61,775 nt of DNA from Moraxella sp. Lineage in GTDB: Bacteria > Pseudomonadota > Gammaproteobacteria > Pseudomonadales > Moraxellaceae. The position numbers and the translations under genes are program-made. Shown here piece by piece: positions 1 through 61,775 of this stretch. The stretch is taken from contig JBHAZZ010000020.1 of assembly GCA_041781275.1 (NCBI GenBank), forward strand, positions 1 to 61,775, read 5' to 3'. The notes under the pieces are model-generated. The model searched no databases, was not told where the DNA came from, and was given only the letters and a program-made list of their open reading frames with translations. The stretch's first letter is position 1. Each line of letters begins with the position of its first letter.

Positions 1-896
1 ATGGTGTTGGTTGAGCCACCCATAGCAATGTCAAGACTCATGGCGTTTTCAAAGGCGGCTTTGGTGGCGATGGAACGTGGCAAAACACTCATGTCATCTT
101 GTTCATAATGACGTTTGGCAAGCTCAACAATCAATCGCCCTGCTTGTAAAAATAAGTCTTTGCGCTTGGCGTGTGTGGCAAGCAGTGAACCATTGGCAGG
201 CAAAGACAGTCCCAAAGCTTCGGTTAAGCAGTTCATAGAATTGGCAGTAAACATACCCGAACAAGAGCCGCACGTTGGACACGCTGAACGTTCGGTGGTG
301 GCGACATCTTCATCACTGATTAAATCGTCGGCTGCGTCAATCATGGCGTCCACCAAATCCAGTTTACGCACTTTTTGACCGCTGTCGTTGGTGATGGTTT
401 CGTGGACAGTATGCCCATCGCCCAAGGTGCTTGCCAAGACTTTGCCCGCTTCCATTGGACCGCCAGACACGAACACGGTAGGAATATTTAGGCGTAAGGC
501 AGCCATCAGCATACCAGGGGTGATTTTGTCGCAGTTAGAAATACACACCAAAGCGTCGGCGCAGTGGGCATTGACCATATATTCCACGCTGTCGGCAATC
601 AAATCACGACTGGGCAAGCTGTACAGCATACCGCCATGACCCATGGCAATGCCATCATCAACCGCAATGGTATTAAATTCTTTGGCAACACCGCCTGCCT
701 TTTCAATCTCACGGGCGACCAGCTGCCCCAAATCTTTTAGGTGGACGTGCCCTGGGACAAACTGGGTAAATGAATTGGCAATGGCAATGATGGGTTTATT
801 AAAATCGTCATCGGTCATACCCGTGGCACGCCACAGCGCACGTGCCCCTGCCATATTACGACCTGCGGTAGAAGTTTTTGAGCGATAGATTGGCAT
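1..896 (-). CDS. ilvD: Dihydroxy-acid dehydratase, 5' part (runs off window start)
   Basis: Manual translation from ATG at 896 gives [27 protein letters not shown]...[13 protein letters not shown]...CDKITPG, the canonical IlvD N-terminus; missing from ORF track because it has no stop in the window. Confidence 0.95.
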
Positions 897-1080
897 AAAT
901 TTTCCTATTGTTACATGGCGATTGGCTATTTTGGGCGTATTGTATCACTTTTAAGAACAAAAAAGCTATGAATAAACCGCCATATACTCACCCAACAGTC
1001 AAACCAACACACTTTTTAGGAATTTTGCCATTTATATAAACCCATACAAACCGCCATTGGGCTTAAAGTTTTTATTTATC

Positions 1081-1377
1081 TTAATTTTTCGCCCAACGCC
1101 GTTTTATCAGCTCAAGCAATTCATCGCCCGTATCCCAGTCTTCTAGCAACACATAACGCAAACGCACCAATTTGCCTTGACGCTGATAAGTAAATGCCGT
1201 GTCTGTTTTAAGCAGTTGATTTACTTTAATAAAAAATTGACCATCATCAATCAAAGCAATCATCTGCCCATTTAAAAACAGTCCCACCGACCCAAACATA
1301 CGCCGAGCCGTAACCTGCCCCAAAGAGCCAAGCCCTTCGTAGACAAAGGCCACAAATTCATCGTCAAGTTCATTCAT
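1081..1377 (-). CDS. TfoX/Sxy N-terminal domain protein
   Basis: LGQVTARRMFGSVGLFLNGQMIALI motif typical of TfoX_N. Confidence 0.8.
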   Translation of the reverse strand: MNELDDEFVAFVYEGLGSLGQVTARRMFGSVGLFLNGQMIALIDDGQFFIKVNQLLKTDTAFTYQRQGKLVRLRYVLLEDWDTGDELLELIKRRWAKN

Positions 1378-1981
1378 GCGTTTTGACTTTGATAAATGTC
1401 ACACGATTGACACAAGTTGCCACAAGTAAGGCATTTGTTACCCAAAGTAAGCGACCGCCTTGTAAAATTGGGGTATGTTTTAGCGTTCCTGTGGCAATCA
1501 GTAGCCCCAAAAGCCCCATCAAAAACGCCCTATCGCTCTTCCCCAAAGGCCCTTGATTGGCTCTGGGACTGCCTTGCATTTGTCCGATAATGGCGATCAG
1601 CTCGGTAAGCACAGCCAATCCATTGGCAAGCACCAATCCTTTTTTGTTTGTAAAATAAGGCGTCAATGCCCCAATCAACAGCGTGTCAGAAACGATGTCG
1701 CCTGCTTCATTTAATACCGCCCCTAGCGTGCTTTGCTGTCCGTGTTCTTTTGCCATCATGCCATCTATGGCGTTTAATGCCATGCGCACAAACAGCGCCG
1801 CAGGAAGCAGATAAAACACAGTTTTATTTTGACCTTTGTGGGCGACAAGATGGGCAGTGGCAGCGCTTAACACGACCGCCGAAACGGTTACTTGATTGGC
1901 ACTCACCCCCGATTTAACCAAACGGTCGCTTATGGGTCTTAATAGGTCTTGAAATTGACGCTTAAATTGATAAATAGACAT
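1370..1981 (-). CDS. CDP-alcohol phosphatidyltransferase family protein (YnbA-like)
   Basis: RMALNAIDGMMAKE...GAVLNEAGDIVSD motif, hydrophobic, GPLGKSDRAF. Confidence 0.85.
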   Translation of the reverse strand: MSIYQFKRQFQDLLRPISDRLVKSGVSANQVTVSAVVLSAATAHLVAHKGQNKTVFYLLPAALFVRMALNAIDGMMAKEHGQQSTLGAVLNEAGDIVSDTLLIGALTPYFTNKKGLVLANGLAVLTELIAIIGQMQGSPRANQGPLGKSDRAFLMGLLGLLIATGTLKHTPILQGGRLLWVTNALLVATCVNRVTFIKVKTHE

Positions 1982-2216
1982 AAGTATGTGATAAAAATAA
2001 ACGGTTTGTCATTGTACTAAAATTTTATTGGTTTTGGCAAATTGCTTAAAAGACACGTTATTGTAATTACACCGTTGTTATTTTTACCGCCTTATAAAAT
2101 CGCACCCATCTGTTTTTGGAATTTGAAGGCGGTTTACTTAGGGCAAAACATGACCCCTATTCAAATCCTTTTGTTTTTGTTAAAATTTTAGCAAATAAAT
2201 GACATTTGGAATTTGT

Positions 2217-3935
2217 ATGATCATCGGTATTGATTTGGGAACGACCAACAGTTTGGTCAGCATTTGGCAAGATGGTAAAAGCACGTTAATCCCCAACGCC
2301 TTGGGCAATGTACTCACGCCATCGGTAGTCAGTATAGACAAAGACGGTCAAATATTGGTCGGACAAACCGCCAAAGAACGCCTGATCAGTAGCCCCGATG
2401 TTACCGTCAGCGCCTTTAAACGCTTTATGGGCAGCCAAAAAACTTATCAGCTTGGCAGACATCGTTTTAGCCCCGAAGAGCTGTCCGCCTTGATTTTAAA
2501 ATCGCTAAAACAAGATGCCGAAAACCATCTGGGGCACGAAGTCAAAGACGCTGTCATCACCGTGCCTGCTTATTTTAATGACCATCAACGAGAATCTACC
2601 AAAGCGGCTGCCGTCTTGGCAGGACTTAACGTGGTGCGACTGGTCAATGAACCCACCGCCGCTGCTATGGCTTATGGTTTGCACAGCCAAAATGATGACG
2701 CAGAAAGTAAATTTTTGGTCTTGGACTTGGGGGGCGGCACTTTTGATGTAACGCTGCTTGAGCTGTTTTGTGGGGTGATGGAAGTCAAAGCGTCCGCAGG
2801 GGATAACTTTTTGGGCGGCGAAGACTTCACCCACGCCATCATCAACGGCTTTATCCAAGCGCAGCAAAAGCACGGCACAGATAAGGACTTTTGGCAAGCG
2901 CATTTTGCCAAGCTGTATGATCTTGCCGAAAACGCCAAACGCAGTTTGTCAAACGGACATGGCGCCACCTTAAAAATCAACATCAATAACAAAGAGTACG
3001 AATGGACACTAGACACCGACAGTTTTGCCGATTTGTGTCAGCCCCTACTGGAACGCTTTGCCCTACCCATTGAACGGGCGGTGCGAGACGCCGGACTAAA
3101 AGTGCGAGATTTAGATGCGGTGGTAATGGTTGGCGGTGCCACCCGTATGCCCTTGTTCAAAAATTTTGTTACCAAACTGCTTGGACGTTTTGCCACTGCA
3201 GGACTAAACCCCGATGAAGCCATCGCACTGGGCGCAGGCATTCAAGCAGGTCTTATCATGGAAGACACCGCCTTAGAAGAGCTGGTACTGACCGACGTCA
3301 CCCCCTATTCTTTGGGCGTTGAAACCAGTGTGCGAATCAATGACAACGAACGGCGATCAGGGATTTTTGCCCCCATCATTGAACGAAATACCATCATTCC
3401 TACCAGTAAAGTGGAAGAATTTAGCCCCATTTTTGACGATCAAAAAAGCGTTGATTTTGGCATTTATCAAGGCGAAGCCCGATTGGTCAGCGACAACATC
3501 AAACTGGGCGAAATCAGCGTGGCTATCCCGCACAATTATCGGGGGCGTGCCAGTCAATTATCCATCAAAGTGCGTTTTTCTTATGACATCAATGGGCTTT
3601 TGGAAGTGGACGTTGATACAGGCGACAGCAGGCAATACAACCTAACCATTGAAAATGGGGCAAAACGCCTAAACAGCCAAGAAATCCAAGCGTCCAAAGA
3701 CAAACTTGCCGCCTTAAAAATCCACCCCAGAGACACCATCGCCAATCGCACCTTACTGGCTCGTGCAGAACGTTTGTACGCTCAAAGACTGGGGCATGAC
3801 CGTGAAGAACTTGGGCGGTTGATTGCTTGGTTTGAAAATTTGCTTGACAGCCAAGACACCAATAAGATTCGCCATGAAAGCCCCAAATTTTCGCAGTGGC
3901 TAGATGACATTGAAAATAGGGACGATTGGGTATGA
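2217..3935 (+). CDS. hscC: Hsp70-family chaperone HscC
   Basis: IIGIDLGTTNS, TVPAYFND, DLGGGTFD motifs; short C-terminus with LKIHPRD typical of HscC. Confidence 0.88.
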   Translation: MIIGIDLGTTNSLVSIWQDGKSTLIPNALGNVLTPSVVSIDKDGQILVGQTAKERLISSPDVTVSAFKRFMGSQKTYQLGRHRFSPEELSALILKSLKQDAENHLGHEVKDAVITVPAYFNDHQRESTKAAAVLAGLNVVRLVNEPTAAAMAYGLHSQNDDAESKFLVLDLGGGTFDVTLLELFCGVMEVKASAGDNFLGGEDFTHAIINGFIQAQQKHGTDKDFWQAHFAKLYDLAENAKRSLSNGHGATLKININNKEYEWTLDTDSFADLCQPLLERFALPIERAVRDAGLKVRDLDAVVMVGGATRMPLFKNFVTKLLGRFATAGLNPDEAIALGAGIQAGLIMEDTALEELVLTDVTPYSLGVETSVRINDNERRSGIFAPIIERNTIIPTSKVEEFSPIFDDQKSVDFGIYQGEARLVSDNIKLGEISVAIPHNYRGRASQLSIKVRFSYDINGLLEVDVDTGDSRQYNLTIENGAKRLNSQEIQASKDKLAALKIHPRDTIANRTLLARAERLYAQRLGHDREELGRLIAWFENLLDSQDTNKIRHESPKFSQWLDDIENRDDWV

Positions 3936-5824
3936 ACTGTTGGCAAATTCTTGGCATAGAGCCGACCCCCGATGAAGCCTTAATTAAAAAAGCTTACGCC
4001 AAAGCCTTAAAACACAACAAACCCGACAAAAACCCCGAAGGCTTTAAAGCATTAAGAAGTGCTTTTGAACAAGCATTGGCTGTGCGCCATTATTACACAC
4101 AAGACGATGACGCACCCGATGAACCGTGCGAAGAAACTGATGATTTTGACAGCAGCCATCATCAAGACGAGTTGGATAAAATATCAAAAACGAAACAAGA
4201 AACAAATATTCACTTAGAAAACTCAGCCTTAGAAAACGACAGCGAAAATGCCGAAAATCTAAAACAAACCATCAACATCATTCACGAAACCATCAGCCAT
4301 AACATCACAGGAGAAGCACAAAATCCCCAAAACCCAAAAAATAACCTTGATGATAACAATGCACCGCCACCCCTACCAGACATCAAACCCTTGACCGCCA
4401 GTGAACTGTCTGACCAATGGTACGACTGCGCACACCGTGTTTACCAAGGTGAAGGCATTGAAATGCCTGGAAAATTTTATGAATACACAGACCGAGATCG
4501 AGCCAACGAAAAACACATAGACAGTCATTTGTTTGATGTATTACACACACAGCTAAAACAAGATTTTCCCGAACTGCCTTTAGATGAAAAAATAGAATTT
4601 GAAGAGTATTTAATAGAATTTTTTTATTATAGCAATAATATATATAAGCTGTCTTTTGCATTGGCTTTTGAAGAGTTTCATTGGCAAAACGCTTTAGACA
4701 GCTATAAAGCCGAAAATTATCCTTGGTATCAGGTGCAAAAAATTTTAGAGCGTTATCGCTCTACCATGCAGACTTTGGATAATTGGGACGAATTTTTTGC
4801 AGTATTATCAAAACATTATCCAAAAGTCTTTTATTATTATAACCCCAAAAACTACCAAAAAAATGCGGTGGTGGCTTATGTGTTATTCACCCTTAAATCT
4901 CTTAGACCTTATGAATTGCCACCGGTCAATGACGAATTACAAAGACTACATGATATACTATTAACCGAACAAGAAAACTATCCAAACAATGGTTTTTATA
5001 ACAGTGTTTTAACCCAAAGTAATTATGTCAGACTGCATAAATTTATTGATATCTTAGGTCGTCCTTTTTCTATTTTGATGACCACGGTGGCAATTCTTTT
5101 ATTAATTGCTTTTGTGGTAGTGGCTAATACAGAATACTCAATTCTTAGTGTCATATACTGTCATGTTGTTTGGTTGTTTTTGTTTTTTTCCTTTTGGAAA
5201 CTGCGTTATCAATTATTCTTTCACCCCGATAAATTTATTTGGAAAAAACCCCATGACACCATCACGTTGTCATGGCAGTACGGCAAAATCACCATATTTG
5301 CCCTTTTATTCACCGCCATTTATAAAGACTATCATTTAAAATCCATACTTGGAGAAATTGATGTCGTCATACAATCACCAAGTTATTATTTTGCTCATTG
5401 TTTTGGATTTATGCTTTGGCTGTCTTTATTAAAAAGATTAACGTCCGCTTCTGTTGATTTTATTGATGAACAATGGGTTAATGCATTTTTGTTGGTGTGC
5501 ATTGCTGTATTAATGCCTACCATCTCTTTACTGACCAATATCTTAGAAGCCAAAGACATTGTGCATTACTCTCCCTTATTTTGGATCATGTTAAGCGCTC
5601 CTGTGGCATTGCAGCTTATCATCACTCAACAACAAAATCCTTGGAAAATCATCACCAAACTCCAAAATGCCAGCTTGTCATTTAATCGTATATTACAAAG
5701 CATTTTAATGGTATTTGTGGGCGTTTATGCGTTTTTATTTTTAGTATCCGATCAATTTTCGCTTGGATTACTGACCGCCATATCATTAATGTTATTATAT
5801 TATGGAACCAAAGATAATGGCTAA
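3932..5824 (+). CDS. J-domain membrane protein (DjlB/DjlC-like HscC co-chaperone)
   Basis: MNCWQILGIEPTPDEALIKKAYAKALK...PEGFKALRSAFEQAL N-terminal J-like domain, multi-TM C-terminus, ATGA coupling to hscC. Confidence 0.75.
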   Translation: MNCWQILGIEPTPDEALIKKAYAKALKHNKPDKNPEGFKALRSAFEQALAVRHYYTQDDDAPDEPCEETDDFDSSHHQDELDKISKTKQETNIHLENSALENDSENAENLKQTINIIHETISHNITGEAQNPQNPKNNLDDNNAPPPLPDIKPLTASELSDQWYDCAHRVYQGEGIEMPGKFYEYTDRDRANEKHIDSHLFDVLHTQLKQDFPELPLDEKIEFEEYLIEFFYYSNNIYKLSFALAFEEFHWQNALDSYKAENYPWYQVQKILERYRSTMQTLDNWDEFFAVLSKHYPKVFYYYNPKNYQKNAVVAYVLFTLKSLRPYELPPVNDELQRLHDILLTEQENYPNNGFYNSVLTQSNYVRLHKFIDILGRPFSILMTTVAILLLIAFVVVANTEYSILSVIYCHVVWLFLFFSFWKLRYQLFFHPDKFIWKKPHDTITLSWQYGKITIFALLFTAIYKDYHLKSILGEIDVVIQSPSYYFAHCFGFMLWLSLLKRLTSASVDFIDEQWVNAFLLVCIAVLMPTISLLTNILEAKDIVHYSPLFWIMLSAPVALQLIITQQQNPWKIITKLQNASLSFNRILQSILMVFVGVYAFLFLVSDQFSLGLLTAISLMLLYYGTKDNG

Positions 5825-6482
5825 TACCAATCAATACTCCCCCAAAACGTCCAAGCTAAAATCTTTGTTATATGGCGCATTGATGATACTGGTGTTATTA
5901 ATCATCATCAGCGCTTATCAATACGTTAATGTCGAGAAAATCATGAATACCGAACAACCAAGCAACCAAACCACACAAAATACCATCATCAAAAAAATCA
6001 CCCTAAGCGAAAGACAAAAATATTTATTGGCACAGCCTGCTTTGGCTGATGATGTGTACATTGATAAACTGGTGGTAGAAAAATCCAAAAGAGAAATGCA
6101 CGCTTATCAAAATGGCAAATGGGTTAAAACTTATCCCATCGCTCTTGGCAAAAATCCTATTGGACATAAACAATTTGAAGGCGATAAAAGAACACCCGAA
6201 GGCATTTATACCATCAATGATAGAAACCCAAACAGCAGTTACCATAAAAATTTGGGAGTTTCTTATCCCAATGACCAAGACATCGCTTTTGCCAAAGCGC
6301 ATGGCAAATCCGCAGGTGGTTTAATTAAAATACATGGCATTAAAAATGGCATGGGAGATATCATTGGTGAGCGTCATTTATTATCGGATTGGACAGATGG
6401 CTGTATTGCCGTAACCAATCGTGAAATGGACGAATTATTTATTAAGGTAAAACCCAATATCCCTATTGAGATTTTACCTTAA
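5817..6482 (+). CDS. L,D-transpeptidase family (YkuD) protein
   Basis: N-terminal TM, GDKRTPEGIY, IKIHG...WTDGCIA catalytic His/Cys motif; start may be 5802. Confidence 0.9.
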   Translation: MANTNQYSPKTSKLKSLLYGALMILVLLIIISAYQYVNVEKIMNTEQPSNQTTQNTIIKKITLSERQKYLLAQPALADDVYIDKLVVEKSKREMHAYQNGKWVKTYPIALGKNPIGHKQFEGDKRTPEGIYTINDRNPNSSYHKNLGVSYPNDQDIAFAKAHGKSAGGLIKIHGIKNGMGDIIGERHLLSDWTDGCIAVTNREMDELFIKVKPNIPIEILP

Positions 6483-6486
6483 TGAG

Positions 6487-6510
6487 TTATAGACCAATTT
6501 CGCCAATAAA
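6487..6510 (+). repeat. Left att site: displaced hpt 3' end
   Basis: ttatagaccaatttcgccaataaa, 21/24 identical to 44654-44677; minus strand encodes FIGEIGL-stop. Confidence 0.88.
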
Positions 6511-6638
6511 TATTTTAGGCTATCTGCCACCATCTAAATAAATCTATTAATGTCGGTTATATTATTGATTTTTGGATATATATTTTCTTTTGTTTTCTGT
6601 TTTGTGATGTTTTAATGGGTTGTCATCTGCTTTATTTG

Positions 6639-6657
6639 GTAGTATGATTGGTAATAT
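6639..6657 (+). repeat. Probable integrase arm-type binding site, left
   Basis: gtagtatgattggtaatat, 18/19 identical to 44587-44605 just inside the right end. Confidence 0.65.
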
Positions 6658-6675
6658 AAATTAGGAGATATTACC

Positions 6676-7890
6676 ATGAAAACGGTTAAACCTTTATCCA
6701 CCAAACAAATAGATGCCGCCAAACCCAAAGATACCGCTTATCGCCTTTATGATGGCAATGGTTTATCATTATTGATAAGTAAACACAGTAAAATTTGGCA
6801 TTTTAATTATTATAAACCATTTAGTAAATCCCGCACCATGATTTCTTTTGGGCGTTATCCTGAAATCAGTTTAGCAACCGCCAGAAACAAAAGAGACGAA
6901 TGTCGCAGCCTACTTGCTCAAAACATCGATCCCCAAAAACACGAACAAGAAAAAATTAAACAAAAACAACAAGACAACCAAAACACTTTTGCCTTTGTCA
7001 GCCAACTGTGGTTATCTCATCAAAATTACGCCAAAAACACCTTGATGGGTGCAAAACGTTATCTAAAATACGCCAATCGCTTTTTGGCGGACAAGCCCAT
7101 CACCGACATCAACAGCCACGACATCATTAATGTATGTCAATGGTGCGAACAAGAACACGGTGGATTGATGGCAAGCTGTGTTAAAACCAAAATTGCCCAA
7201 ATTTTAGACTTTGCTATAGGGCGGCATATGTTAAGCCATAACATCGCTCGCACCCTTAGACACACTCATAAACATCACATACACGGCAACCACCCTGCCA
7301 TTACCAATCCTAAAGAATTTGCCAGGCTTTTACAAGACATTGAAAATACACAAGATGTCTCTTTTATCACCAAACAATTTTTACGGCTTGCCCCGTATGT
7401 ATTTGTCAGACCCAATGAGCTTGCCAGCATGAACATCAATGATATTGATTGGCAGTCATGTCAATGGCGCTACACCCCAAGCAAAACTAAACAAAGCACA
7501 GGCGTGGATCTTATTGTACCCTTGTCCACACAAGCCATGCAAATCATCAAAGAAACCATCGCTTATCACGGTCAAACCTACGTTTTTTATTCACCACGTG
7601 GTAAAGATGGACACATCAATCACAAACGATCTTCACAGTGGTTACGGCAATATTATGCCAACAAACAGACCTTACATGGCTTGCGTGCCAGTGCCAAAAC
7701 CATGCTTGAAGAAGTGGAGGGCTTAGAATACGATCCAAGATATGTAGAAATGCAGCTTGGACATACGGTAAAAGATGCCAATGGCACAGCATACAACCGT
7801 GCCAAATTTATCCGTCAACGCACCAATATGATGCAGGCATGGGCGGATTATTTAGACAGCCTAAAAGAGCTTGATGGCAAAACTAACTGA
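6676..7890 (+). CDS. int: Tyrosine integrase with arm-binding domain (P4-like)
   Basis: YRLYDGNGL and FGRYPEISLA N-domain; catalytic R (VRPNE), HGLR, LGH, AYN. Confidence 0.95.
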   Translation: MKTVKPLSTKQIDAAKPKDTAYRLYDGNGLSLLISKHSKIWHFNYYKPFSKSRTMISFGRYPEISLATARNKRDECRSLLAQNIDPQKHEQEKIKQKQQDNQNTFAFVSQLWLSHQNYAKNTLMGAKRYLKYANRFLADKPITDINSHDIINVCQWCEQEHGGLMASCVKTKIAQILDFAIGRHMLSHNIARTLRHTHKHHIHGNHPAITNPKEFARLLQDIENTQDVSFITKQFLRLAPYVFVRPNELASMNINDIDWQSCQWRYTPSKTKQSTGVDLIVPLSTQAMQIIKETIAYHGQTYVFYSPRGKDGHINHKRSSQWLRQYYANKQTLHGLRASAKTMLEEVEGLEYDPRYVEMQLGHTVKDANGTAYNRAKFIRQRTNMMQAWADYLDSLKELDGKTN

Positions 7891-7916
7891 CAGGTTATCT
7901 TATATCATGCAGATGA

Positions 7917-8525
7917 TTAGGAACAAAACACCCTTCGCTCCGCCTGCCGACGTCTTGTCAAGCCATTTAGCACCCTGCCCCCTGCTTTATTCCATAGCAG
8001 GAATGCGTCAGCTGCAGCCTCTTTGTTGCCTTGCTTTAAATGACGCACAACACTAGATTTAGCAAAGGCGCCTGTGCCGATGTTATAAGCAAGGCTTACC
8101 ATGGCGTCAAACATACCTTGAGTAACAGGAATGGGCACACCTTGTATGACACGACGCACCGCAGGAGCAAAGTCTTTGTTGATAATCGCAAGTTTTAGCG
8201 CTTTGGCTTCATCACGACTGATGGGTTTATCGCTCATTTTGACTTTGCGTCCATCTGTATAATAGGTGTTGCCGTATCCAATAGTAGGAATACCAACAGC
8301 GTCCAAATAAGGTGCAGAACGAAAGCCTTCAAATTCAGCGATTAATTGAAAGCCTACGTCTGATAGCTGCATGACATCATCGTTGGCTGTTGCTACTGCC
8401 ACACCAAGTAGGCTTGCCAGTGGTTTATCACCTACTACTGTTGCAATAGCGTTGGCGGCATCTACCTGACTTTGTGTTAGTCGTCCACCACTCATGCTGC
8501 GTAGTTTGTTAAAGATGTTTTTCAT
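7917..8525 (-). CDS. Endolysin, GH24 lysozyme with N-terminal extension
   Basis: FEGFRSAPYLDAVGIPTIGYG (E-x8-D-x5-T), FDAMVSLAYNIG, GLTRRRQAE. Confidence 0.93.
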   Translation of the reverse strand: MKNIFNKLRSMSGGRLTQSQVDAANAIATVVGDKPLASLLGVAVATANDDVMQLSDVGFQLIAEFEGFRSAPYLDAVGIPTIGYGNTYYTDGRKVKMSDKPISRDEAKALKLAIINKDFAPAVRRVIQGVPIPVTQGMFDAMVSLAYNIGTGAFAKSSVVRHLKQGNKEAAADAFLLWNKAGGRVLNGLTRRRQAERRVFCS

Positions 8526-8528
8526 GGG

Positions 8529-8870
8529 TCACTCCTTACGTTTTCTTTGACGCTGTCTGATTTTTAGTTTAACACAATACCGCTGTACTTGTAGCACAGC
8601 GCCACACCAGTACACCAATACTAAAAAATTGGTTAAGGCTTCGGCACGGCTCAAGCCAATATGCTCACTTTCAAGTGTGCGCATTTCATACATCACTGTC
8701 ATATTGCTAAGTAATGCCACGCTCCATGCAAGACTACCAACAGCAATCAGCCAAGCGTGAGCGACAGGGGTTTTGCTGTGATTGAGTGCATTTAAGTGCT
8801 TGATCAGCGTATAAACACCGAGCCCAAGCCCAAGGGTGCAGACAGCCGAATTAATTGCAGATACAATCAT
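8529..8870 (-). CDS. Membrane protein in lysis cassette (holin/antiholin candidate)
   Basis: About 3 TM segments, basic C-terminus, directly upstream of endolysin. Confidence 0.55.
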   Translation of the reverse strand: MIVSAINSAVCTLGLGLGVYTLIKHLNALNHSKTPVAHAWLIAVGSLAWSVALLSNMTVMYEMRTLESEHIGLSRAEALTNFLVLVYWCGAVLQVQRYCVKLKIRQRQRKRKE

Positions 8871-9244
8871 TTATCACCCCCTTTATCATCTTTGGTAAAG
8901 GGTAAATACTTGTCCTTTACCTTTTGATAAACATGTTCTTGTCTTTTTTGGTCGCTGATAAATACCAGCAGACCTGTGATGATTGGCGTTAAAAAGATAG
9001 ATCCGCCCAAAGCCCACACCATCAGTATTGATGATGGTGGCTCGGCATCACCATTTAAGTAAATCGCCATCGCTACCCCGCCAATCGTTCCGATCAGTGG
9101 TTTAGATAAAAATGGGAATAATAACCGCTTATCAATATCATCAATCTTGATCAGCGCACTGGCAACGCCGCCAAGCAGGGCAAACAGCCAAACCCCAAGC
9201 CATGAAATCAGAAAAGGGGCGTGTAGCCCCTGTAGTTCAGTCAT
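8867..9244 (-). CDS. Putative holin
   Basis: 3 TM segments, charged C-terminus, lysis cassette position. Confidence 0.6.
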   Translation of the reverse strand: MTELQGLHAPFLISWLGVWLFALLGGVASALIKIDDIDKRLLFPFLSKPLIGTIGGVAMAIYLNGDAEPPSSILMVWALGGSIFLTPIITGLLVFISDQKRQEHVYQKVKDKYLPFTKDDKGGDK

Positions 9245-9255
9245 TTTTTTTACTC

Positions 9256-9984
9256 CTACAAATGCCCTAAAATTGCTTTAGGGAAGTGGTTGAGATACCA
9301 TTTATTGATCGCCAAACCGGCATTGATACCGTAACTTGCACTGATTGATTTGGCAAAGTAGTGATAATCCTGCACCATGCCAGCAAAGTAAGTCCACAGG
9401 AATACGGTATCATTAACATTCAATGCTCGGGGCAATGGGGCATTGCTGAAAATCCAATCGGGATGGCAAAACACAGGGCAAAACATAATATGCTTGCCAT
9501 TATTAATATCGCCATTTATCCCGATTTTAAGCGGTCGATAATCGCTGTCATAGATAAGACGGCCATCAGCACTGTACACCTCAAGCCCACAGTTTGCTTT
9601 TGATGTTCTTGGTGTACACTCGTACAAGTGCGCTTTGATACCAAGCTGCTTCACCACTTCTTCGGGGTTGTTTGTCGTGACTTTGCTGTGTCTGTTTTTG
9701 ATATAATCGCCATCGACCCCAAGCCAAATACGCACTCTTTTTGACTTGTTTTGGTCAAGATAGCAAAGTACGTTGTACCCAACACCCTCAAAAACAGTCA
9801 CCCCAACGATGGGCGTAATAAGCGTATCAGGAACCGCAAAATCATACCAAAGTAACACGCCAAACCCATATTTTGTTGAGCGATGGCCATCCGTTGGCGT
9901 TCCAAGCGCAATCTCATGAACCAAGACGATATTTGGGTGATTTTGGTCAATTACCGTACCACGCTCATTAATAAACTCAAACAT
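9256..9984 (-). CDS. Tail-associated hypothetical protein
   Basis: Start re-assigned to ATG 9984 (MFEFINERG) overlapping upstream stop; GLEVYSADGRLIYDS motif seen in siphovirus tail-tip accessory proteins. Confidence 0.65.
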   Translation of the reverse strand: MFEFINERGTVIDQNHPNIVLVHEIALGTPTDGHRSTKYGFGVLLWYDFAVPDTLITPIVGVTVFEGVGYNVLCYLDQNKSKRVRIWLGVDGDYIKNRHSKVTTNNPEEVVKQLGIKAHLYECTPRTSKANCGLEVYSADGRLIYDSDYRPLKIGINGDINNGKHIMFCPVFCHPDWIFSNAPLPRALNVNDTVFLWTYFAGMVQDYHYFAKSISASYGINAGLAINKWYLNHFPKAILGHL

Positions 9985-10267
9985 AATATGCGACTCCCAC
10001 ACAAATATCAGCATGCTCAAACGGGTTAGCGATATACTTATCAACAAAGTAATTACTATGCCCAAGATGTGCAGAGTTGTACAAGTCAAAAAAGCTATTT
10101 GACACGACAGCAAGCGCCATCCGCCCCGCTTTGACCTCGTTTTGTATCTCAGCAGGGACAATAGTGTTTGTTTGACCATCTCCACGCCTTTTGACAAACA
10201 AAACACGACCAAGATTGCTATGCAATCCTAGCACCAGTTCGCCATTTTCGTCATAGACTTCCAACAT
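9977..10267 (-). CDS. Small tail-associated protein
   Basis: MLEVYDENGELVL motif, TGATG coupling to tail J gene. Confidence 0.65.
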   Translation of the reverse strand: MLEVYDENGELVLGLHSNLGRVLFVKRRGDGQTNTIVPAEIQNEVKAGRMALAVVSNSFFDLYNSAHLGHSNYFVDKYIANPFEHADICVGVAYYV

Positions 10268-13200
10268 CACCACACCCCCAGTCTGACGCGCAGACGATTA
10301 TTGCTATCATACACAAGCAAAACCCCATCTTTGATTTCAAGCCTCGCCCCCGTATTCGCTGATTTAAAATGTCCGATTTTGGCGGACAACGCCGACAAGC
10401 TTTGAATGCTTGCTTTGTTGATTTTGGCGATGTCAATTGAGCCATTGGCGATAAAGGCATTGTTAATGTATGTACCAGCAGGCACTGTTACGCCATTGAC
10501 CACACTTGGTGTGGTTTTAACAACAAACGGTAAAACGCCTTTATTTGTTCCTGTTGGCGGAGCAATATAAAACTTATCAGCACGCACCGCAAAGTCTGAC
10601 ACACCATTACTGCTCATCAAACCAATGCCTGCAACAATTCCGCCTGTCTGGACTTTGACTGTATATTGAGCGTTAAGCCCATTTAGGCTTTGGGCGTGCT
10701 GTTGAATGCTTGCTGTTTGACCCTGTACAGTGGTTTGCAGAGTACCAATCTTGTTTGCTTCGGCTGTCAGCTTACCGTCTACTTGGCTTACCCTGGTCGT
10801 CAGATTGTCAAGAGCAACAGCATTGGCTTTTGTGCCAAGGCTAGTATTTAAGCTGTCAATGCGCTGGGACAATGCATTATTTGCCAAAACTTCAGTACGC
10901 TTAAATTCGTCAAGATTGGCATTGGCTTGAGTAATGGCAGTATCGATATCTTCAGGCGCAGGTGTCCAGTCTGTTGCGATATTGCCTTTTTCCAACTTAA
11001 TCTTATCAATACGATTGGTGCCTGTCGCAGAATTTGGGTAAAAATAAACATTTAGGTGTGTATCATTCGGTGTCAATTCTTGACCGTTTCGCACGGGTTT
11101 ACGCCATTTTCCCTTGCCTTGATACACGCCGTCTGCGATTTTTGTCAGCTTAAACAGCTCGGTAAACCCGTGTGTGTTGTACACGCCAATGCCCGTGCGA
11201 TCTGCTCCCATATCGCCCCAAATGGTTACAATAACATCATCGCCAACATTGGGGGCAATCGTCAATTCAAATCGATGTCCGTAGTTGGCATTGGCGATAT
11301 TTGGATTACTATTTTTAAGCAGGTTACGCCCACCAACGGCTAAGCTGTCAAATCTTGCATTTAACTGACTTTGAGCTGTGGCAATCGCCCCATTTAAATC
11401 GCTTGTGGTTCTTTCTAAATTGGCAATCTTACCTTCACTTATCCCAACTCGTCCGCCAATGCCATTTACTGTGCTTTCAAGCGTACGCAGGGCTTGGGCG
11501 TTGGCATTGTCGCCACTGGCTCGGGCGGTTTCTTCTCGAGCAAGGCGTGCCGTAATGTCAGTATCAGACTTTTTATAAGCCGTGTCTAATGCTGTGATAC
11601 GGCTTGCCAACGAGCTATCAGCGTCCGCCCTTGCTTTTTGTTCTGCTGTGATTGCACTATTGGCAGTATTGGCACGGTTCAACGCATTACTTGCAGTTGA
11701 TTGAGCATTGTCTGCTTTAGTTGTCGCTGTGTCTGCTTTATCGTTGGCGGTGTTTGCCGTATTTTGGGCGGTGGACACATTGGCGGTTAATTGGCTGATT
11801 TGGCTTGCCGTCGCTGTGTCTTTATCGGTCAATGTCTTAAGCTGACTTGCCACACTGGCTTTATTGCCTTGATAATCACTGCTCAAGCTATCAATGCGTT
11901 GGCTTAGAGCTGTGTCAGCTGTTGTGCGTGCTTGTGTCTCAGCTGCTACACTTGCTGTGCTTGCTTTTGAGCTGTTAAGCGTGTTGTAGCTTGCTTGCAG
12001 ATTATCAACACGACGAGACATGGCACTGTCCTTGTCAGTGATTGACTGCTCAAGTGTGCCAATGCGTGCATTTGTCTGCGTGTCTGCTGACTTATAAGCT
12101 GCATCAAGTGCGGTGATACGACTAGATAAAGCAGTGTCAGCACTGGCTCGGGCTTGTTGCTCAACCGTTAAGCTTGCATTAATCGCACTATCAGCAGTCT
12201 TATAACCTGCATCAAGCGTATCAATGCGTTGGCTGAGTGCATTGTCAGCATTGCTAAGCGTTTGTTGCATTGTAGCAATGCTTGCGTTAGTTTGTACAAA
12301 TTGAGCGTCGATATCTTCAGGCGCAGGTGTCCAGTCTGTTGCGATATTGCCGATTTCGAGCTTGATTTTGTCAATGCGAGATTGGCTTGTACCGCTCGAT
12401 GTAAACTGATAAATATTCAGGGTGCTGTTATTGACCTTGTTTGACCCATCTGCTCGACTGCTTACCCACTTAAACTTAGCTTGATAGATACCCTGCGTCA
12501 CTTGTGCAATACTACCAGCTAATGCAACCATACCGCCAGAGTTAAACGCCATAAACCTTTGTCTATCAGCCCCAAGCTCACCCCAGATGGTTATAACCAT
12601 GTCATCACCGTCTGATGGTGCTTGTGTGATTGGATATACTTTAAGTAGATAGCTGGCATTGCTAATGGTTGTGCCACTACCCAACAACAAGTTACGCCCA
12701 CCCACCGCCAAATTATCAAACCTCGCCCCAAGCCGTTCAACACTCAACGCTTGCCCTGCCTGTGTCTGTTTAATGGTGGTAATTTCTGCGTTGGCGGTGT
12801 CACTTGTCGTTTTTAGAGCGGTGTATTTTTGCGACAAATCGCCTGTTGTTATGCCAAGCTCACGGATAGACGATGTATGACTGCCCACCGTTTGTGCAAG
12901 ACTTGCTATTTCTTGGGTTTTGGCATTGTTGGCAGATTGTAAAGCGGTAATATCACGGATTGTTGATGTGATACGGTTACGCTCTGTTGTGATATTACTG
13001 ATTGCTGTGCTTAAATCAGTCTTAGCCTTGGCAATATCAGCTTTGGTGACAGTCATGTTAGCGTTTAGGCTAGATAGATTGCTATTGACCGCTACAATAC
13101 TGCTTTCAAGACTTGTCACCTTTGGGGTAATAAGTGCCAAACCGCTTTCAATGCCGCCAATTTTAGCGATAGGTGTGCGTAAAGTTTGGTCAAGATGGCT

Positions 13201-15672
13201 TTCGCTGATTTGACCCGATAAGATTTCAAGCACTTTTTCAGCATCTGCTGATGTTGTGCCAGATACCCAATCCGTCCAATCACTCACATTGCCAAGTTTA
13301 TCTACAATTCTCGCCCGATAATGCTGGGTCAAATTGCCTTGTAAGCCTGTGATTTCATGCTTGTTGGTTGGATAAGCAAATGTGCCAAGCGTGGCGATAT
13401 TTGAGCGACCATCGGGTGATACTTGGATTTCGGTGTAAGCCGTGTCATCACTGCCTGCGTTAAAAATCCAGCCCAGCTCCATACTAAACAGACCGCCTTT
13501 GGCGTATAGGCGTGCAGGGCGTGGCGGTTTGCCGATTTTGCCTGTGATTGGGGTAAGCTGGCTTGTCATGGCAAGGCTTTCGTTGTCAAATGCGTCAATC
13601 GCACGAACACGGGCTTGATAGTTACCGTCATAGACATTGTCAATGTCGATAGACTGACTTGCAGTCTTAGGCAGTGCCATCCAAGCACTGTCATCACCAT
13701 CTTTACGCCATTCAACACGATACGCCACTGCACCAATAACTTGCGACCAGTCAATGCTTAGCTTGGTGATGCTGACACCCTGCTCGACACGCACGGATTG
13801 GCTGATGGTTACCGCCTCAGGTGCGCTAATCACCGCCGTCGGGATAACGCTCACAGGCTTTGGCAAGGCACGAATGTCAATCTCGGCAGCGGCGAACTTG
13901 TCAGGATTATACTCAACACCTGTGACGGTAAACTTGGCAGGCTCAGACTGCACAATCGACATTACACGCAATTTGAGCGTCTGTAAATCGGCGCTATCCA
14001 TCGCCCAGACGGCATCGACTTCGGCACGCTCAAAGGCGGTCTGCACGGTGATTTTGTTGCCATTGATGGCGGTGATGGGGCGTGTTTCGGTCACGCCGTC
14101 ATTGCCATTGATCATCAGCATATCACCGCTTGCCAAAGGCTTGGTAATGGCACGGTCTAGGGTGATGATATTGCCATCGATCGCTTGTACACGACCGCCA
14201 TTATCACGACCTGCCAGCACATGATCTGACACGGCAATCACCGAGCCCACATGGGGCAAATAGCCGTCCAAGCCCACGCTAAATGTCACCGTCTGCGTCT
14301 CAAGTGCTTCTGACAGTAGCGCCCACTTGCCAAGTCTGATCGCCTGCGCCTGACTGGTGCAGCCAAAGGCAGACATATCAAGGGTTTTTACACCATATTT
14401 GGCGATGGCTTGCAAATCTGGGACGATCTCATAAGTGGTCTTGTACTCATTATCTGGGTCATCGTAGGCGACTTTGATTTGGGTGTGGCGTGCGTAATTG
14501 GCAGTGCCTGAGTACTCAAAATCGCCGATGATGTTGGCACGGCTGAATGTGTATAGCACATCTTTTGGCAGGTCTGCATCGACGATGATTTGCTCGCCGT
14601 CCCAATAGGTCAAAGCGTGGAAAATACCTGCGATGTTTTGTAAAATCTTATAGGCGTCTTCACGCTGTTGTAAGTACACATTACACGCATAACGGGGCTC
14701 ACGACCGCCACGGCCATCATCAACCATTTCATCACAGTACTGTGCCACACGATACAGACTCCATTTGTCCAGATGTCCGATTAGGCGATCACCGAGCGCA
14801 TAGCGACGAGCGGTGCATAAGTCATAATAAATCCAAGCGGGGTTGTTGCTATAAGCAAGCTTAAAAGTTCCGTCCCATAATCCCGAGTAAGTGCGTGCCA
14901 CAGGGTCATAGTTACTTGGCACTTGGATAATCATGCCATGACATTCAGCAGCAAATTTGGGGATATTGTTAAAGCTTTCGGCATTAAAGCGTAAGCCAAT
15001 CAATGCTGTGCATGGATAGCGTAGCTTGGCATCAATCACTTCGGTCAGCGCATCAATCGTCATGCGATCGCCGACCATTTCGCTGTCTTTGTTGGCGGTG
15101 AGACGGCGTACACGGATTGTCCAGTTATTCTTAGCAGTTGGTAGGTCAATGCGGTGACTGCGTTTGTAACCTTGACTTGCTTTACCGCTAAATTTGGTCG
15201 CCAGCACTTCACGCCATACACCGCCATCAGTCTGCACATCGACGGCATATTCAATGGTGTGGCCAACACGATCGCCATTATCTTTGGCGGTAAAAATCGC
15301 CCCAAAGCCTAGACGAATCACCACCGCTGATAGCTTGGTGTTGCGGACTTGACGGACAAAAGCACGGTCATGGCGCAGCTCAACATTGACACTGGTTTCA
15401 TTTTCAACCGCAGGAAAGCCGTGCAGGTGCGTTTGGTCAATCGTGCCCGTGCGCATCTCCCAACTCACACCGCCAAAGTTTTCGCCGCCGTTGTCATTAA
15501 TCAGCGGCGTACCATCTAAATAGATGGATTTGCCGCCATCAACCAAGCCCAAAATCTCACCTTCGCCAAGACCATAGATGATACCAACTTCATTGCCCGA
15601 CTGCATATTGTCAGGCATGATGTAGGGCTTACTTGCTTGTTGTCCTTTTTTTGCTCCGATGATTTGTTGCAT
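10267..15672 (-). CDS. Tail tip / host specificity protein (lambda gpJ-like) with coiled-coil and two internal modules
   Basis: GLGEGEILGL, YSNNPAWIYYD, FN3-like region, DUF1983-like C-terminus ending RVRLGVW. Confidence 0.93.
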   Translation of the reverse strand: MQQIIGAKKGQQASKPYIMPDNMQSGNEVGIIYGLGEGEILGLVDGGKSIYLDGTPLINDNGGENFGGVSWEMRTGTIDQTHLHGFPAVENETSVNVELRHDRAFVRQVRNTKLSAVVIRLGFGAIFTAKDNGDRVGHTIEYAVDVQTDGGVWREVLATKFSGKASQGYKRSHRIDLPTAKNNWTIRVRRLTANKDSEMVGDRMTIDALTEVIDAKLRYPCTALIGLRFNAESFNNIPKFAAECHGMIIQVPSNYDPVARTYSGLWDGTFKLAYSNNPAWIYYDLCTARRYALGDRLIGHLDKWSLYRVAQYCDEMVDDGRGGREPRYACNVYLQQREDAYKILQNIAGIFHALTYWDGEQIIVDADLPKDVLYTFSRANIIGDFEYSGTANYARHTQIKVAYDDPDNEYKTTYEIVPDLQAIAKYGVKTLDMSAFGCTSQAQAIRLGKWALLSEALETQTVTFSVGLDGYLPHVGSVIAVSDHVLAGRDNGGRVQAIDGNIITLDRAITKPLASGDMLMINGNDGVTETRPITAINGNKITVQTAFERAEVDAVWAMDSADLQTLKLRVMSIVQSEPAKFTVTGVEYNPDKFAAAEIDIRALPKPVSVIPTAVISAPEAVTISQSVRVEQGVSITKLSIDWSQVIGAVAYRVEWRKDGDDSAWMALPKTASQSIDIDNVYDGNYQARVRAIDAFDNESLAMTSQLTPITGKIGKPPRPARLYAKGGLFSMELGWIFNAGSDDTAYTEIQVSPDGRSNIATLGTFAYPTNKHEITGLQGNLTQHYRARIVDKLGNVSDWTDWVSGTTSADAEKVLEILSGQISESHLDQTLRTPIAKIGGIESGLALITPKVTSLESSIVAVNSNLSSLNANMTVTKADIAKAKTDLSTAISNITTERNRITSTIRDITALQSANNAKTQEIASLAQTVGSHTSSIRELGITTGDLSQKYTALKTTSDTANAEITTIKQTQAGQALSVERLGARFDNLAVGGRNLLLGSGTTISNASYLLKVYPITQAPSDGDDMVITIWGELGADRQRFMAFNSGGMVALAGSIAQVTQGIYQAKFKWVSSRADGSNKVNNSTLNIYQFTSSGTSQSRIDKIKLEIGNIATDWTPAPEDIDAQFVQTNASIATMQQTLSNADNALSQRIDTLDAGYKTADSAINASLTVEQQARASADTALSSRITALDAAYKSADTQTNARIGTLEQSITDKDSAMSRRVDNLQASYNTLNSSKASTASVAAETQARTTADTALSQRIDSLSSDYQGNKASVASQLKTLTDKDTATASQISQLTANVSTAQNTANTANDKADTATTKADNAQSTASNALNRANTANSAITAEQKARADADSSLASRITALDTAYKKSDTDITARLAREETARASGDNANAQALRTLESTVNGIGGRVGISEGKIANLERTTSDLNGAIATAQSQLNARFDSLAVGGRNLLKNSNPNIANANYGHRFELTIAPNVGDDVIVTIWGDMGADRTGIGVYNTHGFTELFKLTKIADGVYQGKGKWRKPVRNGQELTPNDTHLNVYFYPNSATGTNRIDKIKLEKGNIATDWTPAPEDIDTAITQANANLDEFKRTEVLANNALSQRIDSLNTSLGTKANAVALDNLTTRVSQVDGKLTAEANKIGTLQTTVQGQTASIQQHAQSLNGLNAQYTVKVQTGGIVAGIGLMSSNGVSDFAVRADKFYIAPPTGTNKGVLPFVVKTTPSVVNGVTVPAGTYINNAFIANGSIDIAKINKASIQSLSALSAKIGHFKSANTGARLEIKDGVLLVYDSNNRLRVRLGVW

Positions 15673-15697
15673 AAGTTATCCGAAGTTATCCAAATTA

Positions 15698-16390
15698 TTA
15701 CGGTTCTACCTGAGCTGTCGCTCGCATGGCCGTGCTACCAATCCCCTTACCATTGACTTGGCCACTGTGATTATGCACCCGAGTGCCACCATCAATGATT
15801 TTGTCATAGGCGGTAATGCCTGCCGACACGATAAAACCACCAATCAGTCTACGGCCATATAAGATAGGTACTGGGTTGCCCTGAGCAGTTGTAGTTATCG
15901 CACCCCCAAAGCCGTTGTTTGGCTTATTACCTTCATCATTGGCAACACTGACATCGGGTGTGGGTGCAAGCAAGGTTGCCACACCACCAGCCAACATACC
16001 AACGCCTGCCGCCACAAGCGACATTGATGAACCGCCTGTGAATGGTGTGCCAACAATCCCCACCACAATCATGGCAACCCCTGCGATGGTTTGTATCCAG
16101 CCAGCAGCTTTACCACCACTACCCACCACACGGGGAACGATATGAATGTAGTCGCTGTCTGTATGATAATTAAGTTCATGCTCGCCAATATTGGTTGCTT
16201 GTGTGCGTTTTTTGCCGTTGAATACAGCAAAGCGATAGCCAAACCGTTCAGACTGTAGCATAAATGCCTTGTAAGCAGGGATTTGGCAAGCCAACGCATG
16301 GCTAGCTTCTTTGGCACTTTGTACATCAAGCTTAAAAAATCTGCCAAATTTCTTTGCCAAGATGCCGTGTAGTTCAATCGTCTTTATCAT
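15698..16390 (-). CDS. Tail assembly protein (lambda gpI-like)
   Basis: IELHGILAKKFGR, IHIVPRVVGSG, AQGNPVPILYG. Confidence 0.9.
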   Translation of the reverse strand: MIKTIELHGILAKKFGRFFKLDVQSAKEASHALACQIPAYKAFMLQSERFGYRFAVFNGKKRTQATNIGEHELNYHTDSDYIHIVPRVVGSGGKAAGWIQTIAGVAMIVVGIVGTPFTGGSSMSLVAAGVGMLAGGVATLLAPTPDVSVANDEGNKPNNGFGGAITTTAQGNPVPILYGRRLIGGFIVSAGITAYDKIIDGGTRVHNHSGQVNGKGIGSTAMRATAQVEP

Positions 16391-17150
16391 GCTTAAGCTC
16401 CATCATGGATGTGTGGCGCACCACCATCGCCACTCGTTTTGCCCAGTTTTCGCCAAAGATTTCACGCACGGAGTTACGCCCGTGTGGGTGGTGAATGACA
16501 AGATTTTTGCCAAAGATTGGCGGTGCGCTTTCGCTCACCAAATCACCGCTATCACCCAGATAAATCAAGGCATGATTGGGGTGATGGGTGCGTCCGACAC
16601 GGCAGATGATGACATCATGTTTTTGTAAGTCAGACAGTGGTACTTCAACAAAGCCTTCATTTTTAAAGTTTTCAGCATACAAGCTTGGGCTGTTTTCATC
16701 TTCCCACCAGTCCACGGCTCTAGGATAATCTGACAGTATCAAGCCACACTCACGCTCGTAATAATCACGCACTAAGCTGTAGCAGTCTTGTAAGCCATGC
16801 ACATACTCACGCCCGACCAGTGGTGCAGTGTAGGCTTTGGGCTTATGGGTGCGGATATTGACCACGCCATCATTGACCGATGCAATCACCCACGGCACGC
16901 CATGTAACGCCATCTGCACACGGTCAGGCTCAGACGGCATGGGCTCACCATCAGGGTGGCTATGTACGATGGCTTGGATGTCGGCATTGACTAGCATAGC
17001 AGGGTCAATCTCAAAGCCGTTTAGCGTATCGGCAGCAATATTGACACAAGGCTGATAATCGCCATCAATAATCAAGCCACAGCACTCATGCGGATAAGCA
17101 TCAAGTGCATGGGATTTGATGGCGTCTTTGGTTGTCTTGGATAGTCGCAT
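16374..17150 (-). CDS. Tail protein gpK-like (JAB + NlpC/P60)
   Basis: YPHECCG, IVHSHPD, DCYSLVRDYY, NHALIYLG. Confidence 0.92.
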   Translation of the reverse strand: MRLSKTTKDAIKSHALDAYPHECCGLIIDGDYQPCVNIAADTLNGFEIDPAMLVNADIQAIVHSHPDGEPMPSEPDRVQMALHGVPWVIASVNDGVVNIRTHKPKAYTAPLVGREYVHGLQDCYSLVRDYYERECGLILSDYPRAVDWWEDENSPSLYAENFKNEGFVEVPLSDLQKHDVIICRVGRTHHPNHALIYLGDSGDLVSESAPPIFGKNLVIHHPHGRNSVREIFGENWAKRVAMVVRHTSMMELKHDKDD

Positions 17151-17818
17151 CAGATTAACCCCGCTGCAGGATAGCCACCAAATGGCAAGGGATTGCCTTT
17201 GCCGTGGCGGATTTCACAACCGTCAAACCAGCCATTACACATATCCAGCGCTGGATTGTCCGTTGGCTCATTATTGACTGTGTACATTGCCATTCCTGTA
17301 TAGCCACAGCACTCACCCCGATAGCCGCCCGTCATCGCCCAATGACAATGATGGCCAATGACACGCACAGGAATTTGAGATTGCCCAAAGTCCACAGGGT
17401 TTGACAGCTCAAACTCAACGATTTGGCTGTTGGCTCGCTTTTTTTGCTCAACATACCAAATTTGCTTTTTGTACTCAGGATTTGAGCTGGTTAGATACTT
17501 GGCAAGCGTGGTATAGACGGTAAGCACCGCACCAACAAAATCCCCACGCTGCAGTGTCAAAGCGTGCATACCGCCCCAGTGTTCGCCCAGTTTGTTGTCA
17601 AACACTAGGCTTGGCATACTTGCCTTGCCATCGCCACGGGTCTCAAGTCCGATGGATTGTACCGCCGTTGGGGCGTAGTCTTTGCCCTTAAAGGTGATGA
17701 CCCCGCCATGATGATTGTGGAAATAATACACATCGCCACCTTGACGACGGGCGTCAAGGCAGTAAAGCGTTACCAAGCCATCAACGGATTGTTTTTGGAT
17801 ATCTGCACTTAACGCCAT
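17150..17818 (-). CDS. Minor tail protein gpL-like
   Basis: VEFELSNPVD, C-terminal Cys cluster, LPFGGYP. Confidence 0.92.
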   Translation of the reverse strand: MALSADIQKQSVDGLVTLYCLDARRQGGDVYYFHNHHGGVITFKGKDYAPTAVQSIGLETRGDGKASMPSLVFDNKLGEHWGGMHALTLQRGDFVGAVLTVYTTLAKYLTSSNPEYKKQIWYVEQKKRANSQIVEFELSNPVDFGQSQIPVRVIGHHCHWAMTGGYRGECCGYTGMAMYTVNNEPTDNPALDMCNGWFDGCEIRHGKGNPLPFGGYPAAGLI

Positions 17819-17835
17819 TGTTGCACCTGTATCTA

Positions 17836-18228
17836 TTACACAGCTTCAGCGGTTTGTGCGTCAGCGGTCTTGCATAGCACACCAAACTCACCATCACGAT
17901 ACACGACAGCAAAGGCAGTAACCGTGCGTGCATTGTCCCAGCCTTTTAGCTGTTGGGTTTGCTGTGTTGCCCAAGCAATCAGCTCACCCCGAAACACGCT
18001 GACACGATTGCGACGAAGTAAGCCGTTATTTTCTTCGTTGTTGGTGATTTCAAAACCATCATCTTCAGGATAATAGACGATTTCAATATGGCTGGCTTTA
18101 TCGCCGTGGCTTGCCGTCCACATACCGACTTGGTTGATAAAGCTTGTGATTAGATTGGCTTCTTCACGGCTTAATAGCTGTACTTGTACGCTTTCGCCGT
18201 CTGTTTCGATAGTTGCTACATCATTCAT
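17836..18228 (-). CDS. Hypothetical acidic protein between tail M and L
   Basis: 130-aa ORF with GGAG RBS. Confidence 0.7.
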   Translation of the reverse strand: MNDVATIETDGESVQVQLLSREEANLITSFINQVGMWTASHGDKASHIEIVYYPEDDGFEITNNEENNGLLRRNRVSVFRGELIAWATQQTQQLKGWDNARTVTAFAVVYRDGEFGVLCKTADAQTAEAV

Positions 18229-18305
18229 GATTTACTCCAAATAAAAAGCCCTTGACTATCAAGGGCTTGGTTGATGTTAACGAAATTAATTTCGTCGAGA
18301 TAAAA

Positions 18306-18635
18306 TTAAAACACTTGTTCAAACTTTAGGCTAATCTGCCAAAAGTTACCTTTGCGCTGGCTGACACTGTAACCTTCACAAACATATTTATTTTTGACGC
18401 CAAAGGGATTGACCCAATAAAAGGGCTTTGCCCCTTTGTGCGCATCAATAAAGTCCATGATTGGCTTAATCACCGTCTCATAATCACCAGTTTTACTGCC
18501 TGACCAGATTTCACGGCGGTTGTTAATACCGACGCTGACACGCTGTACATAGCCGTCGTTATATTGGTTTTTTAGCACAGTTTGGGTGGTCTCAATAGAC
18601 GCACCCATGTTAAATTTGTAATCAAAGGTCTGCAT
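18306..18635 (-). CDS. Minor tail protein gpM-like
   Basis: DGYVQRVSVGIN, FIDAHKGAKPFYW, FEQVF. Confidence 0.9.
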   Translation of the reverse strand: MQTFDYKFNMGASIETTQTVLKNQYNDGYVQRVSVGINNRREIWSGSKTGDYETVIKPIMDFIDAHKGAKPFYWVNPFGVKNKYVCEGYSVSQRKGNFWQISLKFEQVF

Positions 18636-21600
18636 TAATACCCCCAGCCTTGGCGGTGCGACTTGGCATCACGCTCGGCAAGCTTGTAGTCGATGGCGTC
18701 ACCGACCATCTTACCGATTGTTATCATTAAGTCCCCATTGTCTTGATGTTCAGTTTGTACGCTTTCGCCTGTGTAGTTATTGATGATAACTTTGGTTTCT
18801 CCACGCCCTTGCAAGCGATTTAACGTATTATCAAGATTTTGGGCGGTGTGTCGTGGCAGTACACGCTCGCCTTTTTCTAAGTTCCACGTTCCGCTTTTTG
18901 GCACGCTCATAATACCGTCGTGGGCTTGTCCGATAACAGGGGCTTTGAGGGCTCGGATATCATTGACGATTGACATGCCTTGTGCGAACGCCCCTGCGAT
19001 CATGGGTATATTCGCCGGAAATCCGATTTTTGATGCCTGGGCAATATTTGACTTAAGCGCAAGCATTGCTCTGGCAATAGCCACACCTCTTTCAGCGGCA
19101 AATGTCGCACGGTAAAACTTGGATTGCTCACCGAAGGCGGTTTTGGAAGTATTTGCCAGCGACCCAAGCATATCTTGAGACATAGATAATTGCAGATCTA
19201 GCATATTTTGCCTGTGATTTTTTGTCAGTATTTCACGTGCAGTTTGTGCTTCTTGCATGATTTTAGTCATCGTATCTTGATCATTTTTGTACTTTTCCAA
19301 ACCATTTTTTTCATAGATGTCAATCAACTTATTTCCATCATCAAATTTCTTGTTCAATTGCTCCATCGGGCTTAATTCTTTCTTTGGCAGTCCTAAAGCA
19401 TTATGCAAAACACTCACTCTTGCATTATCTAAAATGTCCCTATGGTTTGGATCTAGCATACTATTAGACGCAGAATGTTTCTCATATAACTTATGTTGCT
19501 CCGATATAATGTCAAGTTGTTCTTTTAAGATATTCAACTTATTTTCTTCATCGCTGATTTGACTTTTTACAATTTCTTTATATGCTGTTTGCACAACCAA
19601 TCTTTTATTCATTTCTGCCAATTCATTAGCTGACTGCTCAATGTCTTCATAATAGTTCTCGTGGATCTCTTTTAAATACTCATATTTTCCTAATGTTTTT
19701 AAACGAGTATTTTCAATGACTGCTAAATCTTGAGCAAATTTACTGCTTTCCGCCAAAAGATTATCTTGCTCTCTAAGACTTTCTATTGTTTCTCTGATTG
19801 AGTTTTGATATGAAGCCAACTCTCTATGAGCTGCAAAATCCAACGTTTCTTGTTTAACATTTTCTGCTGCTAAGCTTAAGGGATTAGCATCATTATAAAG
19901 ATCATATCTTAAACTCAGATATTCACTATCGCTGTTTTTAAGTGCGTATAATTGTTTAGCCAGATCTATATTTTTTTCATATAATTCAGCCCCTGCTGAA
20001 ATCTCGTCCATTGTTCTTGCAGTATCAGCCATCAAGTCTTTAACGCTCTGATCCAGTCCAAAAAACTTACCATGTATATTGTTGGCTTCATAATCAATTT
20101 TAGCAGTCTGAGTGTTTAATAACTCATTGACAGGATATCTATTCCAAAGCCACCATTGTTTGTTCCACTCAATGAGTTGCTCTGTCATGTTTTTTGCGAG
20201 ATCAAAAACAGCTTGATTTGCTTTATCGTTTGCCTGCTTTACTTTTTTAGCAGCCTTTTCTCCTGCCTTACCAGCTTCGTCGGCTTTATTTTCCACGCCT
20301 GCATAAGCACGCTGTTGCTCTTGCAAAGATTTAGTAACAGCTTCATTTGCTTTTGCTTGTTTTTGACCGCTTTTTATTGATTCATCTACATAATTTCTGG
20401 CGGCGGTAACTTTATTTTGTGAGAGCTGAGTGTCAAAATTTGGATTAATGGCGTATTCTTCATAACTTAGTCTACCCACGCTGACTGGGGCAACGTGTTT
20501 TATTTCGCTGATTGCCTGACCACCAAAGAAAACCGATACCGAACTTATCCCACGAATCAGCTCATTGACCCTATCAATCATGCTATTGACAAATCGCACG
20601 CCGACATTAGCCGTACCTTCAAGAATACTAGTAATGGTGTTACCCATCGCCCGAACGCCGTTTTTGATGGCAATCCAGCCATTACTTAGGTTTTGTACCG
20701 TCATTTTGGCAAAGGTAACGCCATAAGTTACCAAATTATCAAAAACACTTGCCCCAACCTGCACCAAGCCAACAAATCCGCCTTGGGTATTTTTAAACAT
20801 CTCACCAAAATAGCCTGTCATGCTGACCGTGGATTTGTCCGTGTTACCAACCAAGCCACTTAGCACATCGCCCGCCACATCAAAAATCATGCCCCAGCCA
20901 TCAACAGCATTACTGACAAAATCTTCAAACATGACACCTGCTAGACGTGCGGTATCGCCAAGGCTTTTTATTGCTCCTTGTAAACCTTCTGCTTTAATGA
21001 CGATTGCCGACATTATTGCAGCTAGTGTCAAAAGCGGATTAGCTCTTAATATTGCAGCCACACCACCTAAAGCTGCACCCACACCCAACACGCCACGCCC
21101 AAGCAGTATGCTAGATCCGATGGCTACCTTTTGAGCGTTTGCCATGGTCAGATTGGCGGTGGCATTGGCAAGCATGGCTCGGGTATTACCCAAGATTGCC
21201 GTGGTGGACGCACCAAGTCCTGTGATTTTGGCAGGCAGATTACGCACAAAGGCGGCGGTGGCAGTTATCGCTCCTGTCATCGCTGTGGTGTAGCGATGTA
21301 GTGCCATCTGAGCAGGCGTATGACCCTGCACCAGTGCCATCAATACCGCCCCAAGTCGTTCTTGGCTGGTGGCGTTGGCGATGGTCGCCCCTGTGTTTGC
21401 CATAAGAGCTGTGCTTTGTGCGTACAAGGTGGGTATGGTAGCCCCAACGCTCGCCCCAAATTGAACAAACGCCCCGACCGCCGCCACACCAACAAGCCCT
21501 GTGATTTGGTGCAGTCCGCCATTATCAATCCATTCACCAATGCCATGCATACTGGCGATGATGGATTTGGATAGCGTGTCAAATGCACCACCTGTCTTAT

Positions 21601-22360
21601 TTAAATCATCTAGCCACGCTGTCAATGGTGGAAAGACAAGCTCGGACACCTGATTTTTAAAGCCCTGCCATCTCATGCCCATCACCTTGGTCTCTTCGCC
21701 AAAGGCTTTGGCGGCGGCAATCAGCTCTTTGCTCATAATATAGCCTGTGTCTTTGGCAAGCTCGCCCCAATATTTTAGCTGTTCTCCGCCATTTTTAAGT
21801 AAGGGCATCAAGGCACTGGCTTCGTCAGCGATAGACTCCATGTAAAACGTCATCTCCGCTGAACCAACATTGGCTTTGACAAGACTGTCGTAGTAGAGCT
21901 GTAAGCCTTCTGCGCCACTTAAACCACGAAACTGATCAGCTGTAACGCCAATCTTTGGAGCGACATTTTTAAAAAAATCTTGCATTTCCCCACCTTCGTT
22001 GGCAAGAAAATCACCGATTTTATCGTTAGTGTCTTTTAAAATATCGCCAAGTTTTTCTTGCTCCACGCCGACTGCCCTAGCTCCTGCTGCCCAGTACTGA
22101 AAAGTATCTGTATTTACTGTTGCTAAATTAGAAGCACGTTCAATCTCGCCTGCCAGCTCTGCTTGCTGTGTAACAATCGCCCCCATTGCGCTTGCAGCAA
22201 TACCCATTGATGCCGTCATTACAGTTGCCATCGTATTTGCTGCCGTCATGATGTCGCCAAACACACTACGACTTTCACTGCCTGCCTGTCTCATTTGACT
22301 AATGTAATTAGCAGTGTCCGCCTCCATGATGAGCTGTAGTCGCTCCAAAACTTGAGACAT
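18635..22360 (-). CDS. Tape measure protein
   Basis: 1241 aa, Ala-rich helical, GQAHDGIMSVPKSGTWNLEKGERV C-terminal motif, position after chaperones. Confidence 0.93.
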   Translation of the reverse strand: MSQVLERLQLIMEADTANYISQMRQAGSESRSVFGDIMTAANTMATVMTASMGIAASAMGAIVTQQAELAGEIERASNLATVNTDTFQYWAAGARAVGVEQEKLGDILKDTNDKIGDFLANEGGEMQDFFKNVAPKIGVTADQFRGLSGAEGLQLYYDSLVKANVGSAEMTFYMESIADEASALMPLLKNGGEQLKYWGELAKDTGYIMSKELIAAAKAFGEETKVMGMRWQGFKNQVSELVFPPLTAWLDDLNKTGGAFDTLSKSIIASMHGIGEWIDNGGLHQITGLVGVAAVGAFVQFGASVGATIPTLYAQSTALMANTGATIANATSQERLGAVLMALVQGHTPAQMALHRYTTAMTGAITATAAFVRNLPAKITGLGASTTAILGNTRAMLANATANLTMANAQKVAIGSSILLGRGVLGVGAALGGVAAILRANPLLTLAAIMSAIVIKAEGLQGAIKSLGDTARLAGVMFEDFVSNAVDGWGMIFDVAGDVLSGLVGNTDKSTVSMTGYFGEMFKNTQGGFVGLVQVGASVFDNLVTYGVTFAKMTVQNLSNGWIAIKNGVRAMGNTITSILEGTANVGVRFVNSMIDRVNELIRGISSVSVFFGGQAISEIKHVAPVSVGRLSYEEYAINPNFDTQLSQNKVTAARNYVDESIKSGQKQAKANEAVTKSLQEQQRAYAGVENKADEAGKAGEKAAKKVKQANDKANQAVFDLAKNMTEQLIEWNKQWWLWNRYPVNELLNTQTAKIDYEANNIHGKFFGLDQSVKDLMADTARTMDEISAGAELYEKNIDLAKQLYALKNSDSEYLSLRYDLYNDANPLSLAAENVKQETLDFAAHRELASYQNSIRETIESLREQDNLLAESSKFAQDLAVIENTRLKTLGKYEYLKEIHENYYEDIEQSANELAEMNKRLVVQTAYKEIVKSQISDEENKLNILKEQLDIISEQHKLYEKHSASNSMLDPNHRDILDNARVSVLHNALGLPKKELSPMEQLNKKFDDGNKLIDIYEKNGLEKYKNDQDTMTKIMQEAQTAREILTKNHRQNMLDLQLSMSQDMLGSLANTSKTAFGEQSKFYRATFAAERGVAIARAMLALKSNIAQASKIGFPANIPMIAGAFAQGMSIVNDIRALKAPVIGQAHDGIMSVPKSGTWNLEKGERVLPRHTAQNLDNTLNRLQGRGETKVIINNYTGESVQTEHQDNGDLMITIGKMVGDAIDYKLAERDAKSHRQGWGY

Positions 22361-22416
22361 TATTTTTTCCTTATAATAAAAAACCGCCTATAAAGGCGGT
22401 TCATAGCAATATCACA

Positions 22417-23199
22417 TTATAATGACTTTAATTTTTTTAGATCCAAAATTGCTTCAGGCTCAAATTCATATATCAAATAATCACCAGTTACAGACCTAAG
22501 TCTAATTTTGATGATTTCGCCATTTTTAATGTAATTTAATAAAACTGTTGGCTTTCTAGCTATTAATGATTTATCGCCATTATAAGCCATGTTTATTTTT
22601 TGGTATTTCTTACCGTCTACATTTAAATCTATGTTTAAACAGTTGTCTATACATAGAAAGTTATGCCAACTATCACCATCTATATTGCCTGAAACATCAA
22701 TTGTTATAATGGGTTTCTGATATTGCTTGTCCTTTGTGTCATAGCCAATTCTTAGTGTGGCATTTTTGTCATTTGAAATAAGGCTTGCCACCTTGAATAC
22801 CTTGTTATCAAATTCATTATCTGTTTTAAAATATTGCCATTGATTGTATTGTACCCATCTTTTATCATAATCCATATAAATCACTTCATCTGATATCGCT
22901 TCGTCTGGAAAAACTCCTTCTTCTTCTACATGGACAGTCTGAATGCCCTGAGAGGTAGGTATTTTTACAGACAAAGGCTTGCTTGAAGAATGCGGGACAA
23001 CAATAGTAACATCTCTATCTACTGTTTTATTTTTGACGTTTTCTAAAAACTTTTGTTCTGCACCCGATTTAGAATAAGCATAAATATTTCTATTTTCTTG
23101 CTGGTTTGTCTGATCGTTATCGGCAACAACAGTACTTGTTGAACTTGCATTCGCCATGACACCAACCACAAAAAAAAACAAAACTGTAAGGTACTTCAT
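22417..23199 (-). CDS. Exported moron protein (AT-rich)
   Basis: Signal peptide MKYLTVLFFFVVGVMANA, GGAG RBS, flanked by hairpins. Confidence 0.7.
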   Translation of the reverse strand: MKYLTVLFFFVVGVMANASSTSTVVADNDQTNQQENRNIYAYSKSGAEQKFLENVKNKTVDRDVTIVVPHSSSKPLSVKIPTSQGIQTVHVEEEGVFPDEAISDEVIYMDYDKRWVQYNQWQYFKTDNEFDNKVFKVASLISNDKNATLRIGYDTKDKQYQKPIITIDVSGNIDGDSWHNFLCIDNCLNIDLNVDGKKYQKINMAYNGDKSLIARKPTVLLNYIKNGEIIKIRLRSVTGDYLIYEFEPEAILDLKKLKSL

Positions 23200-23287
23200 T
23201 TTGTCGCTCCAAATCCAAAGCAATAATAGCAACATCATACATCAACAATCACATCAATAACAAGCCCCACACGGAGCTTGTTATCAT

Positions 23288-23985
23288 CTAGCAAGCACAT
23301 AAACCTTCAAACATCGCAATCAGACGCTGTTTTTGCGCCTCTTGCTGTTCTTTATAAGCTTGAAGTTCTTGCTCTTGCGCCATTTCCTCGCTGATTGGAT
23401 TTGGGTCTATCAAGATAAAATCAGACAACTTAGCATTAGGATCACTCGATTGCATCATTGCCAAGAGCGCTGTATTTAGATCTTGACGATAACCGCCAAT
23501 TGGATCTAAGCGATCGTATGCCACCCATTCCATAAATTCTTGATAAGACATTGTTTGCTTTAGTTCATACACTGTCTTACCCAGATGACCTGCAAGTTTG
23601 TACAAAAAACGCAGCTCTGGGCTGCGTCTTAGTTTTTTTCGGCATCATCAGCGGCATTTTTGGCGCTCTTGTTTAGTCCATTTTTATCAACAAAGAAATT
23701 AACCACGCCCAACACAATTTTACTGGGTAGTTTATTGATTTCATCAACATCATTTTCACCAAACACCAACTCGCCTGCTTCGTCGCACACAACTTGAGCA
23801 AATGCCGTAGCATTCATTTTATTGCCAGATTTTTTAGTTGTTTCAAGTATTTTCCAATACACTTCTTGCTCGCCGATTGTCATGTTTTTGACAAAAATAG
23901 GGGTTTTTAGGTCAGCACTTTCATATTTGAATGGAGTAAGACCTTTTTTAGCAATAGCAAGAATGTTGTTTTTAAGATTAGACAT
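23288..23985 (-). CDS. Tail assembly chaperones gpG (23629-23985) and gpGT via -1 frameshift
   Basis: GAA AAA AAC TAA slippery site at 23632-23640; -1 frame reads KKLRRSPELRFLYKLAGHLGKTV; hairpin 23609-23627 just downstream. Confidence 0.88.
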
Positions 23986-24009
23986 AAATCTCTCCTGTTT
24001 ATTGATAAA

Positions 24010-24438
24010 TTAAGAAATGAGTTTTTTGGCAAGACCACCAACAATACTGATAGTACCTTCAATACGTAGTTTTTTGCCTTTTTCGGCTTTTTCAGACAGC
24101 TTTTTAATCATGCCTTCAAATTCATAGCCTTTGACCTTGGGGTCATCAAACACAAGTTGCCACTTGGCTTTGCCGTTGGTGTCGTACAAAGTCTGCAAAG
24201 ATGTGTGGACAGCATCGGTGGGGTCAAGCACATATTCAAAGTTGATTTCGCCTGCCTTGGTGAAATTGACAGGCACAAGCACTTCTCGGGTGTCGTCTGT
24301 CGCTGTGATGTCATCTGTCTCACGCTCTTGGGCGGGAATATCTACACTTTGCAAGTGCAGGATTTTCTTAAAGTTTTGTCCTGCATCGGTGGACACTTTG
24401 AGCTGATGTAAGCTCTCTGCAACAGTTTCTACTGCCAT
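24010..24438 (-). CDS. Major tail tube protein
   Basis: DDITATDD, AGEINFEY, YEFEGMI; position. Confidence 0.85.
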   Translation of the reverse strand: MAVETVAESLHQLKVSTDAGQNFKKILHLQSVDIPAQERETDDITATDDTREVLVPVNFTKAGEINFEYVLDPTDAVHTSLQTLYDTNGKAKWQLVFDDPKVKGYEFEGMIKKLSEKAEKGKKLRIEGTISIVGGLAKKLIS

Positions 24439-24441
24439 AAT

Positions 24442-24792
24442 TTACTCCGTTGTTGTAAAAAATTGAACTTCTAAAATTTGACGATACAGCCCACTGTCAT
24501 CGTAAAGCTGTTGTCGCCCCAAAAATTCTGATGAATTTAATTCTCTAAATTTATCAATCACTTGATTAACCAAAGAATCCAGTTCATCATAGTCTGTATG
24601 ATAAACATCAATCTGCACCTGGGTGTACTCATGCCCCAAAAAACCATCAAGACTATTGATGGGCTGGGAGCTGATGGGGGTGTAGATGATGTACGGTGTG
24701 TCATCGGCGGCGGTCTCAGGTCGGATTAAGGGGAATACCCGCCCACCAACCAAATCTCCCATTATTTTAAAAATTTGTGTACCAGCATTCAT
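24442..24792 (-). CDS. Tail terminator (DUF3168-like)
   Basis: GRVFP...PYIIY...VQIDVY. Confidence 0.85.
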   Translation of the reverse strand: MNAGTQIFKIMGDLVGGRVFPLIRPETAADDTPYIIYTPISSQPINSLDGFLGHEYTQVQIDVYHTDYDELDSLVNQVIDKFRELNSSEFLGRQQLYDDSGLYRQILEVQFFTTTE

Positions 24793-24794
24793 AT

Positions 24795-25286
24795 CTACCC
24801 CTGAGCCACTTTGTCAATGGCTTGTTTGAGCTTTTCGCCAAAGCGAGTTACTGACACTTCTTTATTGTTATGAAATGCGGGTCGCAAAAAGGGTTGAGCC
24901 TGCATTTTGCTTGTGCCATACTCTATCATGTGCCAATAGAATGGCACTTTGCCAGTCCCACCTTTTTGCGAAACATAAATACCAATCCCTGCCCCATTGG
25001 TTTTGAGTTTCATTTTTGTGCGACGAATATGTTTTTTCAAAAGTCCCGCCTGCTGAACAACATATTGCCCCTCGCCCCGCTTAGCTCGTTTACCGCCTTT
25101 AGCGTTGGACGCATAACGTTTGTATGGTAAAGCTGTGGCAGGTGCTTTGCTTTTTGCTTCTTTAAGCATAGGTGTACTTGCAAACATTAAAGCTTGATGA
25201 AGCACTTTGCCTGCCACTGCATTTGTTAGCTCTGCTAATTTAGCGTCAAGCTCTGCCAAACCTTCAATACGAACTTCTACAGACAT
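24795..25286 (-). CDS. HK97 gp10-like neck/tail protein
   Basis: IEGLAEL, YWHMIEYGTSKMQAQPFLRPAF. Confidence 0.9.
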   Translation of the reverse strand: MSVEVRIEGLAELDAKLAELTNAVAGKVLHQALMFASTPMLKEAKSKAPATALPYKRYASNAKGGKRAKRGEGQYVVQQAGLLKKHIRRTKMKLKTNGAGIGIYVSQKGGTGKVPFYWHMIEYGTSKMQAQPFLRPAFHNNKEVSVTRFGEKLKQAIDKVAQG

Positions 25287-25375
25287 CACAATTCCTTAAA
25301 AAACAAACACCAACGCCCCACCCATCGTCAGAAAGGCAGGGTGTTTCACAGGTGTTTACAGATAATGATTACAGA

Positions 25376-26224
25376 TTAACTTAAGCCATCAAACCCGACC
25401 GCCCAAGTTTTATTTTCTAAGATACGTTTATCCATGCCGCCAAATCCTACTTGCTGCTCGATATGATTGGCACAGATTTTAGCATGAACAATATGACCGT
25501 GTATCTGACAGCTCAGCTTGGGTGATAAAGACCGAAAAGGCTTTTCTATCGCTTTATACCATGAATAAATAAATTCAGTATGCCACGCCAAATGTTGCGC
25601 AGATTGCAACAGACGAACATCAGATTGTACACTCTTATTTGCTTTTATTATTAATTCATGCACATACGCCACTGCTTTAGGCAAATCAGCCAATGCAATC
25701 TCATCAATAGACTCCACGCCCATATATTGGTGAATGAGCGTATAGGCAGTACTGTAGTCCAAGCTGCATTTGCCAACTAGCATACTGACGGCTTGGCGCA
25801 GGGGCGTGCGGTCGTCTGCGGTTGTTTTGCGTGGATTGACCGCCACTCCTTTATGCCAATAATCAAATAAGGCTTGATAGCACTCTTTTTTGTAAGTGAT
25901 AAGTTTGTCTTTGATTTCAGATTTAACACGACTAACATCTATACCAAAGAGCCAACCATTAAGATAGTGTATTGGCAGGCAGAGCATTTCACGGTTTTTA
26001 CCATCTTCTGCAACCATTTGTACCATACGAATGGTTGAATTTAGCACTTCATCACGAATAATACGTTGGCGTTGTGCAGTCCAATCAAGTCCGATATTTT
26101 CACAAATGTTTTTTAGCGCAGTATAAACAGTGTTATCCTGAACCATTGCTAGTAGTGGCTGACCATAAAAGTCAATGGTTGTCAGAGAATTGACAGAATT
26201 AACTGCCTGTGATACATTAACCAT
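25376..26224 (-). CDS. Phage antirepressor (P22 Ant N-terminal domain)
   Basis: IDFYGQPL, ICENIGLDW..Q, MLCLPIHYLNGWLFGI, YKKECYQALFDYW. Confidence 0.9.
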   Translation of the reverse strand: MVNVSQAVNSVNSLTTIDFYGQPLLAMVQDNTVYTALKNICENIGLDWTAQRQRIIRDEVLNSTIRMVQMVAEDGKNREMLCLPIHYLNGWLFGIDVSRVKSEIKDKLITYKKECYQALFDYWHKGVAVNPRKTTADDRTPLRQAVSMLVGKCSLDYSTAYTLIHQYMGVESIDEIALADLPKAVAYVHELIIKANKSVQSDVRLLQSAQHLAWHTEFIYSWYKAIEKPFRSLSPKLSCQIHGHIVHAKICANHIEQQVGFGGMDKRILENKTWAVGFDGLS

Positions 26225-26309
26225 AGGATATTTCCTTATGTTAGTGGTTGATATTCTAAGCAGGTTGAGACTTTGGCGAGTGCAACCTGCTTTTTTATTG
26301 CTTTTTTTT

Positions 26310-26376
26310 ATAGACCTTGCAGGTCTATGTGTGATAGAATAAACCTATTAGGTTTTTATGTCAATACCTAGTAGGT
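26310..26376. promoter_or_regulatory. Three ACCT-N3-AGGT palindromes over the ant promoter
   Basis: atagaccttgcaggtctat, aaacctattaggttt, acctagtaggt; minus-strand TTGACA-N17-TATTCT overlaps them. Confidence 0.65.
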
Positions 26377-26474
26377 TTATTTTTTAAATATTTTCAACCA
26401 TGGTTATGATAACCATAGTTGAAGTTTTAAGACATAATTTATCATAACAATGTCCTAACAGAAGGAAACTAAAC

Positions 26475-26717
26475 ATGAGTAAAAAAAATTACTATGAACA
26501 AACAGACGCACAATTCAAAATCCGCCTACCACACGAGCTAAAAGATAAAATCCGTGCGTCTGCTGATGAGCATAATCGCACCATGACAGCGGATATTGTG
26601 GCACGGCTTGAACAATCTTTTACTCATGAAAAGTCTGAAGTTCATTGCACGGACATCACAAACGCACTTGCTGACATCATGCGTGAAATCCAATCACTGA
26701 AAGGAGCTACTCCATGA
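26475..26717 (+). CDS. Arc/Mnt-family ribbon-helix-helix repressor
   Basis: QFKIRLPHELKDKIRASADEHNRTMTADIVARLEQSF. Confidence 0.9.
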   Translation: MSKKNYYEQTDAQFKIRLPHELKDKIRASADEHNRTMTADIVARLEQSFTHEKSEVHCTDITNALADIMREIQSLKGATP

Positions 26718-26914
26718 TACTAGACCTACCCCCAAATATTGAACAAATCATCATCAATCAAGCCAAAGAGCAAGGCATAACCCCCGAAAACTACCTGATC
26801 AATCATCTTAACGAATGGCTTGGTGAACGCACATTGGGCGGTGGCGAGCATTTACTCGTTGCCATATCTGATGATTTTGATGCGCCCCTTGATGATTTTA
26901 AGGAATATATGTAA
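26714..26914 (+). CDS. Antitoxin candidate for downstream PIN toxin
   Basis: ISDDFDAPLDDFKEYM C-terminus typical of PIN-toxin partners; coupled to next gene. Confidence 0.75.
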   Translation: MILDLPPNIEQIIINQAKEQGITPENYLINHLNEWLGERTLGGGEHLLVAISDDFDAPLDDFKEYM

Positions 26915-27297
26915 TGTATTTACTAGATACCCACATCATCATTTGGCTGTTGTCTTGCCCAGACAAATTAAGCACCAAAGCCAAACAAATCATCAAAAAC
27001 CCAAACAATAAGCTGTATTATAGCCCCTTAAGCTTTAGCGAAATGGCAATCAAGGTCAGCACAGGCAAACTCATCATGGTAGACAACTGGCAAACACGTT
27101 ATGCTGATCTGCTTACCCAAAAGCAAATCTATCCCATTCATCAAACGTGGGCAGACAGTCAGATTTTGCAAACCTTGCCATTTCATCATAAAGACCCCTT
27201 TGATAGAATGCTCATCAGCCTTGCGATGGTTAATAAGCTTAGTTTTATCAGTGCCGATGGTCATTGCGCCAATTATGATTTACAAGTAATTTGGTAA
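26914..27297 (+). CDS. vapC: PIN-domain (VapC) toxin
   Basis: YLLDTHIIIW, S..E..IK, LPFHHKDPFDRMLI, ISAD. Confidence 0.9.
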   Translation: MYLLDTHIIIWLLSCPDKLSTKAKQIIKNPNNKLYYSPLSFSEMAIKVSTGKLIMVDNWQTRYADLLTQKQIYPIHQTWADSQILQTLPFHHKDPFDRMLISLAMVNKLSFISADGHCANYDLQVIW

Positions 27298-27303
27298 AAA
27301 GTA

Positions 27304-27328
27304 AAAACCACCTAATTCAGGTGGTTTT
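27304..27328. terminator. Bidirectional intrinsic terminator between vapC and array A
   Basis: aaaaccacct-aattc-aggtggtttt inverted repeat with A/T tracts on both sides. Confidence 0.8.
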
Positions 27329-27332
27329 ATTT

Positions 27333-27601
27333 TTTTTAAGCCACCTATACGGCGGTACACTTGTTACTTCATCAAGCACACGCTCTTCGCTATTTCTAAG
27401 CCGCCTACACGGCGGTACACAATTTCTGATCGGCGTGTTCATGTCGAATTAGTTTTCTAAGCCACCTACACGGCGGTACACTTGATAAAAAATTGAAAAT
27501 CCATGCTGTATCTTTTCTAAGCCGCCTACACGGCGGTACACGAAGAAGCTGCACGAAACGCTGGGGCAGTGATTTTCTAAGCCGCCTACACGGCGGTACG
27601 C
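27333..27601 (-). CRISPR. Type I-F CRISPR mini-array A: 5 repeats, 4 spacers, no cas genes
   Basis: 28-nt repeat GTGTACCGCCGTGTAGGCGGCTTAGAAA at 27333, 27393, 27454, 27514, 27574; spacers 32/33/32/32 nt; 5-bp stem, 5-nt loop and 8-nt 3' handle of Cas6f substrates. Confidence 0.96.
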
Positions 27602-27665
27602 CCTATTATACCATAAAAACCTTTTTTATTTTCAAACAGTTAATCTATTTTACCCCAAAAACCCA
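27602..27665 (-). promoter_or_regulatory. Leader/promoter of array A
   Basis: AT-rich; extended -10 TGGTATAAT (27605-27613, minus); IHF-like TTTCAAACAGTTA at 27630-27642. Confidence 0.7.
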
Positions 27666-27997
27666 TCATTGCTGACACTCTTTAACATCAGCGTCAAATA
27701 CTCACGTCCAGAGCCATTGTCCGCCAACGGTTCACCCACGATTTCATACATCTGCCCTGCGTGTTGTAGTCTCATCGCACTGTCAATATCAGCACGATAA
27801 CGTATCATACAGCGTGCTGATATTTGCGTACCATGTGCTTGCCCTGCGATGATGTCCTTGACCGACAGCGGGGTAAACTGCCCCCACAGGGTCAAAACGT
27901 GTTCCCACTTGATAGCGACCGCCCCTGTGGGCGAGCGAGTGGACGTTTGTTGATAAAATTTGAGACGATTCCTTAACTTACCCGCCTGCAACGCCAT
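27650..27997 (-). CDS. Head closure / head-tail adaptor
   Basis: MALQAGKLRNRL, IRYRADIDSAMRL, YLTLML; start re-assigned to ATG 27997. Confidence 0.9.
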   Translation of the reverse strand: MALQAGKLRNRLKFYQQTSTRSPTGAVAIKWEHVLTLWGQFTPLSVKDIIAGQAHGTQISARCMIRYRADIDSAMRLQHAGQMYEIVGEPLADNGSGREYLTLMLKSVSNDGFLG

Positions 27998-27998
27998 A

Positions 27999-28400
27999 TC
28001 ACACCCCCATAACCCGATACGGTTGCAAGTGGAATTTAGCAGACATTGGCAATTCTGCCACGCCTGCCGCCACATCTTCACGGTAAGCATACAGCGTACC
28101 AAGTATAAGTAAAATTGCCGTCTCAATGGCTGAGTTGATGACCACGCCACGGATTTGCTTGTTTAATTCTGCAAGTTTGTGCTGATAAATCTCGTCATCA
28201 TCGTACACCAACTGCTTACGTTCTAGGCTGGCTTGGGTTTGGGCGGACTGCAAATCATCGTGAGTAGCATAGAGTTTGCGACCCATGTAGTTTTCGGCGA
28301 TGACGACTGCCGCCGCCAATTTACGCTCCACTTGCTCCAAATCAGCGTCATCGGCGTATAGATGAGCCATCGCTACATGAATAGGTATTAGCTCTGTCAT
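27999..28400 (-). CDS. Head-tail connector (HK97 gp6-like)
   Basis: AILLILGTLYAYRED...LPMSAKFHLQPYR; start ATG 28400. Confidence 0.88.
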   Translation of the reverse strand: MTELIPIHVAMAHLYADDADLEQVERKLAAAVVIAENYMGRKLYATHDDLQSAQTQASLERKQLVYDDDEIYQHKLAELNKQIRGVVINSAIETAILLILGTLYAYREDVAAGVAELPMSAKFHLQPYRVMGV

Positions 28401-28401
28401 A

Positions 28402-28563
28402 CTACCACCACTTGACTGCGCCAACGCCCTGCAAAATGCTGGCAACGGCAAATAAAAACACCAAAAATAAAATCGCATGGATAAGGTTACGCACTTTTTG
28501 CGAAGTTTCGTATTTGTCTAACATTTTTACTACCCATTGACCCAAATCTATGTTAAAATTCAT
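28402..28563 (-). CDS. Small single-TM peptide
   Basis: 53-aa ORF with one hydrophobic helix ending KWW, preceded by hairpin 28600-28629. Confidence 0.5.
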   Translation of the reverse strand: MNFNIDLGQWVVKMLDKYETSQKVRNLIHAILFLVFLFAVASILQGVGAVKWW

Positions 28564-28633
28564 TTTATAAATATCCCTAATATTTATATCATTTCGTCTA
28601 AAACCCAACTTCGCCAAAAGTTGGGTTTTTGTT

Positions 28634-28828
28634 TTATTCGGTCTCATGACCGCTTTTGGGGTCAGCTTTATTCTTTACGGGTCTCTTCTGCCCCTTGCCA
28701 TCATCAAGCGGTGCAATCAGCCCCATAGCCATCAGTGCTTCTGCGTCATCATCATTATCCACAACACGCACATCGCCATCAAAATACTGTTTATCGCCGT
28801 AGTGCTGGCGTACTACCTGGTATTGCAT
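28634..28828 (-). CDS. Small head-region protein
   Basis: YQVVRQHYGDKQY..GD.R...A..L...GLI, RBS AGGA; position after capsid. Confidence 0.75.
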   Translation of the reverse strand: MQYQVVRQHYGDKQYFDGDVRVVDNDDDAEALMAMGLIAPLDDGKGQKRPVKNKADPKSGHETE

Positions 28829-28885
28829 AAGTTATCCTTAATTTCGTGATTGGCTTTTCGCCAATTTTCAAGATTTATGGTAAAT

Positions 28886-28920
28886 AAAAACCCCTGATTA
28901 TGACTGCAATCAGGGGTTTT
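28886..28920. terminator. Terminator after major capsid gene
   Basis: aaaaacccctgatt-atgactgc-aatcaggggtttt. Confidence 0.75.
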
Positions 28921-28927
28921 GCTTGCC

Positions 28928-30109
28928 TTACACTTTATCGGCAAGCGTACCATAAATAAACGCTTCTGGACGATACACCGCCAATGCCAGTCGCTCGGTG
29001 GCTCGGATTGTCAAAAGCATACGAGTAAAGTCGTCATTTTCAAAGCCCACTTCCACCGCACTTGCCAAGCGGTCAAAGAGTTGAGCCCCCAAATCAAACG
29101 CCCCCGTCAAAAATTTACCCACGCCCATGCTTTGCGTCGCTACCACAGGCACGCCCCACAATGTTGGCGATAATGTGCCTTGTGGATTGCCGATGATATG
29201 ACGACCGTTGTCATCTTTGGTCAGCTCAATTTTAGCCCAGTCAATCGGATTAAGCACATGACCACTGGCAGGATATTCAGCCAGTACCGCTTGCAACATG
29301 GCAAGGCGAAGTTGGTCAATGATGGTATATTTGGCAAGACTTGCAGGGTCAGCAAAAGCGGTGGCTTGCGGGATAATGCCTTTTAGGTTGTTGGTCAAAC
29401 CATCGCCATTTAGAATTTGATGTTCTTCCACCAATTTAAGCCCATAGGTCAGCCGTCCATCAATGTGGCTCGCCAGCTGGCTTGCGTCATCTAAGACTTG
29501 GCTAGAAATCTTGACAAAATGCCCAAGCGTTTTAACCGCCACATTTTGCTCATCAAATTTAATATCTGATTGAGCCAGTTTCGCACCTTCGCCATTTTGG
29601 GCTTTGGCGTTGTTGGTAAAGCCTGTTTCACGCATATAGACAATGCTGTTGCTGTCAGTTGAGCCTGCCATCAACAAATCACGCACCGTCAAACGGCGGT
29701 TGGGTGTAGCAATGACACCACCCAAGCGTTGTGGGGCAATCAGCGAACCTGCCGAACCATCGGCGTCAGTGGTCGCAGAAGTGATGTTGGCCTTAATTTC
29801 CAATTTGGCTTTAGCCCCCGTGCCTTGATTGGCTTTGAGCTGTTCGTATTCGTCCGAGCCTGTAAACTTCTCGCCAAGCGTACGAAAATCCACATTGTCA
29901 GACGGACGGCGTGCGTCTTTTTGTTCCAGTTCATCAAGTCTTGATTTCACTTCGTTCATCGCCAAAAGCGCTTCATCGGCTTTGTCAATGGCGGATTGCG
30001 ACAGCTTTTCGCCATTTGCCATCTGACCTTTCATCTGTTCGGCGGTTTCTTTAACTTTGTCCACCGCTTCGGCAAACTTTTTTGCCAGTTCAGTTTGTGT
30101 GTCGCTCAT
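28928..30109 (-). CDS. Major capsid protein, HK97 fold
   Basis: Coiled-coil delta domain, LTVRDLL, QILNGDG, LWGVPVV, RPEAFIYG; GGAG RBS before ATG 30109. Confidence 0.95.
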   Translation of the reverse strand: MSDTQTELAKKFAEAVDKVKETAEQMKGQMANGEKLSQSAIDKADEALLAMNEVKSRLDELEQKDARRPSDNVDFRTLGEKFTGSDEYEQLKANQGTGAKAKLEIKANITSATTDADGSAGSLIAPQRLGGVIATPNRRLTVRDLLMAGSTDSNSIVYMRETGFTNNAKAQNGEGAKLAQSDIKFDEQNVAVKTLGHFVKISSQVLDDASQLASHIDGRLTYGLKLVEEHQILNGDGLTNNLKGIIPQATAFADPASLAKYTIIDQLRLAMLQAVLAEYPASGHVLNPIDWAKIELTKDDNGRHIIGNPQGTLSPTLWGVPVVATQSMGVGKFLTGAFDLGAQLFDRLASAVEVGFENDDFTRMLLTIRATERLALAVYRPEAFIYGTLADKV

Positions 30110-30126
30110 ATAAGCTCCTGTATTCA

Positions 30127-30660
30127 TTAAAAATTGATATTATTTAGAATGGCAATGGCGGTTTTTGCGTCTTTTTCTTGTTTGGCTGCCGCCTTGATAT
30201 TGTTTACTGTGCTGTCAGCATTGGCAGGAAAGGTAACAATAGACACTTCTTTTAAATCTAGTTTTAGCAGGTCTATGGTGTCATCGTCCGAATTATAACG
30301 GTATTTTTGCGTGCGATAGCCGATAGACAACCCATCAATCGCCCCTGCTTTTATCAAGGCGTGGGCTTCTTTTGCCTTTGCCACGTCATCAATCAGTAGT
30401 TTGCCTTCGCCATACAAGCCTTTTTCATCTTCATAAAGTTTTGTCCAAACACCGATGACTTCGGAGCGGTCGTGTTGCCATAAAATCGGTGGCATTTTAT
30501 TTTTGGCTTGCCAGTCGTTCAGACTGTCCACAAAAGCCCCTTTTTTGACGATTTCGTCATAGCTGTCCACAACATCAAACACGCTACAATATCCGCTAAA
30601 TGTGCCGTCATCTTGTAAATTTTCTGCCTTAAAAGACAGCGATTTTGTTTGTAAAGTCAT
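30127..30660 (-). CDS. HK97 prohead protease
   Basis: FSGYCSVF, LWQHD, GLSIGY, EVSIVTFPAN. Confidence 0.95.
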   Translation of the reverse strand: MTLQTKSLSFKAENLQDDGTFSGYCSVFDVVDSYDEIVKKGAFVDSLNDWQAKNKMPPILWQHDRSEVIGVWTKLYEDEKGLYGEGKLLIDDVAKAKEAHALIKAGAIDGLSIGYRTQKYRYNSDDDTIDLLKLDLKEVSIVTFPANADSTVNNIKAAAKQEKDAKTAIAILNNINF

Positions 30661-31862
30661 TCATTTTTCCCCAAATTTTGTAAATGCGTTAAATTGGTCT
30701 GCACCGTCAGCGTATCGCCCCCATCAAGCGGTGGCAAATCTTCTAACTCTCTGACTTCGTTTCTTGTCAGCCAGCCATTTTGCAATGCCGAAGTATAAAA
30801 TGCTGACCGCCCGTTACTGTCCGCACGTAGTAGTCCTTCCACGCTCCATTTGGGTTTGTATTGGGTGCGCTCGGCAGGGGTTAGTAGTTTTTTGATGATT
30901 GCCTGTTCAATTTTTACTAAAACAGGGCGTAAGCTGTACATCAAAAAGCCCAAATTCATATTTTCAAGACTGCTTGCCCACGAGCTTGCTTTATCCGTGT
31001 GATAGATAAGCTGGGGCGGCACGCCAAAAATCCTACAAATCTCTTCAATACCAAAATAGCGACTTTCCAAAAGCTGTGCGTCCTGCGGGTTCATTCTAAG
31101 GCTGTGCCCGCCTGCGACGTCCATGCCTGCTTCTAGCACCATGTATTTGCCCGCATTTTCAGGCTTGCCAAACTCGGTTAGGTTCTTTCTTAACCGTTCT
31201 CGCTGCTCTTCGGTCAGCGTACTATTGCCAGTTTTTAAAAATCCGCCTGCTTTAAGCGAGTTTCTAAACTCGTGGGCGGTGGCGTTGTTGGCGTCTGTTT
31301 GCAGTCCAATGACAGACGACTGGTAGCTGATGGGTGACAAACCTACCAGTCCATCAAGCGAAAAGCCTTTAATATGTAAAATTTCATCAGCGACATAGCG
31401 GGTATATTTGCCATTTTCTTGATAAATGTAGGTAATTAAGCCGTCTTTGCCTCGTGATACGCTCATTCGCTCGGGGTTTAGGACATCTAGGGCGATGATA
31501 TGACCCGTCTTTTTATGGCGGACGATAAGTGCATAAGCATTGCCCCACAAATCAAGACTTGCCACCATGCTTTCCCAAAACTCGCTTGCGGTCATGTCGG
31601 CATTGGGGCTGTCGTGCAATAGGCGATACAAGGGGTGGTTTTCTGCCACTTTTTTGTCTTTGCCGTATAAATGTAGGGGTAAAGAGCCGATGACTTGGCT
31701 ACGCAGTCGCACGCACGCCCACACTGCTGACAGTTTAAGGGCGGTTTCGGCGTTAATGGCGTTGCCACTTGCCGATGTTGTGCCAGTAAAGGGGTCGGAC
31801 ATCTGCCCCTTGTCAAGGCGAGACCGCCCAAACAATGAGCCGAGCCAACCGAAAAATTTCAT
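30657..31862 (-). CDS. HK97 portal protein
   Basis: SAVWACV, LWGNAY, GLSPI, ICRIFGVPP, TRNEVRELE. Confidence 0.95.
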   Translation of the reverse strand: MKFFGWLGSLFGRSRLDKGQMSDPFTGTTSASGNAINAETALKLSAVWACVRLRSQVIGSLPLHLYGKDKKVAENHPLYRLLHDSPNADMTASEFWESMVASLDLWGNAYALIVRHKKTGHIIALDVLNPERMSVSRGKDGLITYIYQENGKYTRYVADEILHIKGFSLDGLVGLSPISYQSSVIGLQTDANNATAHEFRNSLKAGGFLKTGNSTLTEEQRERLRKNLTEFGKPENAGKYMVLEAGMDVAGGHSLRMNPQDAQLLESRYFGIEEICRIFGVPPQLIYHTDKASSWASSLENMNLGFLMYSLRPVLVKIEQAIIKKLLTPAERTQYKPKWSVEGLLRADSNGRSAFYTSALQNGWLTRNEVRELEDLPPLDGGDTLTVQTNLTHLQNLGKNE

Positions 31863-31929
31863 CTGTCATTTTCCCTTTGATACTAAAAACCGCCTTTTGG
31901 CGGTTAAAATTTAAAATTCCACTTGCTTT

Positions 31930-31948
31930 TATAATACATTGTATTATA
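31930..31948. promoter_or_regulatory. Palindromic operator of RelE/HTH TA promoter
   Basis: TATAATACA-T-TGTATTATA perfect inverted repeat. Confidence 0.6.
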
Positions 31949-31979
31949 ATACTATGTATTATTTAAGAGATAAACCACC

Positions 31980-32300
31980 ATGTACACCATCGCTGAAACC
32001 GACCAATTTATTAGCCAAGTATCTGACATCTGGACAGATGATGAACGCCTTGATTTCTTTGAATATTTAGCACAGAACCCTTTAAAAGGCGATGTTATCC
32101 CCAATGCCAAAGGATTGCGTAAAATCCGTTATTCGGCAAAGGGACACGGCAAACGGGGCGGAGTTAGGGTCATCTATTACAATATGCTTGATGATGGGTT
32201 GATTGTCGCTGTCGCCATCTACCCCAAAAATGAGCGTGAAGACCTAAGCAAAGCACAAACCAAAAAACTTGCCAACTCTAAATCCAAGTCCAAAAAATAA
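31980..32300 (+). CDS. RelE/HigB-family toxin
   Basis: GDVIP..GLRKIR....GKRGGVRVIYY, IYPKNEREDL. Confidence 0.9.
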   Translation: MYTIAETDQFISQVSDIWTDDERLDFFEYLAQNPLKGDVIPNAKGLRKIRYSAKGHGKRGGVRVIYYNMLDDGLIVAVAIYPKNEREDLSKAQTKKLANSKSKSKK

Positions 32301-32307
32301 GGAGCAA

Positions 32308-32643
32308 ATGATGAAAAACCTACCCAATTTTGACATAAGCGAAGTCATGCAAGCCATCATTGCAGATGAACCCGACCTTGCCGACCATCAAGATAGCTTG
32401 GCAACGGCTTTAACGCAGTTAAAAAATGGTGAATTTGCCCGCACGACTGTCATCAGTCAGCCCGCCCAAATCCGCCAAAAAGCCAATTTATCCCAAAGCC
32501 AGTTTGCCCGTGCCATTGGCATTTCGGTTAATACTCTAAAATCGTGGGAGCAAGGACAAAGACAGCCAAGCGGTTCGGCTCGGGTATTGCTTGATTTACT
32601 TGCCAAACGCCCAGAACTCATTGGCGAGCTTGCCACTACTTAA
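32308..32643 (+). CDS. HigA-like HTH antitoxin
   Basis: LSQSQFARAIGISVNTLKSWEQGQRQPSGSA; GGAG RBS before ATG 32308. Confidence 0.9.
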   Translation: MMKNLPNFDISEVMQAIIADEPDLADHQDSLATALTQLKNGEFARTTVISQPAQIRQKANLSQSQFARAIGISVNTLKSWEQGQRQPSGSARVLLDLLAKRPELIGELATT

Positions 32644-32656
32644 TTTTGTGGGCGAT

Positions 32657-34351
32657 TTAGGCAATCACCATATTATCAAGGTATTCATCAATATTCCCGC
32701 CACTTTGGGCGTGTAATTTGGCACGCCCAAGAGCCATTATCAGAGCCACAATGCCGTCAATCTTGTTTTCGGCTCGCTCTTTGTCGGGATAAATATTATC
32801 TTTTTTGTCCACCACCGCCACGACATTGCTCGCCTGCCAAGTCAGCAAAGGACAATCGCCGTGGGCGATTTTGCCTTGCAATACGAGTGCTTCAAGTTCT
32901 TTCATCGGCTCGCTCATGTTCTGTACTGTGTGGCGTAACTCCACCATGGTCGCCCCTTCTTTTTCCATTTCTTGGGCAAGCTGGGTGGCTTGCCACGGGT
33001 CGTAGGCGATTTGACGGACATCAAAGCGACACATAAACTCACGCAAATCATCTTTGATGACATCAAAATCCACTACTTCGCCCATCGTGAGCGTGAGTAG
33101 CCCCATGTTATCCCATGCTCGGTAACGGTCGGCGTTGCCATCCATACTTTCCAAAACTCGTGCGTCTGGCAGATAATACCGCCCATGCACATGATAATAA
33201 GGGTCGTTTGCTGTGGGTGGAAATAGCAAAATTAGGGCATTTAGGTCAATCTTTGTCGCCAAATCAAGCCCAATGTAGCAGGGGCGATTTTCAAGCTCAT
33301 GGAGTTCTTTACGCTTAGGGGCGTTTTGCCATTTTGACATGTTGAGCCACGCATTTTTCGCTCCGACCCATTCGTTTAGGTGTTTGGTGCGAAATACTGA
33401 CTGTTTGCGTGCCGAAGTCTTAGCGTCTCGTTGCCGTGCTTGCAAAAATTCCCCCGATACCGAGATGTTATAATTTGGATTTGCCTTTATCAAGGCAATA
33501 TCGCTATCCCACGCATCGTCCGTGTCTTTGCCATACAAAATCGCCCACATATCATCAATATCTAGCACGCCATCAAGCATTTTTTGAGCGTCTTGGTACA
33601 AAAGATGACACGCCCCACCAATGGTTGCCCCTGCGGTGGTAATCACCAGCATAATCGGCTGATTTCTCGCCCCCATACCTGTTTGCATCGTATCAAATAG
33701 GGTATCGTCTTTGTGTTCGTGGTATTCATCAACCACGGCACAGCTCGGGCTTGCTCCGTCCCCGGGCTTTCCGATGACAGGTTCAAAACGAGAACCGTCC
33801 GCCACACGGTTCATATTAGAAGCATTGACTTCCACGCCAAAGGCTTCTTTTAATTGGGGCGTGCGTTGTATCATCAGCTTGGCTGGCAAAAACACTTCCC
33901 ACGCCTGCCGTTCGGTCGTAGCCCCGCTATACACTTCCGCCCCAAACTCGCCATCGGCACAAAACATATAATTTGCCACCCCCGCTGCGATGGCTGATTT
34001 GCCATTTTTACGGCAAACAAAAATAAAAATCGTGCGAAAACGGCGTAAATTATCCGATTTTTTAACCCAGCCAAATGGCACACAACAAGCAAACACTTGC
34101 CACGGCTCTAAAAATATCTTTTCGCCCCGTCTTGCCCATTCGCCTTTGGTGTGGGGTAGTAGCTGGATAAATTTGGCAACCCTTTCAGCTTTGGCGGGGT
34201 CAAACTTGTAAGGATAATCCTTGTTTTTGCTTTTCTTTTTATCATCAAAATGCCTTTGACACGCCAATTTTATCCATTTATTAGCAACAATATCGCCATT
34301 TATCACATCACGGGCGTATTGTTCGGCTCGTTCTACATTGTCAAAGGTCAT
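32657..34351 (-). CDS. terL: Terminase large subunit
   Basis: LEPWQ, RKNGKS Walker A, VVDEYH Walker B, GLDLA, KIDGIVA. Confidence 0.96.
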   Translation of the reverse strand: MTFDNVERAEQYARDVINGDIVANKWIKLACQRHFDDKKKSKNKDYPYKFDPAKAERVAKFIQLLPHTKGEWARRGEKIFLEPWQVFACCVPFGWVKKSDNLRRFRTIFIFVCRKNGKSAIAAGVANYMFCADGEFGAEVYSGATTERQAWEVFLPAKLMIQRTPQLKEAFGVEVNASNMNRVADGSRFEPVIGKPGDGASPSCAVVDEYHEHKDDTLFDTMQTGMGARNQPIMLVITTAGATIGGACHLLYQDAQKMLDGVLDIDDMWAILYGKDTDDAWDSDIALIKANPNYNISVSGEFLQARQRDAKTSARKQSVFRTKHLNEWVGAKNAWLNMSKWQNAPKRKELHELENRPCYIGLDLATKIDLNALILLFPPTANDPYYHVHGRYYLPDARVLESMDGNADRYRAWDNMGLLTLTMGEVVDFDVIKDDLREFMCRFDVRQIAYDPWQATQLAQEMEKEGATMVELRHTVQNMSEPMKELEALVLQGKIAHGDCPLLTWQASNVVAVVDKKDNIYPDKERAENKIDGIVALIMALGRAKLHAQSGGNIDEYLDNMVIA

Positions 34352-34368
34352 CTGTATTTTTAAATGGA

Positions 34369-34397
34369 TTGATTTTAAAATAAAAATTGGTTAAAAT
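34369..34397 (+). promoter_or_regulatory. Sigma70-type promoter of array B
   Basis: TTGATT-N17-TAAAAT; predicted start near 34404, the first repeat base. Confidence 0.65.
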
Positions 34398-34403
34398 TTA
34401 TAA

Positions 34404-34551
34404 TCTAACACCGCATAGGGTGGCTTAGAAAAAGAAGTCCAAGAACAAGCCATTGAGCTTAAACTCTTACACCGCATAGGTGGCTTAGAAAACGGTTCAA
34501 GGTGGATTTTTTCGCCCCGCTTTGTCATACACCGCATAGGTGGCTTAAAAA
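34404..34551 (+). CRISPR. Type I-F-like CRISPR mini-array B: 3 atypical repeats, 2 spacers
   Basis: Repeats at 34404, 34464, 34524 sharing ACACCGCATAG(G)GTGGCTTA(G/A)AAA; exact 60-nt period; 32-nt spacers 34432-34463 and 34492-34523. Confidence 0.88.
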
Positions 34552-34584
34552 AAAGAGTATCATTTTTGATGGTACTCTTTTTTT
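34548..34584. terminator. Bidirectional terminator closing array B
   Basis: aaaaaaagagtatcat-ttttg-atggtactcttttttt. Confidence 0.8.
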
Positions 34585-35068
34585 ACAAAAACTGGGCAAA
34601 CGGATTGCCCGTCGTTTCGGCTTTTCCCCCACCCGTCAGCCTTACCCGACTGCTTGGGTCAAGACCCAACAGCGACCCAAAAGTTACCAACTGCCGAGCC
34701 GTCTCATTCATGACAGTAACGGCGGGATTTTTTTGCAAAACCCCAGTCTCTGGGTGTGGCACAACCACGCCATAGTTATTGATTTCATCTTGTGATTGTC
34801 GCCAACGTGCGTAAGCCGTACAAAAAGCTTCCACATTATGCAAATCCCCCACCGTAAGCAGGTCGTTGGCACACAGTTGGGGGACGACCCTTTCCCACAT
34901 TTCCACCGCCAACGGCTCTAACCATTCTGGCGGTTCAACATTCGTTATCTGGTCAAACTTCGGCTCATTTTTATTCAACGCACGCTTGCCAGCATTGCCG
35001 TTCAGCTCTTTTAATTTTGTCGGTTTGGGTTTTCGCCCACGCCCTGCGACTGTCGCAATTCCTCCCAT
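34583..35068 (-). CDS. terS: Terminase small subunit (P27 family)
   Basis: GRKPKPTKLKEL.GN.GKR, PPEWL, LGLDPSSRVRL. Confidence 0.95.
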   Translation of the reverse strand: MGGIATVAGRGRKPKPTKLKELNGNAGKRALNKNEPKFDQITNVEPPEWLEPLAVEMWERVVPQLCANDLLTVGDLHNVEAFCTAYARWRQSQDEINNYGVVVPHPETGVLQKNPAVTVMNETARQLVTFGSLLGLDPSSRVRLTGGGKAETTGNPFAQFL

Positions 35069-35074
35069 TTTTGA

Positions 35075-35170
35075 TTTCCCCCTAAACTTTTAATTTTGCG
35101 GTCGTAAAAATTTGGGTAGGGGGCGGTCATTTAGGGCAAAGCCCCGAACTTTTTACCCGCCCCTCCCCTG
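35075..35170 (-). other. Probable cos packaging site region
   Basis: GGGGAGGGGCGGG...GACCGCCCCC...AAATTTTTACG between HNH gene and terS, the usual cos position in HK97-type phages. Confidence 0.55.
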
Positions 35171-35520
35171 TTGGCTTTCCGCCTGCGTCTTGGCTCTGTG
35201 ACATACCTGGCAAATTGCTTGTAAATTGTCCAAGTCATCTGTGCCACCACTCGCCTTGTTTTTGATGTGGTCAACGGCGGTCGCTTCGGTTAGTCTGCCT
35301 TGTTGTTTGCAGACTTGGCACAAATAGCCATCACGCTCCATCACTTGCTGTCGCAGTTTACGCCACGCCTGACCATAACCACGCTTGTGGTCTTGCCACG
35401 CTGATGGACTTGCCAACGGTGCTTTGTTCGCAAATGAGCATGGTCATCACAATAGCCACGCATTAAGCGACTGGTAACCAGATTGGGACAGCCAATGGCT
35501 CGGCATGGGGTAGCAGGCAT
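35153..35520 (-). pseudogene. HNH terminase cofactor (HK97 gp74-like), frameshifted near 35385
   Basis: ATG 35520 gives MPATPCRAIGCP..GYCDDH..RGKTT; RGYG..W...CQVC..VDHI..NLQAICQVCH continues in another frame. Confidence 0.8.
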
Positions 35521-35589
35521 TCTTATATTCCGTATATTCCATAAAAAATCCCCATCATAAGACAGGGATTGTCATTAAACCGCACACAA

Positions 35590-35964
35590 TCAAGACACCC
35601 AATTTTCAAGTTTGACATCAAATTTGGCAAAATCAGCCGTATTATTGCTTACCAAAATCACATCAAGACTTTTGGCGTGAGCGGCAATCAGCGTATCAAA
35701 TTTAGGTTTATGCGAATAAGCTTTTAATAGTTCAGCAAAACACTGCGCCGCTTTTTCATTAAACGCCACAACAGGCACCAATGCCCTAAGCTTATCAAAA
35801 GCGTATTTTGGTTCATAAACATCACAGCCACGCAATAATTCCGCCCATGTGATACTACTAATCACCACATCACCAATTTGTAAACTTTCAAATTTAGCCA
35901 CGACAGGAAGTGGCTGATGTTTAAGCAAATAGATACAAATGTTGGTATCAAGCATATACTTCAT
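35590..35964 (-). CDS. vapC: VapC PIN toxin
   Basis: YMLDTNICIY, SSITWAEL, DTLIAAHA, LVSNN. Confidence 0.92.
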   Translation of the reverse strand: MKYMLDTNICIYLLKHQPLPVVAKFESLQIGDVVISSITWAELLRGCDVYEPKYAFDKLRALVPVVAFNEKAAQCFAELLKAYSHKPKFDTLIAAHAKSLDVILVSNNTADFAKFDVKLENWVS

Positions 35965-36197
35965 GACCAATCCCTGCCATCATCTTCCAATTCTACACGC
36001 TCAAACTCACCGACTTGACTGCCTATTTGAGCAAATAAGCTAGGCACATCTGCCAATGTTTGCACAGGACGAATGGTAATAACCCCGTTTTCTTTGCTTA
36101 AAATCAAAGGTGTATTTTCAGGATAAGCAAAATCTTTGGGCAATCTGATGGCTTGACTGTTGCCAGCAATAAAAGGCTTGGTGTGAATGCTTAACAT
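35961..36197 (-). CDS. vapB: VapB (AbrB-fold) antitoxin
   Basis: GNSQAIRLPKDF; upstream inverted repeat gtaataac-N5-gttattac 36208-36228 and TTGCAC-N17-TACAAT promoter. Confidence 0.92.
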   Translation of the reverse strand: MLSIHTKPFIAGNSQAIRLPKDFAYPENTPLILSKENGVITIRPVQTLADVPSLFAQIGSQVGEFERVELEDDGRDWS

Positions 36198-36477
36198 GAT
36201 GTTTACCGTAATAACAAAAAGTTATTACATTGTATCGCATTGGGCATTGATGTGCAAGTCAATTGCACCACGCTCCATTTTCTCAGCCCCCTAGTTTTTG
36301 CTAGGGGTTTTTGTTGCCCGTGTCGTGAGCGACCGCTACTGACCGCCACACCTGCCACCCAATGCACAGGGCAAGCAGGCGTGTTGGCTTTCGTCTCATC
36401 AATGGTGGGCGTACCAATAGCCCTAGTCAGATTGTTTACGCTGTGGTGCATTCTGCTTTTGGTCAGAAAGCAGGCAA

Positions 36478-36569
36478 TAAAAAAAGGCAATCACCCAAAA
36501 GGATAATCGCCTATTTACACTTAAAGCCATCATAGCAAAATAATAACCCACAGGGTATCGTGCTGTCAA
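36478..36569 (-). promoter_or_regulatory. Late promoter and terminator (pR'/tR'-like)
   Basis: TTGACA-N18-TATTAT overlapping upstream gene stop, second -10-like TATGAT, then AGGCGATTATCC-TTTT-GGGTGATTGCCT-U tract. Confidence 0.7.
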
Positions 36570-37147
36570 GCGGTATTTTTCCCATACAGCAATTTCTTGT
36601 ACTCATCTATTGCCACTTCAATCTCTACCACCAAATTTTGTAAGGTGTCAATCAACAGTCTTTGGTGCTTTAAGAATTGATTGGTATAAGTTTTTTCGTT
36701 GATGTCAATACTGAAAAAGTACAATCGCCCTTTGACCGTGCATAAGTCCCACGCATTATTTAAGTGCAACGATAACACCATGTGCGCCATTTTGTGTGAT
36801 AGCACTTCCCTGTTATGGGAGCAGTTTTTAGGCAAGGAAGTTTGGCGTAATTCGGTCAGCACCACGCCTGCCAAATAATCACGCACTGTCTCATAAGCGG
36901 TTTTGTCCATGCCCCACACAAGCATACTACACAAAGCACGGCATGGCGGTGTCATCATACCAATACACGCACACCTTTCTTGCCAAGCCGAATAATGACT
37001 GTCAGATTTTGGCGGCACACTAAAATCCCCAAACTTGGCAGGCGTGGCGGTCAAATGCTGACAAAGCCAGTCTAAGCCATCAATATCAAAGATGGGGTGA
37101 GTAGCGAATTTGATCGCCTGCTTATTATTCATTATTATGTCTTTCAT
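36566..37147 (-). CDS. Putative late antiterminator (Q-position protein)
   Basis: Last early gene, directly upstream of pR'/tR'-like architecture; positional inference only. Confidence 0.5.
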   Translation of the reverse strand: MKDIIMNNKQAIKFATHPIFDIDGLDWLCQHLTATPAKFGDFSVPPKSDSHYSAWQERCACIGMMTPPCRALCSMLVWGMDKTAYETVRDYLAGVVLTELRQTSLPKNCSHNREVLSHKMAHMVLSLHLNNAWDLCTVKGRLYFFSIDINEKTYTNQFLKHQRLLIDTLQNLVVEIEVAIDEYKKLLYGKNTA

Positions 37148-37313
37148 GCTGTTTCTCTACTGCCATACTACAAAAATCTTGGATAAATTGGTGATAATTC
37201 ATCGGCTTTGATGACGCACCATCAATTCGCACACAAATATTACCGTTTTCGTCCGCCTTGTCGTCTTTGGTGGTGGCGGTCTGTTTTGTTGTCGGATTGT
37301 AATATATGCTCAT
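37125..37313 (-). CDS. Hypothetical phage protein
   Basis: Short ORF MSIYYNP... in nin-like region. Confidence 0.5.
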   Translation of the reverse strand: MSIYYNPTTKQTATTKDDKADENGNICVRIDGASSKPMNYHQFIQDFCSMAVEKQHERHNNE

Positions 37314-37397
37314 TTGCTTGCCTTGTCTTGGGAAATTGACTTGATTTTTATTCAAGACAATGATTTATATCACTAAATTTGTTTGACTGTTGCTTGC

Positions 37398-37835
37398 CTA
37401 CTCGTCATCTTCCAAATACGCCTTAATTTCATCAATCGCTTGATTTACCCCATAACACACCTTACACAAATAACCTTGCTTGGTCAGTCGCCCAATCATG
37501 ACTTGCTGATGAGTTGATATACGCCCGCCCTTGGCTTTAAGCTCAATAAATAACCCATGATACCTACTCTTTGGGATAAATAAAAACAAATCAGGAAAGC
37601 CTGCAATCACACCCATACGTTTAAACTTGGTGGCTTCAATGATGTTTCTTGAACCCCCATTGGGGCTATGATGTAAATAATTGGACAATTTACCATCTTG
37701 ATATTTCTGCCAACTCGCCCATTGAATCAAGGCGGTTTGTTCATGGTCCTCACGGCTTGCTTTACGTTTGCTTGTCAGCTTAATTTTTGGTTTATGTTCC
37801 ACAGGCGCTTTGCCAAGTGTTTTTAATGGTTTCAC
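37398..37835 (-). CDS. VRR-NUC domain nuclease
   Basis: HSPNGG, GVIAGFPDL, LFIELK, Q......L...GY. Confidence 0.9.
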   Translation of the reverse strand: MKPLKTLGKAPVEHKPKIKLTSKRKASREDHEQTALIQWASWQKYQDGKLSNYLHHSPNGGSRNIIEATKFKRMGVIAGFPDLFLFIPKSRYHGLFIELKAKGGRISTHQQVMIGRLTKQGYLCKVCYGVNQAIDEIKAYLEDDE

Positions 37836-37890
37836 AGGGTTTGTTCCTTTGTTTTTGTATATATTTTGCTAAGACATTGCTAATAAAATG

Positions 37891-38526
37891 CTAAGACGGA
37901 CGCTCAATTTTATTTACCGCTTTTAGCTTGGCAAGCAAACCATTGACAAACTCCGTATCGGCAGGCGTGGGTTTGGGCGCTACTGTCTGCTTGGGCTGCT
38001 CTAGTGCCACAGGTGGCGTATAAATTTGGCATATTTGGCGGTCAGCAATAAGCTTACGGACAATATGCTCGTAAGCGTCCTTAAATGAACTGTACGCCTG
38101 CGACCGAGCAAAATCGGCATTACTGGCATACTCTATCTCGTTAAACATATGACAAGTTTTATCGTAGGCTTGCTTTTCGGCAACGCTAATGGGTGTGCTC
38201 TTATCAGCTAGCCAAAGCAGGATATTTGCCAGTGCGCCATTTTTGGCGATGTAACTGTCTGCCACGGCGTCTGTGTTATCAAACGTGGTATGTCCCAGAC
38301 ACCAACGACGAAATAAAGCAGGGTCAGGACAGTAGCCCATTTCAAGCACTTTGTCCAAGCCGACCAGTAATTGATCCTGATTTAGCCCTTTGGTGGCAAA
38401 GGCGAACGCAGTAACCACATCAAAGGTGGGAACATCGGCAAACTTTCTTTCAAATGAGCCTGTGGTTAGGTTTTGAATAATATCAACCAGTTGTGCAGGG
38501 TTTTGGATTTGGATTAGCTGTGTCAT
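37891..38526 (-). CDS. Replication-module protein (helicase-loader position)
   Basis: Coupled to initiator gene; YCPDPALFRRWC resembles the lambda P-like motif. Confidence 0.55.
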   Translation of the reverse strand: MTQLIQIQNPAQLVDIIQNLTTGSFERKFADVPTFDVVTAFAFATKGLNQDQLLVGLDKVLEMGYCPDPALFRRWCLGHTTFDNTDAVADSYIAKNGALANILLWLADKSTPISVAEKQAYDKTCHMFNEIEYASNADFARSQAYSSFKDAYEHIVRKLIADRQICQIYTPPVALEQPKQTVAPKPTPADTEFVNGLLAKLKAVNKIERPS

Positions 38527-39521
38527 TACTGTTCTCCGACTAAGATTGGTTCAGGGTTGGCTGGTGGCTGATTATTGCCATAAAAATTCGCCCATAGTGC
38601 TTGTTTGGCAGGGTCTCTTAGGTTGTCTCGATGACTGGGTTTTGCTGTGTTTGGTTTGCCTTTGCTTGCTTTTTGCTTTAGCAAATCGTTTTGTAGCCAC
38701 TGGCGCAGCTTGGACGCTCGTATTTCGTCTGTACTTAACACCCCTTTACCAATCAAGGCTTGATTGGCGTAATATGCCTTAAAATCACTGACAGCGGTGT
38801 CATACATTTGCTGGGTAAGGGTTTGATAATTAACCACCCCTGCAATCATCAATGTACTTTGCATTTCTTGTAGGCTAGGTGGTGTCCAATCGTTGATGCT
38901 GGTTGAACTTAGTTGTCTAAGCTGACCTGCTTTTTCATTGACTTTTGGGTCTGGGTCAAAAACTGGGTCAAAGGCTTGTTGGTTGGCAAAGGTGGCAAAC
39001 TCTCCCGTCTGCGTAGTGTGTGTATTTATATTAATAGATGAAGGTAAAGGTAAAGGGCATTCATCAAGCATTGCTTGAGCATTGCTTGTAGCATTCTTAT
39101 TGTATGCTTGAGCATTGCTAGCTTGTGCAGGCGTGTTTGTGGCAATCTCTTGATTTACTTTGTCTTGACCGCTTTTGTTCCAACGAGCCTTTGCTGCTTT
39201 TTGTGCTCGTTCTTGTTTGGCACTTTTGTTGTGCTCCGCTTCGCTTTTCTTATCCAAAAGATAATCAGAAATCAATGAATTTCCATCATCAGATAAGCAA
39301 AAGATACCGCTGTCAATGATTGCCTTTTTAAAAAGTTTGACTTTGGCAACGGTCAGACGGGTAATGGCGCTGATGATTTTATTGTCATTGGGCACATTAC
39401 CCTTTTGCCAAAAATCCATCATCAAAAGTTGCAGACCGCCAATTTGTTCGGTGGTCAATCTGGTGGTCATGGCAAGCATATCGCCAATGTATAAGGGCAG
39501 CCAAATTGATGTACTACTCAT
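38526..39521 (-). CDS. Replication initiator with DUF1376 (YdaU-like) N-terminus
   Basis: WLPLYIGD....T.RLTTEQIG...LLM...W. Confidence 0.8.
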   Translation of the reverse strand: MSSTSIWLPLYIGDMLAMTTRLTTEQIGGLQLLMMDFWQKGNVPNDNKIISAITRLTVAKVKLFKKAIIDSGIFCLSDDGNSLISDYLLDKKSEAEHNKSAKQERAQKAAKARWNKSGQDKVNQEIATNTPAQASNAQAYNKNATSNAQAMLDECPLPLPSSININTHTTQTGEFATFANQQAFDPVFDPDPKVNEKAGQLRQLSSTSINDWTPPSLQEMQSTLMIAGVVNYQTLTQQMYDTAVSDFKAYYANQALIGKGVLSTDEIRASKLRQWLQNDLLKQKASKGKPNTAKPSHRDNLRDPAKQALWANFYGNNQPPANPEPILVGEQ

Positions 39522-40167
39522 TTACACAACTCCTTCACTAATCATCTGTTCAATCACCCACATCTCGCCTGCATGGGTAAATAAGGCTTGATCAAAGCCC
39601 AGTTCAGTTTGTTTCATCTGACCATAGCCACGTTCAATAAACCATGTATTAAATACCTTGCCACGCTTTACCAATTGGTTATATACGCCAAGTTCGCACA
39701 AATGGCGGTTTAGCATGACAGCGGACATCTTGATTTTGCTTGCCACCTGTGTGGCATTGATAAGGTTTTGGCGCTGCACCACACGGTCATAATGGGCGAC
39801 TTTAGGGGCGTTAATGCTCGCCTGTCGCTCCAAGGCAAGGCGTTTTTCCATTTCATCGGCATAGGCACGCAAGGCATCAGGGTAAGTTTGGGGGATTGGT
39901 GGCTGGGCAGTTTCTAATTCTTGCCAACGTTTGATGATTGCCATACGCAATTTGGCGTTATAGCCTGCGACCAAGCAAAGGCAAGTTTCCTTGTCTAGCA
40001 AATACTCTGTTTGCTCACGGTTCATGCTGTCTAAATAGATGTGCTGAAAAGTTAGCACATCTAAGTTGAGCTGCTGGCACATATGACGAATGTCGTTCTT
40101 TATGGCACAAAGTGGCAATTTCACGACTGGACATGGTGGGAGCGGTAGGAAGTAGCATTGGGGTCAT
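39522..40167 (-). pseudogene. Rha-family / KilA-C antirepressor, frameshifted near 40100
   Basis: ATG 40167 gives ...TMSSREIATLCHKE; KNDIRHM...YLLDKE..AGYNAKLRMAIIKRWQELE...APKVAHYD is in another frame. Confidence 0.8.
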
Positions 40168-40178
40168 GGGGAGTTCCT

Positions 40179-40445
40179 TTATGGTTTGTCTACTTGTTGG
40201 CTGTTGGTTTGATAAAGGGTTTTAAGACAGTCCAGCTCGTCTTTAGCATTCGGGCATAAATCCAACGCCTTAAATTCGCCATTAGTCAAAATCTCAATCT
40301 TTAATGCATTATATGGTTCTATGCCACAACGATTGTTCAGCCACTGACTAATCGCTGATTGACTGATATCCAATGCCTTGCCAAGCTTGTCTTGTGAGCC
40401 AAAATGCGCTATCACCCTTTGAATTATTTGATTCTTTGATTTCAT
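40179..40445 (-). CDS. Cro/YdaS-like HTH regulator
   Basis: FGSQDKLGKALDISQSAISQW, IEILTNGEFKALDLCP; divergent from cI. Confidence 0.88.
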   Translation of the reverse strand: MKSKNQIIQRVIAHFGSQDKLGKALDISQSAISQWLNNRCGIEPYNALKIEILTNGEFKALDLCPNAKDELDCLKTLYQTNSQQVDKP

Positions 40446-40475
40446 GAAATCTATCTCACGCAAAATATAAGTATT

Positions 40476-40546
40476 ATAAGTTTACTCATTAAAAAAATCA
40501 ACAATGAAATGAGTTTACTTATTTGTTATAATATAAGCGGTCTTAT
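40476..40546. promoter_or_regulatory. OR-like operators (three)
   Basis: ATAAGTTTACTCAT 40476, ATGAGTTTACTTAT 40509, ATAAGCGGTCTTAT 40533. Confidence 0.75.
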
Positions 40547-40577
40547 ATAATATGTCTTACATTATTTGGAGTTTGAT

Positions 40578-41297
40578 ATGGAACTCAAAGACAGACTAAA
40601 GTTAGCCCGAAAACAAAAAAACTTAAGTCAAGCAGCTGTTGCAGAAAACATTGAAGGGCTTTCACAGTCAGCTTACAGTCAGCTTGAAAGCGGACGCAGT
40701 AAGACCACAACAAAATTTATAGAGCTGGCAAAGTTGTTTGATGTAAATGCTGAATGGCTCGCCACTGGCGAAGGCACCATGAACACGCCTGCCCTACAAT
40801 CCAATATCAGCCCACAGTTTAGACAGATTGATGATTGGACATACAGCACCCCGCTAGAAGGCGATGAAATAGAAGTGCCGTTTTATAAGGATTTTGCTTT
40901 TGCTTGCGGTCATGGGGCGGTGGGCGTGGCTTATAGCAATGAATGGCATAAGCTGCGAATCAATAGACGAATTATTGATCGCATTGGCTCAAACAGGGAT
41001 AGGATATTTGCCACCGTTGCCGATGGCGATAGTATGAGCCCTACCATCAATGACGGCGATACAATATGGGTGGATACGTCCAAAGAAAACATCAAAGACG
41101 GCAAAATTTTTGTCTTTGAATACGGCGGTATGTATATGTGCAAAAGGCTGTACCGCCTACCCAACAATGGCTTACGCTTGGTCAGTGATAACAGTGATGA
41201 ATATGCCGAGATGGTAATTACAGGGGAAGAACGCATTGCCAATGAGTTTCGCTTGATAGGTTGGGTGTTTCATTGGTCAGTCCTGGAATGGTGGTGA
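40578..41297 (+). CDS. cI: CI-like repressor (HTH + S24 peptidase)
   Basis: LSQSAYSQLESG HTH, ACG cleavage site, GDSMSP, CKRL. Confidence 0.93.
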   Translation: MELKDRLKLARKQKNLSQAAVAENIEGLSQSAYSQLESGRSKTTTKFIELAKLFDVNAEWLATGEGTMNTPALQSNISPQFRQIDDWTYSTPLEGDEIEVPFYKDFAFACGHGAVGVAYSNEWHKLRINRRIIDRIGSNRDRIFATVADGDSMSPTINDGDTIWVDTSKENIKDGKIFVFEYGGMYMCKRLYRLPNNGLRLVSDNSDEYAEMVITGEERIANEFRLIGWVFHWSVLEWW

Positions 41298-41318
41298 TAA
41301 GCAAGTTTGGAGCAAAAC

Positions 41319-41798
41319 ATGGTTGATATACATAATGGTTATCAGTTTTTGACCCCCATTGTTGGGGAAAGCCATTATTTTGATGTCTTAAAACGGTGTT
41401 ATTTTGATGAAAACGCCTACCGCAAAGGAAAAGCTGTATTTATTGATGTGCGCTTATATATGGAAGATGACAACCCCTATGACAATCAGGCGGTGGCAGT
41501 CATTTCACCTTATGGGACTATTGGGCATCTATCACGCAACATCGCCAGACGTTACCGACAAGACTACCCCAAAGACAGCTGTCAAAATTTAAGCGTGCGA
41601 GCCAAGATTTATAGTAGTAATGGTGAGATATTTGGGGTATGGGTTGATTTAGAATATGACGAAAACACCCGACCTAGAAGGGACAAAACTGCCAATAACA
41701 GCACCAAAACCCAAAAGACCGTTACAGCCACCAAAACCCAAATACATACACCCACACCCAAAAAGAAAGGGCTGTTGGCAAGGCTATTTAACTTATAG
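41319..41798 (+). CDS. HIRAN-domain protein
   Basis: IVGESHY...EDDNPYDNQAVAV...IGHL. Confidence 0.75.
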   Translation: MVDIHNGYQFLTPIVGESHYFDVLKRCYFDENAYRKGKAVFIDVRLYMEDDNPYDNQAVAVISPYGTIGHLSRNIARRYRQDYPKDSCQNLSVRAKIYSSNGEIFGVWVDLEYDENTRPRRDKTANNSTKTQKTVTATKTQIHTPTPKKKGLLARLFNL

Positions 41799-41886
41799 TT
41801 TTAACCACTGTGAAGTACTCGCCTACTCTTATTAGAAATAAGAGTGGCAACAAACAACAATGTAATCCAACTAAAAGGAGTGATTT

Positions 41887-42138
41887 ATGAAATCCGTGAT
41901 TAATTTATTAGTGCTTGCCTTGACCGCTTTGGCGCTTGTCATCAGCACGCCTGCCATTGCCAAAGGTAAGCGTAGCAGTAGCAAAGGTGGTAGCTCGTCA
42001 GGTTATGTCAGCAGCGGCGGTGGCAAAGGCAATAAACCCTGTAGTGGCAGCAAAGGTGGTATTAAAGCTTGTACTGCCAATGGCAAGTTTTTATGTAATG
42101 ATGGCACAATCAGCAAGTCTAAGCGTGTCTGCTCTTAA
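41887..42138 (+). CDS. Small secreted Cys-containing protein (YdcA-like)
   Basis: Signal peptide; [29 protein letters not shown]. Confidence 0.75.
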
Positions 42139-42261
42139 TCTTCGATAGCCTGTCTAATTGCCCTAAACGACTTTTACGCCCAATAGACAGCCGTATACGT
42201 CTCTTTGGAGTATTGGGCGTAGCGATAGAGCATGGACGCTTAAAAAAAGTAGGAATAAAAA

Positions 42262-42858
42262 ATGGAAGAATACTATCAGCAACATCTTTGGGCAGGTAAA
42301 GATTTAACAGAATTTAAAGGAGCAAAAGGGCTAAAATATAATTTTATTGCAGAGACAGTCAATCAATTGCATCATGGCAATAACCTGATAAATAATGGAA
42401 TTTTTGACCGAAGTGATGATGATTTGTTATACTGCGCCATTACAGAAATGCTGATTATTGTGCGAAGTTTGGGCGAAAAATACCGTATTATCACCAATGA
42501 TTATCGCCCACTATATAATACCATTCGTCAGTTTCGCAATGCGGTGTGTCATACCGATTCTCAGTTTAATACTGATGGTTGTTTGGTGTTGCAGATTGTG
42601 CCTATACCCATCATGTCATCTACAGGCATGCCCAATATTCTACATAGAGAAGACGGCACCATAGACTTATCACAAATCCACAATACTGATGAGATTAAGC
42701 TGCTTATGGGTCAAAAGCCCCTACTTATTCATGCCAAATTATTGGCAGAATTTAATTATCTGCAAGATTTCTTTTGGTCTCATATGCCATCAGAACATGA
42801 GTTTTTTCTCAAGACTCAACAACACAAGCAACATAATCATCAATCAAACGCCCAATAG
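42262..42858 (+). CDS. Hypothetical protein with HEPN-like R-x4-H motif
   Basis: IRQFRNAVCH; AGGA RBS. Confidence 0.55.
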   Translation: MEEYYQQHLWAGKDLTEFKGAKGLKYNFIAETVNQLHHGNNLINNGIFDRSDDDLLYCAITEMLIIVRSLGEKYRIITNDYRPLYNTIRQFRNAVCHTDSQFNTDGCLVLQIVPIPIMSSTGMPNILHREDGTIDLSQIHNTDEIKLLMGQKPLLIHAKLLAEFNYLQDFFWSHMPSEHEFFLKTQQHKQHNHQSNAQ

Positions 42859-43099
42859 CCTGTAGTGTTGAAGTATCCGCAGTTGCTAAATCGTCTTTAC
42901 AATAACTGTTGATTGCTGTTATTAGGCGTGCTTTTTCTACACCGCAAACATCGGCAATATTGGTATGATACCCTACTTGTTTTAATCCCAAATATATAAA
43001 CTCTACTGCTTGCGGAGTGTCTAGCTGAACCAACCTTGCACAAGGGGGTACAAACTCCACTGAAAGACCATCACCAATCGTTTTTTCCAACATCTCCAC
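42809..43099 (-). CDS. Hypothetical protein
   Basis: 96-aa ORF converging on and overlapping 42262-42858. Confidence 0.45.
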   Translation of the reverse strand: MEMLEKTIGDGLSVEFVPPCARLVQLDTPQAVEFIYLGLKQVGYHTNIADVCGVEKARLITAINSYCKDDLATADTSTLQAIGRLIDDYVACVVES

Positions 43100-43191
43100 C
43101 CTTAATTTTGACTTTTGTTATATTTTAGCATAGACCGTCATTTTTGGCGGTTTTTTATTTCCTTTAAAATCATTGGTCTATGGATTTTTTA

Positions 43192-43251
43192 ATCAGTAAA
43201 CTTATTTTTTACTCATATTTTATTGACTCAAATAATAAGTATGCTTATAAT
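43192..43251 (+). promoter_or_regulatory. PL-like promoter with OL-like operators
   Basis: TTGACT-N17-TATAAT (43223-43251); ATCAGTAAACTTAT 43192 and ATAAGTATGCTTAT 43235 match the OR consensus. Confidence 0.75.
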
Positions 43252-43284
43252 ATCCCCAACAACCCAACAAAAAAGGAAATCCCC

Positions 43285-43503
43285 ATGCCCAAACTCCTAA
43301 TCCAAATCCTTATCTTGGCACTCGTACTTGTGCTGTCCGTGGTGTCGCTGATGTTTTGCCTATATCACTACGACCGTGAATTACAGCTTAAAGACGAATA
43401 TATCCAACGTGAATATGTCCGCCCAAATCTGTATTGCAAGACACACGACTGTAGCCAATTAAGCCATCAAGAAATCATCGCATTGGCTGACACGATGGAG
43501 TAA
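43285..43503 (+). CDS. Small membrane-anchored early protein
   Basis: AAGGA RBS, N-terminal TM. Confidence 0.6.
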   Translation: MPKLLIQILILALVLVLSVVSLMFCLYHYDRELQLKDEYIQREYVRPNLYCKTHDCSQLSHQEIIALADTME

Positions 43504-43506
43504 CTC

Positions 43507-43752
43507 ATGGAACGTATACCGCAAATGAAATCTTTTAGCTGTCGTGAATATCAAAGCATTCAAGAAGCCAAAGCTGAACTACACGCCAAAAGAAACATTT
43601 ATAGAGTACTTGCCATGCAGCGTGGCGGTGGTATTGATTTGGCACGCCTGCACAGACAGGCTGGATTGTCTGTCAAGACTGTCAAGGCGATGATCGCCAA
43701 GATGGGTGATGTGGAATGTAGAGATGGTTGGTATTTTTTAAAACCTGAATGA
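43507..43752 (+). CDS. Hypothetical early protein, possible winged HTH
   Basis: GGAG RBS; LARLHRQAGLSVKTVK. Confidence 0.55.
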   Translation: MERIPQMKSFSCREYQSIQEAKAELHAKRNIYRVLAMQRGGGIDLARLHRQAGLSVKTVKAMIAKMGDVECRDGWYFLKPE

Positions 43753-43780
43753 AATCAATATTTTTAAATTGGAGTAAAAG

Positions 43781-44287
43781 ATGAACACACCAAAAACTTT
43801 TAAAGCGGGCGATAAAGTGTATTGTCCAGAGCTGTCCCATAAATTACTGACTGTGCTTAAAAATACCCGCTGCCTAGATGAATTTCGCAAGCTGATGGTC
43901 GGTATTCCACAAAGCGCAGCAGCGGATTTTGTTTATGTAGGAGAGTGTGGCAAGAACAGTCCATACTGCAATGCACCCACCATCATTCATGCAACAACAG
44001 AAAATCACGCTTTGCTTGAACAGTTGTATGGTATTTTATTTGAAGAACCACCAAGTGCTTATGAAATCGTTGGGCAACTTCTTCAAAAGAAAAAGATGGT
44101 GGCGTGTTATTTAAGCAACACCAATGAAAACCCAAATGCTTTTGATTATCAAGGCTTTGTAACAAAAGCAGACTTTGATGACGAAGGCGCTCCTTGCTTT
44201 TATACCACAAACCCCGATCAGAGCTTTGCATACGCCACACCCATTGATCTGGACACAGGGGCTGTGATTACAACAGGCTTTGAATAA
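43781..44287 (+). CDS. Hypothetical early protein
   Basis: GGAG RBS; FKAGDKVYCP. Confidence 0.7.
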   Translation: MNTPKTFKAGDKVYCPELSHKLLTVLKNTRCLDEFRKLMVGIPQSAAADFVYVGECGKNSPYCNAPTIIHATTENHALLEQLYGILFEEPPSAYEIVGQLLQKKKMVACYLSNTNENPNAFDYQGFVTKADFDDEGAPCFYTTNPDQSFAYATPIDLDTGAVITTGFE

Positions 44288-44351
44288 GGTCTGTTTAATT
44301 TTGTCTCACTACAGTAACAACGAACTTTCCATCATAATTTAAGGGGCAATC

Positions 44352-44549
44352 ATGAATCCTTTAGAAAAACCGCTTGATCGCTTACTGAAACTCAAAGAAG
44401 TTGAAGAAATGATTGGCTTTAAAAAAGACTTTATTTATCTTCGTATCAAAAAGCAACAATTTCCCAAGCCGATAATTTTTGATCGTGCGTCCCGTTGGAA
44501 GCTGTCAGACATTCAACGCTGGATAAATGAACTCAGCAGTGAGACTTAA
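44352..44549 (+). CDS. AlpA-family excisionase/regulator
   Basis: RLLKLKEVEEMIG....IY..IK...FPKP....RASRW..SDI..WI; next to right att. Confidence 0.9.
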   Translation: MNPLEKPLDRLLKLKEVEEMIGFKKDFIYLRIKKQQFPKPIIFDRASRWKLSDIQRWINELSSET

Positions 44550-44586
44550 AAAAAAGACCCTACCGACATGGTAGGGTTTTGCTTTT

Positions 44587-44605
44587 GTAGTATGATAGGT
44601 AATAT
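44587..44605 (+). repeat. Probable integrase arm-type site, right
   Basis: gtagtatgataggtaatat, 18/19 identical to 6639-6657. Confidence 0.65.
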
Positions 44606-44653
44606 TTTTAGAGATATACAAGAAAATATCTTTTAAAATCATAAATATAAGTT

Positions 44654-44677
44654 TTACAAACCAATTTCACCAATAAA
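44654..44677 (+). repeat. Right att site: reconstituted hpt 3' end
   Basis: ttacaaaccaatttcaccaataaa. Confidence 0.88.
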
Positions 44678-45196
44678 CGGTAAATGACGATATTTTTGTT
44701 CATAATCCAAACCATAACCCACGATAAATCTGTCTTCTACTTCAAACCCCAAAAATTTAACAGGCAGCTCTATTTCACGGCGTGATGGCTTAGAGACCAG
44801 TGTACAAATTTCAATGGAATTAGGCTCACGGGTTTTTAGCATTTCCATCACTTTTGCCAACGTTCGTCCAGAGTCAATAATGTCTTCCACAATCAAAACA
44901 TCTTTACCAGAAATAGAACTGTCCAAATCTTTTAAAATCTTCACATCACCACTAGATACCGTACCTTTGGCATAACTGGACGCTGTCATAAAATCCAATT
45001 CATGCGGTTTATTAATAACCCGACACAAATCTGCCATAAATACCACCGAACCACGAAGCAGCCCCACCAATACCAATTCTTTATCGCTGTTTTGATAATA
45101 GGCATTAATTTCATGGCCAAGCTCGGCAATACGTTCGGCAATGGCTTCAGCGCTTATCATGACATTTAAAGTTAGTGTATCGGCTGATGTATTCAT
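44654..45196 (-). CDS. hpt: Hypoxanthine phosphoribosyltransferase
   Basis: [18 protein letters not shown] motif, FIVGYGLDY. Confidence 0.96.
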
Positions 45197-45237
45197 AAAT
45201 CAATCTCTTTGATAAAGTTTAGTGTACAAATATAAAA

Positions 45238-46308
45238 TTAATCAATCACAGGATTAATCACAGGAATTTTATTAAATTTGGGATTAAAAGTTTGCACTTG
45301 TGGATTGGTTGGCAGCCCCATATCCGCCAATGCGTCCGCCACGCCCACCTGAATTTTATCGCCTTCAAAAAGACGGGTATTGTCATCACGCTGGGCTGTT
45401 AAATTTTCAAAATCAAAAAGCTCTCTGTCCGCCAATTGACTGGGGGCAACATTTTGCAAAGCCTTAAACATACTCGCCAAACGTTTGGGGTGCGCATTAT
45501 CCCATTCACGCAGCATATCATTAATCATTGCCCGTTGTAGATTTTCTTGGCTGCCACATAATCCGCATGGAATGATGGGGAATTTTTTATAATTGGCATA
45601 TTTGATGATGTCTTTTTCGGCAACATACGCCAGTGGACGAATTAACACATTTTGTTTGTCATCGGACAATAATTTTGGCGGCATAGCTTTTAATGAACCG
45701 CCATGAAATAAATTCAAAAAGAAAGTCGCCAAAATGTCATCACGGTGATGACCAAGGGCAATTTTGGTAGCGCCAATTTGTTTGGCAAATCCATATAACG
45801 AACCACGGCGCAATCTTGAACACGCAGAACAATAAGTTTTGCCTTCAGGAACCACACTTTTGACAATGCTATAAGTGTCTTTTTCCAAAATATAATGCGC
45901 AATGCCTTGTTCATTTAAATAATTGGGCAATACGTCTTCTGGAAAATTGGGCTGTTTTTGATCCAAATTCACCGCCACCACTTCAAAATTAATCGGGGCA
46001 ATGCGTTTTAAAAACAATAAAATATCCAGCAAGGTAAAACTGTCTTTACCGCCAGAAATACATACCATCACCACATCGCCATCTTCGATCATATTAAAAT
46101 CACGAATTGCCCATGAAACTTCTTTACGCAGTTTCTTTTGTAATTTTTTAAAGCGAGCGGATTTAATGCCATCGTCAAAATCTAAAATGGCACTTTCGTT
46201 TTGATCTTCGTCATGACCGTCATCAGTAGTATCATCTAATGATTCACTTTTTTGGGTTAAAGCGTCAATAATTTCTTTGTGTTCTTGATTATTTTGGTCT
46301 GGGTGCAT
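45238..46308 (-). CDS. ttcA: tRNA 2-thiocytidine synthase
   Basis: [28 protein letters not shown]. Confidence 0.95.
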
Positions 46309-46355
46309 AAATTACTCTTTAAAAACTGCCATCAATGAAATTCAAACAAAACCCA

Positions 46356-49067
46356 TCACTCATCAACAATGATGGTTGCCACAAGTTTGCCGTCAATTTT
46401 ATCATAACGCACTTTGGGTTTGGGTGGCGTATGACAAGCCACGTCTTTTTTATCATCAAAACGTTTATCTTTGTTTGACTTATAAAAAGATCGATCTTTG
46501 GATTTATTGGCGGTCTTATCTTTGGTGATTTTGTCTTTGGCAAATTTATCTTTGCGCTGCGTTTTGCTTGCTGGTTGATAAGCTGGTGTTTCTTGTTTAA
46601 CAGGATTTTGTTTGGTTGTTTTATGGATAGGTTTATCTTTATTTTCTTTGGAAGAAACATTAAACTCTTCATCATATTTATGAGTGTCTTTTTGTACTGA
46701 CTGCTCTTTATGACGAATTTCATAACTTTGATGAATGGGTTTTTTAATATCAAAATCAAAGCCAATGGTTTTATCAGTGATATTTTGTACCTGATAACGA
46801 TTCATCAAACTTTCGTCCAACACAAAACGGGTATAATTATTACTAAAATATAATACTCCATTGGGCGAAAGACGATTCATCGCACGATTGATTAATGCCA
46901 CATGATCACGCTGTACATCAAACGTACCTTTAAATTTTTTGGAATTAGAAAACGTGGGTGGATCAATAAAAATCACATCGTATTGAGCGGTGTTATTTTT
47001 AATCCATTCAAAGACGTCCGCCCCAATAAATTGATAACGCTCATTACCCAAATCGTCTTGTGCGTCTAATACCAAGCCATTTAATGCAAAGTTTTGTTTG
47101 CCCCACATCAAATAATTTTCTGACAAATCCACACTGGTTACAGAAGCCGCCCCAGAAATGGCACTATGCACACTGGCGCTACAGGTATAAGCGAACAAAT
47201 TTAACACACGTTTGCGGGCGCTGGCTTGTTTGACCTTTTGACGCATCAGGCGGTGATCAATAAATAATCCAGTGTCCAAATAATCACTGAAATTTACATA
47301 AAAATACGCCCCATCTTCTTTGGCAAGGTACATTTTTTTACGTTTATTGTCCGCATTGGGGTTTTTGGTGTATTGTTCGTTGCCCGATTGTCTGGCTCGG
47401 GTTTTGATAAAAATGGACTCACGAGACACGCCAAACACATCACGCACCGCTGACAAAACTTGATTGAATCGCTGTTTGGCAACTTCAGGGGGAATTTGTT
47501 TGGGTGGGGCATATTCTTGGACGTGAATTTTGTCGCCGTACACATCTATCGCCACATTATAGTTGGGCAAATCAGCATCATAAACTCGCAGATTGCTCAC
47601 GCCTTGTGCTTTGGCAAGTTTTTTTAGGTGAGTAAGATTTTTTTGTAAGCGGTTAATGAAGTCTTGATTGTCGCCCGTGATGTCTTTTTTGACGAAATTT
47701 TCTATCAAATTTGCTTTGTCTTGCCACACCAAACGCCCATGACGAAAATACACAGTCAGTGCTCCGTTATGACAACGTAACGTTTTTGGATCGGCGATCG
47801 GCAACATATCGGCTTCTTCTACATGACTTGCCAATACCGCAAGGCTTGCCTGCGTGATATTTGCCCTACTCAAGCCATCTTTTAGTAGCAGTCCCAAACC
47901 TTGATATAAAGGCTTGATAAATTCACTGTCGCCAAGTCGCTCGCCATAAGGGGGATTGGTGATGATAAAGGGGTTTTGGACAGTGTTAAGTTTATCGCCC
48001 AAAATCACAGGAAGCTGACTTAAGGCAGCCGTGTGCAAATACACTTGTGGCAATAAAGGCGCTATGGCGGACGCCAATAAATTTCTATGACACGCCTGCA
48101 CCGCCGTAGGGTCAGCGTCTAGGGCAATGACCGTCATGGGGCTCGTGGTTAGGTGGGTGAGCTGCTTTTTAAACGTTTCATTGGCGAAGTCTATCGCCGC
48201 CTGCCATAAAGTTTCGTCATGATACGCCCAGTGATAAAAACCAAACTGTGGCACTTTGTCTAGTCCTACCGGATAGTCCGCTTTCATCAATAACGCTTCA
48301 CTGATAAACGTGCCCGAGCCACACATCGGATCAATCAAAGCGTCATACTCGCCTGTATGCCAGCCACTTTCATAAAGCAGTGCCGCCGCCAAATTTTCTT
48401 TTAGGGGCGCTTTTGTGTTTGCCACACGGTATCCACGGCGATGTAAGCTCACCCCCGACAAATCCAAAAACAGTTCGGCAAAATTGTGATTGGCACTGGC
48501 AAAAATACTAATGTTGGCGGCGTGCGTATCCACATCGGGACGTTTGCCCAATTTGGCATTAAAGCTGTCAGCGATGGCGTCTTTGATACGCAGTGTGGCA
48601 AACTGCTGATTGACCGCCAAGCGTTTATCTGTGGCAAGACGCACCACAAAGGTCTGCTCCACCTTAAAAATACTTGTCCAATCATAACGACCCACAAACT
48701 CATACAAAGCACTGGGTACATCTTCGTCAATCTCCACCAATTCCACTTGACGGCTGATTTTTTTGCCTTGGCTGTTGGTGCTGTGTTGGGTTACTATGCT
48801 CTTTTTTTGTTTGAATGAATAATGACCAATGGGCAATAAAATGCGACTTGCCACACGGCTGTACAAAAATAAGCGATAAAACGCTGACAAATCCACATTG
48901 ACCGCCACACGCCCCACACGCTCTACCGTCCCTGTCAAACCAAAGCTTGCAAGCTCAATCAGCAGTGCATTTTCCAAGCCGTCAGCGCACGTAATAACCA
49001 CCAAAAAAGACCGTGGATCAAAATCAACAAAGGGACGATCGGCAAACAGACAAGGGGCAAGACTCAT
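46356..49067 (-). CDS. rlmL: 23S rRNA methyltransferase RlmKL
   Basis: APLKENLAA, DPMCGSGT, NPPYGERL, DTGLFIDHR, DPPTFSNS; Lys-rich tail. Confidence 0.95.
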   Translation of the reverse strand: MSLAPCLFADRPFVDFDPRSFLVVITCADGLENALLIELASFGLTGTVERVGRVAVNVDLSAFYRLFLYSRVASRILLPIGHYSFKQKKSIVTQHSTNSQGKKISRQVELVEIDEDVPSALYEFVGRYDWTSIFKVEQTFVVRLATDKRLAVNQQFATLRIKDAIADSFNAKLGKRPDVDTHAANISIFASANHNFAELFLDLSGVSLHRRGYRVANTKAPLKENLAAALLYESGWHTGEYDALIDPMCGSGTFISEALLMKADYPVGLDKVPQFGFYHWAYHDETLWQAAIDFANETFKKQLTHLTTSPMTVIALDADPTAVQACHRNLLASAIAPLLPQVYLHTAALSQLPVILGDKLNTVQNPFIITNPPYGERLGDSEFIKPLYQGLGLLLKDGLSRANITQASLAVLASHVEEADMLPIADPKTLRCHNGALTVYFRHGRLVWQDKANLIENFVKKDITGDNQDFINRLQKNLTHLKKLAKAQGVSNLRVYDADLPNYNVAIDVYGDKIHVQEYAPPKQIPPEVAKQRFNQVLSAVRDVFGVSRESIFIKTRARQSGNEQYTKNPNADNKRKKMYLAKEDGAYFYVNFSDYLDTGLFIDHRLMRQKVKQASARKRVLNLFAYTCSASVHSAISGAASVTSVDLSENYLMWGKQNFALNGLVLDAQDDLGNERYQFIGADVFEWIKNNTAQYDVIFIDPPTFSNSKKFKGTFDVQRDHVALINRAMNRLSPNGVLYFSNNYTRFVLDESLMNRYQVQNITDKTIGFDFDIKKPIHQSYEIRHKEQSVQKDTHKYDEEFNVSSKENKDKPIHKTTKQNPVKQETPAYQPASKTQRKDKFAKDKITKDKTANKSKDRSFYKSNKDKRFDDKKDVACHTPPKPKVRYDKIDGKLVATIIVDE

Positions 49068-49109
49068 AATTTTCTCATATTTTTGTATAACCGCTTATTA
49101 TAACACAAA

Positions 49110-50318
49110 TCACACTTTACGCATGGCTTGTTCTACGCTTTCTTCGCTGGGCAAGTCTTCATAAGGCTTGTCATCGTCAAGCTTTTCACCATCAAGCTTA
49201 TCACCTTGGGGCAACCTGTCGTTCTCTAACAAAATTTGCGTGTGTGGATATGGCACAACAATGCCTGCGTCATCAAGACAACGTTTGACCCGTTCGGTAA
49301 TGTTTTCTTTGATGATGGGAATTTGAGCCACCGCCAACGGTGCTACCCAAAACCGCACAATGATTTGTAGCGCATAATCGCCAATGTCGCTCACCGTTGC
49401 CATTGGGGCTGGGTGTTTTAGCACCACTTCTTCTTTGGCAAGCATTTTTAGAATGCTTTGACGGGCAAGGGTCATGTCAGCGTGCAAAGGAATGCGAGCC
49501 CTAACCGCAAAACGAATCATTTTTTTGGACGTTAAATTAACAATTTCTGATGATGACATGGTGGCATTAGGAATGATGATGATCATATTATCCCGATCCA
49601 AAATTTGCGTGGCTCGCAAAGAAATTTTAACCACTCGCCCTTCTTTGGTACCGATACGCACCCAATCGCCCACCTGAAAAAACTGCTCCACCAAAATGGT
49701 TACGCCTGCAATAAAATTTGCCAAGGTACTTTGAGCGGCAAAACCCACCACCAAGCCCACCACACCCAGACCTGCCAAAAGCGAGATGATGTCAAAGCCA
49801 AATTGTGCCAAAATGCTGGTCAGCGCCAAAAAGATGATCGTTACCAAGATTAAGTTTTTTAAAAGCTGTTCAATGGACGCATTTAAATGATAATAACGCA
49901 GCACTTTGGCAAGAATCTGTCCGCTTTTTGTCCATAAAATGCCATAAAAAATCGCCCATAACGTCGCTTTTAAGGTCGCCTGCACAATGCTTGGCTTGAC
50001 GCCGATTTGCGTCATCACCCCAATCACCCCAATCACAGGGAAAACATAGTGCATGGCGGTGCGCAGTTTGCTGATTTGTATGTCTGACAGCTTTAGGCGA
50101 TCTTTAAGGCGTTTTAGGGCATAAAGCAGCGCCAAATAACAAAGCCAAATCAGCACCAAAATAATCAATGCACGCAGACTGACAGTAAGCAGCGCCTGAG
50201 CTTTCGCCTGCCAACTGGACGCTTCTTTTTCCAAAGAGCCACCAAGCGCCACATAAATGTTTTGATAAATGCCATATAACACATTTTGTAAATACGTCAT
50301 AACCTGATCTACTGTCAT
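49110..50318 (-). CDS. MscS-family mechanosensitive channel
   Basis: GLVVGFAAQSTLANFIAG, FQVGDWV, IPN; start uncertain (up to 50360). Confidence 0.9.
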   Translation of the reverse strand: MTVDQVMTYLQNVLYGIYQNIYVALGGSLEKEASSWQAKAQALLTVSLRALIILVLIWLCYLALLYALKRLKDRLKLSDIQISKLRTAMHYVFPVIGVIGVMTQIGVKPSIVQATLKATLWAIFYGILWTKSGQILAKVLRYYHLNASIEQLLKNLILVTIIFLALTSILAQFGFDIISLLAGLGVVGLVVGFAAQSTLANFIAGVTILVEQFFQVGDWVRIGTKEGRVVKISLRATQILDRDNMIIIIPNATMSSSEIVNLTSKKMIRFAVRARIPLHADMTLARQSILKMLAKEEVVLKHPAPMATVSDIGDYALQIIVRFWVAPLAVAQIPIIKENITERVKRCLDDAGIVVPYPHTQILLENDRLPQGDKLDGEKLDDDKPYEDLPSEESVEQAMRKV

Positions 50319-50415
50319 TTGATTACTCACCACAAAAAACAATCGCCACAAACGTGGCAAAACTCAACAAAACAGCAAAACCCCACGCAAGCATGGGGCT
50401 TTGATTGAACACGAT

Positions 50416-52137
50416 TTAAACCGTTTGCGATAATGCTGACAGCGTGCCTTTGAGCATGGCAGATACACTGCTGCTACAAGTGCCAATGCCCGAATAAATG
50501 CGTCCATCTACACTAAGCTGAATGTACGCCGCTGCTGCCGAATAGGTTTCATCGCCCACATCATCATCTGCGACACTTTCGGTGGCTTTGGTGTTGATGG
50601 CGTGTTCGGCATAGTTGGTGATGTGGATTTGTTTGCCTGTGGCTTTGATTAGTCCATCAATAAATGCCGATAATGCGCCATTGCCTTGACCGACGATGTC
50701 AATCACGCCATCGGGGGTTGCCACTTGTCCTTGGAAACTGACGTTACCACCTTTGTTATTGATTTGATAATCATTTAAGCAGTACACTTGCTGAGCCAAA
50801 TACGTTTGGGTAAAAATCTCCAAAAGTTCATCGTTTTTAAGCTCACGGGCTTTGGCTTCGGCTTCTTTTTGTACCACTTTGGCAAAGTCAATTTGCGTCC
50901 AACGGGGCAAATGAAAACCATAATGACGCTGTAAAATATACGCCACACCACCTTTGCCTGATTGGCTATTGATACGCACCACGTCTTGATAACCACGACC
51001 GATATGTAGCGGATCAACGGGCAGATACGCCACGTCCCAATGATTTTCGGTTTCTTGGTGTTTTTCGTTAAAGTCTAGGCTCTTTTTGATGGCGTCTTGG
51101 TGTGAGCCACTAAAGGCAGTAAACACAAGTTCACCAACATAAGGGTGGCGTGGGTGCACAGGCAAGTTATTACATTCGGTAACCACTTGCATGATTTCGC
51201 TGACTTGGGACAAATCCAATTCAGGATCAACACCTTGGGTATATAGGTTCATCGCCATGACCAAAATGTCCATGTTACCTGTGCGTTCGCCATTGCCCAA
51301 CAGCGTGCCTTCAATACGGTCAGCCCCCGCAAGCAATCCAAGCTCGGACGCTGCCACCGCACAGCCACGGTCATTGTGGGTATGTAGGCTGACAATCACG
51401 TCTTTGCGGCATTTTAGATGACGACAAAAATATTCTACTTGGTCAGCATATAAATTTGGCGTACTGGCTTCTACCGTGGCAGGCAAATTTAAAATGACTT
51501 TTTGACCGTTTTGTGGCTGCCAAACATCACACACCGCTTCACACACTTCAATGGCAAAATCGGTTTCGGTTTGGCTAAAGCTTTCGGGGGAATACTGAAA
51601 AATCCATTCGGTACCGGTATGACCTTTGGCAAGGTCTCTGACCAATGTCGCCCCATGAATGGCGATGTCCTTAATGCCTTGTTTATCTAGCTTATAAACC
51701 TTATCACGTTGGACTTTTGAAGTGGAATTATACACATGAACGATGGCACGTTTTGCCCCTTGCAAGGCTTCAAAGGTGCGCTCAATCAAATGCTCACGAG
51801 CCTGCACCAGCACCTGCAAAGTTACATCATCAGGCACATGACCGCCTTCAATCAACAAACGGGCAAAATCAAACTCCACTTGCGCCGCCGACGGAAAGCC
51901 GATTTCAATTTCTTTAAAGCCGACCGCCACCAACAATTTAAAAAAGCGTAATTTTTGTTCAATGGTCATGGGGTCAATCAAAGCTTGGTTGCCATCTCGC
52001 AAATCCACGCTTGCCCAAATGGGGGCTTTGGTAATGCGTTTGTCGCACCAAGTCCGATCAGGCAGGTGTGGCGCAAATTCAAAAGGACGATATTTGGTGT
52101 GGTCAAATGCTGGATTTTTTGGGGTAATGTGTGGCAT
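50416..52137 (-). CDS. leuA: 2-isopropylmalate synthase
   Basis: DLRDGNQAL, HTHNDRG, GNGERTGN, RINSQSGKGG. Confidence 0.96.
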   Translation of the reverse strand: MPHITPKNPAFDHTKYRPFEFAPHLPDRTWCDKRITKAPIWASVDLRDGNQALIDPMTIEQKLRFFKLLVAVGFKEIEIGFPSAAQVEFDFARLLIEGGHVPDDVTLQVLVQAREHLIERTFEALQGAKRAIVHVYNSTSKVQRDKVYKLDKQGIKDIAIHGATLVRDLAKGHTGTEWIFQYSPESFSQTETDFAIEVCEAVCDVWQPQNGQKVILNLPATVEASTPNLYADQVEYFCRHLKCRKDVIVSLHTHNDRGCAVAASELGLLAGADRIEGTLLGNGERTGNMDILVMAMNLYTQGVDPELDLSQVSEIMQVVTECNNLPVHPRHPYVGELVFTAFSGSHQDAIKKSLDFNEKHQETENHWDVAYLPVDPLHIGRGYQDVVRINSQSGKGGVAYILQRHYGFHLPRWTQIDFAKVVQKEAEAKARELKNDELLEIFTQTYLAQQVYCLNDYQINNKGGNVSFQGQVATPDGVIDIVGQGNGALSAFIDGLIKATGKQIHITNYAEHAINTKATESVADDDVGDETYSAAAAYIQLSVDGRIYSGIGTCSSSVSAMLKGTLSALSQTV

Positions 52138-52322
52138 AAACTTAACCTTTATCAACTGTTCTGGCTTCAATAAAAATGCTTGCTTATGATAACAAAAAGC
52201 CATGAGTGATTTTTACCAATTTTAATACAATTTTTTGCATTATTTTATAAAAAATACTAAAATTTTGTTATTTTATAGTAAAATTTACTCAAAATCAGCC
52301 AATTTTGCATAAGGACTTCCTA

Positions 52323-52787
52323 ATGATAACCCTAGATCACACCGATCACACCATTTTGCAACTGCTTTGTGCCAACGCCCGCATTTCTGTTGCTGACATT
52401 GCCGAAAAAATCAATCTGTCCGCCACCCCCACCATTCGCCGTATCAAACGCCTAGAAGACAGTGGCGTCATCACAGGCTACCACGCCCACACATCGCCCC
52501 ACGCTTTGGGTTTACCACTGTCGGTTTTTGTGGCGGTCAGCATGGACAAACACACCGCCGAGCGTTTTGATGAATTTGAACGACAGATCGCCCAATTTAA
52601 TGAAGTCATTAGCTGTAGCGTGGTTACGGGTCGCTCTGAAGATTATCTCTTAAAAGTCGTGGTGCGTGATATGCGTCATTATGAAGAATTTTTGCTCACT
52701 CGCTTAAGCAAAATTGACGGGGTCAGCCAATTACACACCAGTTTTGAGCTAAGAGAAGTGTTTCATCGGGGCGTGATTGACATCTAA
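52323..52787 (+). CDS. Lrp/AsnC-family regulator divergent from leuA
   Basis: LD..D..IL..L..NARIS..DIA, RRIKRLE..GVI. Confidence 0.92.
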   Translation: MITLDHTDHTILQLLCANARISVADIAEKINLSATPTIRRIKRLEDSGVITGYHAHTSPHALGLPLSVFVAVSMDKHTAERFDEFERQIAQFNEVISCSVVTGRSEDYLLKVVVRDMRHYEEFLLTRLSKIDGVSQLHTSFELREVFHRGVIDI

Positions 52788-52852
52788 CTTCCTGTTTATT
52801 TAGCCATTTCCTTGATGATTGCTCTAATCATAAATAACTCTTTTTAAATTTT

Positions 52853-52880
52853 AAGAATGATTGTTATTTACATTATTATT
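52853..52880 (+). promoter_or_regulatory. Possible Fur box
   Basis: aagaatgattgttatttac, about 12/19 to the E. coli consensus, upstream of an iron-type receptor. Confidence 0.45.
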
Positions 52881-52970
52881 TATATTTTGTATAATTGTCA
52901 GCGAAGTTTGCTAGAACCTATCATTTTTGTAACAGTAAACTATCCATGCAATCACTTTAAGGACAAACTC

Positions 52971-55112
52971 ATGCGTACTTTTTCACTTAAGCCTTTACCT
53001 TTGACGGCGGCTGTTTTTGGCGTTTTAGCCATGCAAAGCGCTGCCGCTAACGACACTCAGACTCCCACCGTTGAATTAGAACACATGACGATACAACTAG
53101 AACGTCAAGGCACCAAACTAAAAAGTAACGTCATCACCACCCAACAAAAAAACGAAAGCACCGCAACCGATTTGCGGGGTTTATTGCAAGGTGAACCTGC
53201 CATTGACTTTTCGGGTGGTAATGGCATGTCTCAATTTATCACCATTCGTGGTATGGGGCAAAACTCCATTGATGTCAAAGTGGATAATGCCTATAGCGAC
53301 AGCCAAATTCTCTATCACCAAGGCAGATTCATGCTCGATCCTAGCCTTGTCAAAATCGTCAGTGTACAAAAAGGTGCAGGTTCTGCCAGTGCAGGTATTG
53401 GCGCAACCAATGGCGCCATCGTTGCCAAAACTGTGGACGCTAACGACCTTCTAAAAGGCAGCGACAAAGATTGGGGTGTGAAAGTCAATGCAGGTTACAG
53501 CAGTAATGACGAGCATTCTTATGGGGTGTCAGGATTTGGAAAAACCGACAAATTTGATTTTTTAATTTCTGGCAATCGTGTTGAGCAAGACAACTACAAA
53601 GCAGGCAAGGGCTACGTCAGCCCTGTAGATGGCAGTGATACCGTACATTATAGTGCACTAGATAAGATCAGCTATCTTGCCAAAGCAGGGGTCAATTTGG
53701 GCGATCATCGCTTCGTTTTAAGTCATTTTAAAGATGAAAATAAAGGCACTCGTAACATTCGTGAAGAGTTTGATTGGTTTGATGCAGGTGCAAGCACACA
53801 AGACCCACAGTACCGCAAAGTCTCTGTAGAAAACACCAACCTTGAATGGATTGGCAAAAACTTAGGCTTTGTCAGTGAAGCCACCGCCAACGTTTATCAA
53901 CTAAAAAACACTCGTGAATCTTATGACGACGCTCGTAATGGTTATGGGGGCAATTTTGCAGGTCAAAACAAGACCGAAGTTACCACCACAGGTGCCAACA
54001 TTAACTTTGACAGCTATGCTACCGATAACGTTCTGCTAAAATATGGGGTAAACTTCCGCCACCAAGAAGTTGAACCCAACCGACACTTAACAGCAACAGA
54101 TACCATCAATGTCAATGGGGTAGCAACCCCCCTTGGTGTTGATATCATCAACCAAGAAAAAACCGACACGGGCATTTATGTAGAAGCCATTGGCGATATC
54201 GGACCTGTTACCGCCACTGTTGGGGTGCGTTATGATCACTTCAACTTTAAGGCAATGGACGGTAAGGAAGTTTCTAACAGCGACCTTAACCCCAGTCTTG
54301 GCTTGATTTGGCAAGCCACGCCCGACCTAAGTTTTAGCGCCAACCACAACTACGCCACACGCAGCCCACGCTTGTATGATGCACTGATGGCACACGGTGG
54401 ACGTGGCGTTGTTTCTATCGCTGATAATGCCAAAGCCGAAAAAGCCCAAAACACCGAAATTGGTTTTAACTATAACCGTACCTTTAATAATGGCGGCGTA
54501 TTAGCATTAGATGGCGGTTATTTTTGGCAAAGCATTGATAATTTGCTAAACAGCGCCACCGCCACCCGACACGATGTTGCAAGATACGCAGAAATTCAAA
54601 ACGTGGGACGAGCCAAAAACCAAGGTTATGAATTTAATGTGGGTTATCGCATCAAAAATTTAACAACCCGTTTGGGTGTCGCCAAAAGCGATCCAGAATT
54701 TTATAGCGATTTAGATAGCACTGGCACACCCATTGCTCGCTTTGCCAACCGTGAGTACGCCATGCCCATTGGCAGAACATGGACAGCCGATGTGTCTTAT
54801 CGTTTCAACAAACCAAACATTGAAGTTGGCGCTCGTCATCGCCTAGTGGAAGATGTCATTGGTCAGACTGCATGGCAATACCACACCATCACAAGCAGAC
54901 CCCAAACCACCAACGATTTAACCTTAAAACGTGATGGTTATAATGTAACTGACATTTATGCCAACTGGAAACCCTATGGCACAGACAAAATGAACGTGAA
55001 TTTTGCCATCAATAACATCACCGATGAATTATATCGCCCGCACACAGGCTCTATCACACATTTGCCTGCCACAGGTCGTGAATTCCGTGTTGGGCTAAAC
55101 TTCACTTACTGA
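52971..55112 (+). CDS. TonB-dependent outer membrane receptor (CopB/FrpB-like)
   Basis: Signal peptide, IRGMGQNSIDVKVDNAYSDSQILYHQGRF plug, C-terminal GREFRVGLNFTY. Confidence 0.9.
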   Translation: MRTFSLKPLPLTAAVFGVLAMQSAAANDTQTPTVELEHMTIQLERQGTKLKSNVITTQQKNESTATDLRGLLQGEPAIDFSGGNGMSQFITIRGMGQNSIDVKVDNAYSDSQILYHQGRFMLDPSLVKIVSVQKGAGSASAGIGATNGAIVAKTVDANDLLKGSDKDWGVKVNAGYSSNDEHSYGVSGFGKTDKFDFLISGNRVEQDNYKAGKGYVSPVDGSDTVHYSALDKISYLAKAGVNLGDHRFVLSHFKDENKGTRNIREEFDWFDAGASTQDPQYRKVSVENTNLEWIGKNLGFVSEATANVYQLKNTRESYDDARNGYGGNFAGQNKTEVTTTGANINFDSYATDNVLLKYGVNFRHQEVEPNRHLTATDTINVNGVATPLGVDIINQEKTDTGIYVEAIGDIGPVTATVGVRYDHFNFKAMDGKEVSNSDLNPSLGLIWQATPDLSFSANHNYATRSPRLYDALMAHGGRGVVSIADNAKAEKAQNTEIGFNYNRTFNNGGVLALDGGYFWQSIDNLLNSATATRHDVARYAEIQNVGRAKNQGYEFNVGYRIKNLTTRLGVAKSDPEFYSDLDSTGTPIARFANREYAMPIGRTWTADVSYRFNKPNIEVGARHRLVEDVIGQTAWQYHTITSRPQTTNDLTLKRDGYNVTDIYANWKPYGTDKMNVNFAINNITDELYRPHTGSITHLPATGREFRVGLNFTY

Positions 55113-55145
55113 ATCATTTACTTACCAACTTTGTTTTTCTCCACC

Positions 55146-55180
55146 AAAAAACCAAGTCTATGGATTGGACTTGGTTTTTT
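55146..55180. terminator. Bidirectional terminator
   Basis: aaaaaaccaagtc...gacttggtttttt between converging genes. Confidence 0.8.
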
Positions 55181-55238
55181 CTTGTTTTTGGCTTTTTAGA
55201 AAAATTGGCGCAACTTGGTCAATTTAATTGAGCAAATG

Positions 55239-55904
55239 TTAAAATTTCACCGTCTCCACGCCCTGCTCACTTGCTTTTAACATGATGTTGGCACGCTGAT
55301 GAGCAAACACACCATTACACACCACGCCCACAATATTATTTAAGGTCTCTTCCAAGGCCTTGGGGCTAGACACATCAAGTTCGTATGTATCCAAAATGAC
55401 ATTGCCATAATCGGTAACAAAGCCAGAGCGATACACGGGGTCGCCGCCCAATTTCACCAGTTGTCTTGCCACATACGATCTGGCTTGGGGCAGTACTTCT
55501 ATCGCCACAGGAAATTTACCCAACGTCTGTACAATTTTGCTGTCATCAACCATACAAATGAAAGTTTTGGAAGCTGCTGCCACGATTTTTTCACGGGTCA
55601 AAGCGCCACCGCCACCCTTAATCATCTCACCAAAGGCGTTGATTTCGTCTGCACCATCTATATACAAATCAAGCTCGCCCACCTGATTTAAATCCAAAAT
55701 CTCCACCCCGATGGCACGCAAGCGATCTTCGGTAACTTTTGAGCTACACACCGCCCCCTTTAGGCGCACTCTTGGCAACAAATCAATCAAACAATTAACC
55801 GTACTGCCTGTACCCACCCCCAAAATCATGTTATTTTCTATATAACTTAGAGCAGCTTCGGCGGCGGCTTGCTTTTGGGCAAGTTTAGGATCGATGTTTG
55901 ACAT
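55239..55904 (-). CDS. rpiA: Ribose-5-phosphate isomerase A
   Basis: GVGTGST, DGADE, KGGGGALTREK. Confidence 0.96.
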   Translation of the reverse strand: MSNIDPKLAQKQAAAEAALSYIENNMILGVGTGSTVNCLIDLLPRVRLKGAVCSSKVTEDRLRAIGVEILDLNQVGELDLYIDGADEINAFGEMIKGGGGALTREKIVAAASKTFICMVDDSKIVQTLGKFPVAIEVLPQARSYVARQLVKLGGDPVYRSGFVTDYGNVILDTYELDVSSPKALEETLNNIVGVVCNGVFAHQRANIMLKASEQGVETVKF

Positions 55905-56025
55905 AAAACCCCTTTAACACTATTTAAAAATAAAAAAATTCGCCTTATTGTACGATAAGCGAATTAAAAAGCAAATAAAATATGCCACTCTTGGCAAGAT
56001 TTTGTTAAATTTTAGGCAAAAAAAT

Positions 56026-56129
<104 letters not shown>

Positions 56130-56226
56130 AAGTGAAATTATACGCCTTTTTTAAATTTTAGCAAGCACTTTTTATCAAAAGACGACAAATGGTGTGTTTT
56201 GGTCGCCAAACTAAGACATCGCCAAA

Positions 56227-56928
56227 CTAAGCCAAAGTACGGGCGTAGTTATCCACCCACGCCAAACGCTCCAACGTTCCTACGTCCACCCAAGTTGTCG
56301 TCAGTAGCTGACCTGACACCTGTCCATGACTCATGGCGTTTTTTAGCCTAGGAGCAAGGGCAGCAATCTCGCCCGATGCCACATCATCGACGATTTTTGG
56401 CGACATCACCGACAGTCCTGCAAAGGTATAATTGTTGGTGCTGTCTTGCTTTAGCCCCACTTGTCCATCAGCAAGTAGCGCAAAATCTCCATCAGGATTG
56501 TGCTCAGGGTTTGCTGTCAGTACCAAATGCGCCAGTTTGTCGCCAAGCGCCACCTTTGTCAGTTCATCAAAAGCAAACTGTGTCCACACATCGCCATTAA
56601 CGAGCACAAAGGGACTGTCATCAAGCAGCCCTTGCGTCAAGGCGTAGCGAATGCCGCCCGCCGTCTCCAAAGGTTCGGGCAATACACTTTCATCAGAAAT
56701 GCGTAAATTCACCCCCAAATCCATCGCCGACAAAGCGTCTTTGATGACACTACCTAGATAACCGACATTGATGGTGATGTCATAAATGCCCGCCTGCTTT
56801 AGGCGCTCAATATGCCAAACAATCAACGGTTTGTCCGCCACTGGCACTAAGGGTTTGGGCGTGGTCAGTGTCAAAGGTCGCATTCTTGTGCCTTTGCCTG
56901 CCGATAAAATCATGGCTTGTTTTATCAT
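56227..56928 (-). CDS. murU: N-acetylmuramate 1-phosphate uridylyltransferase
   Basis: GKGTRMRPLT..TPKPL, LETAGG, NGD; downstream of amgK. Confidence 0.88.
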   Translation of the reverse strand: MIKQAMILSAGKGTRMRPLTLTTPKPLVPVADKPLIVWHIERLKQAGIYDITINVGYLGSVIKDALSAMDLGVNLRISDESVLPEPLETAGGIRYALTQGLLDDSPFVLVNGDVWTQFAFDELTKVALGDKLAHLVLTANPEHNPDGDFALLADGQVGLKQDSTNNYTFAGLSVMSPKIVDDVASGEIAALAPRLKNAMSHGQVSGQLLTTTWVDVGTLERLAWVDNYARTLA

Positions 56929-56949
56929 GATTGTCCTTGATGGTTAATT

Positions 56950-57945
56950 TTATTTGCCAAATTTATGATGATACGCTTGCATGACATTGTCATTAAGCCA
57001 CGCCAAAAACGCTTGATACACATCGTTATCACGCTGACTTAGCCAAGACAATTCATACACCAAGTCCGTCATGACCTTTGGAATGTTTTGTAGGTAGCGA
57101 TCTTTGCCGTCTCGCTGTGATAAACGAATAAAAATACCCAGCACTTTTAGATGGCGCTGTACACCCATGACATTGACTTGATGGGTAAAGGTCTGCAAAT
57201 CCACTTGGGGGGCTTTTAATTCATAAAATGCCTTGATTTGACTTTCTACCCAATTTTCATCAAACTCAATATAAGCATCACGCACCAAACTTAATAAATC
57301 ATAAGTATAAGCCCCAATGACCGCATCTTGAAAATCAATCACGCCCAAATCATCACTGCCTTTATCCATCATCAAATTACGACTATGATAATCACGATGA
57401 ACAATGACTTTGGGCTGCGTTTCAATGTCGGCTAGGATTTGCTCTTTGACGGTTTGCCAAAGGGTTTGGGCACTGTCATCAAGAGTTACACCAACATAGG
57501 GCAAAAACCACTCACTGAACAAATCCATTTCACTGGCTAATTTTTCAGGGCTATACAGGGGCAAATCGGCGCTTGTTGGGATTTTTTGTAGCTCTACCAA
57601 CGTGGTCAATGCCTGATGATACAAAGCGTTGATGTCAGCGTCCGCTTTGGCGATTTCATGTGCAAATTCCACCGTACCAAAATCTTGTAACAACAAAAAC
57701 CCTTGGGCGATGTCTTGGGCGATGATGTCGGGGACATTGACTTTTTGGCTTAAGATGTTTGCCACATGAACAAACTCCACCACGCTTTCTTTTTCTGGGG
57801 GTGCGTCCATCAAAAGATAGGTTTTATCTTGTAGGACAATGCGATGATAACGGCGAAAACTTGCGTCTCCTGCCAAACTTTCTACTTGAAAAGCTTCACT
57901 GATGTGTGCGTTTAAAAAATTCATCATTGCGGCATGACGGTTCAT
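56950..57945 (-). CDS. amgK: Anomeric MurNAc/GlcNAc kinase (APH fold)
   Basis: GDASFRRY, HRDYHSRNLM, IDFQDA, GIFIRL..RDGK. Confidence 0.88.
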   Translation of the reverse strand: MNRHAAMMNFLNAHISEAFQVESLAGDASFRRYHRIVLQDKTYLLMDAPPEKESVVEFVHVANILSQKVNVPDIIAQDIAQGFLLLQDFGTVEFAHEIAKADADINALYHQALTTLVELQKIPTSADLPLYSPEKLASEMDLFSEWFLPYVGVTLDDSAQTLWQTVKEQILADIETQPKVIVHRDYHSRNLMMDKGSDDLGVIDFQDAVIGAYTYDLLSLVRDAYIEFDENWVESQIKAFYELKAPQVDLQTFTHQVNVMGVQRHLKVLGIFIRLSQRDGKDRYLQNIPKVMTDLVYELSWLSQRDNDVYQAFLAWLNDNVMQAYHHKFGK

Positions 57946-58079
57946 AACTACCCTTAATTTGTTGGCAAAATATGATTAGTTTAGCGGATTTTTTATGCTT
58001 TCTCCAGTGATAGCCTTTAAAATTTTCTTGAAAATGGTAAAATGAGCAAAATTATTAATCACATATAAGGGCAAGGTTT

Positions 58080-60569
58080 GTGAAAGACAACAACATTTCT
58101 TCTTTACAGCACGGACACACACTCCTAAGTACAAGCATTCGCTTGGCATTATGCGGACTGGGGACGTTACCACTGTTAAGTTTTGCAAGCGACTTAGCCC
58201 AAAGCCAAAGCTTAGACAAGCTCACGCAATATTATCATGCCAAACCCAGTGTTGATGCTCGCTGTCATGGGGCATGGGTACAGCCCACCCGTCAAGGCGG
58301 TCTTGCTCAAGAAATGGGCTACGACACACCCGTGCCTGACGCTTATTATGCGCAAGCCGATTATGGCTACTGGGACAACAAAGACTATGCCGAACTGTCA
58401 GGCAACGTCATTTTAGAACAAAACGGACAACAAGTGGTTGCCGAAAAAGTAACCTTTCACCCCAGCACAGGGGAAGCCTACGCCGAAGGTCAAATTTTGT
58501 TTAGTGATGGAGAAAACCAAAGCACCGACGGCAAAAATCTTGGCGTTGGTATGATTGGCGTTGCCCAAAAACTAGAATACAAAGCGCAAGGACTGCAAGC
58601 CAATGCTCACGATGTGGCTTTTGCCAGTACCAGCACAGGCATTCACGGGCACGCCAAGCAGCTACAAAAACATAATGACAGCCATTACCAAATGCAAGGG
58701 GTGATGTTTAGCACTTGTCCACCCACACAGCGCAAATGGCATCTGGACGCTGACAGCATTGACTTAAACACCGATACAGGGCGTGGTATCGCCAAAAACA
58801 GCACCCTAAAAATCGGCGATGTGCCTGTGTTTTATTTGCCCTATTTTAATTTCCCCATTGATGACAGACGTTCTAGCGGTTTTTTATTGCCCACCGCAGG
58901 CATTAGCGATGGCTTAGAAGTCAGTACGCCCTACTATCTTAACCTACACCCCCAATACGATGCCACCATTACTCCCACGGTATTTACCAACCGCAATCCC
59001 ATGCTGACGGGTGAATTTCGTTATCTGACCGAAAGCTTTGGCAACGGCGTGATCACAGGTTCTTTTTTGCCAAGCGATCGCAAATACAACCACGAAGATC
59101 GCAGCCGTTTGTTTTTTGACCATAACTGGCAATCCAAAAAAATCCCCCATTTGAACGCCTATGCCACCTACCGATACGTTTCTGACAAAGATTATCTGAA
59201 TGATTTTGACACATTAGGCTTAGAAAACAACCCCCTAAATTTACCCAGACGTATCGGGGCAAGCTACTATAATGACTACATTACTGCCGATGTACGGGCG
59301 GAAACTTTTCAAACACTGGACGGCACCAACAACGACGGCACGCCCATCACCGACAAAGACAGACCTTACTCTCGTCTGCCCCATTTTAACGCTCGCTATA
59401 CTCTGCCACACTCCATCTTACCAAGCAGCTGGCAGCAGCGTATGCAAAACATTGATATTACTGGCATTAATAACTCCGCCTATTTCAAAAAGCGTATCAG
59501 GGACAATTCCGAAACCGAAAAAAGCGGCGTGCGTATGTACAACCAAATTTCTGCCAGTTATTCATGGTTGAAACCTTGGGGTTATGTCATTCCCAAAGTC
59601 AGTTTGTCGCACCTTTATGCGTCCTATGACGAAGACAGTTTGGCAGGTCAAAACTTAACCAAAGAAGAAGGCACTTATTCGGTCTTTGCGCCCACCATCA
59701 GTTTGGATACTGGGCTGTTTTTTGAAAAATCGGGATCGCCTTTTGGGCTTTATAAAGATTTGGGCGGTTATCAGGTGATCAGCCCCCGCCTAAAATACAC
59801 TTACACCCCCTATCGTGATCAGTCCAACATTCCCAATTTTGATACGGGTATCAGTGATGTCAGTTATCACCAGCTGCTTTCGGACAGTTGGTTTTTGGGG
59901 TATGACCGCATTCAAGACTTACACGCCATCACCCCTGCCATCAATTACCGCTATATGGACAAAGCAGGGCTGACCCGTTTTGATATGTCGCTTGCCGAAC
60001 AAATTTTGTTGGCGGACACCAAAGTTGGCATTGATAACAGCCAAACCTTTACAGGGCGCAGTCTTGGCATGGCTTGGCAAGCCAGTCTACAACCCAAGCA
60101 TAATTTTTGGGTGGACATGACAGGGGCAATGACCGCCGATTATGATCTCAACTCCATCACCGCTCATTTGCGTTATCAGCCCAATGAACAAAGTTTATTT
60201 AACCTTGGCGTGGTTGAACGCAAAGACCACCCAGCCACCGCACAACGGGCTTTGTCAGCTTATACCGCTTCTGCCATTTTCCCCATCAATAGCCATTGGC
60301 GGATACTGTCGCAAGCACAATATGATTACAAAAACGATTTGTTGTTAGATGCGCTACTGGGTGTCAATTATGAAGACTGCTGTTATGGCGTTTCTGTGTA
60401 TGCCAGACGCTACCATAATGACTTAACCCCAAGCGCTGGCGCAAGTAACGCCATCATGGCAGAAATTCGCCTAAATGGGCTTAATGGCGGTGGCAAACTC
60501 AATCGTCTCATGAGCGACAAAGTCATGGGCTACGACCACGCCCAAAACGCTTGGCAAAGAAACTACTAA
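58080..60569 (+). CDS. lptD: LPS/LOS assembly protein LptD
   Basis: FSTCPP, PVFYLPY, RSSGFLLP, YEDCCY; amgK-lptD-surA synteny. Confidence 0.93.
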   Translation: MKDNNISSLQHGHTLLSTSIRLALCGLGTLPLLSFASDLAQSQSLDKLTQYYHAKPSVDARCHGAWVQPTRQGGLAQEMGYDTPVPDAYYAQADYGYWDNKDYAELSGNVILEQNGQQVVAEKVTFHPSTGEAYAEGQILFSDGENQSTDGKNLGVGMIGVAQKLEYKAQGLQANAHDVAFASTSTGIHGHAKQLQKHNDSHYQMQGVMFSTCPPTQRKWHLDADSIDLNTDTGRGIAKNSTLKIGDVPVFYLPYFNFPIDDRRSSGFLLPTAGISDGLEVSTPYYLNLHPQYDATITPTVFTNRNPMLTGEFRYLTESFGNGVITGSFLPSDRKYNHEDRSRLFFDHNWQSKKIPHLNAYATYRYVSDKDYLNDFDTLGLENNPLNLPRRIGASYYNDYITADVRAETFQTLDGTNNDGTPITDKDRPYSRLPHFNARYTLPHSILPSSWQQRMQNIDITGINNSAYFKKRIRDNSETEKSGVRMYNQISASYSWLKPWGYVIPKVSLSHLYASYDEDSLAGQNLTKEEGTYSVFAPTISLDTGLFFEKSGSPFGLYKDLGGYQVISPRLKYTYTPYRDQSNIPNFDTGISDVSYHQLLSDSWFLGYDRIQDLHAITPAINYRYMDKAGLTRFDMSLAEQILLADTKVGIDNSQTFTGRSLGMAWQASLQPKHNFWVDMTGAMTADYDLNSITAHLRYQPNEQSLFNLGVVERKDHPATAQRALSAYTASAIFPINSHWRILSQAQYDYKNDLLLDALLGVNYEDCCYGVSVYARRYHNDLTPSAGASNAIMAEIRLNGLNGGGKLNRLMSDKVMGYDHAQNAWQRNY

Positions 60570-60643
60570 TAAGCTGGCAAAAAATCATTAGACGACAGTC
60601 ATGACTTAATGCTACACTAATACAAATTTTTTAGGAAAATTCT

Positions 60644-61642
60644 ATGAAAAACAAATTTTTAGTCTTATGTTTGTCCATGCTGTGTTTGGGTTTTACTAGC
60701 AATGTTTTGGCACAAGACACACAAAACAACACTCGCCCAGCCCAAACCACAGACGGCATTTTGGCAGAAGTCAATAACGAAATCATCTTAAAAAGCGAGC
60801 TATCAGCTGCCATTGCCACGCTCACCCAACAATACCAAGCACAAAACCGCTCAGTCAGCGCCGAACAACTCAAAAAACAAGCCCTAGACGAACTCATCAC
60901 CCGCAAATTACAGCTTGGTATCATCAAACGTTCAGGCTTCAATCCCAACGAATCGGCGGTCAATGCCCAACTGTTACAGCTTGCCAAAGCACAAGGGTTT
61001 GATAATTTGCAAGATTTTCAGCAAAGTTTGGACACCAAAAAATCAGGCAGCTATGCCGCACTTCGCAAACAAGTCATCGAAGAAGCGTCTTTGGTGGCTT
61101 TGTGGCAAGCCCAAGTCGCCCCCCGCATCAAAATCACTTCTCACGAAATAGACGCTTTTTTAAATTCACCAGACGGACAGCGTATTGACAGCAAAGTTGT
61201 GTTAGTTCCCGAATGGCAAACCAGTCATATTCTAGCCAGCATTGACAACAACCGCAATGACATCATGGCACAACAAAAAATCAATGCCATTTATACCCAA
61301 TTACAACAAGGGGCGGATTTTAAAAGCCTTGCCGCCACTTATTCGGACGATTTGGGCTCTGCCAGTCAAAATGGCTCTTTGGGCTGGGTCAGCGAAGGTC
61401 AAATGGTCAAAGAATTTGAAGACGTGATGAAAAACACCGAAGCGGGAGATTATTCTGTGCCTTTTCGTTCACAGTTTGGTTGGCACATCCTAAAAGTAGA
61501 TGACACCCGACAGCGTGATGTTACCCATCAGCAGCGCCAACGTCTTGCCAGAGAAATACTCTTTAATCGTATGGCGCCCCAAGCCGAAGAAGATTGGGTA
61601 CAAGAATTACGAGCAGGTGCGTACATCAAAATCTTTGAATGA
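60644..61642 (+). CDS. surA: Periplasmic chaperone/PPIase SurA
   Basis: Signal peptide, SurA N-domain, parvulin SHIL...GSLGW...SQFGWHILKV. Confidence 0.9.
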   Translation: MKNKFLVLCLSMLCLGFTSNVLAQDTQNNTRPAQTTDGILAEVNNEIILKSELSAAIATLTQQYQAQNRSVSAEQLKKQALDELITRKLQLGIIKRSGFNPNESAVNAQLLQLAKAQGFDNLQDFQQSLDTKKSGSYAALRKQVIEEASLVALWQAQVAPRIKITSHEIDAFLNSPDGQRIDSKVVLVPEWQTSHILASIDNNRNDIMAQQKINAIYTQLQQGADFKSLAATYSDDLGSASQNGSLGWVSEGQMVKEFEDVMKNTEAGDYSVPFRSQFGWHILKVDDTRQRDVTHQQRQRLAREILFNRMAPQAEEDWVQELRAGAYIKIFE

Positions 61643-61655
61643 TTTTTTTCATTTT

Positions 61656-61685
61656 AAAAAGGGCTTTTGAGAAAGTCCTTTTTTT
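61656..61685 (+). terminator. Terminator after surA
   Basis: aaaaagggcttt-tgag-aaagtcctt followed by T tract. Confidence 0.75.
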
Positions 61686-61775
61686 ATTGTCATACAAAAA
61701 AATAACATGACTTAACTTAAATACAACACCAATAATATCCATAATTACATTTAACAAAAAAAGCAATTTGAATTC

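Follow-up and report, generated by a model that had tools for sequence, protein, structure and literature searches.

A mini-array of type I-F at the terS–terL junction of a Moraxella prophage and its match to terL alleles of sister phages

A small CRISPR array of type I-F (array B), consisting of three repeats and two spacers, is located between the terminase genes terS and terL of a Moraxella prophage, which raises the question of what a spacer resembling the neighboring gene is directed against and why it is found at this place. The first-pass annotation of the locus had proposed that the spacer was derived from terL of a closely related phage, that it served to destroy such phages by means of host Cas proteins, and that the array and a resistant terL allele could be inherited together.

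Array B and the resident terL site

The window, i.e., the whole stretch of 61,775 nucleotides analyzed, is contig C20 of a 2.0-Mb Moraxellaceae assembly (G000, completeness 90.5%). It contains a prophage of approximately 38 kb (6638–44604), delimited by candidate att repeats (6638–6656 and 44586–44604, 18 of 19 positions identical), with an integrase gene (6676–7890) and genes for lysis, tail, head and terminase proteins; judging by the gene order, we read the prophage as HK97-like. The gene for the terminase large subunit, terL (32657–34351, minus strand; 564 aa; PHROG 9, E = 7e-175), holds the resident, resistant-type site considered below, and terS, encoding the small subunit, is situated at 34583–35068 on the same strand (PHROG 83). 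Among named records, the terminase region was nearest to Moraxella phages. The region was present in pig and oral metagenome runs of one study, which may be the source of the sequence, and partially in runs of other pig, bovine and sheep studies; the single RNA run with the region contained it at a share of 0.05. Three toxin–antitoxin-like modules were observed inside the prophage (31980–32643, 26475–27297 and 35590–36200), namely, RelE-like with HTH, Arc-like with PIN, and VapC-like, and an anti-CRISPR gene might conceivably be among the several small ORFs at 41.9–44.3 kb. A host spacer of genome G151 matched the tail region of the prophage (18463–18494, minus strand) at 29 of 32 positions, but next to GT instead of CC.

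Array B is oriented antisense to the late operon, and the terS–terL insert of 235 bp contains no nuclease gene. The short leader (approximately 50 bp) includes a sigma70-like promoter (34369–34404; two sites found versus 0.5 ± 0.6 in shuffled sequences), followed, likewise on the plus strand, by repeat 1 (34403–34431; 29 nt, degenerate, with one extra base), spacer B1 (34432–34463; 32 nt, without a known target), repeat 2 (34464–34491; 28 nt, with a 4-bp hairpin), spacer B2 (34492–34523; 32 nt, the guide matching sister terL alleles) and the terminal repeat 3 (34524–34551; 28 nt, hairpin intact). A 17-pair hairpin with a subsequent T run (34548–34584, plus strand; z = −7.95) is likely the terminator; it was not flagged by the consensus scan. 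The repeats are of type I-F, repeat 2 being identical to the repeat of the long host array of G145, a genome that has Csy3, and differing from the host array repeat of G074 at one position (27/28). Csy3 was found in 20 of the 41 genomes of the genus, and, as far as repeat sequences allow it to be judged, array B suits hosts of this genus. Cas families were absent from the matches listed for 48 scanned ORFs (46 of the prophage region, from the integrase to the right end, and two flanking), and genome-wide searches for Cas1, Csy3 and Csy4 gave no match inside the window.

The leader of array B was near-identical to that of an array at the portal–protease junction of the related prophage L010. 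The long upstream block common to host leaders, which we take to be an IHF site, was absent from the mini-array leaders. Integration in type I-F systems is reported to require IHF and leader motifs (10.1101/2023.05.26.542337), and new spacers therefore probably reach the mini-arrays by recombination. It was also observed that the leader adjoins the terL start codon in the window (34340–34360) and the protease start in L010 (8190–8215), and that the N-terminal start of the window TerL is unlike that of the TerL of its relatives and more like that of the protease; possibly the cassette changed junctions together with the translation start. At the terS–terL junction of G074, a 1.9-kb insert bearing an antirepressor gene was present (L114–L115, G074:C1, about 1746500–1748470), which marks this junction as an insertion hot spot. 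The same short leader occurred in a one-spacer array of a Mu-like prophage (L255:8837–8925, G204:C24), whose spacer had no adjacent target (best 17/32).

Spacer B2 aligned without gaps to a terL site (34102–34133, plus strand) at 22 of 32 positions, the distance from the start of array B to the site being 270 bp. The mismatches (positions 5, 8, 10–14, 17, 29 and 30) include two in the seed (5 and 8) and leave only four contiguous PAM-proximal matches. Six codons differ between the spacer and the site, four of them synonymously, the remaining changes being R>K and F>H, and the CC at the PAM position (34100–34101, plus strand) is the complement of the GG in the Trp84 codon of terL. These particulars, including the seed mismatches in the carrier's own allele, had been given in the first-pass annotation and were all recovered from the sequence. 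CC is the PAM of I-F1 systems (10.1101/2023.03.03.530964); our own tally, in which CC accompanied two of four matches from 306 host spacers, was small and underpowered.

On its own, the home match is at chance level: 22/32 to B2 was reached at four sites in the 2.0-Mb genome when both strands were counted. Within the 37.8-kb prophage, no CC site outscored the resident terL site for B2, and 200 shuffles of the spacer gave a best score of 21 at any CC site; meanwhile, an unrelated site at a distance of 4.4 kb gave 22 for spacer B1 as well, without sibling support. The shuffle null is thus lenient, and only the matches in sister phages carry weight. The best match of B2 among the 306 host spacers was 16/32. 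As for B1, no target was found in 150 genomes of the family when three mismatches were tolerated (16 of the 41 genus genomes sampled) or by the PAM-plus-seed pattern in IMG/VR, and none that was credible in 50,697 phage records; a match of 25/32 to a host gene (50836–50867) was without CC and was taken as chance.

The prophage contains a second array, array A (27333–27601, minus strand), with five I-F repeats of another type and four spacers, which is co-oriented with the late operon and has an AT-rich promoter-like leader and a terminal hairpin. None of its four spacers had an adjacent target, and the search of phage records yielded no target for them: A1–A3 were unmatched, and the likeness of A4 to a site for the major tail protein in more distantly related Moraxellaceae phages, which exists at the protein level (best 24/32 with CC), was not accepted as firm. 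The ORF at 26914 beside array A, considered as an anti-CRISPR candidate, proved to be a PIN/VapC protein.

Sister terL alleles matched by spacer B2

Homologous terL sites were read from 113 loci, which gave 108 sites. Two of these, L085 (the locus of G074) and L010, matched B2 at 30 of 32 positions with CC and an intact seed, the only mismatches being at positions 26 and 30, so that alleles better than the resident one exist, as the first-pass annotation had anticipated. The next-best terL site after these two reached 24/32; L164, which also matched at 30/32, was 99.6% identical to L010 and was not counted separately. The TerL identity to the window was 93% for G074 and 90–94% for L010, and the terS–terL junction of both of these sensitive phages was without an array. 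Given matches of this quality in sister prophages, B2 stems from terL, and its origin from closely related phages, the central proposal of the first pass, is supported by the aligned alleles. In the Mcat phages of M. catarrhalis, B2 matched only at 22–23/32 (two records), and terS and terL abutted.

The resident allele had been regarded in the first pass as recoded in connection with the array, which was not borne out. In two of the four close relatives, G126 and G044 (L002), the terS–terL junction is without an array, yet the site is of the resident type (29/32 and 26/32 to the resident sequence, respectively, and 21 to B2 in both). The resident type is accordingly best read from these alleles as a standing dimorphism in the group, seen in the protein as IHLEP versus IFLE[P/A]. 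The site holds six of the 24 bases supporting this split, compared with five or fewer in any 32 nt for the other nine splits (the split itself was chosen from the site). Within terL, no patch is more sharply dimorphic than the B2 site, whereas its total divergence (10/32) falls only within the top 4–9% of terL windows. Close to both sides of the site, the window and L010 share identical runs of 53–56 nt, yet they differ at 10 of 32 positions inside it. The terL gene is a mosaic among all five phages, which indicates that recombination is frequent.

It had further been supposed that the PAM at this site cannot be lost silently. CC was indeed kept in 105 of the 108 homologous sites, but this constrains escape little: the wobble bases at seed positions 2, 5 and 8 make silent escape through the seed easy, and the locked PAM is no trap.

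Mini-arrays at other head-gene borders and in metagenomes

Five B-type mini-arrays were found in four of the five close prophages, all of them situated at borders of head genes and oriented against the late genes, and five of their seven spacers matched the bordering gene beside CC at a distance of 49–717 bp. One of these five is B2. A spacer of G126 matches the major capsid gene 57 bp away (25/32 at home), and to the corresponding site of the present window (28952–28983, plus strand) its match is 30/32, next to CC and without seed mismatches. A spacer of G044 matches terL at a distance of 717 bp (26 at home, 27 in G126), and L010 has two such spacers, directed to the portal gene (27 at home, 30 in G126; 143 bp) and to the end of terL (24 at home, 26 in G126; 49 bp). 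The home sites of all five adjacent spacers have one or two seed mismatches each, and for all five, some sister phage has a site with CC, an intact seed and 26–30 matches of 32; for the L010 portal spacer, the seed-intact sister is G074 at 26, the 30/32 site of G126 being mismatched at position 5. The targeting forms a chain in which the window is directed to G074 and L010, L010 to G126, and G126 to the window. Shuffled spacers of the arrays of the group gave best scores of 20–21. The chance of finding five of seven spacers within 800 bp of their targets was 3e-6 over the whole prophage and 5e-3 over the shared head module; when the four spacers of array A were counted (5/11), the corresponding values were 5e-5 and 0.05.

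At the terL 3′ end, L010 and G044 have cassettes in the same place and with the same repeats and terminator, while their spacers are different and both directed to terL. One leader type occurs at two junctions, with each array aimed at its own neighbor. All five adjacent spacers are on the same strand as the home site, and four of the five arrays lie on the PAM-proximal side of the target, the exception being array B, which is PAM-distal. In L010 and G044, the HTH gene of a toxin–antitoxin-like module directly precedes the mini-array at the terL 3′ end, and its promoter may serve the array.

Adjacent targeting is not a general feature of short I-F arrays: on viral contigs, 11 further arrays with 26 spacers gave no case of it, and neither did five spacers from genome loci, some of these arrays possibly being host arrays. 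A search for more carriers in 38 metagenome and 34 genome loci revealed arrays in only three phages, all already known. An apparent locking of PAMs in Trp/Gly/Met-X contexts (5/5 PAMs; baseline 182/350, p about 0.04) was given no weight, as a PAM that is conserved is more readily found and one of the five was lost by an amino acid change in three relatives.

The population data consisted of Logan contigs, which are unphased. Run X1 contained array-bearing contigs identical to the window together with two array-less junctions, and run X17 contained an array-less junction. In the bovine run X6, a contig bridged terL, the cassette and terS, without repeat 1 and B1 (joint 34403–34465). Over 34465–34600, it differed from the window by six bases and two gaps, including an A-U to G-C compensatory pair in the terminator (34562/34570); none of the differences fell among the 16 spacer positions listed, and B2 appears to be essentially kept. 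The bridging contig had 10 differences in 192 positions over 34212–34403, and the overlapping contig across the site (34100–34238) had four in 139, compared with 18–25 in array-less relatives, whereas terS differed at 50 of 338 positions, similar to the array-less G074 (45) and L010 (46). The X6 tract was joined from unphased unitigs by a 30-nt overlap, with depths of 11.6 and 13.7. This pattern fits a transfer of the array and the resistant allele as a unit into another terS background, and it would also fit shared ancestry with neutral exchange of terS. In the sheep run X14, the leader was accompanied by a resident-like allele (11 differences over 34098–34392), B2 lying outside the coverage. 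Further terL 3′ cassettes with other spacers were seen in runs X4 and X12, and a repeat-like match was noted in X4 beside an apparent portal start.

Possible roles of the cassettes

It is very probable that the evolved role of the array is to load into a host I-F complex, cut sister phages and spare the carrier. Array B would be transcribed antisense to the late operon, its transcript would be processed by Cas6f at repeats 2 and 3 and loaded into the host Cascade, and sister phages would be cut while the carrier would escape through its seed mismatches, as predicted from the seed rules of type I systems; the same seed rule holds for type I-F. The rule was taken from I-E data (PMC6897959). That the place of the array beside terL is explained by co-inheritance under such cutting is the explanation toward which we incline, with some reserve. 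The damage caused by Cas3 would be repaired from carrier DNA, with the resident prophage as the template, or recombinants with carrier DNA would be selected; short tracts would give resistant phages without an array, such as G126 and G044, and long tracts would bring the array along. Such a process would amount to localized marker exclusion with a borrowed nuclease. Cas3 cuts are reported to promote homologous repair when a template is present, in endogenous systems as well (10.1101/860999), and CRISPR pressure is reported to select chimeric phages (PMC4453577). The occurrence of the resistant allele without array B in two of the four relatives counts against co-inheritance, and the same may be said of the geometry, as I-E Cas3 degrades mainly in one direction (PMC6897959) and array B lies on the opposite, PAM-distal side. 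A more far-reaching reading, which we put forward tentatively and hold to be somewhat less probable than its negation, is that the cassettes are RNA-only homing elements of approximately 200 bp (promoter, one guide and terminator) borrowing the host Cas3. The neighboring gene of the sisters would be cut, the cassette would be copied in with the resistant allele, and cassettes would move between head-gene borders and be re-armed against each new neighbor. Such a drive gains indirect support from the five arrays with adjacent targets and from the tract in which array and allele are shared, although passive linkage would lead one to expect much the same.

The most serious competitor, although unlikely, is superinfection exclusion only, in which sisters are killed, nothing is converted, and adjacency is passive: an array far from its resistant allele would recombine next to a sensitive one and destroy its own genome. 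For viral mini-arrays, exclusion is the role described in the literature (PMC6858448, PMC11656645, PMC7099407), and under it, too, one would expect adjacency, a home site with seed mismatches and a shared tract, i.e., nearly the same genomes as under homing; the frequent recombination evident from the terL mosaicism and the PAM-distal position of array B agree with it. The PAM-proximal position of the other four arrays is not predicted by exclusion, which is a weak point at n = 5, and cutting near a homologous prophage should in any case give recombinants and hence some biased inheritance (10.1101/860999, PMC4453577).

It is decidedly improbable that the locus is a scar of self-attack, in which the spacer would have been taken from a former terL allele of the phage itself, escape would have occurred by import of an existing patch, and sisters would now be hit only as a side effect. 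The strand agreement of all five adjacent spacers with their home sites, the identical runs of the window and L010 on both sides of the differing site, and the presence of the resistant patch elsewhere (G126, G044) are in keeping with such an origin. Nevertheless, capture in place is doubtful with a mini-leader that lacks the upstream block needed for I-F integration (10.1101/2023.05.26.542337), five independent events would be costly, and a diverged bovine phage has retained the cassette, with a compensatory change in the terminator.

A regulatory or decoy RNA, silencing terL in the lysogen by pairing or soaking up Cas proteins through its repeats as an RNA anti-CRISPR, has very little probability: prophage mini-arrays repressing transcription via I-F1 are known, including in Moraxella osloensis, and the resident site keeps its CC, but regulatory guides conserve the seed (10.1101/2023.03.03.530964), whereas B2 has only the four contiguous PAM-proximal matches to a site inside terL and not at a promoter, and its near-perfect match is to sisters and not to self.

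The host of the present prophage bears on the last possibility, namely, that the array was active in a different lineage of Moraxella and is carried here as an inactive passenger. The use of host Csy and Cas2-3 proteins, assumed in the first pass, found no support in G000: its type I-F cas1 is cut off by a contig end (G000:C44:1–648, L001), and no Csy3, Csy4, Cas2-3 or host array was detected in this 90.5% complete assembly. The cas1f gene was observed directly behind a transporter gene with no array upstream, in contrast to the nearest relatives, and the nearest Cas1 is that of G179 (95%), whose operon has a repeat differing from repeat 2 at six bases. G074, which carries the sensitive allele, encodes an I-F2 system. 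These features of G000 are what a passenger would show, but the assembly is incomplete, with cas1f running off the contig end, and the argument concerns present activity and not the evolved role, for which this account is barely probable.

The class of viral mini-arrays is already known, and the present locus is a well-documented further case. Medvedeva et al. (2019) reported that mini-array spacers of SPV1 and SPV2 match relatives near the array, with the site of the carrier mutated; in the same paper, the proximity of viral mini-arrays to their targets is called unexplained, and Faure et al. (2019) are cited for phage arrays targeting adjacent genes (PMC6858448). The class has been treated in a review and by modeling (PMC11656645, PMC7099407). 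Array B has in common with its members the small number of spacers (one or two), the absence of cas genes, repeats of a type seen in host arrays (here those of G145 and G074), targets that lie in related viruses and near the array, and an altered site in the carrier, and its promoter-sized leader is as in reported phage arrays and unlike archaeal ones. It differs in that five I-F cassettes occur in one group of bacterial temperate phages, each directed to the bordering head gene, with replacement of spacers at one site while the target gene stays the same, and with one leader type at two junctions. Small prophage units of I-F repeats, known from Moraxella, are also found among crlRNA mini-arrays and RNA anti-CRISPRs (10.1101/2023.03.03.530964; PMC10651486). 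A crlRNA, however, matches a cas promoter by the seed only (10.1101/2023.03.03.530964), in contrast to a full-length spacer directed to the coding sequence of sisters, and RNA anti-CRISPRs are solitary repeats, whereas array B has full-length spacers between repeats.

The closest parallel to homing is given by the free-standing endonucleases SegF, SegG and MobE of T-even phages, which carry out intronless homing and marker exclusion; like array B, they are intergenic, beside a conserved gene, with their own allele resistant, and their cleavage site is hundreds of bases off, so that inheritance needs resection reaching the flanking homology (PMC2988022). Array B encodes no nuclease; its specificity would lie in a 32-nt guide and the cut would be made by the host Cas3, and it may work like a homing endonuclease without being a member of that group. 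No proposal of homing for mini-arrays was found in the literature covered, which took in few subscription papers or supplementary tables, and these loci may already be listed in supplementary mini-array tables.

In this phage group, five independent cassettes exist alongside sensitive and resistant alleles that have been identified, and relatives with I-F systems are in culture, which makes the question of proximity directly testable. If inheritance is not biased, array B is an ordinary phage-against-phage array. If it is, array B would represent a naturally occurring homing element that consists of a guide alone and that shapes the mosaicism of conserved phage head genes, and homing would explain why viral mini-arrays lie so close to what they target.
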